A DNA stretch of 63,152 nt, filler included, from Basidiobolus ranarum (lineage: Eukaryota), in NCBI GenBank assembly GCA_040143965.1. It is 14 parts of 14 records of this genome, joined end to end, with 100 filler letters (N's around TTAATTAATTAA, not from the genome) between each part and the next. Parts side by side here need not be neighbours in the genome. Positions count along the whole stretch, not along the records: positions 40,755 to 45,163 come from JASJQH010001971.1; 13 more parts are not named here. The stretch is one strand, 5' to 3'. The notes beneath the pieces are model-generated. The model was not told where the DNA came from and did not search any database. It saw only the letters and a list, made by a program, of their open reading frames with translations. A program made the position numbers and the translations under genes. Below, piece after piece: positions 1 through 63,152 of this stretch. Numbering within the stretch: the stretch's first letter is position 1; the number at the start of each line of letters is the position of its first letter.

Positions 1-981
1 GGTATTCTGTGGACCACTCAAGGTGTGGTGATGATGTCATATCCACCAGAAGATCAGAAAGGTAGATGTGTAGGTATCTTCTGGATTCTGTTCAACTTGG
101 GCGGTGTATTGGGTGCTTTCATTCCATTCGGTCTCAACTTCCACTCTACCGCAAGCTCCGTCAGCAACAGCACCTACCTTGCCTTCCTTGTCATCATGGT
201 CATTGGAGCCTTCATCGGCCTTGTCCTACTCCCTCCTCAGAAGGTCATCCGTGATGATGGAAGCAGAGTCACTGTGAAGAAGTTCACCAACATCGGTACT
301 GAGATCCTTGATATCCTCAAGCTCTTCACCAACAAGTACATGCTCTTGCTCACACCAATGTTCATCAGCTCCAACTGGTTCTACTCTTATCAATTCGGAG
401 CTGTCAATGGAGTATTGTTCAACGTGCGTACTCGTGCCTTGAACAACGCACTCTACTGGGGATCTCAGATGCTTGGTGCTTACTCCTTGGGTGCCTTCCT
501 TGATAACCCTCGCTACAACCGCCGCACTAGAGCCATCTATGGCCTGGCCATTCTTGGAGCCTTATTCACAGCCACTTGGGGTGGAGGTCTTGCACTCCAA
601 CTTCAATACACTCGTGAGAATCATCCCAAAAACATCGACTTCATCGACCACCCAGCAGATTTCTGGCCCAAGTTCATCCTCTACATCTTCTACGGTATCG
701 GTGATGCCATGTTGCAAACCTATGCTTATTGGATTATGGGAGCCTTGTCCAATGACTCCTCTGTCCTTGCTCGCTATGCTGGTTACTACAAGGGTATTCA
801 ATCAGCCGGAGCAGCTATTGCCTGGAGAATCGATGCTGTTGAGACGGCCTTCCTCACCCAACTCATCATCAACTGGGGTCTCTTCACCATTTCACTTCCT
901 TTCACCTACTTTGTCGCACGTGATGTCAAGGAAACAAACAATGACTGTAGTCATGAAAAGGGAGAAACTGACTGCAGTTAA
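1..981 (+). CDS. UNC-93-like MFS membrane protein, 5'-truncated by contig edge
   Basis: Frame is open from base 1 (GILWTTQGVVMMSYP...). Many TM helices and motifs IFWILFNLGGVLG, SNWFYSYQF, FNVRTRALN, DAMLQTYAYWIMG, YAGYYKGIQSAG typical of fungal UNC-93-like proteins. Confidence 0.85.
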   Translation, partial: GILWTTQGVVMMSYPPEDQKGRCVGIFWILFNLGGVLGAFIPFGLNFHSTASSVSNSTYLAFLVIMVIGAFIGLVLLPPQKVIRDDGSRVTVKKFTNIGTEILDILKLFTNKYMLLLTPMFISSNWFYSYQFGAVNGVLFNVRTRALNNALYWGSQMLGAYSLGAFLDNPRYNRRTRAIYGLAILGALFTATWGGGLALQLQYTRENHPKNIDFIDHPADFWPKFILYIFYGIGDAMLQTYAYWIMGALSNDSSVLARYAGYYKGIQSAGAAIAWRIDAVETAFLTQLIINWGLFTISLPFTYFVARDVKETNNDCSHEKGETDCS

Positions 982-1598
982 CATATTACACTATTCCTCT
1001 GTTCCATAATCCTATCGATAGTAAACACTAATCATGAACTTATAATTACCTTGATATGTTAAATCAGATTGATTGATTTTAGTCACAAAGCCCTCACTTG
1101 AGCTTTGAATTATACGAATGTAACATGGCCAAAAGTAATTTGGTTGCATTAATTACGTAACAATAAATAAATATACCCTGTCTGCCTTCTTTAGTTGATT
1201 TACTTCGAACATTCCACCTTTCCCAGGATGCGCATCTAGACAGCAGAACCTACCATTGTAATTAGGTCTTATGATGAGCACACCTTTTCTTTACTGAACT
1301 GATATTCTACAGATGTTATCAATGCATCATAGAGGTTTTCTACAAATTGATGGCACTACGAATAGATAAATCCCATTCTTCCAACTAAAGTATATTCTGC
1401 ATACGGGATAAATACCCTATTGTTGTATTAATTTGTTCCTTCATTTTAGCGATTGATTACTCGGTTTTTCCATTTCGAGATGGAAAAAAATCGAACAAAT
1501 TTTGCATGACTCGGGAGATATGTGATAATAATCCACCGAAACGATTGAATGATCTCTTCTCGCAGTTTCCACTTACCACTCCACACCGTCATCACAAT

Positions 1599-2342
1599 AT
1601 GGTATGTATCTCTCTTTCGATGGATGAATCAGTATTTCACCAGATTGAATAAGGAATTAATCTCATTGAACTCGTTTAGTCTAAGAAAGCCGGAAAAGTC
1701 ACCAAAGTTCAAGAAACCGTTTCCCTCGGACCTCAAGTTCGTGAGGGAGAACTTGTTTTTGGTGTAGCCCATATCTTCGCCTCTTTCAACGATACCTTTG
1801 TCCATGTCACCGATCTAACTGGTCGTGAAACCATGGTTCGCGTTACTGGTAATTATTCTTAGAGATTTATTCTATCTCCCTTCACCATTGAAGACCCTCT
1901 ATGCTGTATGAATGACTTGCAAAGGGATTGGCCTGTATAATGACAATAGTTACGATGCTTGACCATGGTCATTTGGGAACAGTGGTGAAACACAAACTCC
2001 TATACATTTGACTATGTTACTCATTTCTTCTGTTGTGTCCACTTGTCAACTTCTATAGGTGGTATGAAAGTCAAGGCTGATCGTGATGAATCTTCACCAT
2101 ATGCCGCTATGTTGGCTGCTCAAGATGTTGCCGTCCGCTGCAAAGAACTTGGAATCACCGCTCTTCACATCAAGATTCGCGCTACCGGTGGTAACGGACC
2201 CAAGACACCTGGACCTGGTGCCCAATCCGCTCTCCGTGCTTTGGCCAGAGCTGGTATGAGAATTGGTCGTATTGAAGATGTCACCCCTATTCCTACTGAT
2301 AGCACTCGTAGAAAGGGTGGTCGTCGTGGTCGTCGTTTGTAA
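1599..2342 (+). CDS. RPS14: 40S ribosomal protein S14 (uS11); exons 1599-1601, 1680-1848, 2059-2342
   Basis: Spliced product MSKKAGK...[26 protein letters not shown]...[25 protein letters not shown]...[11 protein letters not shown]. Introns GTATGT..TAG (1602-1679) and GTAATT..TAG (1849-2058). Confidence 0.97.
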
Positions 2343-2712
2343 AACGATTTACTTGAATTATGTCAAGTTCTACGAATCATTTTCACTTGTATTTTTGTTT
2401 CGAAAAATAAACTATCTAAATGTTGAATCATTATCTACATACTTGTTTATGGCGAATGCCACGGATCTTGAAGCTTCAAGTATATAACCATCCCTTTTCA
2501 GCTAATTCATTCCCTACTTCATTTGGCCATTATTATTATACTTGATAATGTAGCTTTATTACTGGTAACTTTCAACCAATGGACGTCAAGTGTGAGATGA
2601 AAATTCTCACCCTCTGTAGTATGTGGGAATTAGAAACCGTAAAGATGGAGAAATGATGGAAATTAAGCTACGTAAGTGAGGATCGTGGGAATATTATGAA
2701 GTAAAAGGTTTT

Positions 2713-3232
2713 ATGGCATGTCATGCAGCTTTGAGAGCCATACCAAGAAACACCATGATTTACAATGGAATTATAAAAAGAGTAAACCCATTACTACTCC
2801 ATCGTCTTAAACCACGTCACTTTTCTATTACCTCTTTTACTATGGTTCAAAAACTTACCACCCAAGAACGTGAACTCCACCTTAATACTTTGAAAGCTGA
2901 AGACTGGAAGGAAGTTGAGAACCGTGACGCTATAATCAAAACTTTCCTATTCGACGATTTTAACGCTGCCTTTGGCTTTATGTCACGCGTTGCTCTTCGT
3001 GCGGATAAAGTTAACCACCACCCAGAATGGTTCAACGTAAGTATTCTATTGTTATATTTCCTAGACCTCTAAATGTTGTAAGTATTATCTCTTACTCAAC
3101 ATATTTCTTTTTGCTTTTATTATCCAGGTTTACAATAAGGTGGAGATTACCCTCTCAACTCACGATTGCCAAGGTCTCTCTATAAATGATGTGGAGCTTG
3201 CTAACTTCTGTGATTCTGTGTATCGTCCTTGA
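2713..3232 (+). CDS. PCBD: Pterin-4-alpha-carbinolamine dehydratase; exons 2713-3036, 3128-3232; start could be 2713, 2755 or 2842
   Basis: [46 protein letters not shown] signature across GTAAGT..CAG intron 3037-3127. Confidence 0.93.
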
Positions 3233-3791
3233 TTGTCCATAAATAATAAACCTATCAAACATTACAAATAATTGCCACCATATTCTATTGAGATGGTGAT
3301 CATTTTATATAGAAACTTACAATAGTCATAGTCAACACTGATCACGTTTTTGGTTGTTATATCATGAAGCCAGCAGTAAGCATTGACCCCTTCAACACCT
3401 GTTGTTTGAAGAATCGCTGCGAAAGTTGGAGTGAATAAGAGCATCCCCAGGATAGGGGGTACCTAAGGTCAGAACTTTTTTAAAAAGAGTTAAAATAAGT
3501 ACATTTGTCGAAAAATACGTGTTTTGTTGTAATTTGCGAAAAGTTACCCTAAAAAAATTGGTAGCAAAGTAAAGGTTAAAAAGTAAGCGAGGAAATAAAG
3601 GTAAAACCGTTTTTGGGGGTATACAAGAAAGTTGTAGACAACTTCAGAAAAGTAGAGGCTCTAATTAACCAAGTTATTTTCGACAAAAATAGGAATTCAT
3701 TTTAAAGATATATAAATAAGGTTAAAAATGAAGCGAGATAACGCGTTTATTTTATTTCAAACCGACAAAAGAAATCATCAAGAGGGTTAGT

Positions 3792-4402
3792 TTACTTGCG
3801 AGCCTTAAGCTTTCTGATATAGAAGTCAAGTTCTTGACCTTCCAAAATGTAGCCATCACAACGACCGGATTGTCCAGGACGGGAAGAGATGATAGCGTAC
3901 AAACGACCAGTGGAGAATTGATCAGCCAAATGTTGATCGATCTTAGCTTCTTGCTTGCGAGCATCAATCTTACGTTGAACGTGGTTGGAGCGCTTGACCT
4001 CGACCTCAGCGGTTTCTTCGCCAGCCTTGACCTTCTTGCGACCCAAGTTTTGGGCATAATGGCTTTCATACCATTGACGGAAAGGAGTAGCATCAACTTG
4101 GATGACGGCACCCTTTACCAAAGTGTTGGTACGAACCAATTCGTTGTTGGAAGCGTTGTAAACGACAGCAACGATTCTGGTCTTCTTGGCGATACTCTCG
4201 GAACCCCAAGAGAAGTTACCAGTATCAAGACGAAGAGCACGGAATTTGCGGTTACCACCACGAACACGGACTTCATGAATACGCTTGGCACCAAGTTTAG
4301 TGTTGGCAGCTTGACGACCCAACTCGAACTTTCTCTTCTTACGGTAGTGGGCGCGTTTAGCACCGGTGTGCGACCTCTTATGACGGGAGTCTCTGCTGAT
4401 AC
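3792..4402 (-). CDS. RPS8: 40S ribosomal protein S8 (eS8); first exon lies beyond the contig end
   Basis: After TAG acceptor (4403-4405): [17 protein letters not shown]...[21 protein letters not shown]...[17 protein letters not shown]. Confidence 0.97.
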
Positions 4403-4439
4403 CTAATCATTTCAATAATATCATCAGTTAAATGATTCT

Positions 4440-4539
4440 NNNNNNNNNNNNNNNNNNNNNNNNNNNNNNNNNNNNNNNNNNNNTTAATTAATTAANNNNN
4501 NNNNNNNNNNNNNNNNNNNNNNNNNNNNNNNNNNNNNNN
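4440..4539. other. Artificial contig linker (44 N + TTAATTAATTAA + 44 N); identical linkers start at 8977, 13511, 18042, 22571, 27098, 31623, 36144, 40655, 45164, 49665, 54165, 58661
   Basis: Each linker is 100 bp with a six-frame stop core. Fragment lengths fall monotonically: 4439, 4437, 4434 ... 4392. Confidence 0.99.
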
Positions 4540-5063
4540 AATGTATTGAGATTGCTGAATCAACATTCTTTCAGCTATCTGGCAGATACCCTGCAATATT
4601 GTGCCACTCTGTGTTCAAGTTCTTACCCAATATCTGCATGGTCAACACCAGACTGAATGTCAAGGTGAATGTACTATCTGAAGCCACTTTCTTAATACTT
4701 GCACTGAGTTTCTCTCTCAATCCAATTATTAATACTCCTAAAGCACCTTTACTATTTTTATACATCCTTGTAGTTTGACACTACTGAGGGTGCTTTGTGG
4801 TGTTTGTGTGGCTTTTTGCTTGCCTTTAAGTTTGGTGCTATTTTCAACACTTTGCCAAGTACCAGTTGATGTCGGAGTGCCATGAGTTTGATTTGCTAAT
4901 ATTTTGACTTGTTCAGAGGTACCAGGTGTTGGATGAATTTTCTATCCTTAATTATACTGCATTGTGACTTGCTTGAGCTCAAACAGCTATATAATACAAT
5001 TATAGAGCAATAGAAGCATATTTCTTTATCACTGTGAGCAATCCAACACCTATGAGCTGTTTG

Positions 5064-8000
5064 TGCTGATATTAGGTAAATAGCAGTTCATTATTTGATG
5101 GTTTGCTTATTACTGTTGTGCTTTGTTGGTACATAGCTTGGTCCTTCAAAATGTGAGTAAATTGCTCTAATTGATAGGAATTTTGATTTGATCACTTTTA
5201 CCAATTTTCACTATTCTCTCAACTCTTCTCTAAAACACCTGATTTAGCACTCATGTATTACAGGCATATTTGTAATGATCCAAGTGTGTCCAATAGTCAT
5301 ATGTTATAGTGAAGCATAAATAGACACTGTTAAATTCAATAAAACTTAGGCATCTGATTCACATATCCAGATCTTCTCAAAGATACTTCCAAACCTCCTA
5401 GATACTTTTGTCAGGTTATGAGCCCCAAGCTAGCTGTTGGAGCAATTTCTACCATTACTATGAGTAATGCTTCTTCATCCCCAGAGAATTGTGATGATAA
5501 AGACTTACCCCTTTGGAAGTTTCAGATGCAAATGGTGCTAGAAGACAAGGATCTTTTGGGATTAGTTCCAGGAGAAGAAACAGAGCCAAGGAGACTACCA
5601 GACGCTTTCCTTGTCTCTCACAAAAAGCAGAGGAAGGCACTCTCTACATTATGCTTACATCTCAGAGATTCTCAACTGGGATGCATACACTGAGCCAAAA
5701 TTGCCCACACTGCTTGGGAAACACTTGAGGGACATATGAGGCTAAAAGTATGTCCAATAGGCAAATCAAGTAAGCACTGATAGGGATCATTATTTTGTGC
5801 CTGCCCCATCGCTAACCACAAAGGATGACTTTGAAACATGTTACATTTAGTTCAGAAGCTTCCTGGTTTGCACAAATAACTAAGATTGATTTTCCAGCTT
5901 AATACATATCCAAATAAGGGGGTCTACTTGGGGACTACTCTGCAATAGATGTAGTTGGTAAGGGCACTTTTGTGTGCAATTTGGACCAAAATTTGGCTAA
6001 TTGCATGATATACTCTATGGAGTAAATGTAACCAAGAATCTACTCTCAGTGAGCTAAGCCACAGCTCAAGGGCTAAATTAGGTGCTAAGCACGGCTGGAT
6101 GCACTATTGCAGATCAGAAGAATACAAAACTAGCAACTGGGATCAAAACTTATACAAGCTAAAAATCAACAAATTGTAAACTTAGTATATCAAACATGGC
6201 TGACACCGGTGAAGTACACTATAAAAAATGGCATGAAGGTTGGCCACATTGTGGAACAAAAACTGACAAAAATTAATGTAAATTAGCCTGTTTCAGGCAT
6301 AGTAATTAAAAACATCATTAAATTAGATCTGTCTGAAAGTTGCATGTCTGGAAACATCATGGATAGCAATTCCCAAGTTCTGGAGATATCAATTCCTGTC
6401 AGGACTTTACCCTATTGCATTTTAACCTATGTGGGTGCATATAAGTGTCACACTAGGTGGCAAGAGATTGTATGACCTTGATTAATGTCAACCCAAGATA
6501 TATTTGGGTTTTTTGTGCAAATCAAAATATGAAGCTTTAACTATATTGGGGCACTACAGAGTAATGGCAGAAAAATAATTGGCCCAAAAAATAAGGGTAT
6601 TAAGGAATTAGATTGGTGTAGAATACTACTCACAGGATTTTGCCAGTCTTTGTTCAATATATGAAATTAAGCAACAAACTGCTGTACCTTGTGCTTCATT
6701 GTAAAATGGAGTTACAGAACATGCTAATGGACTATTGTAGAGATGGCAAGTTTATCATCACATGAGCAACCATTGAATTACAAATATTGGGCTAAATTTG
6801 TCTTCACTGCAGTCTATATCAAGAACAGATGCCCAACATGCTTGCTACAAACTTCCACTCCATCTGAACTCCTTTATGGATCAGACCAAGTGTTCATCAT
6901 CTCAGGATGTTTGGTTGCACATTGTTGGTTCAAAAATCTCTAAATTGGAATCTAGGAGCAGTAAATACATATTTATTGGTTATAATGGTGGATACAAACC
7001 CTACAGACTGTTTGATACCCAAAATTACAAGTTAATCAAGCACAGAGATGTGATTTTTGATCAAATAGCAAGCTTTGCACTTCAAAGCACAGTTCTTGAT
7101 CCAGAAAACCCAACCAGCACTGTTCAAGAAGTGCATGGCAAAGTTCCAGCTGGAACTGAGCCCAGTCAGCCAATATTTCAGCTCCAATTTCTTCAGAGAT
7201 GATTCAGGACTTATTATATCATGCTGAAAGAAAAATAAGGAGAAATCAACCAGGGAGCTGGCAGAACACTTCTATTGAAGATGTCTGTGTGTATGCAGCA
7301 CTCTGTCATAGCCACAGGTCTTGAATCAAGCTCTGAAGTGTCCAGAATTAAAAATACCAGGACAAAGCAATATCCAATGAGCTTTAGTCACTTCTGGACA
7401 ATAAAATATGGGCTTTAAATTGTCAACCTCTAGGAAGGAAACCAATAGGTTGCAAATAGATCTATAAAGCCAAACACCAAGCTGGTCAAACCATTGAAAG
7501 ATAGAATATCAAGCCTGTATCAGCATTAATGGATGCAAAGGTGGGATTAATGTGATTCTATTCAAATTTGTCCCCAAATAACTCAAATCAAACCTATGAG
7601 TTTTCTTAACAGTCTATGGTTGGCAACTCAAGGTATACAATGGGTAGAACAAGTCCAGATATCGTGTGGCAGTTGGAACTGTCCACTAATATCACAAAAT
7701 CCTAGATCTGAGCACATAACTGCATTAAAATAAATATTCAAGTATTTGAGAGGAACTGTAAATCAAGTTCTGTAATACTCTAGCACTCCTGATGCACAAA
7801 ATTTGAAGGCTACAATGATGCAGACTTTGGAATAAACCTTGATGATATAAGATCAACAACTGGGTATGCTTTTTGGTATGGTAATAGGGCTGTAGCTGGG
7901 AATAATCAGAAGCAACTAACAACAACACTTTCCATCATGGAAGCAGAGTACATGGCTGCCTCCACTACTACACACAAAGCTTTGTGATTAAGCAAGATAT

Positions 8001-8713
8001 TTACAGACTTAGTATAGTTGCAGAAATAGGCTATTACTATCTTTGAAGATAATTAAAGTTATATTAAATTGGCTAAAAACCCTTCATTTCATGCTAGAAC
8101 AATGTATGAAAATATGTGGTATCATTTCATTAGAGAATAATAGCAAATGATACAATTGAACTTGTCTATTGCTCTACTGAAGAAATGGTTGCTGACATCT
8201 TAATCAAACCTTTAGTAAAAGCACAATTTGAATTATCAGATACAAGTTACCTGTAAAGATTTTGCCTTTGTATAAGTATCTCTCTTCTTTGTCTCTTGTT
8301 AGCTCTCACACATCCTAGCCTTCTGCTTTCCTGCCCAACATATACCAAATTGACTATAGTCTTCTCAAGCAACTAACAACAACACTTTCCACCATGGAAG
8401 CAGAGTACATTGCTGCCTCCACTACGCACACAAAGCTATGTGATTAATCAAGATATTTACAGACTTCTTATACTTGAAAAAATGGGCTATTACTATCTCT
8501 GAAGATAATCAAAGTTATTTTAACTTGGCTAAAAACCCTTCATTTCATGCTAGAACAATGAATAAAAATAGTTGGTGTCATATCATTAGAGAATCAATAG
8601 CAAATGATACAATTGAACTTGTCTATTGCTCTACTGAAGAAATGGTTGCTGACATCTTAACCAAACCTGTAGTCAAAGCACAATTTGAATTATCAGATAC
8701 AAGTTACCTGTAA
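5064..8713 (+). mobile_element. Degenerate Ty1/Copia retrotransposon family A: 5' LTR 5064-5413, PBS 5414-5425, gag, integrase, RT mostly deleted, RNase H duplicated
   Basis: TG...CA LTR homologous to 27855-28204. Gag WKFQMQMVLEDKDL, integrase tail YWAKFVFTAVYIKNRCPT / KLESRSSKYIFIGY, RNase H EDNQS..LAKNPSFHART..EMVADILTK. Many stops and frameshifts. Confidence 0.9.
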
Positions 8714-9282
8714 AGATCTTGACTTTGTGTAAGTATCCCTCCTCTTTGTCACTTGTTAGCTGTGACACATCCTAGTCTTTTGCATTCTTCCCCAACATAT
8801 ACCAAATCAACCAAAGTCTTCTCATATCTGACAAATGGTGTGTGCTTCTCAACCCAAAGCTTTTTGTAATGGTGTCTCCCTGGATGTGGCCAACTCAACC
8901 AAATGATGCTTCCTTCTTAGTACGTCAAAGCCTGGAACATTAAACAGTGAGCTTTGTATTTGGTGGAATAGAATAGNNNNNNNNNNNNNNNNNNNNNNNN
9001 NNNNNNNNNNNNNNNNNNNNTTAATTAATTAANNNNNNNNNNNNNNNNNNNNNNNNNNNNNNNNNNNNNNNNNNNNCTCTGAGCTTGATTACATTGGTCA
9101 TCAGGTTAAGTATGGATATGATTCAGTATTGTCACAATATCTCAAAAGATTGATGTCTTGATTGTCACTTTGTTTAGATTAGTATTTAAGCTAAATAAAG
9201 TCTACACCATCTGGTGCTTTTCATCCCCCCTTACCCTTACCAGAACATCTATACCCTAACCCTAAGCCACAAATAATATGAT

Positions 9283-9354
9283 GGTTCTCTGACAGTTTTG
9301 CAATTCAGAAGGGTGGATCCAATCCAGATCAAAGCAATGTTATTTTTGTTAGGG
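9283..9354 (+). mobile_element. Terminal fragment of the CACTA/EnSpm family (ends ...TTTTGTTAGGG)
   Basis: Reverse complement aligns by eye with 19151-19222; also matches 23090-23159. Confidence 0.7.
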
Positions 9355-11245
9355 ATCAGATCATATGACCATTCATGTGATCATTATCCAATGAGTATTA
9401 ACCTCTGAGTCATCCACCTAGACACATGTAAATATGAGCTACAAGATTCATAACCAATGATCTTTGACTGCCAAGACTTCAGCTGATGCATGACTCATAT
9501 ATCTATCTATCTATCAATCACATTGTCTTTTATCAGAATTAGTCATTTATTATCTTGGTGCTAACTAATTCACTTTGCTATCAAAAAGTATAAACAAAGC
9601 TAACTGAACCTTTTGGTTTAATGTGTATGTCTCAACAAATATAGGATCATAACACTTCTCAGTGTTTCACAACAAATTCCATATTGCCCTCTCATTTCTA
9701 TCCAAGCCTAGTATTCACTAGCACCTACAAAACATCAAGCCTAGCTGCCTAGCAAACCTACTCTCTACCATAACTTAGCAAGTCACTGCTATTCCCAAGA
9801 CATATATTAGTTATATTTGCTCTGCTAATATATCCTGCTTAAACAGTTCTAAGATCCTGCACTTAACTGTTTCTTTGGCTCAGTAAAGTTCAAAACTTTT
9901 TATCCACTTTTCTCTTGGACACTACAAGAAGTATATGGAGTGGTACAAGCAATTATGCAACTATTTGCCATATATTTATGATGCAATTAACTTTTTAATT
10001 CAATCACACATAGTTTTGACTTAGCTAAGGGTAATATTCTATATTCCACCATAAACCATGGTCTGATGGAGCTGGTATAATAGCCCTTGGTATCAACCTG
10101 TTTAATTTTTGAGATTTCTATAGGCACACATTTTAACTTAGCACAGACACCTCTAAGAACATTGGGAGTGCTGGGGCAACTTTGATACCAGTTTCTGTAT
10201 ATGAATTTCAATATAATTGCTGACATCTGAAACATATGAACTTGTAACTGGTTGTATTCCTAAGAACCTACCCCAGGTGAAAAATAAATATTGAGAGATT
10301 TGGAGCAGTTGGAGGGTTGTGTTTTCGTTCATCATCCTTGAGACATACTGGATAAATAGATAGAACGTAGGACAAAGAAATATATAATACTTAGATGCTC
10401 TAGTTCTTCGTCAAATTAGCACACTAAAATGAATATCAACTTCCATGAAAGTTGATATCTTATTGTGCCAAAAAGAGCAATGTAGATAATATAGATAATC
10501 CTTTCTAGAGCTTATCAAACTCAAATCGGAGCATACAGCACTCTTAGGCACGCCAATATACGCAACTCCATTATATTGAACCAACGTTTGAACCCGCTGC
10601 TCTGAACAAATGTTTAATGCTATTGACATGCGAAAGCAACGTAATCGATGTAGCAAGTCCAGTGTTTGAATATTGTATTTCTGGATGCCTCATGTCATTC
10701 GGGCAGGATATGCCAATTCCTCAAATGTTTAAATGTAATGCTTAAAAAGGCTGCAAATGCCTGATATGTCTACATCATCATTTGTACTAAATGCCGAACA
10801 TATTTAGATGCTGAATGATGGCGTACAACATACGATTAGGTTAACCCTAAGCCCTGACCCTAGCACTGGCTATCATCCCCAACAATTTAGAACTGGACTA
10901 CGCAACCAAAAGATGTCCAAGTAAGGTGAATGTGTAACCTGATTGAGATTTAACTACTAGGTGCATGTTACAAGCCAATCTTCTAATAAATACGGAGCTT
11001 CACTCCGTCATTGCAATTGTATTCTGACCAATGGTTACCTTCAGAGTATAGTCATCCTAGAACTGGAACAGTTACACCATTGTCATGTACAACGGTGTGT
11101 AATTTAGTGATGCTGTGATCCAATGATACTTCACTTCAACATAACGATAACCCCGAACCTTCGTGACATTGATCCTACGACACAAACAAGATGAAGCTGG
11201 CATTCAAATTTCGAATAGTGCACTTTGACTTTGATTCTACTTCGA

Positions 11246-13510
11246 ATGTCAAATATTCCTGCTATGCCCAGTGTGTCTGAAAACACACTGGATTCTGGTA
11301 ATGTCCCTAACGAACCAGGGACTTTAAACCCCACAAATTCACCTAACAACCCAACTGATAACAATAACACTCCAAACATGCCCGGTGAACATATTAAAGA
11401 ACCTTACGAAACTAACGTTCCCAATATGCCGAACATGCCAAATATGCCAATGGAGGCCGGGTCGACTGTACCACCAGAATCAAATCCCGTTGTTCAGTCA
11501 CCGCCCGTGATATCTCCGGAACACACTCAATTGACGAAGGAAGAAGCTCAACAACAAATTGATGTCGAGTTATCTAAATCTAATACACCCGTTCACACTT
11601 TCAATCCCGAAGATTCACCTGAAGAAAAAGTTAGAAAAGCCAAGGAAGCCGCAGGCTCGGTTATCACCAATAACCCTCTATTGAGTGGTCCAAATGTTAC
11701 CAAGGGGATAATCAGTGATGTGTCGCTTGACAAAAACGACGAATCTTCTCATCCTCTAGCTCGCTCTTCCACAACTGCAACCAATAAGTCCGCCACTTCT
11801 ACTGCTTCTTCTCTTCCTCCTCCGGTTATCGGCTGGAAGGAATCCAACGAAAAATTTCTAGAGACCTATTCAGGCCAAGAATGGCAAAATGCCCTTTGCT
11901 TGGTTACCCTGGTTGTGGTAACTTACATCCTTGTCAGTCTTGGGCTTGGCTTTGGCTGGTGTATGATCGTTTTGATTTTCGCGGGTATGTTTCAATGGCT
12001 GGGATGGCAGTATAATAGTGAAGACAGAGAACTTATACCCATTAATTTAATTTCTTTAGCTCAATATTACATCAATTCTGTAAAAAGATTTAGAAGAAAT
12101 GTCAAGGACGATATCACTCGCCAGTTATCTATTGCCAAGGTTGTCACTTAAAAACAAGATTCTTTTCTGCTTATGATAACTAATTACCGAGATTCTATCA
12201 TTAACAGCTTCTTACTGATACGGAGTCAACTGAGTGGCTGAACACGTTTCTGAGCAAATTTTGGTTGATTTATGAGCCAGTTTTGTCAGCAACTATTGTT
12301 GGCATAGCTGATGGTATTTTAGCTGCATCTACTCCTGGATTTTTAGACTCGCTTCGCCTTTCAGAGTTTACTTTGGGAACCAAGGCGCCACGAGTAGAAT
12401 CCGTCAAGACTTTCACCAACGATGACGAGGAAGTTGTGGTGAGTATATACTTAATACATGTGTCACTTCAGAAGCAAATGATTGATTTTTGTCTAAGGAA
12501 ATGGAATGGGACGTATCGTTTACCCCTAACGATCTCGAAGATCTTACCCCACGTCAAGTGAGGAACAAGACGAATCCAAAAGTGGTTTTGGAAGTCCGTG
12601 TTGGTAAAGGATTTGTTGGTGCTGGAATGCCTATTTTGGTGGAAGATATTGCCTTTAGCGGTCGTATGAGAATTAAATTGAAGCTCATGAGTAACTTTCC
12701 TCATATGCAAGCAGTGGATTTATCGTTCATGGAACCTCCAGAAATTGACTATGTTCTGAAGCCTCTAGGAGGTGAAACGTTTGGTTTTGATATTGCTCAC
12801 ATCCCTGGTCTGTCTTCTTTCATCAAAGAGCAGATTCACGCTGTACTTGGGCCAATGATGTATAATCCTCACGTATTCACTCTGGATATGGAGCAGCTGA
12901 TAAGTGGGGTCGATACCGAGGCTGCCATTGGAATTTTAAAAGTCCACATTCGCCATGCTAGAAACTTGAAGAACCTTGAAGTGCTCGGCCTCTCTGACCC
13001 GTATGTTAGACTCCATATCAACAATAGAGCTGAACTAGGCCGTACTGCTGTTAAGGAAAATACATTGAATCCAACTTGGGACGAAACCTTCTTTATTTTA
13101 GTTCACAACCTTAATGAGACACTCTTGCTGGAAATCTTTGACAAGGAAGAAATCAAAAAAGACCGAAGCTTGGGCACTGCCTCATTTAATATGGCCACTT
13201 TATTGGATACGCCTAATCAAGATTATATAGCTGCCAAAGTCATAAGAGAAGGGGGCAAAGAACGTGGTGAGGTATACTTTGATGTAATGTACTATCCAGT
13301 AGTGGAGCCCACTATCCAAGAGGATGGTACTCCTACCCATGTTGAGTCCAATCATGGAATTCTCAAAGTTTTTGTTCATCAAGCCAAGGATCTTGATAAG
13401 ACGGCTTCCACCAAACTTAATCCCTATGGCATTGTAAAACTCAACGGCACCAAAATCCTCACCACTAAAGTGTTAAAGCGAAAAGCAAATCCAGTATGGG
13501 AAGACCCGGT
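11246..13510 (+). CDS. TCB: Tricalbin (SMP + C2 domain ER-PM tether), 3'-truncated; introns 11985-12059, 12140-12207, 12439-12497
   Basis: Hydrophobic hairpin, then ESTEWLNTFLSKFWLIYEP and LSEFTLGTKAPRV (SMP), KPLGGETFGFDI, C2 domain GLSDPYV...TLNPTWDETF, start of a second C2. Confidence 0.92.
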
Positions 13511-13610
13511 NNNNNNNNNNNNNNNNNNNNNNNNNNNNNNNNNNNNNNNNNNNNTTAATTAATTAANNNNNNNNNNNNNNNNNNNNNNNNNNNNNNNNNN
13601 NNNNNNNNNN

Positions 13611-16049
13611 TTTCACCCAAAATGACCTCAGATGATGACAAAAATCAATTTTCTCCTGATCCAATCATTCAAATTGATTCAAACCAAAACAATGAAGAAA
13701 ATAGCATTCCTGTGGACCCTTCAACCAAAATTTTGCCTACTGAAGTGCCCAATACAATGCCAGAAGTTGTAGTACCTTTATCCCAAACCAGGAGATCAAA
13801 TTGGATCAGAAATAGCCCTGATTACTATATCAATGAGTCCCAAAATTGGGCCTATGCCTGCACAGCTCAAATACATGAACCCCAGACTGTAAAAGAGGCC
13901 CTGAATGGCCCTCACACAAAATTTTGGAGATCTGCAATGGCTGATGAGTACCAGGCTTTGATTGATAATCAAACTTGGATTTTAACCAACTTACCTGATG
14001 ATAGAAAATCAATTGGCTGCCAATGGGTGTTTAAAGTTAAATACAACTCTGCTGGCAGTTGAGAAGGATACATGGCTTAACTAGTAGCCAATGGCTATTC
14101 CCAAACACCAGGAATAGATTGTACAAAAACCTTTGCTCCTGTAGGAAAGTTTAATTCAATTAGATTGCTTTTAGCATTTTCAGCTAAATATCAATTTATC
14201 AAGCATCAAATGGATGTTGAAGCTGCTTTTATGAGTGGTGAGCTTGCTGAGGAGATCTATATGAGCCAGCCAGATGGATTTGTGGACCCAGAAAACCCTA
14301 AAAAAGTTTGCAGAATCTGGAAAACACTCTATGGCTTAAATCAATCATCAAGAGCTTGGAATAGCAAGATAGATGCTTTTTTGGAAACACTCAAATTCCA
14401 AAACAGTAATGCTGACTATAGTATTGATTTCAAGCCAGATAAGACAAACCCAGTTTTATTAGCCATGTTTGTAGATGACCTTTTATAGCAACCAATGACT
14501 TGAAGACTTTGGAGAAAACCAAATCCAGGTTATCTACTGCATTTAAAAAGCCCAATCTTGGTGAACAGACATACTATCTTGGAATCCAAATTAAGATAGA
14601 TAGAACTACCAAAACAATAACTTTAAACCTGTCTAAGTAAATCCTAGATATACTAAAGAAGTTTAAAATGGAAGAATGTAATTCTGTATCTATCCCAATG
14701 GAGACAAATCTTAACTTGACCAAAAATGGCTCAAATTAGATGTTCTTGGATTCAAATGAAAGCCAGAAATTTCCTTATCTATCTATGGTTGTTAGTTAGA
14801 TGTACATCATGGTTGGAATGCAGCCATATACTGCATATTATGTGGGAGTTATGTGCCATTATCTTCAAATTATGGATCTGATCAAATCATAGCTGTTAAG
14901 CAGATTTTCAGATATTCAAATGGTACTGAGGATCTGTGCTTAGAATACACATATTCTGGATCAAACTTTGATCTGATGGGATATTCAGATGCAAATTGGG
15001 GAAGAGATATTGAAGACAGGAGATCTACAACAGGATACTTATTTCTTTGCTGTAAAGGAGCTATATCTTGAAATTCAAAAAAACAACCTACTGTAGCAGT
15101 TTCAACAACAGAAGCAGAATACATTGCTGCCTGTAGAGCAACAAAAGAAGCAATATGGTTAAGAAAACTCTTAACAGATTTAGGTTATTCTCAAAATTCA
15201 CCAACTACTTTATTTCAAGTTAATCAAAGTTGTATCATATTAGCTGAAAATCCCATGTTTCATTATAGAAGCAAACATATAGATATTAAGCATCACTTCA
15301 TTTGAGAGACTGTAGAAATTAAGTTTATTGACTTATTGTACTACAAAAGACATGATTGCTGCTATAATAACCAAAACTAAGCTAGATAGAAATTTGAGAT
15401 ATTTAGACCTTTATTAGCAGTAGCTTATATGACTATTTAGTTGAGAGAGAGAGTGTTGAAATTAGCATTGCTTAAACACTGTTGAAGTTAGCATTGCCTA
15501 AACACCCTTATAGTCATATATAGCTTAGTACTTAGTTATCTTATATTGAACTAAGATATTATCAATTATTCTAAATTGGAATTTTCTTGGAATGCTTTTA
15601 CCAACTGAGAAGTTCTCAGATATACAGATTTTTCAAAGAAGCCCCAAACCTTGCACACATGCTCCTGGGACCTTCCTTAACACATTCTACACATTGGTTT
15701 GTTTGCATCTTGACAAAACTATAAATGTCAACTTTCTACTCAATGAATCAATAAGTGAAAACCACCAATTTCTCTAATTCCACGAACCACTTCCAACAGG
15801 CTCCCAAATGCTTTAACATTTACCAACTCAGAAGTTCTCAGATATATAGATTTCTCAAACTTGTGCTAGAAGCCCCAAACTCTGCACACATGTTCCTGGG
15901 ACCTTCCTTAACACATTCTACACATTAGTTCATTTACATCTTGACAAAACTATAAATGTCAACTTTCTACTCAATAAAGCAATAAGCAAAAACCACCAAT
16001 TTCTCTAATTCTCCAAACCACTTCCAACAGACTCCCAAATACTTTAACA
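13611..16049 (+). mobile_element. Degenerate Ty1/Copia family B, 3' half: RT, RNase H, PPT ~15443-15453, 3' LTR 15454-15818 plus tandem partial LTR copy 15819-16049
   Basis: IGCQWVFKVKY, HQMDVEAAF..GELAEEIYMSQPDGF, KTLYGLNQSSRAW, MFVDDLL, GYSDANWG..EDRRSTTGY. Purine tract GAGAGAGAGAG precedes TGTTGAA. Confidence 0.92.
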
Positions 16050-16134
16050 GTAGCAGTATTTCATTTTATATTTTTGCAATATTTCAGAAAGAGGAAAAAT
16101 TCCTGATATTTGAGAAATAAATGTAACACAGAGG

Positions 16135-16505
16135 GCAAGCTTGGGACTCATAACTGGTTGAAGTATCAGGGAGTTTGTTGGAAAAGTCAGGGAGAACTCA
16201 AAGATTTGGTGGTTTTTGCCTATTAAATTATTTAATAGAAAGTTAACATTTTTAATTTTGTTAGGACAAATACAGACAAGCATGTGGAGAGTGATAAGGA
16301 AGGTTCTATAAAAATACATACAAAGTTTGGGTCATTTTCTCTAAGTTATAAAAATCTTTAAGTCTTCAAACTTCTAAGTTGGAAATAATGTTCCAAACAA
16401 ATTCTAATTGAGAACATTGATTGAACTCTTAGTGAGATATGGAATAACAAGAATCTAAGCTACACATGACTATATAAAAGACTAAGACAAGTTAACTTCT
16501 ACACA
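16135..16505 (-). mobile_element. Copia LTR (family B-related) with PBS remnant, inverted
   Basis: Reverse complement resembles LTR-B (...TTCCAACAAACTCCCTGATACTTCAAC) followed by AGTTATGAGTCCC. Confidence 0.65.
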
Positions 16506-16687
16506 TTAAACTAAACATAATTACATAGATATTAGATATTATTTTCAAGAGAGACTATAGAAAATAAGAAATTTGCTTAGCTTATTAACCTACAGAAATC
16601 ATGATTGCGGATATATTAATAAAATCATTAGCTAAAGAAATGACCTTTTTCCGGATTAGGTTATCTGACTATTTGATTGACGAATAG

Positions 16688-16841
16688 TGTTGAAATTCAC
16701 ATAGCTTCAACACCCATGTAGTCATATATAAGTTAATGTTAAGTGGTATCATTGTTGATTAAAAAATCATACACTATTCTCCATTGGTAATAATTACCAG
16801 CTCTCAAATGACTTCCAACAAACTCCCTCAGTACTTCAACA
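16688..16841 (+). mobile_element. Internally deleted LTR-B-like remnant
   Basis: TGTTGAAATT...TAGTCATATATA...TTCCAACAAACTCCCTCAGTACTTCAACA carries both LTR-B termini. Confidence 0.55.
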
Positions 16842-17302
16842 CTTAATGATAAGAAACTGTTACTGATACATCATAAACATACAAAAAAATTTCTTGTTTT
16901 CTATTTCTTTGCCCAAACCAAAGTGTGAACTTGGCAATATATGGCAGCCCTATCTCCGCATCTCATTCACTGGTGAGGGACATTTACTTTAGTACTTAAA
17001 GCCTAAGATGGTAGACACTTGTACAGTTTATTTTATTTAGTAAAATCTGAAAGAAAAGTTCCCGCAATCCGCGAGGCAGATATATACAGGCACCCTCACC
17101 ATTCCCAATTTGTAACGATAGTACTTTTATGGTCACAGTTGATCTGATCAACCAATGGTAGCATTCAAATATTGCGACCTGGGTCAAAGAACTACTGATC
17201 CTGATCAAAATTAATTGGAACTAATTAGTAAGTAAAGTTAGTTCCATTTTAGTTCTGAACCTCACCTATATAATGAGCAACAGATCAAAAGGAGATTTCC
17301 AA

Positions 17303-18004
17303 ATGTCTAAGTTGACTAACGCTAGCGAGGTATTGAAGTCGGTGGAGGAGTATTATGGAAAGGTGTTAAGTTCTTCCAAAGATCTGAAAACTGATGGTAT
17401 GCACTACATTTGTTGATGTGTTGGTCTTGCCAACTAACTATTCCTTTATTTAGCGTGTACAACTTGCAGTGCTCCGGCAAAAGAACTCCAAGATATTCTG
17501 AAATTGGTTCCAGAGGAGGTTAAGGAGAAGTACTACGGGTGCGGAACTCCGTTGCCACTAGGGATAGAGGGACTTAGTCTACTTGACTTGGGCTCAGGTT
17601 CTGGAAGAGACTGTTATGTTGCTGCTCAACTAGTAGGTTCTACTGGGGCTGTAACTGGTTCGTATGCAAACTCATTTTTATTGCACGCACAAAGTTAACC
17701 TATTCTTGAGTAGGAATCGATATGACTGACGAGCAGCTAAAAGTCGCCCGTAAAAACATCGACCTTTATGCTGAAAAGCTTGGATACCAACCTAATTTGC
17801 GTTTTGTTAAAGGATTTATTGAATTATTGAAAGGTAAAAATATCTTAGTTTGCTGACCCACCCTCTCTATTCTAAATCATCATCATACAGAGGCGGGAAT
17901 TGAGGATAACAGTATTGATATGTGCATTTCAAACTGTGTGATTAATTTATCTCCCAATAAAAAGCTGGTAATTGCTGGAGTCTTTGGTGCTCTCAGAGAA
18001 GGAG
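17303..18004 (+). CDS. AS3MT: Arsenite (As(III)) SAM methyltransferase, 3'-truncated; introns 17397-17453, 17658-17713, 17834-17890, next donor 18005
   Basis: Spliced: VEEYYGKVLSSSKDLKTDACTTC...EKYYGCGTPLP...LLDLGSGSGRDCY...GIDMTDEQL...SIDMCISNCVINLSPNK, the ArsM/AS3MT motif set. Confidence 0.93.
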
Positions 18005-19150
18005 GTATATACGAATGCTAAAGAAATTCACCCGCATCAATNNNNNNNNNNNNNNNNNNNNNNNNNNNNNNNNNNNNNNNNNNNNTTAATTAATTAANNN
18101 NNNNNNNNNNNNNNNNNNNNNNNNNNNNNNNNNNNNNNNNNCAAAACTTTGAGGCAAAGTACAGTCAGTGGCCTCAGTGGGCAAAACTAAAGCTAATTTT
18201 GGGCTTTTATTACTGTTGTCATTCACCAGGTTTTGTGCAGCTGGTGGCTATGTACAGTTACCATGCTTAGGATTAATTTATTGATGAAGCCTCTTGCTTT
18301 CATAGCACAAGAATCTGTGATAATAATAGCAGGGCTTCTTTTAATGTTTGTGTTACAGCATGAGAAGGATATTGTAGAAAAAAGAACACCTCCTACTTAA
18401 GGGTGGTGTTTTAGATATAGCTCATCAATTTCATCAGCTTACTCTGAGATGGTGTCACATATAGGTCATCAGGGGATTTACAAGATATTTCCTGTAACGG
18501 GTAGAAATTTTGGTTTATTATAGGCCTTTTCTAAGCAACTTCATTATGTCAAGTTTACCATCAACAAATTTCAATGCCATTCAAAAAGCATTCAAATCTA
18601 AATCAAAATTGGCTTCTAAGCTAAAGCCAGCTGGCACAAAAGGAAAAAAGCCAGTAGGAACAGAGGACTTAATTTGTGAGCAGTCCAGTGATCTACTCTC
18701 CACTTTGGAAGGTATTAACATGCTGGAAACTAACTCAAGTAATGACAAAGCATTAATCAACTAACCAGAAGTGTTCCTTTCCAGTGATAGTGCAAGTGAA
18801 GAGATTGTAATCCCCCAATTACATAGTAAATCAATAGTTGGGCAAAGTTCAACCAAAACACTGTCAAGACCATTGACTTTCAAAATGGTTACTATGCCCA
18901 CTTCGAACATCTCTCTGTAGAAACTTTTGATAGAATTATTACAACAAGGGAATCATAGGCAGAACACCATAATGATTTGTATGCAATCATAAGTAAAAGC
19001 TACAAAGATGCCATACAGGCCATGATGAGGAATAATGCCACAATATTGCAACTGATGCAGTGTTCAGAAGCAACTAGTCCACAGTTAGAGAGTCACTTGA
19101 CAATGATACAAGACCTTCTGAATGGTGTACTTGAGCTACAGTAATATGCT

Positions 19151-22100
19151 CCCTAACAAATATAAAATCAATTTGATCCGGATTGGATCCACCCTCCGTA
19201 ATATCAAAACCATCAGAAAGCCTTTACAATATTAGTGGCTTACATTCAGCCAGGGATTTTGATGGTGTGATGGCAGTTTCTTGACGGTATTTTGATGGTT
19301 TTGATACATGGTATAAAGTTGATCCTGAAATTTGGCTTGCATTATTCAATATCCGGCAATTTTTGCAAAAATCTAATTTTTGAATGGCAAATTGCTGGGT
19401 TTACTGTTGTAGGAATTTGAATCAATATGCATGCATTTATTTAGTTATTTTAGGCCTTGTATTCCAGCCATAATAACAATCAAAAAATACAAGAATCTTG
19501 TCGTGTTCAGTCTCTACATATGCACATACTGGACTAATGAGACATAACTCAACAACAGCATTATGCTTTACCAGCAAACTCATGGTGGAAAAATTGCTAA
19601 ACATCTGAAATTTGAATAGCACTGACAGTTGGCAAATAACTGACTCTTGTTACCATTCACAATGAGAATGAGCTCTTGAATTTTGGCAAATTTCCACAAA
19701 GAATTCAGCCAACACATTCCCAACTTGTGGTCAACAAATATGCTGCCACAAGTCAATGTGTCACTGCTTGAATAGATTACACCATAGCTAAAACAAGAAT
19801 GCTGTATATCTTGATCTATCTCACCAAGAAGTCTGTCTTGCTGCTTTCCTAAAAATACCGTCAGATTTTCACACAAGCAAATTAGTCCAAATTATAGAGG
19901 CACTTACTCTGTGTCCATGGATAAGGCTTTGTTGCTGTTATTGTGCTCAAACAATGCAAAAACCCATGAGCACATTGTAAAGAGCCTTTTGTTGGCAGGT
20001 TAATATACTCTGGAATCTCCTTAACCCATTGCATCACAGCCATCACTGATTTTGCTGATACATTGCTAATCAGATTAGTATATGGTTATACTGACAATTT
20101 CACACGGAGTATCATTTCACCACAGGTGCACTCCATTGGGAACTCCCAAAATGTATAGCAAGGGCCTATAATCTCTAAGCATTGTGAAAGATGCTGCAGG
20201 GAATGTATTGAATACCAGCATAGATTCAGTATATCTTCTTTAAACCTATAATAAAGTTTTTCATATCCAATTACATAATCTTTGCACAATTGCTGCATCT
20301 GCCTGAGATCTGCCAATGTGAGTTGATGCCATAGGAATATATTAACAATATTGACAAACAACTCCATATGATGCCAATACTTATCAGGCAGAAATCTTTT
20401 CAATATTTCACTTGAATATAAACAAATCCAATAGTTCCAGTCTTTGCATTGGAATAAACACCTAGATGAGTGAATGTCAATGGCAAACCTGGTAAATTAT
20501 CATGGTATCTTGACATTTTCAAGCATTTTACCAATTGGTTCAAACTTTGATCCTATCTCAATGGCTCATTCATATTGAATTTTCCACTATACAGCTGAGC
20601 AAGTAGATTGGAATGTTATTCAATAGTAAGTGCATATTGCCTAATGGGAAGATCTGACTCCAGCTGATCCCCTTTAGCAATATAATCTTAGGCCTATGGC
20701 AAATACAAAGTTTGATGTTAGACTGACTATTTGGTGAATTGATATCAGCAATCAAATTGCAAATTGAGTGGGCTCTCAATGGTAAAATCATTCAGTTTAG
20801 TGTTGTATTTGGATAGTAGTAATGTGTATGCCTGATAAAGTAAACTCCATTGATTTGACAAAATCTAGAGCAAGATAGTGCATTGTGCTCACAAAAACCT
20901 CCAAGTTTACTGATGGCAGGAGTGTCACCAATACATACAATGATATTGGCTTTAATAAAATATCCACACATCTGAATCCCATTAGATATCTGTTCAAATT
21001 TGGCAATCAAAGGCTCCAAGAAGCTATCTATAAGCACTGGTGATTTAGGTCCAGATACAATGGATGGTATCAACAATTATGACTCTTAAGCTGCTCAGAA
21101 GGAGTAAGATTTAAGTTGATTAAAATTATTGGCCAGCAAGCCTTTCCAACATTATATTTGTTTAGTGAGAAACCATCCAGAGCCAATGCAAATGCATGAT
21201 CATATGTGTTCTCAAAGAAACCTTGGCTTTTCAGATTCTGGTAGTGATATCCATCAAGTACATTGGTAATACCATCAGCTTTATGGTGAGTACTTTGGTA
21301 TTGGTTCAATGCTCTATATTTGGGTGGTTTCATCAAGACTCAAGATGGGGAATCAATGGTATGTAGGCCAAATGTGAACAATATTTACTTGTTTCAGTGA
21401 TTGCCAATTGTGTGCAAACAGTACATGACTTCAGGTTTTTCAGATCACCAGTGAAAGTCAAACAACCATTTGGACATGAAGGTAGTTTAGTTACTGAAGG
21501 ATTATAAGTCATACAATTGACAAGTGTTTCCACTTGTACCAGGTCTGTGGCAAGCAACAATTGCCAATCAATTGTGGAAAAGTGTAAGCAAACCAATAAA
21601 CACCTGGTTGCTAAGATTGGATTGAACTCTCCACTCCTAAATAATCAAAGCTGCTTCCTTTACTGTAAGTGTTCTGAGTGGATTGGACTTGTTCTCTGTG
21701 ATAGTGCCAGATTGTGCTGTATACATCATATTGGATAAAGCATTCTAAAGTTTATGTGGCATAATTTGGCACTATCCATCACCCTCTGGCATGAACAATT
21801 TCAATCACATTTATTTTAATATATTGATCCAAGGTCAGATAAATCTTGGCACAATGGAACAAGTCCACTAATACTTGCCAGTAACAAAGAGTCCATAACA
21901 AAACTGTTGTCTTCTTCTTCAACCTCTGATATACTACCATCAGTACTGGAATAACTAAGGTCAACATCTAGCAGCATGTCCTCAAGTTGTCTGCACTTAA
22001 TAGTTTGACCAAAGTTGCGTTTCTATCTACATAATTCTGGTCATATAATTGTGACAACTCACCAGTATCTTGTCATGATTCTGATCTTGGCATACTGCTC
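19151..22100 (-). mobile_element. Degenerate CACTA/EnSpm (CMC) DNA transposon with Tnp2-family transposase; terminus CCCTAACAAA at 19151; other boundary approximate
   Basis: CPNGC..F.G......C..C, ALALDGF..WPIILINLNL.P, GPKSP..IDSFLEPLI, GDTPAISKLGG...NA...RFC (Transposase_21-like) and HSLQHL....IGP...WEFPME (DUF4218-like). Confidence 0.85.
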
Positions 22101-22670
22101 TACTACAAATAGAACTTCTCTATTATTAGATTATGACATCATATCTGCTGTGCCATCCCTTTTTGGCAATCTGATGTCAGTTAATCCAGCTTATCTTATA
22201 TGGAAGTCATGTTCTTTGGAACATTCCATGAAACCTAACCATCATGTCATCCCTCACATAGTGTATTTCCGCCAAGACCTTCCATGGAAGGTCACCTGAT
22301 CATCCTTACATCATTCTTACATCATCCCTCTTTGTATTGGTCCTTGTAGTCCTCAACACCCCAACTCTTGAACTTGCCACAGTATATTCCCTATTAAGTA
22401 TATTATGTTTCATCTTGCAATATCTATATAAACCCCATGTATTCCTTGATCAGACCTCAGTCTGATCAATGCCAGTTATCAATAAAGATTCTTGCCAAAG
22501 TATCTTCCTTGTCCTGTCTTGTCTTGTCTTGTGGTCTACACCCAAGTACTCTCCTGCCTTCTAGCCTCTTNNNNNNNNNNNNNNNNNNNNNNNNNNNNNN
22601 NNNNNNNNNNNNNNTTAATTAATTAANNNNNNNNNNNNNNNNNNNNNNNNNNNNNNNNNNNNNNNNNNNN

Positions 22671-23159
22671 GCTATGTGCCCAGGGTCAGGGCTACTCAAG
22701 ATTTCAGATGTTAAGCAATCTTTCCACCATCAGTTTGCTGGTAAAGCATATTGATGTTGTTGAGTTACATCTAATCAGTCAAGTATGTGCATATGAAGTG
22801 AATAAACACATCAAGATTCTTGTATTTTTTGATTCTCATTATGGCTGGAATACTCAGCCTAAGATATCTAAATATAGGGATACATATTAATTCAAATTCC
22901 TACAGCAGTAAACCTATTAATTTGCCATTCAAAAATTATTTTTTTGCAAAAAATGCTGGATATTGGAGAACACATGCCATATTTGAGGATCAATATTTTA
23001 ACATGTATGAATACCATCAAAATACCATCAAGAGCCCATCATTTCACCATCAAAATCCCTGGCAGAATGGAAACCACTAATATTGTGACGGTTCTCTAAT
23101 GTTTTTGCTGTTTCAGAGGGTATCAAATCTGGATTAAATTGATTTTATTTTTGTGAGGG
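22671..23159 (+). mobile_element. 3' end of the same CACTA family (ends ...TTTTTGTGAGGG)
   Basis: Reverse-complement homology to 19151-19620. Confidence 0.8.
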
Positions 23160-23737
23160 ATGTAGGAAATGGAAGATTATTAGATTTTCTGACTTGATTG
23201 TCCCAGGCACCCTCAACATCCTTCCTCTCTGAAGATATATAATCTTCACTCAGATGAAGCCTGGTCATGGAAGCTTCTCCCACTTTTACCATCATTGATG
23301 GGGCATTGAAATCTGATTTGGCAGTAGTTTCTGAAGTAACAAAATTGTATAGCTCCTTTCAAGTGGGTATGGGACTCTATAAGCCACAACACTTTGCACA
23401 TATAGCTTTCAAGGTGCCAATAGAAAGCCAGTAGTTGCTTTTAGATTCACAACAAATGAACATTGAGTAGATGAAGAGCATGTTACTTATTTCAAATCAA
23501 CTAGCACAATGTGTATTGATCCTGTTTGCAAATGATTCCATTGAAGGTCTTTAACTATAGTAGTAAAAATCCCTACATGTAGTATTTTAAAGTTTTTGTT
23601 TGCATTCCTAATACCATTTATATCATATATTTATAATTCACAACAAATTTTCTAAGATACCTCATCAACAAGGTTTATGATAGCTTAATACAGTACAGGA
23701 GTTATCACTTCCAAAATTTTTCTTGAGCAGTTGAATG

Positions 23738-26700
23738 TGCTAAAGTATTTGGGAGCCTGTTGGAAGTGGCTTGGAGAATTTGGGAAATTGGTGGTTTTCA
23801 CTTGGTAATTTTTTGAGTAGAGAGTTGACACTTATTGATTTGTCAAGATGTAAGCAAACTAACATATGGGATGTGCTAAAGAAGGTACCAGGAGCATATG
23901 TGATAAGTTTGGCTCCTATAACAGAAGTTTGAAAAATATATATATTTGAGAACTTGTAAGTTGGTAAAATTTTCTAAGTAAATTCCAACTGATACTGGTG
24001 CATATTATTGTAGTGAAATGCAAGATAACTAAGTACTAAACTATATATGACTATATAGGTGTTTAGGCAATGCTAATTTCAGCACTTTCCCACCACTGAA
24101 TAGTCATGTCAACTAACCTAAGAAAGGCCTAAATTTCATAAATATTTGTCCAGCTAATGGTGTAATTAATAAATCAGCAATCATATCTTCTATAAATGAA
24201 TAAGGTAAGTCACCATACTCATTCTCTATATTCTCTCTAATAAAGTCTTGCTTAATTTCTATATGCTTACTTCTATTATGAAACATGGGATTTTTAGCTA
24301 ATTTGATACAACTTTGATTATGTTGAAAAATTGTAGTTGGTGAATTTTGAGAATAGCCAAAACCTGTTAAGAGTTTGGTCAAACATGTTGTGTCTCTTAT
24401 TACTTCACAGGCAGCCATATATTCTGCTCCTGTTGTCAAATGTGCTATTATAGGTTGTTTCTTTGGATTTTAACAAATAGCTCCATTGTGGCAAAGAAAT
24501 AAGTATCCTGTTGTTGATCTCCTCTCTTTAATATCTCTTCCTCATTTTGCATCTGAATATCACTTCAGATCAATATTTGATCTACAATATGTGTATTTGA
24601 AGAACAGATCTACAGTACCTTTGAGAATCTATAAAGCCACCTAACTGCTATGATTAGATCACATCCATAAACTTAAAAATATTGGTACATAACTCCCACA
24701 GAAAATGCATTATTGGGCCTTGTTTGTGCAAGGATAAAGATCAAAATACCTACCATATGGTAACAAGGAAATCTCTGGCTTTCATTTGAATTGACTGATT
24801 TGAGCCATTTTTGGTCAAGGTATAATTTGTCTTTATTGGTGTAGATACTGGATTATATTCTTTCATTTGAAACTTCCTGAGTAAACCTAGGATATACTTA
24901 GACTGATTTAAGTTATTTTTCAGGTAGTTCTTTTAATCTTTATTTGTATTCCATGATAGTATACCAGTTCACCAAAATCAGTCATTTTGAATTTGTCACA
25001 CACCATAGATTTGGTTTTCCCCAAAGTCTTCAAGTTATTGGTTGCTATAACAAGGTCAACTAAATATAAGGCTAATAGAACTAGGTTTGACTTATCTGGC
25101 CTCAAGTTGCCAGTGTTATTCTTGCGGAATTTGAGTTTTCAAAAAAAGCATCTATCATGCTAATCCAAGCTCTAGGTGATTGTTTTAAGCCATAAAGTGT
25201 TTCCCAGAGTCTCCAAACTTTTTTTAGTTCTTTTGGTGTCCGCAAATTGATGTGGGTGGATCATATAGATCTTTTCAGCAAGCTTACCATTCAAAAAAGC
25301 AGCTTTAACATCTATACAATATATACTAAACTGGTGTTTAGCTGTAAATGCTAAAATCAATCTAATTGAATTAAAATGCGCTATAGGAGCAAAATTTTCT
25401 GTGTAATCTTTTTGTGGTGTTTGCCAATAACATTTGGCTACTAGTCTAGCCTTGTACTTGTCTATTTTGATATTGGAGTTGTATTTAGCTTTAAACATGC
25501 ATTGGCAGCCAATTGATTTTGATCATCTGACAGGTCTAATAAAATTCAAGTTTGATTATCAATCAAAGTCTGTTACTCTTCAGCCATTGCAGATCCCTAA
25601 ATGTTTGCTTGAGCACTATTCAGGCCCTCTTTTACAGCCTGAGGCTCATATATTTGAGCTGTGCAGGCATAGGCAAAATCATATATGCATTGATGTAGTA
25701 ATCAGAGCTATTTCTGATCCAATTACATAACCTGGTTTAAAATGATAGTACTACAACTTCTGGCATAGTCTTGGGCTCTTCAGTAGGCTTAATTTAGTTA
25801 AAGGGTCCACTGGAATGCTATTTTCATCAATGTTTGCATTTGAATCAATTTGAATGATTCAATCTGGAAAGATTGCTTTCTGTCATCATCTGAGGTCATC
25901 TCACATAAAGCATTTTCATTTTCATTCAACCAAACATCCCTGGACTTGATTGAATTTTAATTTTTGGTATCATTGAGTCTGTAGGCTATATGTTGAGTAC
26001 AATAATCAAGTAATATGCATTACCTATTTTTTGGATCAAGTTTAGACTAATTCTTGGTTATAATTTGAACATTAGCAATTCATCTAAAGATCCTGAAATG
26101 ATTTGTATCTGGTCTAACTCCAAATCAAGCTTGATATGGTGTAGAGTCAAACTGACTTCTAATAAATCTCCAATACCCAAGATACTTGGCTATTGCATCA
26201 GATTCCACCCAAATATTTTGAGATTAGTTTTGTGCATTTCTCATAGACCTTGCCTTTCTATTATGAACCTGTTAGCTCTTTTCACAACTGCATTTTGATG
26301 ATGTGAATAGGTAGTAGTATTTTCCTGCTAAATTCCATGATCTTTGCTAAAGTGCTTAAATATTATAGATGTATATTTTACACTTTTATCAGTGCAAGTA
26401 TTCTTGATTGTAGATCCAATTTTTGTCTCCACAAGTCCTTTGAAATTTCCAAAGAAAGAGCATGCTTCTTCTTTTCTTTGCATAAGGTGAACCCAAGTGT
26501 ATCTTTTGTGACCTTCAATAAGTGTGATTAAATATCTTTTTTTGTGGCAAGATAAATTTTGCATAGGTCTACACAAATCTGAATGAATTAGATGCAATAT
26601 TTTGAGTGATTTAATTAAATCAGAGCTCTTGAACAGTTGTCTGGCTTCTTTTTCTTATATAATACCCTTACATATTTTTATATTTTTGTTGAGGGATTAA

Positions 26701-26960
26701 TTTCAATTCCAGAAATTAGGCAATTTGTGATCACTTTGCTCAAATAATCACATCCTAAGTGGCTCAATCTCTTCTGTCTTAATTGATTACTTTTTTAATT
26801 GGAAATACTTTTATTTACACCTAAACCAGTTGGAATATATATAGGTAAGTATAAATTCTGATCCATTTCCATCAAACCTAAATAATACCCATTTTGATCA
26901 GAGATGGTGCATCCTGACTAATCTAAATAAAATTTTTGCCCTTCTCATGTGGCTTGTGTT
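23738..26960 (-). mobile_element. Degenerate Ty1/Copia family B: integrase, RT, RNase H, PPT, 3' LTR 23738-24084
   Basis: LIHSDLC.PM, KYKARLVAK, DVKAAFLNG.L.E.IYM, AEYMAA..NQSCIKLAKNPMFHNRSKHI. LTR homologous to 15480-15818. Confidence 0.92.
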
Positions 26961-27304
26961 CAAATGTTGTGACTTCTTGAAGCTCAGTAAGAGCTTCACT
27001 ATTTCACTTAAACACCTGTTGTCTTGGTCCTGTGGGGATATTCATTGAAACAGATTGCTGTCTTAGGAGATTGCCCTCAGGTGTCAGATCTTTGTCCNNN
27101 NNNNNNNNNNNNNNNNNNNNNNNNNNNNNNNNNNNNNNNNNTTAATTAATTAANNNNNNNNNNNNNNNNNNNNNNNNNNNNNNNNNNNNNNNNNNNNAGA
27201 GGGTGATGGATAGTGCCAAATTGTGCTGCATAAATTTTAGAATACTTTATCCAATATGATATTTACAGCGCACTCTGGCACTATCACAGAGAACAAGTCC
27301 ACTA

Positions 27305-28204
27305 TTCAGGTATTTGAGAGGAATTGTAGAACTACTTCTGGAATACTCTGGCACTCCTGATGCTCAAAAATCTGAAGGCTACAGTGATGCAGACTTGGAA
27401 AGAAGCCTTGCATATAAAAGAGCAACAACTGGGTACACTTTTTTCTATGATAATGGAGCTATAACTTGGACTAGTAAGCTGCAACCAACTATACTTCTTT
27501 CCACTACAGAAGCAGAGTAAATGGCTGCCTCTGCTACTACACAAGAAGCTATGTGCTTAAGAAAGTTATTTACTGACTTAGGATACGTGCAAAAAGTGCT
27601 TTTACTGTATTTGAAGGTAATAAAGTTGAAGTTCATTAGCTAAAAACCCTACCCTTCATACTAGAACAAAATATAGAGATATTAGGCATCATTTTACTAG
27701 AGAAGTGATTGAGATGATATAATTAAACTTCTCTATTGCCCTACTGAAGAAATGATGCTCAGATCTTATCCAAACCTTCAGCTTAAGCACAATTTAAATT
27801 ATAAAGGTAAAAGTTGCATTTAAGAAAAACTCAAAATAGTTGGTTGCATAGGAATGTTGAAGTTAGGTAAATAGAAACTAATTATTTAGTGGTAGTTTAT
27901 TCATATTCTGACTATTTAGCACCCAATCATCCCATTTAGAGATATATGTTTATTGCTCTAATTGATATTTCTATTAATTAGAGCCCTTTTATCAATTTGC
28001 ATTACTTTCTCAAAACCTCTCCAAATTATCTCATATTTTACACATACTTAACAGGCATCTTGGTTATGCTCTAAGCATATTCAATAGTCTTATGTTGTAG
28101 TAAACTATATATAGGATTTATTCAATTTGACCAAACTTAAGTGACTAATTAACAAATCCAAATCCTGGCCAAAACACTTCCTAATCCCACAAACACTTTT
28201 ATCA
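27305..28204 (+). mobile_element. Copia family A RNase H remnant plus 3' LTR (27855-28204)
   Basis: GYSDADL..RATTGYTF..GAITWTSKLQPT..LSTTEAE. LTR TGTTGAAGTTAGG...CACTTTTATCA. Confidence 0.85.
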
Positions 28205-28699
28205 GTTATTTCCATTCAAAAATTAGTTAGTTCCTAGAATTGTTGAAAATTTAAAAAACCATGCCAAATATGAGGTTCAAAAATTCCCTTTGTATGGATA
28301 TTGTTGAAGACCATCAGGAAGCTGCTGTCTCACCAACAAAATCCCTAGCAGAATGCAGCCCATCAATATTGTGTTGGCTCTCTGCTAGCTTTGCAATCCA
28401 GAAGAGTGGTTCTAATCTAAAGTTTGATCAAGCATAATGCATTCCACATTGAGCTGTTTCAATATGAATGCATAACAAATGATGCAGATCAACCTATGAT
28501 TAATTTTGTTGACGCAGTTTATTAAATAATTTCCATGCAATTACTCATAAATGAATGATTAGAATATTTAGTGCAAACAAAAATTGTATTATACAAAATG
28601 TAGGGATTTACCATGATATTTGAAATTCTTAGATAAATATCTTACACAAGCTGGATTTATCTCTATTGTGCTAACCCAATCCAAGATTAGTATCATGGT

Positions 28700-31622
28700 T
28701 GATAGCAGTGCATTGAGGATTCGGAGGTGTTTTGGACAAGATTTAAATTTGTGATTTAGACACTTAAGTTTTATTGAAGTGAATATGTCCAACTTATCAT
28801 TAACTATGAAATAGAACTAGTGGACTTGATTAGGTCATAACAAACATGGCTGTTAAGCATGTGTGAAAATTAGAGGTGATTTGGAGAAGTTTTGAGAAAA
28901 TAGTTAATAGTGGTAAAAGTGATCTAATTAATATTTCTATCAATTTGAGCAATGAACACAAGCTTTTTAATGGCAGAATTTATAGCTAAATAGGTAGAAT
29001 ATGAATAAATTAACTTTTAAATAATGAGTTGCTGTTTACCTAATTCAACATTCCCAGTGAACAAATTAGATTGATAACCACTTGAACCTAACTTTTATCT
29101 TGATAATTCAAAATGTGCATTAGCTAAATATTTGGTTAAGATCTGAGCATCATATCTTCAGTAGGGCAATAGAGAAGTTCAATTATATCATTCTAAATTG
29201 CTTCTCTTACAATATGAAGCCTAATATGTATACATTTTGCTCTAGTATGAAATGTAGGGCTTTTAGCTAATGAAATTTGACTTTGATTATCTTCATATAC
29301 ATTGAAAGCACAACTTTAAATGTATTCTAAGTCTGTAAATAATATTTGTGACCACCTAGCTTCTTCTGCAGTTGCAGAGGAAGCCATTAACTTTGCTTCT
29401 GCAATAGAAAAACTATGTTTGGCTACTTCTTACTATTTGGTAATTGACATTATTGACCCATTTGCAGCCTTAATTTTGATTCTGGACACTCCAGAGCTTA
29501 ATCTAGAGTCTGTGGCTGGTCACAGAATGCTACATAAGCATGTACATCATGTTTAAAAGAGCTTTACCAGTTTCCTAGCTGATTACTCCTTCTGGATGAT
29601 CATCTTGGTCCTGATTGATCCTCTAATGTAATTGGAACTGGAGGTTTGGTTGAATAGGTCTCAGTAACATCTGAAATTTTGTCAGAAACTTCCAGATAGT
29701 GCTGAATGTGTTTTCTGGATCAAGAACTGTGAATTGAAAAGAAAAATATGCTTATGATCAAGAAACACAACTCTGCATTTGATTGACTTCTGATTTTTGG
29801 CCTCAAATAGTCTTTTGGCACTACATCCATCAGTGTAACCAAGAAATATGCATTTTCTGCTTGTAGCTTCCAATTTAGAGCAATTATCAGCTGGAATTAG
29901 GCAACATGCGGTGCAACTAAAGATTCTTAGATGCTTCACACTCAATTTTGATCTATGGAGGGCTTTAAATGGATTAGAATTTCAAGCAATCTAGTTGGGC
30001 ATCTACTTTGATACAGACTGCAGTAGAGACTGATACAGCCAAATATTGGTAACCCAAATTTGATCAAGTAATATGGAGCTTGCCATTGCCAAAGTGCTCC
30101 TATTAGCACATTCTGCTACTCCATTTGATTGTGGAGAATAAAGTACAGCAGTTTGTTGCTTAACTCCATGCTTGAAACAGATAGTAGCAATGTTGTTGGA
30201 GCAGTGTTCTCTACCATTATCACTCCTTAGTACCCTTGTTCTTTCTGTTGACTCTTTTTCAACTATTGTTTTATAGTGCTGGAGTGTAGCTAGGACTTCA
30301 GATTTGGATTTGAGGAAGAATGCCTAAATATGTCTTGTTTTTAATCAAAAAAGATCATCAAGTACCTTTTGCCACCTAGTGAGACATTTTTCATGAGTCC
30401 ACATAGGTCACAATGAGTCATGGCAAGATTCTGAGTGCATTTGGTTGCCCTAAAACTTGAAAACAGCTGACTGCAATATTTTTCATACATGCAACCTTCA
30501 CCCAGATCCAATTTGACGATATTTTTGATTTCTAAGCCTGAAGCAAGCTGGTTTTGTAACCCAATGTGGCTTAATCTACTCTGACATATTTGACAGCATT
30601 ATTCACCAGTTTTGGCCAGGTTTGCATGCTCAGAATACAATTTTATGATTTCTAACTTGAATAAGTTATATGTTTTGATCTCCATAGGTAATTTGGCTTT
30701 ATTCTGCTCTGTAATAATATATCCAGCCATGCTTAGCACAAAATTTAGTCCTCAAGTTGTTGCTAGGCTTATTGAGAGTAGGTTCTTGCAAATATTTGGT
30801 ACAGAGAATATATCATCTAATTTACAGATGGTGTAGCTGAATTCTGGTCCAAATTGAGAACAACTGTGCCCTTACCAACAGCAACTAGTGCATATTCTAC
30901 ACCCAAGAAGACTTTTCTTGCTTGGATGTGTTTCAAACTGAAATCCAATCTTTCTCGTTTGTCATATGCAGGCAAGCTCTTGAATCCATGTACTGTGTTT
31001 CTGAGTCTTTGTTAGAGGTTACTGATAGATCAATCACTAACATGTGATTTCTATCAATGCTTACTTGATTTGCTTATTTCAATTTTAGCTTTTTGGCAAA
31101 AATTCTTTTGTTGCAATCTATGAAAAAATGGCCTGGTCTCTTGCAATACTGATAGATGACTGATGTCTTATCAGGGGCACCATATTTGAAGCCTGTTAAA
31201 TATCTTACAAATCCAAAAAAATGCTTGATATGCATTATCTTGCTATAAATTTGATTTTGTTACATCCTTATTCAGAGCCTAGTGCCCATATATATCATGT
31301 TAATGTCTCTGATCTGGATTCAAGGGCAATTATGAAGTTCCCAAGCTGTTCTGGCAGGCTTCCAAGGATGAGAGTGGATCTGCCACAGTTTGAATCCATT
31401 TTATATGACTAAGAATAGAATCAGCAGAATTTATCTGAATTGATAATAATTTTCCCCTAAGATACAGCCTGCTAGCAAGACTTTCCATCTCATGTAATCC
31501 CTCAAGTGTTTGCCACGCAGTTTGGATGTTTTTGCAGAGTGTATAGGCCTAAATTAAGAGCCTCTCAGATGGAGAAAAAATATAGAAAGAGGTTTCCTCT
31601 GCCACTTGTTTAAGGCAAGGAT
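28700..31622 (-). mobile_element. Degenerate Copia family A: gag, protease, integrase, RT deleted, RNase H end, 3' LTR 28700-29050
   Basis: HLRIFSCTACCLIP..KLEATSRKCIFLGY. Collinear with 59500-62000. LTR is the reverse complement of 27855-28204. Confidence 0.88.
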
Positions 31623-31799
31623 NNNNNNNNNNNNNNNNNNNNNNNNNNNNNNNNNNNNNNNNNNNNTTAATTAATTAANNNNNNNNNNNNNNNNNNNNNN
31701 NNNNNNNNNNNNNNNNNNNNNNAATTGGGTATAAGCTGACTCACCATTCTCTGATCACTTGTCTATACCAAAAGAAATTCAAGGTAAAGACAAAAGTCA

Positions 31800-34700
31800 G
31801 CTCACAAAGAAACAAAAACTGCACATGTAACTAGTAGTCAAAATAGCCAACCTGATAGAAGCACTGTGAAATATTACAAATTTAAAAAGCTGTGACATAC
31901 AGCCTATTATTTCCAATCAAAGAAGAAATGGGCTTCAAAGGATAAGGAAGTGCATAACAGAACTAAAAGAGGATATGAGGACTATGGCTTCTGGCAACCT
32001 CTAAATCAAGAAATTGCTGAAATCAGCATTGCCTAAACATCTATATAGCCATATATAACTTGGTAATTAGTAATCTTATAACTCACTAAGATATTATCAA
32101 TTATTCTCAATCAGAATTTACTTAGAATATTTTTACCAACTTAGAAGTTCTCAGATATATAGATTTTTCAAACTTGCTCTAGAAGCCCCAAACTTTGCAC
32201 ACATGTTCCTGGGACCTTCCTTAACATATTCTACACGTTAGTTTGTTTACATTTTGACAAAACTATAAATGTCAACTTTCTACTCAATAAATCAATAAGT
32301 GAAAACCACCAATTCCTCTAATTCTCCAAACCACTACCAACAGGCTCCCAAATACTTTAACAGAAAACACTCTGCTGCTGTATGGATTCTGGATTCTTGT
32401 GAAGGTGTCACATGTGTGACAATTGAAGTATAATGTCTGATTGTAAGGAGGTATAAGATCTTCACATTGCAGTATCTGGAAGAAGTAAATGGTTTTCACA
32501 TGGAACTGGAAAAGTAACACCCAACTTACAAATAAGTAAAACTAAAAGTGTATTGGTATCCTTGGAGTATGACTTATAAATTGATTCATTGACAACAAAC
32601 CTATTTTCAATTAGAGCAATTAAAAAGAAACATTACAATGTCAAATTCAGCCAAGGAATAGTAACCATATATATATCAAAGGACTTGATAGTGGTAACTC
32701 GTACAAGGACCAGAAATCCAAAGCACCTAGATATAGCATCAACAACTGAGACTAGCTAACTTTGCAACTATTATTCCTGGAGATTGATGACTTGACCTAA
32801 GCACTTGGGTTATCTAGGCTATGATAGTGTGAAAATATTGTACAAAAATAGCCTATATATTGGAGTGGTACTTGCACTTTATGATGCTACCAAATATCAA
32901 AGCTAGCAGAGTCAAAGATTTATTGGATTATAGTGATGTAGATTTATGTGGCCCAATGAAAACTCTGACACCAAGTAAGTGCCAATATTTAGTCATCTTT
33001 TTTGAGATTAAATCACACTTAATAGTTTCATATCTTTTTTCAAGCAAGGGGGAAGTGTTAGACTATTTCAAAATATCTGAAGTAATGGTCCCAACCACAA
33101 CAGGATGAAAAAGTAAATGTCTATTCAGTGATAAAGCAATGGAATTCAGTAACAAAGCCATGGCTAGCAAGCCCTGACCTTATACCAGAAAGCCTTAACA
33201 TTGCTCTGAAAATATTGATGATTAAGAATCAGCTTCTGAATATCAGGATGTTATCTTGGCCAATACAAAATATGTAGATCAGGAACAGGGTATTTTTCCA
33301 GCTAATCAGGAACCTGGAGGTTAGGCTTGGAAACAAGGTGCTCACTTTCTACAAAATTTTTACTCTTAGAGCTATCTTACTCACAATATTGATGATATTG
33401 AATGCAATCAATTACTGGAAGAGTGTAATGAATTACAAAAAGTATGCAACCAATTGAATGATTCAGGCTATCAGGTCTCAGAATTGCTACCAAGTGGAAA
33501 CCATAAGTATCCTATAAGTGAAACATCTGACCTCTCTACCTAGAACTTTAAATGTCTCAAATCAGAGAATGAAATTCACATATTGAATTCAGAAAAGGGT
33601 GAAATGTAGCAGCACATACAGCTTTTTTCAAACCAGAAAATTTGGGACATCCTCCAAAATCTGATGAAATGACAAAATGGGAAAAAGCTACTGATGAAGA
33701 AATTTGCTCCCCAATTAAGAACAACATATGAATTCTTGTTTACTTACCTACCCAAAGAGCAACTATTGGTAACAGCTTCATGTTGAAACTAAACTTGACT
33801 TAGTTGCATATATCAACCAGAAAAAATCAAGACTAGTAGTAAAAGGATATGCTCAGAAATATGATATTGATTCTGCTGAAGTATTTTCTCATATAGCTAA
33901 GATCACATCATTCAGAGTAATCTTACTATTGCTACCCACCAAGGAATGCTGATTGAACAAATGAATGCCAAAACACTATTACATGGCTAAGCCAGAGAGA
34001 TAAATTGCCAAAGGAGAAAACATCACATATGCAAACTGCATAGAACTGTACATAGTATCAAACCAGCCTCTTGCACATAGAACACTAAAATGTATTAGAT
34101 CTTCATCAAACATCTTTTCCAATGTAGCACAGCTGATCACTGCATATATGTCAAGGCCACCAAAATCAACAAACATAATTACTCCCTGTTTTAATGATAT
34201 CACAATAGTTGGTAATTGCTAATATCTGATACAACAAATCAAGACCAAGATGTCTTCCAAGTTAGATATGCAAGTCCTTGAATCACTGGTATATTGCCTT
34301 GGAATGTAGATATATCAGCAATTTGGTATTTGAATGCTCTGTATTGCACAAGAAAAATACATCAAAGATTTCTTGAACTGATTCAATAGGGTCTGATGTA
34401 AAGAATCTTCAAATCTACTACATATGCTGTAAGCCACTAACAATATGATACTAAATACCTGAGAGAATATTGAGGTCACAAAACAAATTCCTGAGCATGG
34501 TACAGTTGGAAGTCTTGTAAATGAAACAGCTGATACAAGGCCTGATGTTGCTACAGCTGTAAGTATAGTAAACAAATATATGGAAAATTCTTCAATGAAA
34601 CATTGGATGGCTATGATACAGATAGTACACTATCTTAAAGGAACAAGACTTCATCACACTCAACTTAGCAAGTAGCACACCATGTCTGGCAATTTGGAAG

Positions 34701-35390
34701 GATATGCTTATGCAGTTTGGGCTAATTATACAGAAGACTGAAAGCCTAGAACTAGACATATGCTTAAGCTAACTAGTGGACCAGTTAGCTGGATTACTAA
34801 GGAACAACAAGCTGTGGAATTATCAGCTACAGAAGCTGAATATATGGCAAGCCCTATGGTGGTGCAAGAAACTACATGGCTAAGAAGTTTCCTCAAGGAA
34901 ACAAGATAAACTCAAGTTAATCCTACCCTGTAGTATCAAGAAAATATTTGCTATATTCAGATCACCAACAATCCTGAACAACACTCAAGGATGAAACATA
35001 TTTGCACAAGTCATTGTTTTATAAAAGAGGAAGTTCAAGACAAAAAAGAGAACTTTATTCATTGGAATACTGAGAACATGATTGCAGAGAAACTAACACA
35101 TCAACTCAAAATTACAAGTGTTGAAAAGTTAAGAGCAGGCATAGTCATTGATGGGGTTAAGCACAATGCTGCATAAGAATTACAAGATGGTGTTGGATAT
35201 TTTATCTTTATTCCACATCTTAGTTAACCTGCTTTATGATATCTATATCACAAGCAGAAAGCAACATATTTGTGGCCCCTACATTCAAATTAGGAACATC
35301 TCTATACCTACACAATCAATATATCTTATTACCCCCACTTTTCTATTACATTGTATTGTACAAGCTCCAGAATACCTTAGAAAATTGAAT
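31800..35390 (+). mobile_element. Highly decayed Copia family C with 3' LTR starting 35191 (TGTTGGAT)
   Basis: WILDS protease, DVDLCGPM integrase, RLVVKGYAQ and RPDVATAVS RT remnants, LSATEAEYMA and TENMIA RNase H. LTR homologous to 49765-49951. Confidence 0.75.
32015..32362 (+). mobile_element. Solo LTR-B nested in Copia family C
   Basis: TG...CA, 348 bp, homologous to other LTR-B copies; flanks GAAAT / GAAAA (near-TSD). Confidence 0.85.
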
Positions 35391-35888
35391 TTGTTCTTTA
35401 TTCTATGAGTCACCATTTTCTTTTAAAAATAAGGTAATAAAGCACTATTGTAAGCAGCCTTTGAAATACAGAGTCTATTTCTGTTATGTCAAGATCTTCT
35501 AACAAGTTTGAATATAACCACATCCAGCCAACTCTTTCTTTTGGCAATATTATAACAATCATTTCTAAGCTTCACAAGGTTTAATGAAAATAAAAGAATT
35601 GTTTTAAGCAATACATTATCAAATAAAAGTGTCTGGAGCATGTAAGAAAAGGGCAATTTGTAGCTAAATGCAAAAGTATCTTTAAATATAATGTAAAGAA
35701 GCATGTATACTATGTTATACCAGGCCAAAGTTTTCTATACATGAAGTGATTTCCTTCAATAAAAACACACTATCTGAGAGCAGGAATTAGAAAAGCATCA
35801 AGTTAAGCCCATGTGATGTTCAGTTTAATTTTGCCATCAAAGAAAGTCTCTAAGAGACTGCTACTATTTGAACTATTCTAAAGAGCAC

Positions 35889-36143
35889 TAAGGATGTTGA
35901 CGAAATGGCTTTAAACGACCCGTCTTGAAACACGGACCAAGGAGTCTAACAAATATGCGAGTATTTGGGTGGCAAACCCATATGCGCAATGAAAGTGAAT
36001 GTAGGTGGGATCTCACGCTTCGGCGAGGGTGCACCATCGACCGATCTGGATTATTTTATGATAGATTTGAGTAAGAGCATATCTGTTGGGACCCGAAAGA
36101 TGGTGAACTATGCCTGAATAGGCGGAAGCCAGAGGAAACTCTC
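35889..36143 (+). rRNA. 28S (LSU) rRNA fragment, end of D2 through D3
   Basis: Universal motifs ACCCGTCTTGAAACACGGACCAAGGAGTCTAAC and GGGACCCGAAAGATGGTGAACTATGCCTGAATAGG. Confidence 0.95.
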
Positions 36144-37065
36144 NNNNNNNNNNNNNNNNNNNNNNNNNNNNNNNNNNNNNNNNNNNNTTAATTAATTAAN
36201 NNNNNNNNNNNNNNNNNNNNNNNNNNNNNNNNNNNNNNNNNNNCCGAGTTTCACATGAGTGATATCAATGGCAGAGAACAAAATCTCCGTGATTTTCATG
36301 AATTGGGGAGTTTTGGGGCTAAAAATAACAGAATTCCTGAGATATTTACCGAATTCCTAAAATCTACCATCGAGCATGAAAGTCCAATCTTAAAATCTTA
36401 CTTTACCAAACCTGAAGTGTCTGTGAGACAGAATAGGAGATGCCGAATAGGTCAAAGGTTAGATTCCTGATCCTATTCGCTAGGTTTATGGATCCAGTAG
36501 GTCAAATGTTGGCACACAGCACAGCCTCTAACCAAATCGGGCACTGGTCAGTTAAAATCAAGAAATGAATGCCTGAAGATTGAACTTGATGAGTATTTCA
36601 ATATTTGCAAATAAAGCTTATGCTTCTGGTATCATTAGTTGGAGATGACTAGTCAAAAGATTTGCTATAATACGATGCCACATAAACACTTCCCGATTTC
36701 GATCAAATCCATCACTCTCTCATTTCATTTGCTAGCTGCAAATTACAAATCTGCAGAATACTCCACCTCGTCCCCTATATAATAGTAGGCCCGCGCCTTC
36801 CCAAACGAGGTTACTCTCAGTTTCTATTTTTCATTCGTCAATTTCTCTGCTTCCGTCGAATCTGCCCTTGTTGTTATCTCATTTATATTATACATTTGAA
36901 TTGCAAATCAGCATTCCCTATTTTCCGTTGCTCTTGCCAGTCTCCTCAGCTTCTATTTGAATCATTCGCTGTTGGCTCAAACGGTTATTTCTTATGCAAT
37001 AGTAATCAATCCCAACCACAATTATTTATCATTTATCGTTCAGTTAGACTATTCTGAACTTGAAT

Positions 37066-37557
37066 ATGGATGGCAAAAGTAGACAGGACGTATCAAGACT
37101 TGATATAGCCTTTCTTTTGAACGCCTCGGATGACATTGTAGATCAGACTATATCTCTTGCGATCGAATACCCAGAAAAAGTGCTTGAAGAACACGAGGAT
37201 ACTCTCTCACGAGAGTCAGACGACACACAGGACTATGAAGAGGCTATGGGAATACCTAGTCAATTCGTATCTACCGATAGTTCACCATCCTCCTCTGATG
37301 TCACATCCGATGTAAACAAAAGACACCAATGTACCCTATGCTCTCGAAGCTTTCAAAGACCAAGTGCACTTCGAATCCATATGTATTCGCATACGGGAGA
37401 GAAGCCCTTTGAATGTAGTTATCGTGGGTGTCAGAAACGGTTTAACGTAGAATCCAATCTTCGGCGGCATTTACGCACTCACTTACCCCTTCCACAACAG
37501 CCTACGCGTGGAAAGAAGGTTCGCCTTAAGTGGGTCAATCTTTCGCCAGAACCATAG
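37066..37557 (+). CDS. Small two-finger C2H2 transcription factor
   Basis: HQCTLCSRSFQRPSALRIHMYSH-TGEKPF-ECSYRGCQKRFNVESNLRRHLRTH. TATATAA at ~36776. Confidence 0.92.
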   Translation: MDGKSRQDVSRLDIAFLLNASDDIVDQTISLAIEYPEKVLEEHEDTLSRESDDTQDYEEAMGIPSQFVSTDSSPSSSDVTSDVNKRHQCTLCSRSFQRPSALRIHMYSHTGEKPFECSYRGCQKRFNVESNLRRHLRTHLPLPQQPTRGKKVRLKWVNLSPEP

Positions 37558-39489
37558 GTTGGCCTTTTCGACTATTTTTCATATCCTTCGCACTAGTTAC
37601 ACTACGAATTGCTCCCACAAAACCTATATTGTTCATCACCATTTTCCATGTATCCAAAGTAACTTCATCATAATCTTTTTGAGCTCCACTCATTAATTAG
37701 CATATGTATTCTCGTTCGGTAGATATCGAAAGGATATATTGGCAATGCATGATTATGTCTTGTAGAACCAAATGTAAAAACCAATAGACATATTACCCTC
37801 TTCAATTCGACATTTTTATATCGATAGTATACTGTAAAGATATAATATATACTAGCTATTGTAACAGTCAAGTTTTTTTGAAATTCAATAAACTTGAGTC
37901 CTCCACTTTTGACTATTAGATATGATGGACAATGTGGGACTCCTCGGTAGGAACATCGACCACAACAATGAACCCTGATATGTTATCCACAAATCGATTG
38001 ATAATGAGAAAATTTCATATGTTCAAACCGATGGGAAACGATAAAGACAGCGACTCTAGAATCTTACCAATTCGAGATTTATCATTCTCAATGCTGTCTG
38101 CAGTTGATAGCAAATCTCGGTTCATAAATGGATCTCCCTTTTCTTGGTTGCTCATATGTGTTTAGTTATGCACCAATTGGGGAGCAGCTTTTGCTCCCTT
38201 TCTCTTTGGACCATCTGGGATGAATAGATAGACGATAGAAGTAAAATGATACTTGCCTTTTTTGGTATACTAAGATTGTGTGTTATTTGGGTTACGCACA
38301 GGCTGGGCGGTTGTTTAAACTACACTCTTGCTCTTACATGTTCAGGAGCAAAGGAGTGGCGAATTAGCCCCAAGTATGTTTTGACGCCCATGCATGTATA
38401 TTGCTTAACCAAGGAGCGATCAATGGACAGTGGCTAGTGCATAGCACTAGTTGGAAACGGGGTGGCACGCGTATTCCCATGATCAATCAACCATGTACAG
38501 CCCCATCTTTGGCAGTGAATAGCTCAGGTTTATTCCAGGGTAGAATTGAGCCAGTTTGAGGTCGGATTACCTAAGATTCGAACGATTATTGCTTTTACAC
38601 GGGTTGCTGTCATTGGATGATTTCAGTACAAGTACTACTCAAAAACTCTAGCTAAATAGATTCCTTCTCAAAACCTGTCTGGCAGTGTTCTCCCCAGGAT
38701 CTAGGCCATGAGTTGAATCAGGCTGGCGTTCAAATGTCAAGGGGCTGAAACCTCACAATTTATGAATACACAGCTCTGGCTGTTTCTATTCGTCGACTCG
38801 GGTGGAATATTTTCTGGTAGTAATGATGATTTATGTATAAACCAATAGTTTTTATAAATTAGGTATTAGCATGGATATTGTAAGAAGAGTGGGAAGCAAA
38901 TAGATTCTTACTAAGAAGTTTCCAACCGTTTGGTGTATAGAAATCGCAATATCATGAAAAGAAGCCATGGTCTGATCTCTCACTCAGAGTCTTACCATGT
39001 TTTGATATATACGTTATCCAATAAATTCGGACTAAACCTATATGAGATATTCTGTTGATCCTTTTTTTCCTTGCCAATTTCATTCGATGTATTTTAGGCA
39101 ATCTAGTAGGAAATTAAATGTTTTCCCGGCCGCCTCCTTGTCTAAAATGAATCAATTTCTAAAGAACCCATGATAATAACCTAGGCATTCTATCTGACAC
39201 TTGCTGTTGAGAGCTGGTGGCGTATTTTGGAATGTTTTAAACTGTTCTCTTTGCGGTAATGACAATACCCACATGTTGGGAATAAACTGGGCCCTACTTC
39301 GACTGAAGAGCTGAGAGTGTACCAAACTTGGTTGTGATCAATACCCGGTTGAACTGTGGTTAATAAGTTTAGCAAACACAAGTACACGAAGAGGTCTACT
39401 TTATTCGTTCACCAATTATCTATAGGCCGAATTTCTTACAACACGACTTGAACTACTACTCTGTATAAGAAGCTCTGATGGGATTGGCA

Positions 39490-40646
39490 TTACATCATCC
39501 CCATAGATCCGCGTCTCTTGCGTTCATTGTATTTGGCTATGAGAAGAGCTACATCCAGTGATTGTTCATAATTCAATCTTGGATCACAGGAAGTTTGGTA
39601 GTTCTGGGACAGATGGTGGTGGTCCAACTCCATAAATCCACCTACACACTCGGTCACACTATCTCCAGTCATCTCCAAGTGTACACCATTCAAAGTACGG
39701 CCATACTCCAGATGAATGCTGAAGCTGCGGCTTATCTCTTGGATGATGTTCCTGAAATTACGCGTTTTGACGCCAGAGCTAGACTGTTCGGTGCTATAAT
39801 TCATATGAGCTATTTGAGATGATTAGAGTGGAAGGAAGTGTATATTGACTTACTTTCCGTGCATGGGATCACAAGCCCATACCACCACATGTCCTGAATC
39901 TTGAACAGCCTTGATGTGTTTGGGAAGATGCTCATCCACCTATTTCCATCACAAAGTATTAATAGTTGGCACTTATCCTATCCACAGAAGAAAACATCTC
40001 TTACAAGATTACAGCCATAACGTGTGATTAGAGTGACCTTGCCAATCTCCTTGTTTGGGTTTACGATATCTAATAGCCGCGATAATTCTTCGGGATCCAT
40101 AGATGGGCCACACTTGATCCCAATTGGATTCTCTATACCAGAAAAGTATTCCACATGTGCGCCATCGATCTGCCTTGTACGGTCACCTATCCATATAAAA
40201 TGTGCACTGGTATTGTACCATTTCATCTCACGCGTATCAGGGTCGGGTAGTTTTCTGGTTAGCGCCTCTTCATAGGGGAGGATCAGTGCTTCATGAGATG
40301 TAAATAAATCTATATTGCTAATTTGGGAAGCATCAGCCCCCACTACTTTCATATAATTCAAGGCATCTGATAGTCGATTTGCTATTGATTGATATTCCTC
40401 CCTAGTATGACTGTTTCGAAAATGTTGAAGGTCCCAGGCCAACGGATCATGGAGATCTATATAGAATTATGGTTAAATCTTCATTCCCATTAAGGAAGGA
40501 AGTGAATTTAGCTGACCTGCGAACCCAGCTAACAATACACACTGGTTAGTGAAAATTCAGAAAATATAATTGGTCCGGGTGAAGAAAACTTACAGTGTAA
40601 GATGGTTCTTATATAATTCAAACTGGCAGTCGAATGAAAATACGCT
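39490..40646 (-). CDS. Class II DAHP synthase, 5'-truncated; exons 40594-40646, 40517-40528, 40005-40456, 39854-39939, 39490-39793
   Basis: FTSHEAL, YNTSAHFIWIGDRTRQIDGAHVEY, NPIGIKCGP, WACDPMHGNT, GVHLEMTG..VTECVGG, CDPRLN. All junctions are GT-AG and in frame. Confidence 0.95.
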
Positions 40647-42233
40647 CTACAGTGNNNNNNNNNNNNNNNNNNNNNNNNNNNNNNNNNNNNNNNNNNNNTT
40701 AATTAATTAANNNNNNNNNNNNNNNNNNNNNNNNNNNNNNNNNNNNNNNNNNNNAAGCACATCTTAATATAAATTCTCGTTATGTACTAAAATGTGTGGA
40801 CATAGAGAAGTTAGGATGGTGTCATGAATACACCCATGAGCACATGGTAACACATTTGGAAACTGTGAAGAACAAAAAATGCAAAGAGAGTGAGTTTTCC
40901 ACATTTTCGTCACGAAGGAAAGGCTATCATAAATGCAACCTCTTACAATATGGTTGAGCAGCTTACCAGTTACATTCTGAGGAGATCAGGTTGCCATTTT
41001 AGCCATCAATATGTTTAAACTCATGGCTAAGATACTTGAAGTTACCTTTGATAACTCATTATGCTTACTTTCCTACTTAATCAATCAGTACTCTATTTGA
41101 ATTTTGTACATAAGTGTTATCAACATTTAGCTTATATTGCTGTTTATTGTATCGCTCCTCAGCAATCAATATCACAAACAGTTGCAATTACCAAAAGAAG
41201 TTAGATATAAGCAACAATGATTGGCCAAGGGTAAAAGCTCGACTCATTTTTCACTTTATGAGAAGTAACCATGCTACTCATCCTCTTACCCTTACTGAAG
41301 CAAACAGCATACAAATCCCCGAACTATTCTAGTATAAATACCCTCAAAAGGAGTAATAATGCTATTACTACTCAATATTGACGTAGAGGACGGTATATTC
41401 TTGAGAATGAAATATGCCAGCATTGTAGTTAATATGGATTGCATGCTGTAATGTATTTTTTTGACGTAATACTAACCAGCTAGCCCATGCTGAAGGTCAT
41501 GGCATTTGGTGCATAGTAGTGAAATTTTGGTGCATGGGTGTACTGTGGTTATTGAATGAAAAAATTGCTGACACAAGGGCAGTCAATACACTCAAAACGC
41601 TACTGTGTTGCATGGACACAACTCTCAGCTGTATGATTACCGCTAAATCAAACTCTTTACGATGCCGGGAAATGATAACGAACTTACTGTATGTATCATA
41701 CTCGGAAAGAGTTCTTTGAGTATTCTAGTAACGTGGCCGAGTCAAAGTCACCAATTTGTCGTAATACCAATGCAAATAGGATTTTATATTATGCCATGCT
41801 ACGATATAACAATATGTGGGTGACTCTGATATGTTGGTATTTTCTGGCGAGGTGAAGCGCAAACCATCCCAAGTATGACGTTTTGGGCTCAGCCAATGGT
41901 ATAATGACCAATTGGATTCCATCCAAATATGGCAAAAATATGGTAATGCAGTCCAATTACTTGTAGTATTTCGGAACGATTGGCCACTAACATAGCATCG
42001 AGTCGGAAATCTATGAATCTCAGCTTTCCTATTTACCATCAGAAATCAACAGTCATATTTATGATACGAAATGCAGCATTGATAATCACATCATCCATAT
42101 GAAACAGGCAAATTATCGTCAATTCACTTTCCAGGCTCATAATGGACCATATAAATGCCTTCAATCAACATTGGTTCCTTTATCCATTCTTTTCCGCCTC
42201 CACTTCTAGTCTACACGTGAGGATCGATTGACT

Positions 42234-42986
42234 ATGTCAAAGTTTATTGACTTCGAGAAACCATCTTTGTGGTATGCATTGGCGTCTATCTTTTTCAATC
42301 CTTTGTTTTGGAACATCATAGCACGTCAAGAATATCATAACAAAATATTGACTAAGCTGGCTGGCGGTAACCCTCGTAGAGGTTGCTATGGTTTGGCAGT
42401 TACCATTTTTTCACTTGGAATCTTTCGTGATTACCTCTATTCTCAAGCTTTAAGTGACCAGCCAGTACATCCACTTCTTCAAACTGAATTCGTTAAGCTT
42501 GTAGCAATTGGCTTATTCCTCAGTGGTAACATTCTTGTTCTCAGCTCCATGTATGCTCTTGGTGTTACTGGAACTTACTTGGGTTTGTATTATTAGTATT
42601 TGCACCGAGAGATACTCTCCTAAATTTTCGTTTCTAAATTGAATAGGTGATTATTTCGGAATTTTAATGGACCAACGCGTGACCGGCTTCCCATTCAATG
42701 TGTCTAATAACCCTATGTATCAAGGCTCAACTATGGTATTCCTGGCTTCTGCGTTGTGGTATGTTATATATTCTATTCCAAGACAAATGATTTGTTAGAT
42801 TTACAACATCTGAATAGGTATGGAACACCAGCTGGTATCGTTCTTACTGCCGTAGTATATACCAACTACAATATTGCTTTGAGATTTGAAGAGTATGTGG
42901 AATTTAAATTGTCTATGATAATCAGATACTAATTCATCAACTGATATAGGCCATTCACTGCTATGATATACTCCAAGCGCAAGTAA
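42234..42986 (+). CDS. OPI3: Phosphatidyl-N-methylethanolamine methyltransferase; exons 42234-42582, 42647-42758, 42818-42892, 42950-42986
   Basis: IFFNPLFWNIIARQEY, LSSMYALGVTGTYLGDYFGILM..RVTGFPFNV..NPMY.GST, FEEPFTAMIY. Confidence 0.95.
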
Positions 42987-43624
42987 ACTTGGTTTAACAT
43001 TTCAACACTGCAATAACTTAATAGTCCTGGTACTTGTATATTCAAAATGCTGTAGATCACGCACTATCTCTTGAGATTAGTCGACTGTCTCTTAAAAATA
43101 AACCAGTTCACTATAGCTTAGTAATGAATGAGATTTAGAATGGTTAAATCGATATTCTGACTACAGTCATATTATTCTCTGAGCAGTCAAAAGTAACACT
43201 AAGATAAAGTTGTCGATTAACGTTAGCGTTTTCAATAGTTCACTGAGGTCGTGAAGTTCGCTAACATAGAAATTATCCAATAATATTAAGCCTATCTAAA
43301 TCTAAATTGATTTGAATTATATATCGCAATCTTTAGCCAATCATCAATTAGCACGTACTTTTTGAGTAACAAAGGTCAAGGCTCGTAATAATAAGAAACC
43401 CTCCTACAGTACTGCTAATCGTCACAGTGGCTGAAAATTAGAAATGTTGAGCATACTTTCGAATAGTGTTGGAGTCATGTGATGGGAATCAGAATAGGAT
43501 GTTTTTGATACTTTACTTTCAATAAATTAACATATGTATATATCCGAAAGAAATCCTTGAGATACATAAGATATAGATTTGTTCGATTCTGGTGTGAATC
43601 TTTTACAGCCGAATGGGTGAACTA

Positions 43625-43740
43625 CAGTATTTAAACTTAAGATTGAGACGAATGGAAATGTTTTTAGACGAATGTGAATTTGATTTGAGACGAAACAATG
43701 CTAGTTTTTAGACAAATAAGGAATATTTTGTAGACAATTT
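43625..43740 (-). mobile_element. Candidate right end of the Fanzor-carrying transposon: TA|CAGT terminus plus five repeats of ~22-bp period
   Basis: Plus strand TA(43623-43624)CAGTATTT... AGAC cores in TT(G/T)AGAC(G/A)A start at 43646, 43666, 43688, 43710, 43732. Confidence 0.55.
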
Positions 43741-43749
43741 ACCTGTAAA

Positions 43750-43830
43750 AATCTAAATCTCTTCGAGAAGAGAAACCGTGTGCGAGACGGTGATGTAGTA
43801 AAAACAGTAACAAAAGTTACTGACTTCGAG
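43750..43830 (-). ncRNA. Candidate omegaRNA scaffold core (three stem-loops at the Fanzor 3' end); true boundaries unknown
   Basis: Hairpins CAGTAAC-TTTT-GTTACTG (43805-43822, overlaps the stop), ACCGT-N7-ACGGT (43775-43791), TCTCTT-CTCG-AAGAGA (43758-43773). Confidence 0.5.
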
Positions 43831-45163
43831 AAAACGCTGTTGGGCGCCTATGACCTCTGACCACGTCTTTGGAAATCTTGAAGATGTTCTTTGAAGCATA
43901 TTGACATCACGTTACCATATCATTCCGCAACTTTTACAAGCGAGAGCACTATTTAAATCAGTGATTGCTTCAGTAAGTGACATTTCATTACATGAATGGC
44001 ATGTCTATATAAGTAAAAGTTTTAGATGTATAATCGTAAAATAAAAACAGACTGTGACATCACCTTTGAAGTACAAAGTTAGTCTACAATAGCAAGTAAT
44101 AATTCACCAGAATTTTGTCTGGATTCAAGCTGACGCCAAAGTACCTCAGTGACCCCAGTTCTGAGGTCGTTGAACTTGACTGAATCTTTTCCAAACATTC
44201 CATTACCGAAAGATATGATGGGCAACTTGTCTTTATGGTGTTGAAATTGCTCTGGCTTCCAATATCTGGTGGCTCTTCTAAGAAAACACTAAAATGAAAA
44301 TAGTAATCACTTCTATGTTTCCTGGACTTACTTTGAATTTATTTGTGCTTCTTGTTTACTGCTATAGTTTGCCTGTCTTTTTCTTATTCTTTCTTTCTTT
44401 TCTTCCTATTCTTTGTGATCTGTCGCTTTGATTTATTATACTTTCTACCACCATTAACCAAAATGTTTACCATTGCTTGTCTAGCCCTTTGCACGCCTTG
44501 ATACAAATGAAAACGATTCTTGGCTATAGAATGGCGAGTGAATGCCAGTATTTTCTGAAGGTGCAGCAAAATGTAAGTGACATATTGCAAGTATGGCGAA
44601 GTGTTAGCTGTTTTTGCTGTTGGAATATTTTTAAAAATGGTGCTCATATCTTCAACACACATTATTTCCATTTCCCGCTTTGCATGCCTTTTGGAGCCTG
44701 TGTATGTATAGTACTCCACAGTAGAACATCTTCTAAGCTGGTGAGAAATATCACCATCAACATACGAGGCAGCGAATACTTGGTTTCGATTAGGATCTAT
44801 TGCAGAAAGAGAAACATTGTTCATGTTCTCGTTTTTCATAACATTTCCCAGCAGCGAAATGTCAAGATCTTGGCCAGAATAATAAGCATAGTCATCAATA
44901 TGTATTTTGACACTTTTTTGAAGGACAACATCTGCAGTGAAACCGTCAGTTCTGATCAAATTTGAAAATGCTAGTTTTCTCTTTTTGTTTGGGTCTTGTA
45001 GATCTTGAAAGCTATTATACAAGTACTTGTTAGCAAATGAGTATATGAATATACGCTCGTATACCTACCTATCTAATCTTAGTCTCTTGAAATCAAACAC
45101 CTTGTTAAACATTTCAAGTTTAGCCTCATAAGTGGTTGGCATTTTTATACCAGAAAAAGACGA
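43817..45163 (-). pseudogene. Fanzor1 (eukaryotic TnpB-family RNA-guided endonuclease), intron-containing, inactivated, 5'-truncated by contig end; introns 45012-45068, 44278-44331, 44005-44063
   Basis: IRTDGF (WED), AIDPNRNQVF (RuvC-I), RRCSTVEYY, IPTAKT, PIISFGNGMFG, IVD*LCTSK (RuvC-II), CHSC..CKSC zinc finger, W*RDVNASKNI (RuvC-III), C-terminal RPTAFSR. Confidence 0.88.
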
Positions 45164-46576
45164 NNNNNNNNNNNNNNNNNNNNNNNNNNNNNNNNNNNNN
45201 NNNNNNNTTAATTAATTAANNNNNNNNNNNNNNNNNNNNNNNNNNNNNNNNNNNNNNNNNNNNTTCTAATCCAATACAACCATTTGAAGCGACATACGAG
45301 CCACCCAATGAACGATTTGTGAGAGGCTGGGATTCCAAAAATACCGACCAAGAGTTACAAATTTGGTCAGAATTGGAACCACAACTATAACATGTGAGGG
45401 ATCTGAAAACTGAGAAAGGAATTAATTATGGTGATTATATCCTACTGTACTTCTAATCGATCCAACTCACATAGATGGATGTATTAAGCGCCTGCATATC
45501 AACGGAGATAGTTGACCTAATACGATAAAGCTTCGGAATCTGCCACAACATCAAAAATCTGACAGAGTTGCGCTGCTAGAGCACAGAGAACTAGAGCAAT
45601 AATGGTAGCAAGAGTAGGCCACATACACATCCTCGCTTCTTACAAAAGAACCCCACGAGACTGAATCCAGATGACCACTCCATGATAAAGGGAATTAAGA
45701 CTTTTTACATATATAGGCATCGCCCGGAGCTTCGGGAGTGTTGCATGGCCATTTGCTAAGATCATTAGATATCCAACCCCTGTATGGTAGTACTTGGTAG
45801 ACCTGGACATTTGGTTTTGTTGTACTCTTTCTATTCGGTCATATTATCACACTGACTCAGAACTCAATCTGCTCTAGATATATGTGGTTGACATGGAGTT
45901 GCTTTAATACAATCTAGGTTCAGCTTAATAGCATTATGCCTACAACTCAAGGCCGCAAAAGTATATGCATTTTCTCTGAAATAACTCGCTTACGGAATCG
46001 TGAAAATAGAAAGTAATACATGTGAGTTGGTAGACTAACTAAACAGATAGATTAAGAACCCATCATTTTGGGTCACTTAGTTGGGCTGATTGCTATCATA
46101 TGAATAACACAACCAGTTTAACCAGGGCGGCCTTAACCCGTGAGAAAGGCACTAATAACGTAACCAGTACTGATCGAAATAATCATGTTATTCAAATTCT
46201 CACGGCCTGACAGGCAGTGAGACTTCTCACATTGAATAGTCCAGATGTCTGAGATGCCATTTGAAGATAGCAATATCTCTACCATGTCTACTTGGCTTGA
46301 CATAGCCAGCGCTCGTAAAAAATAATGACCATGTACATCAAGGCTTGCCTAAGGTTTTAAGTGATACCACCCTAGAACCATAGCTTTGTTTAAGTTTTTC
46401 TTAGATGGCTCGTTGTGGAGTACGGGATCTCCCACCAATCAAAGCCTCTCCATGATTACCAAATGTGGAAATAAGATGGGTATCTTGGCTCCATGTGAGC
46501 TCGTTACCGTTTAGAAATTGGTTGTAGAACATTGATTTCGGCTCTCAACACATGTAACGCTAGGATATTCCAGCGA

Positions 46577-47980
46577 TTATAGAAATGGAAGTAAATGTGC
46601 TAAAATCATCCATGTGAGAAACAAGCCAAGACAGATTGAGATAGTTGAAGATAAATAAATGCGAAATAGACCTTTCTCAGTTTGTGAAGGCCATATTGCA
46701 CAAAGCGTGTATATATCCATAGCTAGTAAGCATGACATCGTCATGATCTTGAAGATTATGAAGGCATTGCAAAGCTGTTCTTCTGGAATGCCACTTCTTT
46801 GTACAGTGCAGATTAGCTTTACCGTCGAATCAGATATACAATAGTAATCTACAAGAGACATGACCTAAATGTTATGAATTGCAGTCAAGAGTCTTACTAT
46901 GCAGTACAGAACTATCAATTAACAAAATATTACGTTATGGCCATTCTTGATGTAGCCATGCAGTGGTTATGTAATATCGTTACTGCTGGGCGTATGGAGT
47001 ATAGTATCGAACCCAACACCATATGGATGGATTCAGATGGTAAGCCGATATCAAAGCATAAGCACCCCCCCAAGAGCAAAGGTATTGGGGTAAGCCCAAC
47101 CTGTAAAAACTTTATCGTATGATCAATGTTGGCAGCCACAAAAGGAATGTGTATCCTGGTGCCAACAACATGTGAGGCCCACTATTTTCTCGATAAGGAT
47201 TTCAGGAAGAAGTATCAGATAAATTGCTGCTAACAATGGAGTATTTAGCCCAAAATTGGCAGCAAAAAATATGTACTTGACATGTGGAGATAACGAAAAA
47301 AAATTGAGATGAATCATCTGGCAAAACTCTCAGAAAATACGATGACGACCAGGAGTTCTTCTAAAAGAAATAAACCTATAATCATAGCACCCATTCGTAT
47401 GTTGATGAAACCAGTCAATTGCCAATCTAAACGATAGTATTAGAGAGCCCAATTGCCAAGCACCAAAGCGTTCCTTGCTTAGCCATTAAGGAGATAGCCA
47501 AATCATCCACATAAGAATCTGATTACTAAAGTTAATATAAGCGGCTTGATTTAGCTCGTTTATATATTAACAAATATTGAGATTGATGCCCAAAATAGGG
47601 GAACTTTCCATGGATGGAAGAAATCGATATTTGAAGAAACAATTTCGGCTCCATTTTCTGCAAAGAAACATATTATGGTGAAGGTCAGAGTATAACAGGC
47701 TCATGAATGGTACCATGACTTGCTCGCTTTCTTCCAAAATGGCCAAAATATTACCAGGTAATATAACCGCGGTAGCTTTATACTTGAAGTAGCTTTCTGT
47801 GACACCTATGTGCCATCTTGTCCTACTGAGATGAAGAGAAAAGACTTCCCACACATCCCCCTTGAAAATTCATAGAAAATTCCAGCTACTATGATACTGT
47901 GCCATCGTCATAATTGTGTAAATAGCTAGCAGAAATCCAATATTTTGCAGGCCAATTTGTCATTATTGACTAAAAAGGAT
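46577..47980 (-). pseudogene. Possible decayed multi-pass membrane protein (MFS-like) gene
   Basis: Series of hydrophobic minus-strand ORF fragments in shifting frames (YIFFAANFGLNTPLLAAIYL, VGLTPIPLLLGG, PEEQLCNAFIIF, ISICLGLFLTW). No diagnostic motif. Confidence 0.25.
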
Positions 47981-49281
47981 ATCTGTATAAAACTCAAAGT
48001 AGCAATCTATTAAAATAGATGCTGAATTAAAGTAATGATCATCTACCAATGAAATTCGTATGATAGTCGGATAATTATGGATCAATCTTGGTGGTCATTC
48101 GCTGCATTTCGTCTCTTGGGCACCACTAATGGAGCAAATCATTTTTCAAGCGTCGATACAAACATGAAGAAATACGATGAAACTTGGTGTCCTGGGAGAA
48201 TACAGACCATTAATCGCACGTTCCTGTATTTCACACGGCGATTGATTTTCAGCAAATTCAGGGGTAACTCTGAGCTCAGTGTGGGAGTTAACTGAGGTTA
48301 CAATTGAATGACACACCGCCACTTGAGATGTATAGTTTCAGAATTTGTGCTGTTTCAACCTTTGTAGAATAAATTTGCTTCCAGAAGTCCATTCGTAGCC
48401 TCAGCAATGTCTCTAGCTAATCAAAGCACCCAAAGCATCCAGAGCCAGTCGAAGGGGCCAGCGACTGTGCTAGGTGTTCGAGCATCTACATTAATAATTC
48501 AAGAATAAGGATTGATTGAATTCAAAACTACACTCAATAATGTTGGAACCAAACTATCTAATTCTTTTCACTTCAAGATCCAACCGAAAGGTTAACCAAG
48601 GTGGGAAATTTGGTATGCAAGTTCCAAAATTACCGAAAACCTAAAAAATGGGTATTATCGCGGATCTATGGGATCGTTACTTGGTTCGTAATTAAGCGAT
48701 TCTCACTTGGGAATAAGCTTTTTAGCTTTCAACCTAATCTGAGTGAGTGTAACGAATGATTGACGCAGCTATCAGTAGCTTGGCTTGAGCAAGATCAAAC
48801 TCTGGGCTTTGGCAAGGTGGTTGTTTCATTGTCTGCAGTATTGAAGAAAGGTACGTGAGAAAATGGATACAACTTAACGAGAGATATGGTCTCATGACCC
48901 GTTTAAGTATGTATGAACCTCCCAGAAACAGAATTAGATTATCATCTTGCGTGTTGCGGTCAAATTCCCCGCCAAGTATTCGCTAGATTCCAAATAGAGT
49001 GAGCATTTAAATCTTTTAGGAAACATGCAGTATTTCAATTGAGCTTTACGTATGTTCACCTGATCGTCATTCGTTAATGAATACAAATAGAAAGGCTCCA
49101 AATTTAGTTGTCAGTCGAAAATAAATGAATCTGAAGCGGCGAGTTTGAATATAAACGAGGTAAGGCTGCTGATCTTAGGACACATAAATCCCTCTCTTCT
49201 CTTTTATTTCAATTTCTTTACCTTATTATTTCTTTTATTCTAGTGTTCATATCGTATCTCTAGCATATAAATAGATTCTTG

Positions 49282-49664
49282 ATGGGTACCGACATTGAAT
49301 TACAGCAGACCGGCACCTATTTTGTCGAAGACAAAAAACCACAAGACGTGGAAAGCTGCCACCATGAAGAAACTGGTGGACAGCCAGCACTGAATAGAAC
49401 TCTCAACGCGCGCCATTTATCAATGATCTCTATCGGTGGCACCATTGGTACCGGTCTCTTTCTTGCCAGTGGTATTTCTATCGCCAAAGGTGGGCCAGGT
49501 GGAGCCTTGGTCGCATATAGTTTGATTGGTATCATGGTATTCTTTCTGATGACCAGCTTGGGCGAGATGGCTACTTACATGCCTATATCCGGTTCGTTCA
49601 ATGCTTACGGTGCTCGTTTTGTCGATCCGGCCTTCGGTTTTGCTCTCAGTTGGAATTACTGGTA
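49282..49664 (+). CDS. APC-superfamily amino-acid permease (YAT/LysP-like), 3'-truncated
   Basis: LNARHLSMISIGGTIGTGLFLASG..GGPGG..MTSLGEMATYMPISGSF..RFVDPAFGFALSWNYW. Confidence 0.93.
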
Positions 49665-49764
49665 NNNNNNNNNNNNNNNNNNNNNNNNNNNNNNNNNNNN
49701 NNNNNNNNTTAATTAATTAANNNNNNNNNNNNNNNNNNNNNNNNNNNNNNNNNNNNNNNNNNNN

Positions 49765-50062
49765 AGATATTCAGGAGTTTGTGTAATAAGATATAATAGA
49801 TAAGTGGGGGTAATAAGACATACTTATTATATAGATATAGAGATATTCCTATTTAGAATATAGGGGCTATAGATATGTTGCTTTCTGTTTCTGATAGATC
49901 TATCATAACTAAAGTTAACTATGATGTTGAATAAAGATTAATGATCCAACAAAAAATACTCCTAATAAAAATATAGGGGCCATGGATATGTTGCTTACCA
50001 TCTCTGATATGTATCATACCTAAAGTTAACCAAGATGTTGAAAAAAGATTAATTATCCAACA
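49765..50062 (-). mobile_element. Copia family C LTR fragment with tandem partial copy
   Basis: Reverse complement of 35191-35380; termini ATCCAACA at 49951 and 50062. Confidence 0.75.
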
Positions 50063-50620
50063 CTTATAGATAAAATCATAAATGACAACTTTTGACTCAA
50101 TTAATCAACTGGTGAAACCCATCAATTCTTCTAGTTCTCTTAGTCACTTCCAAAAACTCCCAAAAGACTTCAACACCTTTGGAATATATAACATCAAGAT
50201 GCTTGGTGAAACATCTCAGTATTTGTACATGTGTTTGGGTATTTTACAAACTTGGATTTTTGCATACACAACTTGGATTTACCCAAGTAATAACTAGCTA
50301 AAGATCATCTTTTCAACTATTCAGACCACTAGAAATGAAGCAAATCATGAGATACATCATTTTAAGTTAGGAAGCCAACAATCATGCACAACTACTATTC
50401 ATCAAATAGTCTGTTACTTAGTCTAGTGCATTTCTGGCTCACTGCAAATATTGATAAAAGACTGCATTCTCTTTATAAACCATAACCATTGAAAACATCA
50501 GAAGTATGAGAAATGATCCTAACCTCACCCAATTCCTACTGCAAGTATGAGCCATCAGTTGTAAGAGTATGGAATAGAAGAAATGTGAGACTGGCAATGA
50601 TTTTATTTTGTTGAAAACAG

Positions 50621-50937
50621 TGTTAAAGTAATTGAGGAATTGGTGGTTTTCACTTATTGATTTATTGAGTAGAAAGTTGACATTTATAGTTTTGTAAAGA
50701 TGTAAGCAAACTAACGTGTAGAATGTGTTTAAGAAGGTTCCAGGAACATGTGTGCAAAGTTTGTGGCTTTTAGCACAAGTTTGAAAAATCTATATATCTG
50801 AGAACTTCTAAGTTGGTGTCAATATTCTAAGTAAATTCCGATTGAGAATAATGGATAATATCTTAGTGAATTATAAGATAACTAGGTACTAAGCTATATA
50901 TGACTATATAGGTGTTTAGGCAATGTTAGTTTCAACA
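50621..50937 (-). mobile_element. Solo LTR-B with perfect 5-bp target-site duplication AACAG
   Basis: AACAG at 50616-50620 and 50938-50942 flanks a TG...CA LTR-B copy. Confidence 0.92.
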
Positions 50938-52049
50938 AACAGCATATTTGTTAATGCCAAAGGTGAAGAAAAACAACTACTGTAACGTATTTCTAGAATC
51001 TTTGGAGGAGAAATGTTTGAAGGAGTTTGAGATTTTGTTTTCTCATTAATTCTGCGATATACATATATAGCTGACGAAATAAACATTAAATCATGTAACA
51101 GCTCTGTGGTCAGGTAAATAGTTGAGTTTGACTGACTCATATTACAATACTTAGTAACCGAGTGAACACAAATAATCCAAGCACTAAACTCCGCAGCTGT
51201 ACAATATATGATGTAAATTACTGACTAACGATATGGCTAGTAACTGATATAATCAAAAATACATGTATATTTATGGATTGCCCTCCTAGTTGCATTCCAG
51301 CACGTACGATAAAGAGCCAACAAAGAGAACTAGTACAAGAGTGTACCACTCGAACAGTCGTGACCATTTAGATTATTCCATTGTATAGTTACTTGTGGCA
51401 CTTTCTGTTTGTAGGGGTAATGACGATAGAAAAAGCCATCTTCCAAGACGCGTTAAAGGAGCAGTTGTCATCAATGATATGTTTATCAATATTACTAAAT
51501 ACTTGTATTTGCTACGTAAACGCGACCAAATTTCTGGACAAGTCAGCGTCTAGTACGGAGTCTAGTACGGCTATTTCTTCACTCTTATGTTTAGATTTTC
51601 TGCTGAGATTATAATGAATGGTTACACAAAGCGATACAATAAGAGGAATTCAAATATTATTGCGAAAAGAAAATTTTTAGAAATCTGACAGATACTCCGC
51701 ATTTACACGAGTGTTTGCTGAGTGCTTGCTATATTTAGGTAACATGCCCCAACTATCAGCGTTCTTTGGTGAAATTCTATAATTAAGCATAGATGAATTT
51801 TCATCGCAACTGGTAATACTTTATTGGTGATATTTAGTGACTAAACATCACTCAAACCTGTTTCAATATTTCACACGCCTTGTTTGCTGTGATCTAGATA
51901 CGAATGAAAGTTGGGAACTACTTGCACACTATTTGCACCAGACTAGAACTACTGGAATTCTTGCGAAGAGAAGACTGTTACAACAACAACAGTCTCGGTT
52001 TTGCAAGTATATTATTAGGTGATGACAGCTAATACTCAGCTAATAACCT

Positions 52050-52525
52050 AAGGTAACAAGAGTTGATTTTCGTTACATTACGCTACATTTGTCAGTATAT
52101 GGAAATAAACACTTTACATTCTCTTTTACTCGGGGCTGCACATTATATCCTTTGTCTAACATTACAGACTCATCAAGACTGTCTTGCCGAAATTTAGCAT
52201 TACTCGCCTTCGCCTTCCCAGTTTCCCTCTAGTTTCCCCTTAGTGTCCTAAAAGTGTCTCTGAAATGTTCTCCAGTATATTCAACTAATAGTCAAGGTAG
52301 CAATCAGAGGCGCTTTTCGTATATTAAGTTTCTGCATTTGGATATGCGACTTTACATCGGCTTTTACTCGGTGGTGCCCACTATATCCTTTGTTTAACAT
52401 TACAGACCCATAAGGATCGCTTTGTCGAAATCTGACATTACTCACTTTGGTCTTCGCAGCTTCCCTCTAGTTTCCCTCAAGTGTCCTAAAAGTGTCTCTG
52501 AAATGTCCCTGAAATGTCCCTCTAG
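52050..52525. repeat. Diverged two-copy tandem repeat, ~240-bp unit
   Basis: 52111-52270 aligns with 52349-52510 (ACTTTACAT...TAACATTACAGAC...TTCCCTCTAGTTTCCC...AGTGTCCTAAAAGTGTCTCTGAAATGT). Confidence 0.85.
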
Positions 52526-53751
52526 CGTCTAGATTTGTATTAGTCAAATTGGAGGCCTCAGCCAATCAATTGGCCACATGGACACTAGATCGACGCATTA
52601 GTTTAGCAGCGTCATTGTGAGACGTATACACTATATTTTAAGGAGTTTAAAACGTGCTTCCGTAGTAAACGTGTAGTGTAAACGTGAAGCTGGATGGGAT
52701 GGAATGAGATAGCCAATGCCGCTAATGTATTGATTTCTTCAATCCTCTGTCTGGAATAATATGGTTATTACCACGGTTAGTATAATTATGGTTCAATAAC
52801 TGGTGTAATTATGGTGTTTATTACAATGTCTGGTGCGAATCCCCCACCCCTTGGGGAAATATGGATCTGTATATTTCGAGATATGGCTCAGTATCCACCT
52901 TCCAAACGAGTCTATCGAAAGCATCATAAATGTATTTACGGCCCCCTCCACCTTAACCAGGAAACCCTAGAAACTCGAGTTTATTGGTGGTCGAAAGGCG
53001 TCTGTCATTGGGGTAGATTTGCCATAAGCGATCGTCCAAACAATCGTCGTCGTGCGAAAATATTTGATCCTGACTGTTGGAATCAATGTCTAGACTGGGT
53101 TGTAGTTACTTCGGTTTTGGAAAATATTTCTGAAACCATATTGACTAGCATAGACATTGTGGTGGTCGCCAATTTGAAGAAGGCACCCCCGCATGGCTTC
53201 ATTCGATGAGATTTTGCGAGGCTTTAAATCCAGACTGACTGGTGGAAGCCGCTAATAGCAGATGTAGGTTGCGTTGTGCCGTTTGTGCATACTTTGACTA
53301 TGATTGCTTCAACACTTTCGTTTTATGACGCTATAGCGTCAGTTCAAGTGATGCCCATAGACCGGCACAAGCAACCAACAATCCACATATTCGCAATATT
53401 CAGTACAAGCGATCTGTATATTCGCAATATCCAGTACAGGCAAGCAACTGGATCATCCACATATGTAACTCTCGGGTTAATCTTGCTTTAAAAAGGCCCC
53501 CATTCGTCGGGGATGCAGTATATGTTGAGCTTCCAAATATACAACAATTGAAATCATCGAAATCATTTTGTGCATTATTTATGAAGTGATTGGCTTCATT
53601 GGGAAACATCTGGAAACTTTCATCCGCCAGATAATTTCTAAATATGGAGGGTGGTGGATTTACTGAATATCATTTGAGAATATGCATGTATATAAGCCTC
53701 CTGTGTGCTAAAGGAATGCGGCATCTTACTAGAGTCAATCATACTATTACA

Positions 53752-54164
53752 ATGAAACATAGCCCTTTGGAAATCACACTGCAAGATAAATTCTTGGTTT
53801 TGCACGGCTCCTCAACTGAAGCTGCTGGTGCAGTTTTAAGAGGTAGTGTCATCCTTCGTTTGAAGGAGACCGTTAAACTTAGATCACTTGTCCTCAAATT
53901 GAGAGGAAAAGTTGATGTCAAATGGTCTTCCGCCGCTGGACCTAAACCTGACGTATACCACATCAAAAAAACTGTATTGAGTTCATCTCTTACGATTTTA
54001 GAACCTCAAGAACATTTCCATACACTTCCCGCTGGCGAAACCAAATACGAAGCTGAGTTTCCATTCAATGCAGATCTCCCAGAGACTTTACACACCTACC
54101 AAGGTCATATTTATAACACCTTAAAAGCTGTCTCCGAGCGTTCATTCTTGGTCAGAAATATCAT
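53752..54164 (+). CDS. Alpha-arrestin (Arrestin_N domain), 3'-truncated
   Basis: LVLHGSSTEAAGAVLRGSVIL.L.E..K..SL.L.L.G, LPAG...Y..EFP....LPET pattern of fungal ART proteins. Confidence 0.8.
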
Positions 54165-54264
54165 NNNNNNNNNNNNNNNNNNNNNNNNNNNNNNNNNNNN
54201 NNNNNNNNTTAATTAATTAANNNNNNNNNNNNNNNNNNNNNNNNNNNNNNNNNNNNNNNNNNNN

Positions 54265-56150
54265 CAAAGAGGTATGCAGTTTGTGTCTTTGATTAGGGTT
54301 TTGTTACTATTCTTGTGTTCAGACAATTCATAACCCATGACTATATTTAAGAGTGCCCCGTGTTAAGAGGATAATAGAGTCTGGTAATACTGACAATTTC
54401 ACATGGAGCATCATTTCACCATAATTATGCCCCATAATGTATAGCTAGGGCCTATAATCTCCAAGCATTGTGAAAGATGCAGCAGGCAATACATTCAATA
54501 CCAGCATATGTTCAGTCTATCTTGTTTGAACCATTTATAAAGCTTTATATGTCCAGTTACAAAATCTTTGTATGTTTTATGATTCTGCTTGAAATCTGAC
54601 AATGTGAGTTGATGCCATAAGAAAGTATCAGCAATATCCACAAACAGCTCTCAATATTGCCAGTGCTATTCAGGGAGAAATCTTTTCAAGATTCCTCTAA
54701 AATATATCTAAATCCAAAACTTCCAGTCTTTGCATTTGATTTCATGCCTAGATGAGTATATATTAATGGGTATCATAGTAAAATATGACAGCATGTGGCC
54801 ATTTTCCAGCATTTCCCAATTTATTCAATTTTTGATCCTATTTTATGAGGCTCATTGAGATTGAATTTCAACAATGCAGCTGAGCAAGTAATATTGGTAT
54901 ATTTCTGAAAACTAAATACTTTGTGCCTGATGTGAAGCTCTGGCTCAGGTTGATCCTCTTAACAATATAAACGCAGGCTTATGGCCACTGCCAAGTTTCA
55001 TGTTAGACTGCTTGTTTGGATAATTGATATTAGTGAGCATGTTGAAAGCTGTCTGGGTTCTTGATGGAAAAACATCAAGTTTATTGTTGTATATAGATAG
55101 TAGTAATGAGCATGCCTGGTACCATTAATTCCATTGATTTGACAGTATCTACTGCCAGATAGTGCATTGTGCCCAGAGAAACCACCAAGCTTGCAAATGG
55201 CAGGAGTATCTCCAGAACAAAAAATAATTTTAGCTTTAAAAAAAAGCCACCCATCCAAGGCTCATGAGATAACTGTCAATATTCCAGGATTGGAGGGTCC
55301 AAGGAGCTATCTATAAGCACTATAGATTTAGATGCAGATATGATGGATGGTATCAGAATTTTTGACACTTATACCATTGAAATGGAGATTTTTGTAAGGT
55401 TATCAAAACTATTGAACATCATGCCTTTGCATTCCTGTACCTGTTTAGTGAGAAACAATGCACAGCCAATGCAATTGCATGATCATATGTATTTTGATGG
55501 AAACCTGGACTTTTGGACTCTGGTAGAGAAATACATCAAGTTCATTGTTAACACCATCAGTTTTATGGTGACTACTTTAGTAATGGATCAATTATCCATA
55601 TTTTCTTGAGTTCATAAAAGTTTTAAGACAGGAAATCAATGATGTGTAGCTAAATAAGCACAATACCCACCTGATTTAGCAATTGCAAGTTGTCTTCAAG
55701 CCTTACATGATGTTGGGTCTTTCAGATTGCTGGCACAAGCCAAACAACCATTTGGATATGAAGGTAGCCTTATTACTGGAGAATAATAAGTCAAACAACT
55801 GACAAGTGTTTTCCCCATGTACTAGCTCTGTGGCAAGCAACAGCTGCCAATCAACTGTTGGCAAAGCCTAAGTTAACCAGTAAACACCTGGTTGCTAACA
55901 AAAGATTGAACTCTTCACTCCACAATAATCAAAGCTGCTCCTTTTACTGTAAGTTTTATGAGAAGACTAATGCTTGCCAATAGCCAAGAATCCATACCAA
56001 AATTATCTTTTTCTTCATCTTCATCTAACATACTCTCATCAGTAATGGAATAACTTGGGTCAACATCAAGTAGCATGTTCTCAAAGTTTTCTAGACTTAT
56101 TGGTTTGACCAGACTTGCACTTCAACCTACATAATTCTGATCATATACCT
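54265..56150 (-). mobile_element. Second, more diverged CACTA/EnSpm Tnp2 transposase remnant
   Basis: GDTPAICKLGGFSGHNALSGSRYCQING. Collinear with ~19900-22050. Confidence 0.85.
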
Positions 56151-57530
56151 ATGGTAAATCTAGCCTAACAGAAATTGGAGGATTGTTATTAGAAGAAAAC
56201 ATTGATAGTTTCAATCCATTTTACATTGGTCATATGCTTACCATCATAAAATTGCCAAGTAGACCTGATTGTAAAAACTTTTTCAGTTTCAGAAGAAAAA
56301 TTTCAGTATCTTGCAAAATAGCTGCACATGATTGGGTACAATCTCAGAAAACTATGGATCTGCACATGTGCAAAAAATTCACCTCATATTTTACACATTT
56401 ACCACTTGAAAACTGAATTGTCACCTTTAATATCCATTATTTCTCTGATATATTCTCCCAAAGTTATAATAAAGTTCCTCACACTCAAGATTTGGCTCTT
56501 ATCAAACACAAGTGTGTACCATTATCTACATCAAAGTCCACCATTTTATAAATGTTGCTAAATGAACATTCTTCCAGCTATCTGGTGGGTACCCTGGAAT
56601 ATTGTACCATTCTGTATTAAGTTCTTCCCATATATCTGCATGGCAACACCAGACTGAATGTCATGTTAAATGATCTTCTTCTGAAGCCACTTTCTGCATA
56701 ATTGCACTGTGCATTTCCCTTTACACATTAAAAAATACTATTCAAGCACTGTTGTAATATTTATACCTCCTTGTAGTGTGACTCTTCTCAGTGTGCATTG
56801 TGGTTTTGGGTGGCATTCTGCCAGCTTTATGTTTGAGGCTGATTGGGACACTTTGAAAAGTACCACACCGCTAGAGATTGGAGAGCCATGAGTTTTGTTT
56901 CCTGGTGTTGAAAGGTGCCAGGTGTTCTAGGTAACAACCTTCTGAGTAATGACTGGTATTTGGGTTTTCCATGATTGGATCAAATCAAGATGAAGTTTGG
57001 TAAGATTGTGCACAGTTTCCAAAATGTTAAACCATTCATCATCAGAGCAAGTGAGAGCAACTCTGACATTCAGAATATTTTGGCTTGCAGGTTTTCTTCT
57101 GAGATTTTTACTGTCTTATGACCTAGCAATTAGAAGTCAATGTGTAGGCTACATGATCTGACACATAGTGTGCTCAGCTAGATTGTCATGGCAATATTCA
57201 TATGTATGTTGTAGCATTGACTGAAATCCCATATGCATATGGATGCCAACAGCATCATCTTGCTGTAACTCAAGTACAGCATTCTCAAGATCTTTTATCA
57301 TTCTTCAGTGACTCTCAAGCTGATGAATAGTTGCCTCAGAACACTAAACATGACATGTTTCATTTTATTGAGATGGATCAGGCCAGCTAAAAGGTGTGCT
57401 AGCACAAATTGCCACAATTGGGTACTATTCCCTATCAAAAATAAAGTTGATATCATCTGGATTGGATCCACTCCCAAAAAGAGCAAAACACTCAGAGAAC
57501 CATCACAATATTGGTGGCTTGCATTCTTCT

Positions 57531-58660
57531 AGGGATTATGATGGTGTAACGGCAGATTCTCAATGATATTCTGATGGTATTCATACATGTGAAATATTGA
57601 TCCACAAATTTGGCATGCGTTATTCAATATCTGGCAATTTCTGCAAAAAAATAATTTTTGAATGGCAAATTACTGGGTTTACTGCTGTAGGAATTCAAAT
57701 TAATATGCATGCCCTTACTTAGATATTTTAGGCTTTGTATTCCAGCCATAATGAGAATCAAAAAATACAAGAATCTCATTGAGTTTAGTCTCTACATATG
57801 CACATATATGACTGATTAGACATAACTCAACAACATCAATATGTTTTACCAGCAAACTAATGGTGGAAAAATTGCCAACATCTGAAATTTTGAATAGCAC
57901 TGACACTTGGCAAATAGCTGACTCTTGTCACCATTCACAGTGAGAATAAGCTCTTGGATTTTAGTAAATTTCCATAAAGAATTCAGGCATTAAATCCCCA
58001 ACTTGCAGTCAACAAATGTCCTGCCACAAGTAGATGTGTCATTTTTTGGATAGATTACCCCATGGCTAAAACAATAATACTGCATATCTTGATCTATCTC
58101 ACCATGAAGTCTGTTTTGCAGCTTTCCTAAGAATACCATCAGGTTATCACACAAGCAAATTAGTCTGATTATGGAGGTACTTACTCTGTGTCTTTGGCTT
58201 GTGCTTTGTTGCTGTTATTGTGCTCAAACAATGCAAAAACCCATGATGACATTGAAAAGAGCCCTTTGTTGGCCAAATCATATACTCTAGAGTCTCCTTA
58301 ACCCATTGCATTATATCCATCACTGATTTTGCTGATATTGTTAATCAGATTAGCATATAGTAATACTAACAAATTCACACAGAGCTTCATTTTACCACAG
58401 GTGTGCTCCATTGGGAACTCCCAGAATGTATAGCAAGGGCCTATAATCTCTAAGCATTGTCAAAGATGCAGCAGGGAATGTATTGAATACCAGCATAGAT
58501 TAAGTCTATCTTCTTTAAACCTGTAATAAGGTTTTTCATATACAATTACAAAATCTTTATACAGTTGCCATATCTACCTGAGATCTACCAATGTGAGTTG
58601 GTGCCATAAAAATATATAACAACATCCACAAACAACTCCCAATGTAGCAAATACTTATGA
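57531..58660 (-). mobile_element. Third CACTA/EnSpm copy, 3' part
   Basis: Collinear with 19252-20390. Confidence 0.85.
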
Positions 58661-58760
58661 NNNNNNNNNNNNNNNNNNNNNNNNNNNNNNNNNNNNNNNN
58701 NNNNTTAATTAATTAANNNNNNNNNNNNNNNNNNNNNNNNNNNNNNNNNNNNNNNNNNNN

Positions 58761-61700
58761 GATAGAAATAGCAATTAGATCACTTTTACCAATTTTCACT
58801 ATTTTCTCAAAACTTCTCCAAATCACCTCAAATTTTCACCCATGCTTAGCAGGCATGTTTGTTATGATCTAAGCATGTCCAATAGTCCTATTTCATAGTA
58901 AACTATAAATAGGACATATTCAATTCAATAAAATTTAAGTGCCTAATTCACAAATCCAAGTCTTGTCCAAAACACTTCCAAATCCCCTGAACACTTTTAT
59001 CAGAATCTCCTTTACTTTTTCAGATATTGAATCTATAGAAGACTGCTCCAATGTATTTTTCTTGTGTGACTCAGATTGGTTCACTATTGAAATTTTGCTG
59101 TATCTGCATTCCAGGAAAATATGCTAGTGATCTATGTTCTTGCTTTTCAAACTTGGTGCATAGCCAGGTCTTAGTTTGTTTCATCTGATTTTATGAAAAT
59201 TAGGTAAAGAGTAACTCATTATATACTAGTTAGTTTATTTCTACTCTGATTATTTTACACTCAATTCTGCTATTCAAAAATGTGTGTTTATTGCTCCAAT
59301 TTTTGGAAATATTAATTAGTTCACTTTTACCCATTTTCACCATGTTCTCAAAACTTCTCCAAATCATGTCATATTTTCACCCATCCTTTACAAGCATGTT
59401 TGTTATAATCTAAGCATGTCCAGTAGTCCTCTTTCATAGTAAACTATAAATTGGAAACATTCAATTCAATAAAATGTAATGGCCTAATTCACAAATGCAA
59501 ATTTTGTCCAAAACACTTTTATCTGGTTGTGAGCCCCAAAATAGCTGTTCAAGAATGTCTACCAGTACTATTACCAATGGTTTGCATCCACAGAGTACTT
59601 TGATAGTGAAGACTTTCACCTTTTGGAAATGCAAGTTGCACATGGTCCTAGAAGACAAAGACCTTTGGGGATTTGTTACAGGAGAAGAAATAGAGCTCAA
59701 GGGACCACCAGAAGTTAACCTTGCCTTTCACAAGAAGCAGAGGAAAGCACTCTCTACACATTGTCTACATCTCAGAGACTCTAAATTAAGGCACATACAC
59801 TCAGCCAAAAACATCCAAACTGTTTGGGACACACTTGAGGGACTATATGAGACTAAAAGTCTAGCAAATAGGCTAAATTTTAGGTCAAAATTGTACTCAA
59901 TTCACATAAGTCTTGATGATTCTATGGCTAATCATATAAATTGGATAAAAACTATGGCTGATCAGCTTTCATCCATTAGAGCACCTCTAAATGAGGGTGA
60001 CTGGTCATGACACTACTTGGGAGCCTGCAAGATGACTGTTGGAACCTCACAAGTGCCATAGAATCAAGATCACAACCTTTACAATGGAATGTGTTGGTGC
60101 AATGCCTTTGAATGAGGAAATAAGGAGATCTAATATTTAGCAAAATAATGCAGATCAGGCATTTTTTGGAGCTGTGAAATATCCAACAGGCTTCAATAAG
60201 TAAACCACCAATAGGAAATCAATCATTTGCAAGTATTGCAAGAAACCAGACCCTTTAATCCAAGATTGCTTAGAAAGAAATTTTGCCAAAGAGCTTAAAT
60301 TGGAACATCCATATCAAGTAAGCACTTATGGGGATCATCTATTTGTGTTTGCCCTATCAAAAGCCACTAAGGAAGACTCAGAAATGTGGTACTTTGATTC
60401 AGGAGCTTCACACCATATGTCAACCATGAAAGATTTACTTTCCTATGGAAAACTCATCCAAACAAGGAAAGTCTACAAAGGCAATGCACATGCTCTAGAT
60501 GCAGTTGATAAGGGCACAGTTGTGCTCAATTTAGACCAATATTCAGCTACACTATCTGCAGAATTGGCTGACATACTTTATGTACCAAATACTGCCAGGA
60601 ATCTACTCTAAGTAAGCCAAGCAACAGCCCCAGGAATATATTCTGCATTCAGCAAGGCTGGATGCACTATCACCAATCAGAATAATACTAAATTAGCTAC
60701 TAGGACCAAACTCAAAATATATACAAGCTAGAAATCAACAACTTGCGTTCTGAGCATGCAAACTTGGCCAAAATTGGTGAAATAAGTTGTCAAACAAGGC
60801 ATAGAGGATTAGGCCACACTGGCATGAAAACTAATTCTTACAATCTGAAACCAGCTTTTTCAAGCTTAGAAATTGAAAATATTATCAAATTGGATCTGTA
60901 TGAAGGTTAAACATATGGAAAGCATTACAGACAGCCATTTTTAAGCTCTAGAGAGATCTAATCCACCAACAAATGTGCCCTGATTTATTCTGACCTATAT
61001 GGGCCCATTAAAAACATCTCACTGGGTAGCAACAGGTACTTTATGACCACTGTTGATGACCAAATAAGATATACTTGTGTGTTGTTTCTCAAATCAAAAT
61101 CTGAAACCCTAGCTTTGCTCAGGCACTACAAAGAAATGGTAGTGAAGGAATCAGCCCAAAAAATAAGGATACTAAGAAGTGATAGTGGTGAAGAATAGTG
61201 CTCAAGACACTTCAACAGTGTTTGTTCTAAACATGTAATTAAGCAGCAAACTACTGTACCTTATACTCCACAGCAAAATGAAGTAGCATAGTGTGCTAGT
61301 AGGACCATAGTGGAGATGACAAGATTAATGTTACATGATCAGAAGTTAGATTACCATTATTGCGCTGTATCTGTCTCCACTTCAGTCTACATCAAAAACA
61401 GATGACCAACAAGATTGCTAAAAAGTCTACTCCATGTGAAGCCCTATATGGATCAAGACCAAGCATAAATTATCCCCATATCTTTAGTTGCACAGCTTGT
61501 TGCCTAATTCCACCTCAAAAATGGTCTAAATTGGCAACCAAAAGCAGAAAATGTCTATTTCTAGGTTACTGTGATGGATTCAAAGTTTTCAAATTGTCTG
61601 CTCGCAGAAATCAGAAGTCAATTGAGTGCAGAGAGGTGATTTTTGATGAAAAATCTAATTTTTCAATTGAATCTGTATATCTTGATCCTGAGAACACAAT

Positions 61701-63020
61701 AGCATTTTTCAGGAAGTGTCTGACAGAATTCTAGTGGTATTTGAGCCCAATTCAATCAAATTCCACCCTCAGTTGCATCAGAGGAAGATTCAGGTCCTAG
61801 AAAATCATCCAGAAGAAGGAATAAGCTTGAGAACTAATGGAGCACTCCAACAATGATATCTTGGATTATGCTGCATTCTGTGATGAGTAACAGACTCTAG
61901 ATCAAGCTCTGCAGTGTCCATATTCAAATTATGCATAAGAGCAATGTCTGAAAAGTTTTCTTCACTTTGGGACAATAAAAACTGGGTTTTAAGACCTCTG
62001 ACATCATGAAAAAAGTTATTAGGTTGCAAATGGATCTACAAAGTCACAAATCAAGCTGATTTAACTGTAGAAAGGTACAAAGTTAAACCAGTTGCAAAAG
62101 GATATTCCCAAACTCCAGGAGTAGATATCAATGAAACTGTTGCTCCAGTAGCTAAGCTTAGCTCCACTGGATCAATCTTGGCACTCTCAGCCATGCATAA
62201 CCTAGATTTACCACAGATGGATGTAACAGCAGTTTGTCAAATAGAAATCTAAAAGAAGAGATCAATATGGAGCAACCAGATGGATTTGTTGACCCAGGAT
62301 ACCCTGATATGATTGGTAAACTGCAAAAATCAATATATGGAGTCAAGCAAGCACCCAGGGCATGGTACAGCAAGATAAATAACAATTTGGAATCATTGGA
62401 ACTCCAGAAATGCACAGCAGATCACAGTATACATGTCAAAACAACCAGAAAAAGGATCCTTATCATGGCACTATAAGTGGATGACTTGGTCTTAGCCACA
62501 AGAGATTAAGAAGCACTGATTTAGCCAAAGTGCTGCTTATCAAACCAACATCAGATGACAAATATGGGTGAATTAAGTTATATTTCTGGAATCCAAATCA
62601 AGTGAGATAAATCTGAACAGAAAAGCATGCCAAATCAGTCTGGATGTATCCTAGCCATTCTGAAATGCTTCACCATGGAGAATAGAAAGCCTGTATGAAC
62701 ACAAATGGATCCCAATGTGAAATTAATCAGAATTTCATCCAATTTAACTCAAAATGACTCTAATTAATGCCTGCAGTTTCCTTATCAATTGATGGTGGGT
62801 AGCTTAATGTATACAATGGCTGGAACATGTCCAGACAGTGTGTAGCAGTGGGATCTGTCAGCCAATAACTCAATAATCCAGGATTGAGCATAACACTGCC
62901 ATACAACCAATATGGAGGTATTTGAGAGGAACTGTAGATCTAGTTCTGGAATACTCTGGCACTCCTGATGTACAAAATTCTGAAGACTACAGTGATGCTG
63001 ACTGGGGCAGAAACCTTAGC
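58761..63020 (+). mobile_element. Near full-length degenerate Copia family A: partial LTR 58761-59002, 5' LTR ~59220-59524, PBS 59525-59536, gag, PR, IN, RT, start of RNase H
   Basis: WKCKLHMVLEDKDLW gag, WYFDSGASHHM protease, YSDLYGP integrase, MEQPDGF..KLQKSIYGVKQAPRAW RT, YSDADWG. PR-IN-RT order is Copia-type. Confidence 0.93.
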
Positions 63021-63152
63021 AGGGCATTAACATACCTGGAGCCTATTGGGAAAATATGGGCTGTTTGGAGGAACTTTAGAAAAGTGGAGTTGTGAATAGC
63101 TTTGTGAGAAAATTATTTATTGACCAGAAATTAAGCATTTATACATTTTGGT

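Follow-up and report, generated by a model that had tools for sequence, protein, structure and literature searches.

A Fanzor1 locus of Basidiobolus ranarum and a candidate omegaRNA that may be assembled by the spliceosome

The best explanation that we can offer for the 3' region of a Fanzor1 element in Basidiobolus ranarum is an omegaRNA assembled by the host spliceosome and carrying a guide taken from flanking DNA, a reading that we hold to be probable, with the splicing step itself predicted from sequence. An intron running from just past a conserved UACAG (43742) to an AG near the transposon terminus (43636) would be removed, which would bring UACAG (43747-43743) next to the element's final 11 bases (43635-43625, the predicted exon 2). 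UACAG would then pair with the terminal CUG plus the TA target-site duplication to form the closing stem of a 50-65-nt scaffold, and the next ~15 nt of flanking DNA would serve as the guide, as judged from SpuFz1-type RNAs. By analogy with the established OMEGA model, the nuclease would cut the empty site left by excision, leading to restoration by recombination, and splicing would allow the long transposase-binding ends to stay in the DNA while the guide RNA stays short. Although the system is of a known kind and the copy at this locus is dead, the design that it shows, in which a spliceosomal intron within the omegaRNA would take away the end of the transposon, seems not to have been described before. 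If correct, this reading gives a guide RNA scaffold of OMEGA or CRISPR type built by the spliceosome, the first in the literature searched, and a eukaryote-specific adaptation that would explain how Fanzors can ride in transposons whose ends far exceed the length of a guide scaffold.

The Fanzor1 gene and its transposon

The window (the whole stretch of DNA analysed, 63,152 nucleotides) is made of separate contigs of ~4.4 kb joined by linkers: runs of N recur every 4.4-4.5 kb (e.g. 40655-40754 and 45164-45263), and the linkers contain TTAATTAATTAA. Neighbours across a linker are therefore not genomic neighbours. Homologues in the organism's own genome were sought in its 65-Mb assembly. The features that define the locus are as follows.

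40755-45163: contig JASJQH010001971.1, carrying the Fanzor 3' region on the minus strand
43817-45163, minus strand: 3' part of the Fanzor1 gene, its 5' side cut by the contig end, with three predicted coding introns
43625-43671, minus strand: core of the right terminal inverted repeat (TIR), Tc1/mariner type, ~47 bp of it common to the left end in locus L074
43623-43624, minus strand: TA target-site duplication (TSD), by analogy the predicted last two bases of the scaffold

Fanzor1 was recognized by a TnpB-like RuvC D-P-N motif, a glutamate six residues before a C4 zinc finger, and an R-D motif. IDPN is present at 44800 in the window, and DEFRT, CxxC..CxxC and WQRDVN are present in the sister copy L066, which also carries the TNB domain PF07282. 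The family profile (A2) matches the solved chains of SpuFz1 (E 6e-18) and PpFz1 (E 8e-10); the 226-aa window ORF alone gave no match in PDB or Pfam. Ten close database proteins were looked up, and the seven named clusters among them are all from Mucorales. The window gene is a pseudogene. It has a frameshift near 44390, a stop replacing the RuvC-II glutamate (44081-44079), a further stop at 43914-43912 (ahead of the RD motif) and, near 43900, another frameshift, so that the part present holds two stops and two frameshifts and encodes no intact nuclease, the 5' half lying off the contig. The element copy is decayed, as the ORF shows, and probably inactive.

The genome search found five Fanzor families with right ends: A (the window copy, L002 and L003), B (L004-L006 and L008), C (L070), D (L105) and E (L112-L114 and L120). 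Family F is a single metagenome contig, L109, on which a Fanzor1 element occupies positions 71-3390. It is complete and almost intact, has a TIR at each end and shows canonical splice signals in its omegaRNA; its protein is close to one from Mucor flavus (P0097), with a possible frameshift near 1040. The metagenome scan confirmed two of 104 candidates, one of them with a 3' end; scans of viral and prokaryotic contigs confirmed none of 102 and none of 91, and a homologue search among longer proteins yielded none from 1415 candidates. Two kinds of Fanzor-less element also came to light. A short one (L008 / L077, 1835-2075), comprising a left end, an omegaRNA scaffold with a GC donor variant and a shortened right end, is a ghost locus like those of SpuFz1, and L123-L126 (C2003, C372, C882 and C226) form a family of 390-410-bp MITEs with a TIR as in family D and without the omegaRNA.

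The right end of the element lies at 43625, where AAATACTG followed by TA is common to the window copy, L002, L003, L007, L009, L012 and L013; the flanks beyond TA diverge among these copies. The left end, in L074, has the same TIR followed by a Fanzor 5' fragment. The TIRs begin with CAGT and adjoin a TA duplication, as seen at the right end in the window and the left end in L074, and both ends are present in the complete elements L140 and L109. The element in the window is a transposon of the non-autonomous Tc1/mariner type, comparable to ROr-3 in the work of Bao and Jurka (PMC3627910). The ORFs of L075, the one locus read for them, include a kinase gene and no transposase. About five 20-22-nt subterminal repeats lie between 43742 and 43636, together with most of the TIR, and the structure of the repeat region (43625-43760) is no better than chance (z +0.39). 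TACAG was considered as an inner direct repeat of the TIR and ruled out, its orientation being wrong. The bases before the left ends are ATA in four of four (families C, D and F), CTA in three of three (B) and TTA in one (A). Since such bases are also the usual target bias of Tc1 elements, we set aside any deduction of a TAM from left flanks.

Elsewhere in the window, a phospholipid methyltransferase gene (42210-42800, plus strand; weak Pfam match) lies ~800 nt away from the end of the element, the previous contig carries a gene for class II DAHP synthase (39490-40466, minus strand), and 7910-8824 holds two tandem 457-bp copies, 90% identical, the start of which we take to resemble a copia-type RNase H coding motif.

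Hairpins, linker and the end of conservation

The first-pass annotation had placed a candidate omegaRNA directly downstream of the Fanzor ORF, on the strength of three minus-strand stem-loops within 65 nt, the first of them over the stop codon. All three were found (43822-43805, 43791-43775 and 43773-43758), the first overlapping the TAA at 43819-43817, and the location of the omegaRNA at the 3' end of the Fanzor1 gene is supported: a structured RNA is kept in the interval that separates the stop codon from the right end. Its parts are listed here.

43805-43822, minus strand: hairpin 1, over the stop codon; 60% paired, partly conserved
43775-43791, minus strand: hairpin 2, 5 bp with a 7-nt loop; 94% paired
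43758-43773, minus strand: hairpin 3, 6 bp; 97% paired
43743-43757, minus strand: conserved linker ending in UACAG (43747-43743), the predicted end of exon 1 and 5' arm of the closing stem

Folding of 43756-43830, an interval picked after the hairpins had been seen, gave -18.0 kcal/mol (z -3.16), with none of 200 shuffles as stable; the opposite strand also reached z -2.50, and the value for the whole 226 nt was weak (z -1.74). The same annotation had made conservation and covariation of the hairpins a test of its proposal, which hairpins 2 and 3 pass, with compensatory changes, and hairpin 1 does not. In an alignment of ten sequences from families A-D and F (family E was left out), hairpins 2 and 3 show changes on both sides in three of 11 pairs, and a C-G pair of hairpin 2 has become U-A in two of the ten sequences; because these sequences are related, shuffle controls overstate the significance. 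Hairpin 1 is kept in part in families A and B, is absent from C, D and F, and probably lies outside the core scaffold. Hairpin 3 is longer with a UUCG loop in C and D and has a GAAA loop in F. Family E has two different hairpins and the same linker, and the RNA model (R1) finds two of the four E loci weakly. On held-out families R1 hit the expected place in L106 (E 0.04), L142 (E 0.4) and L141 (E 0.96), all weakly, and in 217 kb it found nothing beyond the expected loci. An Rfam scan of 43400-44100 returned three chance-level matches, none near the gathering score.

Across families, conservation extends along the linker up to its final UACAG and is lost no more than a few bases from the GU that comes next. 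Aligning the 3' ends of homologues, the check proposed at first pass, placed the drop at about 43738-43743, at a GT resembling a 5' splice site. A scaffold ending near here is what one of the two models put forward at first pass (model B) had called for, and that part of it stands. In this model the RNA is unspliced, the scaffold ends a few bases past CAGGUAA, and the guide is the first subterminal repeat, the same in all copies, which would direct the nuclease against related transposon ends, for instance to home into Fanzor-less elements.

43720-43734, minus strand: the fixed guide under this model, positioned by analogy to PpFz1, +/-4 nt

The model also fits the PpFz1 RNAs recovered from Saccharomyces cerevisiae (IDs 58 and 59), which end 33 and 51 nt past the GU and have nearly the same 3' parts while the proteins differ (PMC10432273). 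PpFz1 cut DNA in vitro, and the structure, as we read the text, puts the guide from about C47, since C50-C58 are unpaired when the duplex is 3 bp long (PMC11423790). A small hairpin over the donor can be drawn by eye in several families, and homology in L004 and L120 is lost 8 and 3 nt past the donor. Against this, no Fanzor-less target for the fixed guide was found in the assembly: the 18-nt candidate guide is exact only in the three family-A Fanzor copies in the own-genome search, its 15-mer has two more matches, in unrelated DNA and at about chance level, and the candidate is missing from the left end (L074) and from a MITE (L007). The local hairpin over the donor has a probability of ~0.01, and second donors, branch motifs and complementarity to the terminus would be left unexplained. 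Budding yeast splices non-consensus introns poorly, and the yeast RNA may for that reason be an artefact. We consider a fixed internal guide unlikely as the main form; since PpFz1 works in vitro with an unspliced-looking RNA, this form is biochemically possible and may coexist with a spliced one.

Putative splice signals and the predicted closing stem

Under the spliced reading, the remainder of the right end is divided as follows.

43636-43742, minus strand: predicted 107-nt spliceosomal intron, with GTAAAT (43742-43737) as its donor and, as its acceptor, an AAG whose last base is 43636
43700-43705, minus strand: branch-point-like motif, ACTAGC in the window copy and ACTAAC in L002 and L003
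43608-43622, minus strand: predicted guide, ~15 nt of flanking DNA that differs among copies; length by analogy to SpuFz1

The consensus of 5' splice sites is CAG/GUAAG (the slash marking the junction), and U2 introns have a donor close to GTAAGT, a CTRAY branch and an AG acceptor. In the window copy the conservation boundary reads AG/GTAAAT at 43742, and an AG stands 11 nt short of the end of the transposon (43636). In nine of nine right ends T-T-A-C and G-T do not vary, the sequence downstream averages 51% identity, and an AG lies 7-12 nt from the terminus in all nine, counts that overstate independence because the families are related by descent. The putative donors, GTAAAT (A), GTAAAA (B), GTAAGT (C), GTTAAT (D), GTAAAG (E) and GTATGT (F), vary within the 5' splice-site consensus; predicted coding introns in L070 and L109 likewise begin with GTAAAT. 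A branch-like ACTAAY follows 36-42 nt past the donor in A (L002 and L003), B (L005), C, E and F. The U2 motifs are clear in families C, D, E and F and in published ends and weak in the window copy: its donor is GTAAAT, its acceptor AAG where L002 has TTTAG, and its best branch motif is mutated and ~65 nt from the acceptor; its putative intron is assigned by homology.

An internal AG/GTAAG splits the interval in two in families B, D and F, at sites that differ between D and F. It is present in three of three D/F right ends and in none of four right ends of Fanzor-less MITEs or five left ends; two of the four MITE right ends have GTAAGC without a preceding AG. L109 has a second donor at the inner TIR edge with a branch-like ACTAAT, at the right end only, the branch bases differing between its right and left TIRs. 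The D/F acceptor belongs to the TIR and is also found at left ends and in Fanzor-less MITEs, the script having been anchored on that motif. The putative introns showed no depletion of AG beyond composition (19 observed vs 23.7 expected, P 0.13), nor did they with other representatives (21 vs 22.6, P 0.38), and a comparison of donor and acceptor words with 164 kb of background DNA was uninformative, TTAAG and AAAAG not being enriched.

Breakpoints seem, from the sequences, to cluster at the donor. Homology is lost at 1754 in L004 and at ~5312 of C8377 in L120, the rest of the right end was not found behind either on their contigs, and L122 and L127 start at donor positions.

UACAG is complementary to CUG plus UA, and the flanks vary immediately after TA; bringing the two arms together requires either splicing or a long loop. 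In the window copy the closing stem has a pairing probability of 0.00 unspliced; after in-silico splicing the value is 0.98 with one 5' start and 0.44 with another. Nine loci were folded with the short start, and the spliced form paired better in seven and worse in L070 and L112, a comparison that cannot separate splicing from any other deletion, since any deletion shortens the loop. The stem is weak in L109 even after splicing (0.16-0.23).

The long loop corresponds to the other first-pass model (model A), in which the RNA runs unspliced through the terminal repeat and the guide is read from the flank. Its flank guide is retained, and its 107-nt repeat array as scaffold is unlikely. Its guide start would move from 43624 to 43622, because by analogy the TA duplication would belong to the scaffold: in viral Fanzor1 RNAs and SpuFz1 the scaffold ends in the TSD and the flank guide follows (PMC10711439, PMC13565253). 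So corrected, the model has UACAG pairing with the terminal CUG and TA over 107-180 nt of looped-out repeats, with the guide from 43622. Complementarity to the terminus does not in principle need splicing, some known Fanzor omegaRNAs reach 150 nt or more, and unspliced pairing reaches 0.29-0.47 in L070 and L112; but it is 0.00 in family A, the loop is unstructured (z +0.39), its length varies (106-178 nt), all six families have GT and AG at its borders, and the junction-spanning base pairs of published families could not form. We judge a long unspliced scaffold to be quite improbable. If the scaffold boundary is instead a 5' splice site, models A and B are reconciled.

A further possibility is that the intron serves the Fanzor mRNA, as a 3' UTR intron for export or stability, or that U1 binding guides 3'-end formation, the omegaRNA being made otherwise or lost. 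The Fanzor genes of these fungi are rich in introns, and every copy examined in the own genome is broken or partial, as this would allow. The predicted intron, however, lies in the loop of a predicted stem to which the TSD contributes, the upstream hairpins 2 and 3 show compensatory change, and the near-intact L109 has the same design, and we give this possibility very little weight.

Published consensus ends, read by eye in additional file 2 of PMC3627910, served for comparison. Among the 12 Mucorales ends examined, out of 17 families named there, nine (ROr-1 to 4, PBl-1 to 3, MCi-1 and MCi-4) have a donor 85-290 nt inside the end and a near-terminal acceptor, 2-12 nt from the end in eight and 36 nt in ROr-4. 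MCi-2A, MCi-3 and MCi-5 scored negative; two of the three are without TIRs, and MCi-2A and MCi-3 have an apparent last coding intron followed by structured sequence. The same design is seen in six of seven dictyostelid Sola2 ends. Two of the seven were read first, and for the other five a prediction was set in advance; donors turned out to be present in all five and acceptors within 10 nt in four. The SPu-1 end has no donor. Under a strict rule (a GTAAGY or GTATG donor and an AG within 12 nt of the end), six of 12 Mucorales and six of seven dictyostelid ends passed, as against none of 11 ends of other Fanzor1 elements taken as controls; the lenient rule, without which the window copy would fail, also admits MDe-7 from among these controls. 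An AG close to the terminus says nothing by itself, since by eye seven of the 11 controls carry one no more than 12 nt away. Ahead of the donor, the bases follow the terminus of each superfamily and remain complementary to it (by eye), and a stem runs across the junction in ROr-2 (11 bp), ROr-4 (8 bp), DFa-1, DFa-2, DFa-3 and L109 (by eye). An internal AG/GT occurs in ROr-1 and PBl-2, and ROr-2 has two introns with an exon between them. A search of the additional file for CAGGTAA hit unrelated places only. PPa-6 has a strong donor and a branch motif with no AG before the element end; the flank might supply its acceptor, in which case splicing would depend on where the element has inserted.

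A search for an empty paralogous site matching the flank guide gave matches with two mismatches only, eight besides the locus itself vs six for a control. Extending the spliced reading beyond B. ranarum, we lean towards the view that long-TIR Fanzor1 systems of Mucorales and dictyostelids (Tc1/mariner, MuDR and Sola2) use the host spliceosome to make their guide RNA, at times by way of a pair of adjoining introns. Splicing may serve as a switch, spliced RNA having a flank guide for restorative homing and unspliced RNA being loadable with a fixed guide, as with PpFz1 in yeast, and gain of a donor a little inside the end may let a Fanzor pass to an unrelated transposon superfamily. If this is right, the rule could be used to predict native omegaRNAs of compact form for many Fanzors of fungi and amoebae, and intron-containing omegaRNAs may account for failed or weak Fanzor screens in yeast.

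Comparison with known systems

In the full-text literature searched, which held few subscription journals, we found no description of a spliced Fanzor omegaRNA, and the excerpts of PMC11423790, PMC10432273, PMC13565253, PMC10530073 (Jiang 2023) and PMC10711439 make no mention of an intron in one. The closest published RNA is that of PpFz1, a Mucorales Fanzor1 from Parasitella parasitica, which shares with the window family a stem-loop, a 12-15-nt linker and CAGGUAA (PMC11423790); Table S3 of Xu et al. 2024 gives it as a 7-bp stem, a short linker and CAGGUAAG (PMC11423790). The window family has one additional conserved hairpin and different loop sequences. The PpFz1 RNA is a contiguous 71-89-nt molecule from heterologous yeast, with no intron mentioned in the excerpts (PMC11423790, PMC10432273), whereas we read CAGGUAA as a donor. 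PpFz1 loaded and used this unspliced-looking RNA, in yeast and in vitro (PMC11423790). The published RNA has the look of an unspliced product of the yeast host, and if splicing is the native route, the PpFz1 RNA, TAM and structures derive from an unspliced, non-native guide. Cyclophilins are components of the spliceosome. PpFz1 binds a cyclophilin that also touches the omegaRNA (PMC11423790), and a connection to the loading of spliced RNA is speculation.

SpuFz1 of Spizellomyces punctatus likewise belongs to a non-autonomous, TA-flanked TIR element, its scaffold has the terminus and TA at its end (PMC13565253), and it resembles the proposed RNA in its 14-15-nt guide from the flank and in having no pseudoknot. 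It differs in that its 30-nt TIR lies wholly within a contiguous 75-nt scaffold, whereas the TIR and repeats of the window element span 118 nt and are predicted to be mostly spliced out. The elements of Bao and Jurka 2013, ROr-1/2/3, PBl-1/2 and MCi-1 (Mariner-type), ROr-4, PBl-3 as well as MCi-4 (MuDR), and DFa and PPa (Sola2), are of the same kind and show the same donor-acceptor design, and the subterminal repeats of ROr-3 and PBl-2 are similar to those of the window element (PMC3627910). In the excerpts these elements are described without an RNA, and the Results note no intron at the 3' end (PMC3627910).

IStrons, which combine a group I intron with TnpB, offer a parallel in that one transcript of the transposon end serves both splicing and the omegaRNA (bioRxiv 10.1101/2023.11.20.567912; PMC13565253). 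There, however, a self-splicing intron takes out the element in its entirety, and splicing rules out a function as omegaRNA (PMC13565253), whereas here a spliceosomal intron within the omegaRNA would create the guide RNA.

Follow-up and report, generated by a model that had tools for sequence, protein, structure and literature searches.

Introduction

Fanzor1 proteins are eukaryotic homologues of TnpB, omega-RNA-guided RuvC endonucleases that are carried by DNA transposons. The occurrence of Fanzor1 in early-diverging fungi, the introns in its genes and the NLS-like stretches in its proteins are already published. Among described systems, SpuFz1 of Spizellomyces punctatus (PDB 8gkh, 9ceu-9cez) is both the best profile match and the best fold match of the family considered here. 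The SpuFz1 study gives D383, N385, E541 and D606 as its Mg ligands and shows that S. punctatus is also rich in partial copies, with 19 of 42 loci being full length (Saito 2023, PMC10432273). In the Mucorales, the ROr, MCi and PBl elements are Fanzor1 families, and the 2013 catalogue counts four families in Rhizopus oryzae, ten in Mucor circinelloides and three in Phycomyces (Bao & Jurka, 2013, PMC3627910). A Mucorales Fanzor1 structure, that of PpFz1 from Parasitella parasitica (PDB 9cf0/9cf1), was solved in 2024 (PMC11423790). More distantly, TnpB from bacterial and archaeal IS200/IS605 and IS607 elements and Cas12f/g/m have a split RuvC and zinc-ribbon (TNB) core in common with the family.

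Here we examine a Fanzor1 locus within the window, by which we mean the whole 63,152-nucleotide stretch of Basidiobolus ranarum DNA that was analysed, in which 14 contigs are joined by 13 linkers of the form N44-TTAATTAATTAA-N44. The locus is very probably a dead, 5′-truncated copy of an intron-bearing Fanzor1 gene that resides in a Basidiobolus genome. Its closest named relatives are the Fanzor1 proteins of Mucorales (Rhizopus, Mucor, Gilbertella, Cokeromyces, Spinellus and others; 45-72% identity), whereas the host here, Basidiobolus, belongs to another phylum. An earlier note on this DNA had spoken of an uncharacterised family, which overstates the case in view of the 2013 catalogue and the 2024 PpFz1 structure (PMC3627910; PMC11423790). 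Our literature search found no paper that treats Basidiobolus and Fanzor together, and such copies may be listed in the catalogues that accompany Saito 2023 and Jiang 2023 as supplements.

Exon structure of the Fanzor1 remnant

Fanzor1-derived peptides and three GT-AG introns can be read from the minus strand between positions 43817 and 45163, and the pieces align with relatives across 43829-45163. This is the only copy in the window, where ten query proteins match 43879-45163 and nothing else (E ≤ 1e-3). The first preserved coding piece (SSFSGIKMPTTYEAKLEMFNKVFDFKRLRLD, 45069-45163, minus strand) is open up to the contig edge, and the alignments to P0003 (26-259) and P0097 (370-555) begin at 45163. 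Homology with the relatives continues up to this position, so that the contig edge interrupts the gene and the ATG at 45140-45142 is an internal codon. The gene therefore runs off the contig and its N-terminal half is missing: approximately 390 upstream codons of a full-length Fanzor1 are absent from the contig, where the last part of WED, bearing the TDG motif, is all that is left of the REC/WED half.

Intron 1 (45012-45068, minus strand; 57 nt, GTAGGT..AATAG, phase 2), which is also spliced in the public gene model (P0307), precedes an exon (44332-45011, minus strand) that carries the TDG motif of WED, the DPN motif of RuvC-I, the helical part of RuvC and a K/R-rich stretch. The RuvC-I motif AIDPNRNQ is present, with its Asp codon at 44795-44797 and its Asn codon at 44789-44791. 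Intron 2 (44278-44331, minus strand; 54 nt, GTAAGT..TCTTAG, phase 2) follows, and one relative, P0322, terminates exactly at ..TNSK, just before the donor of this intron. The next exon (44064-44277, minus strand) reads WKP..PIISFGNGMF and then LLLAIVD-TAA-LCTSK, with Gly in place of Glu at the canonical RuvC-II position (ISFGNGMF). Intron 3 (44005-44063, minus strand; 59 nt, GTGATG..TATAG, phase 0) lies immediately 3′ of TSK and leads into the last exon (43817-44004, minus strand), which encodes the zinc-ribbon CxxC motifs, W-TAA-RDVN with the RuvC-III Asp and then ASKNIFKISKDVVRGHRRPTAFSRSQ, before the stop codon at 43817-43819. The four Cys of this putative zinc ribbon are present (TCHSC .. 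ACKSC), in CxxC pairs at 43990-44001 and 43927-43938, and the RDVN Asp codon is present at 43906-43908, with a TAA before it and a 2-base insertion after it.

L001, an intact environmental relative, has introns at the identical three positions and in the identical phases, and its spliced product is 447 aa with no stops; this comparison of sequences indicates that the introns genuinely belong to this Fanzor1 family. The peptides, intron borders, RuvC-I Asp codon, in-frame stops, two extra nucleotides and terminal stop described in the earlier note were all found on the minus strand as it had given them. Its spliced model holds as regards the introns but not as a single open frame, which is broken by a frameshift at 44387-44405.

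Truncation and inactivating lesions

We count four lesions, all read from a single assembly: a frameshift in the K/R-rich stretch, a TAA at the catalytic Glu, a TAA in WQRD and two additional bases in RuvC-III. The exon at 44332-45011 contains two TAA codons in its own frame (44384-44386 and 44339-44341), and the frame that crosses intron 2 opens only after 44406, which places a further frameshift within the purine run 44387-44405 (minus strand; frame analysis and alignment A1). This run is a purine-rich, low-complexity sequence of a kind where assemblies err; the other three lesions lie elsewhere. The TAA at 44079-44081 (D*L) sits at the site of the relocated catalytic Glu, where the relatives read DE[YF]xTSK, and the copy is thus a former, non-working member of Fanzor1. 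The second TAA (W*RD) is at 43912-43914 and the two extra bases at 43898-43899. We considered a code in which TAA is a sense codon but rejected it, as neither the neighbouring gene nor the intact relatives require one. Because its N-terminal half is absent from the contig, its Glu codon reads TAA and its frame is broken by another TAA and by two frameshifts, the copy is incapable of guided cutting; the gene that the earlier note described as hidden is a 5′-cut pseudogene and not a recoverable gene.

Assignment to Fanzor1 by sequence and fold

A phmmer search of 1.84 billion representatives with the 226-aa ORF retrieved 335 proteins at E ≤ 1e-3, 154 of them at ≤ 1e-10 and nine at ≤ 1e-30, with a best value of 8.3e-72; by these expectation values the similarity of the ORF to its relatives is far beyond chance. 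None of four window fragments had a significant Pfam match, including a 30-aa zinc-ribbon fragment that did not match PF07282, and the family assignment consequently rests on the relatives. When ten long relatives were scanned, PF07282 (Cas12f1-like TNB) exceeded its cut-off of 26.3 bits in P0097, P0078 and P0053 but fell short of it in P0089 and P0071; relatives reached 31-43 bits, with P0015 at 43.4 bits.

Profile A1, an alignment of relatives that includes the window pieces, matched SpuFz1 (8gkh) in the PDB with an E-value of 2.6e-18 in two stretches, one covering WED/RuvC-I and the other RuvC-II/TNB/RuvC-III. The next PDB matches were the mimivirus TnpB-like protein L79, GtFz1 (2e-5), LaTranC, TnpB and Cas12f/g/m, those to TnpB and Cas12f/g/m being weak (E 0.008-0.09). 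PpFz1 is absent from the 20 PDB sequences matched by A1 at E ≤ 1 and so belongs to another Fanzor1 lineage. When residues were called by alignment on chain 8gkh_P, the DPx, DE and RD motifs of the family fell on chain residues 777/779, 935 and 1000, which correspond to D383/N385, E541 and D606. In TnpB and Cas12 the Glu occupies the canonical RuvC-II strand, whereas in Fanzor it has moved to a motif before the zinc ribbon, leaving a Gly or Pro at the canonical site, as set out in Jiang 2023 (PMC10530073), and the site predicted from the aligned residues of the present family matches this rearrangement. The family further differs from TnpB and Cas12 in its eukaryotic hosts, its introns and its larger N-terminal half.

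For the fold comparison we used an AF2 model of the full-length relative P0097 (pLDDT 73.2), which represents that relative and not the window copy. All seven Foldseek matches in the PDB at E ≤ 0.001 were Fanzor1 chains (four of SpuFz, two of PpFz and one of GtFz); SpuFz1 was the best (E 7.8e-16, TM 0.57/0.66), PpFz1 matched at E 9.1e-12, and Cas12f and TnpB appeared only at E ≥ 0.04. Identity between SpuFz1 and P0097 in the structural alignment is 16%. The likeness to SpuFz1 resides in the order of the motifs, the DPN, DE-x-x-TS and RD residues and the RP..F C-terminal tail; in contrast to SpuFz1, genes of the window family are interrupted by three short introns and encode a K/R-rich linker between the RuvC helices and the FGxG strand, and the copy in the window is both truncated and inactivated. 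The profile and fold comparisons that the earlier note had proposed thus both lead to SpuFz1 and bear out the Fanzor1 motif order it had recognised (TDG, DPN, FGxGMF, D[E]xxTSK, CxxC..CxxC, WxRDxNA, RP..F). The resemblance to Mucorales Fanzors that it had mentioned was also seen, since 15 of the 16 organism-named clusters, from 30 clusters looked up, are from Mucorales. The nearest ESM Atlas clusters, which serve as leads only, are commonest in Mucoromycota, and one of them carries the automatic name 'GIY-YIG homing endonuclease', which we regard as a mislabel.

By analogy with this architecture, the intact ancestor would have possessed an N-terminal REC/WED half, a basic disordered linker, a CxxC..CxxC zinc ribbon and a split RuvC of the rearranged Fanzor type, in which Asp-Pro-Asn would belong to RuvC-I, a Gly would stand in for the canonical Glu, the relocated Glu would lie in DExxTSK and the last Asp in WxRDxNA. 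If it resembled SpuFz1, its 3′ end would have specified an RNA that guided the cutting of DNA beside a TAM; we infer this RNA-guided mechanism, as well as a transposon context for the copy. The K/R-rich stretch is plausibly a putative NLS.

Genomic context, element ends and copy number

The remnant lies on a contig of 4409 bp (40755-45163, no strand assigned) with a linker on both sides. The same contig carries an intact three-exon gene for the phospholipid N-methyltransferase PEMT (42234-42986, plus strand), which is arranged tail to tail with the remnant at a distance of approximately 0.8 kb. It matches the PEMT of B. meristosporus in three clean exons, and the contig is therefore not full of errors. 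At the protein level it is 98% identical to a protein labelled B. ranarum and 83% identical to that of B. meristosporus, and the Basidiobolus protein is 62-71% identical to those of Mucorales and Umbelopsis. This housekeeping gene both marks the host and provides an internal check on how well the contig is assembled. NCBI labels PEMT and the annotated 233-aa protein of the locus (P0307) alike as Basidiobolus ranarum.

A tandem repeat of approximately 22 nt (43643-43715, minus strand) holds four copies of TYGTCTMAA at a spacing of 20-22 nt, which account for four of the five matches in the window; they lie 100-175 nt 3′ of the Fanzor1 stop codon, on the same strand. They are possibly subterminal repeats of the 3′ end of the element. 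The repeat is the only landmark in the region where an omega RNA and right end were sought. The predicted RNA fold of 43560-43900 (minus strand) was no better than that of shuffled sequences (z −0.44), Rfam gave no matches across the whole window, and inverted repeats within the contig were limited to short, imperfect pairs with no TIR candidate, the 5′ end of the element being off the contig. No omega RNA, TIR or TSD was identified at the locus on the 4409-bp contig.

At least two diverged Fanzor1 copies carry the B. ranarum label. The second, P0330, is 65-73% identical to the window copy and, as annotated, is without the RuvC-I part. A word-based search found no longer relatives, which is weak evidence, and close relatives were found in neither metagenome nor viral contigs; a second metagenome scan, with P0280 as the query, yielded one useful locus, the environmental L001.

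Alternative explanations for the locus

A contig of only 4409 bp that ends inside a gene, with its first frameshift inside the purine run 44387-44405, is also what would be expected if the Fanzor1 gene were active, its lesions being assembly or sequencing errors and its 5′ half lying on another contig, and the short end branch of the window copy in trees (0.25 and 0.09) fits such a gene. We consider this unlikely, because the TAA stops are base substitutions at conserved Glu and Gln positions, the 2-base insertion sits outside any homopolymer and PEMT on the same contig is clean. Moreover, the public annotation (P0307) likewise ends at the first TAA, and the annotation of the second B. ranarum copy shows a defective gene as well. 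The annotation of the ORF as a protein, its 233 codons free of lesions and a TATAAAA just 5′ of the ATG at 45140-45142 could instead be taken to indicate a domesticated or truncated 233-aa product, consisting of the WED and RuvC-I parts with a basic tail, that functions independently of nuclease activity, for example in RNA or DNA binding. However, homology and the open frame extend 5′ of this ATG up to the contig edge, its Met stands opposite a Phe of P0330, and the exons that follow downstream can still be recognised in their original frames, a pattern that recent decay, not a new gene end, would leave, all of which makes such a product very improbable.

Least probable of all is a chimera or contaminant in which part of a Mucorales Fanzor was misassembled onto Basidiobolus DNA. 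The named relatives are nearly all from Mucorales, and the family does include a contaminant-like label, a relative assigned to Klebsiella pneumoniae on a 535-bp contig, but the remnant shares its contig with a PEMT gene of Basidiobolus affinity, the second, diverged B. ranarum-labelled copy resides on a contig of 14,883 bp, and no Mucorales relative exceeds 72% identity.

Relationship to Mucorales Fanzor1

In our tree, both B. ranarum-labelled copies fall inside a strongly supported clade (SH-aLRT 99) made up otherwise of Mucorales and unnamed copies, and the two are not resolved as sisters; organism labels are available for 16 of the 32 closest relatives. The window copy is no less similar to the copies of Rhizopus, Mucor and Gilbertella (57-66% identity) than these are among themselves (63-67%), although PEMT, a conserved housekeeping protein, reaches only the 62-71% given above between Basidiobolus and Mucorales/Umbelopsis. 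The place of the copies in the tree and these identities speak for an exchange between the two groups. On the other side, an AU test did not reject a tree that groups the named Mucorales copies without the window copy (p 0.064), this group having been chosen after the tree was seen. A transposon-carried horizontal exchange of this Fanzor1 lineage between Basidiobolus (Basidiobolomycota) and Mucorales (Mucoromycota) is a tentative and rather doubtful proposition, to which ancient paralogy is the alternative.

Implications

The locus is publicly described as a 233-aa hypothetical protein (P0307) and can now be labelled as a Fanzor1 pseudogene fragment. As the copy is decayed and cut off, no active enzyme is possible, and it represents an ordinary relic and not a new tool; the practical value of the remnant is small. 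Intact, intron-bearing members of the family do exist, in the form of the 690-aa P0097 of Mucor flavus and the environmental L001, and these are the candidates for nuclease tests. The locus also documents Fanzor1 remnants in Basidiobolus and, if the transfer between phyla were true, the spread that has been proposed for Fanzor among eukaryotes would gain an example from the fungi.

The Fanzor1 remnant is cut by the end of its contig

Thirteen linkers, each made of TTAATTAATTAA between two runs of 44 N, divide the window at steps of about 4.5 kb; the window therefore consists of 14 short contigs rather than one stretch of chromosome, and features that span a linker are artefacts. These contigs are each about 4.4-4.5 kb long and are ordered by descending length. 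The Fanzor remnant (43817-45163, minus strand) lies on the contig at 40755-45163 (4409 bp) and, as judged with 10 query proteins, is the single Fanzor copy in the window. Both the homology to relatives and the open frame extend to the contig edge at 45163, and the Met codon at 45140-45142 is aligned opposite a Phe in the second B. ranarum copy, implying that the gene is cut by the contig end. Compared with a full-length protein such as P0097, a 690-aa protein of Mucor flavus, the remnant is missing approximately 390 residues at the N terminus.

Profile and fold comparisons identify a Fanzor1 protein

No significant Pfam match was obtained for four window fragments. A phmmer search with the 226-aa ORF against 1.84 billion representatives recovered 335 proteins at E<=1e-3, the best of them at 8.3e-72; the majority are short fragments. 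Pfam PF07282 (Cas12f1-like TNB) scored above the Pfam cut-off in three of the ten long relatives scanned and below it in two; its score in relative P0015 is 43.4 bits. In A1, our alignment of the window pieces and relatives, the conserved order is TDG, DP[GN]R, a helical block (..YQGxQRA..NIL.NG) and a K/R-rich linker of variable length, followed by WKP..P..FGxGMF, [IV]DE[YF]xTSK, CxxC..CxxC, W[QN]RDxNA and G[RK]P..F. The best match of the A1 profile is SpuFz1, the Fanzor1 of Spizellomyces punctatus (8gkh; E 2.6e-18, in two stretches), followed by the mimivirus TnpB-like protein L79 (1.6e-5), GtFz1 (2e-5), LaTranC, TnpB and Cas12m/g/f; ARL13B (0.023) and 5xyi (0.64) are weak unrelated matches among the 20 listed. 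SpuFz1 was also the sole match in a single-sequence search with P0097 (E 1.8e-4). When an AlphaFold2 model of P0097 (pLDDT 73.2, pTM 0.61) was compared with PDB chains, all seven matches at E<=0.001 were Fanzor1 (SpuFz four times, PpFz twice and GtFz once). The profile match to SpuFz1 and the fold matches to Fanzor1 chains bear out the family assignment made in the earlier note. PpFz1, from the Mucorales fungus Parasitella parasitica, carries a cyclophilin-binding FRI insertion; its solved structure is reported by Xu et al. (2024; PMC11423790).

The DPx, DE and RD motifs of the family align with residues 777/779, 935 and 1000 of the SpuFz1 MBP-fusion chain, which an offset of 394 converts to D383/N385, E541 and D606, the Mg ligands of SpuFz1 as described by Saito et al. 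(2023; PMC10432273). In the 'rearranged' Fanzor site described by Jiang et al. (2023; PMC10530073), Gly or Pro occupies the position at which RuvC-II canonically has Glu, and a Glu about 45 residues further on serves as the substitute; compared with that description, FGNGMF corresponds to the canonical Gly position and D[E]xxTSK to the position of the substitute Glu. The window copy retains the RuvC-I Asp and Asn and the RuvC-III Asp.

The consensus NGGxKYNKxRRKxTxKNRKKRKK is conserved across the family (alignments A1 and A2). This site, which separates the RuvC helices from the FGxG strand, varies in length, with almost nothing present in P0097, whose model has pLDDT <50 at the corresponding residues (552-560). 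Insertions of >100 residues are present at the site in two Mucorales proteins, P0132 (Hesseltinella) and P0112 (Syncephalastrum), at A1 columns ~1000-1150. It is reasonable to regard the basic stretch as a putative nuclear import signal; alternatively, it may serve in RNA binding. Nuclear localisation signals are predicted in ~60% of Fanzor ORFs according to Jiang et al. (2023; PMC10530073), where the tests described are mostly of N-terminal signals.

The window copy has three introns and several lesions

Reading of the minus strand recovered every peptide quoted in the earlier note, and the three introns that it proposed were located in the remnant, each with a GT start and an AG end: intron 1 at 45012-45068 (57 nt, GTAGGT..AATAG), intron 2 at 44278-44331 (54 nt, GTAAGT..TCTTAG) and intron 3 at 44005-44063 (59 nt, GTGATG..TATAG), all on the minus strand. 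The two flagged stops are both TAA (44079-44081 in D*L and 43912-43914 in W*RD), and the two extra bases (43898-43899) and the terminal stop (43817-43819) are likewise present. The part of the splice model that did not stand is the uninterrupted frame of exon 2, in which a further frameshift had been overlooked. This frame is interrupted by TAA at two places, 44384-44386 and 44339-44341, and the frame that runs on unbroken through intron 2 does not open before 44406, which places one indel within the purine run at 44387-44405. The relative P0322 gives the undisturbed reading ..KKNRKKRKKERIRNKYAKGSSKQEVQTNSK, the end of which is exactly the intron-2 donor, and P0307, the public model of the remnant locus, uses intron 1 exactly.

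An intact relative on a metagenome contig, L001, has GT..AG introns at 1965-2022 (58 nt), 2683-2750 (68 nt) and 2953-3016 (64 nt). Its spliced product of 447 residues contains no stops and carries DPGR, FGDG, INEFKTSK, CxxC..CxxC, WNRDVMASKN and GNGRPQVF. In both L001 and the window copy, intron 1 lies between F.F.KL and TDG (phase 2, junction Ser, 21 residues before TDG), intron 2 separates the basic linker from the ..KxP..FGxG strand (phase 2), and intron 3 follows TSK directly (phase 0). This agreement in position and phase means that the predicted three-intron model of the window copy is supported by conservation. The gene is truncated and decayed, with TAA as its catalytic Glu codon, rather than an intact nuclease gene in hiding. 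The remnant is very probably a decayed, truncated transposon gene, a pseudogene in the Basidiobolus genome, and is not a new kind of system.

Surroundings of the remnant

The remnant is arranged tail to tail, with ~830 bp between the stops, with an intact phospholipid N-methyltransferase gene (PEMT; 42234-42986, plus strand; Pfam PF04191) that has three clean exons. The first PEMT exon is 98% identical to an NCBI protein labelled Basidiobolus ranarum; PEMT identity is 83% and 80% to two B. meristosporus paralogues and 62-71% to Mucorales and Umbelopsis proteins. On the downstream side of the Fanzor stop, at a distance of 100-175 nt, the motif TYGTCTMAA is repeated four times with a spacing of 20-22 nt (43643-43715, minus strand; TRF period 22 nt); these copies account for four of the window's five matches to this motif. 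They may be subterminal repeats at the 3' end of the element or may belong to a guide-RNA region. Folding of the 3' region of the remnant was no better than that of shuffles (z -0.44), and Rfam gave no match anywhere in the window. No pair of TIRs was seen on the remnant's contig, as expected if the 5' end of the element is missing. Other contigs carry Ty1/copia-type retrotransposon fragments at 59480-60010 (+) and 6777-7202 (+), with gag (PF14223, 85 bits) and retroviral-polymerase SH3-like (PF25597) domains. Pieces of ordinary eukaryotic genes on neighbouring contigs (39978-40466 (-), 12486-13508 (+), 37048-37557 (+), 49264-49662 (+) and 53635-54162 (+)) represent a class-II DAHP synthase, a protein with SMP and C2 domains, a C2H2 zinc-finger protein, an amino-acid permease and an arrestin-N protein.

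Relatives in Mucorales and a second B. ranarum copy

Thirty clusters of relatives were looked up, and 15 of the 16 with an organism label belong to genera of Mucorales. The remaining one, P0303 (cluster of P0024), comes from a 535-bp contig and is deposited as 'hypothetical protein, partial [Klebsiella pneumoniae]'; a bacterial assembly contaminated with fungal DNA is its most likely source. A final protein search gave 32 matches, two from B. ranarum and 14 from Mucorales. One of the two B. ranarum matches is the remnant locus itself, a 233-aa protein (100% identical) deposited as 'hypothetical protein K7432_015190 [Basidiobolus ranarum]'. Among the matches that carry no organism label, the closest are P0322, with 86% identity over 39% of the query, and P0308, with 73% over 91%. 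Bao & Jurka (2013; PMC3627910) report four Fanzor1 families in Rhizopus oryzae, 10 in Mucor circinelloides and three in Phycomyces. Our literature search returned no paper combining Fanzor with Basidiobolus, for which the supplementary catalogues of published surveys may list loci, and for Fanzor with Zoopagomycota nothing beyond a reference-list citation of Saito.

For phylogenetic analysis, rows were selected by query coverage, with a minimum of 150 or of 80 residues below which they were dropped. A 79-row quick tree places the window copy in a 17-row clade (SH-aLRT 100) with Rhizopus, Mucor and Gilbertella copies. A 45-row subfamily tree has the two B. ranarum copies inside a 36-row clade (SH-aLRT 99), mixed with Mucorales copies; internal support is weak and the two are not resolved as sisters. 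The window copy is 66% identical to the R. microsporus copy (144 columns), 65% to that of M. mucedo (96) and 57% to that of Gilbertella (134), and these three share 63-67% identity with each other. A tree in which seven named Mucorales rows are kept in one group that excludes the window copy has a log-likelihood lower by 32.2 (AU test, p 0.064), so that this grouping, named after the tree was seen, is not rejected. Given this non-rejection and the post hoc choice of group, the boldest reading, horizontal transfer of the transposon from one phylum to another (Mucorales and Basidiobolus being the two parties), is possible but less likely than not; old paralogous lineages would explain the tree pattern too.

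The second B. ranarum-labelled copy, P0330, is located on a 14,883-bp contig and shares 65-73% identity with the window pieces. Its gene model is without ~125 residues, including RuvC-I, and ends before the DE motif. Since this copy is both diverged and incomplete, the B. ranarum genome contains more than one copy of the family, and the family there has decayed at least in part.
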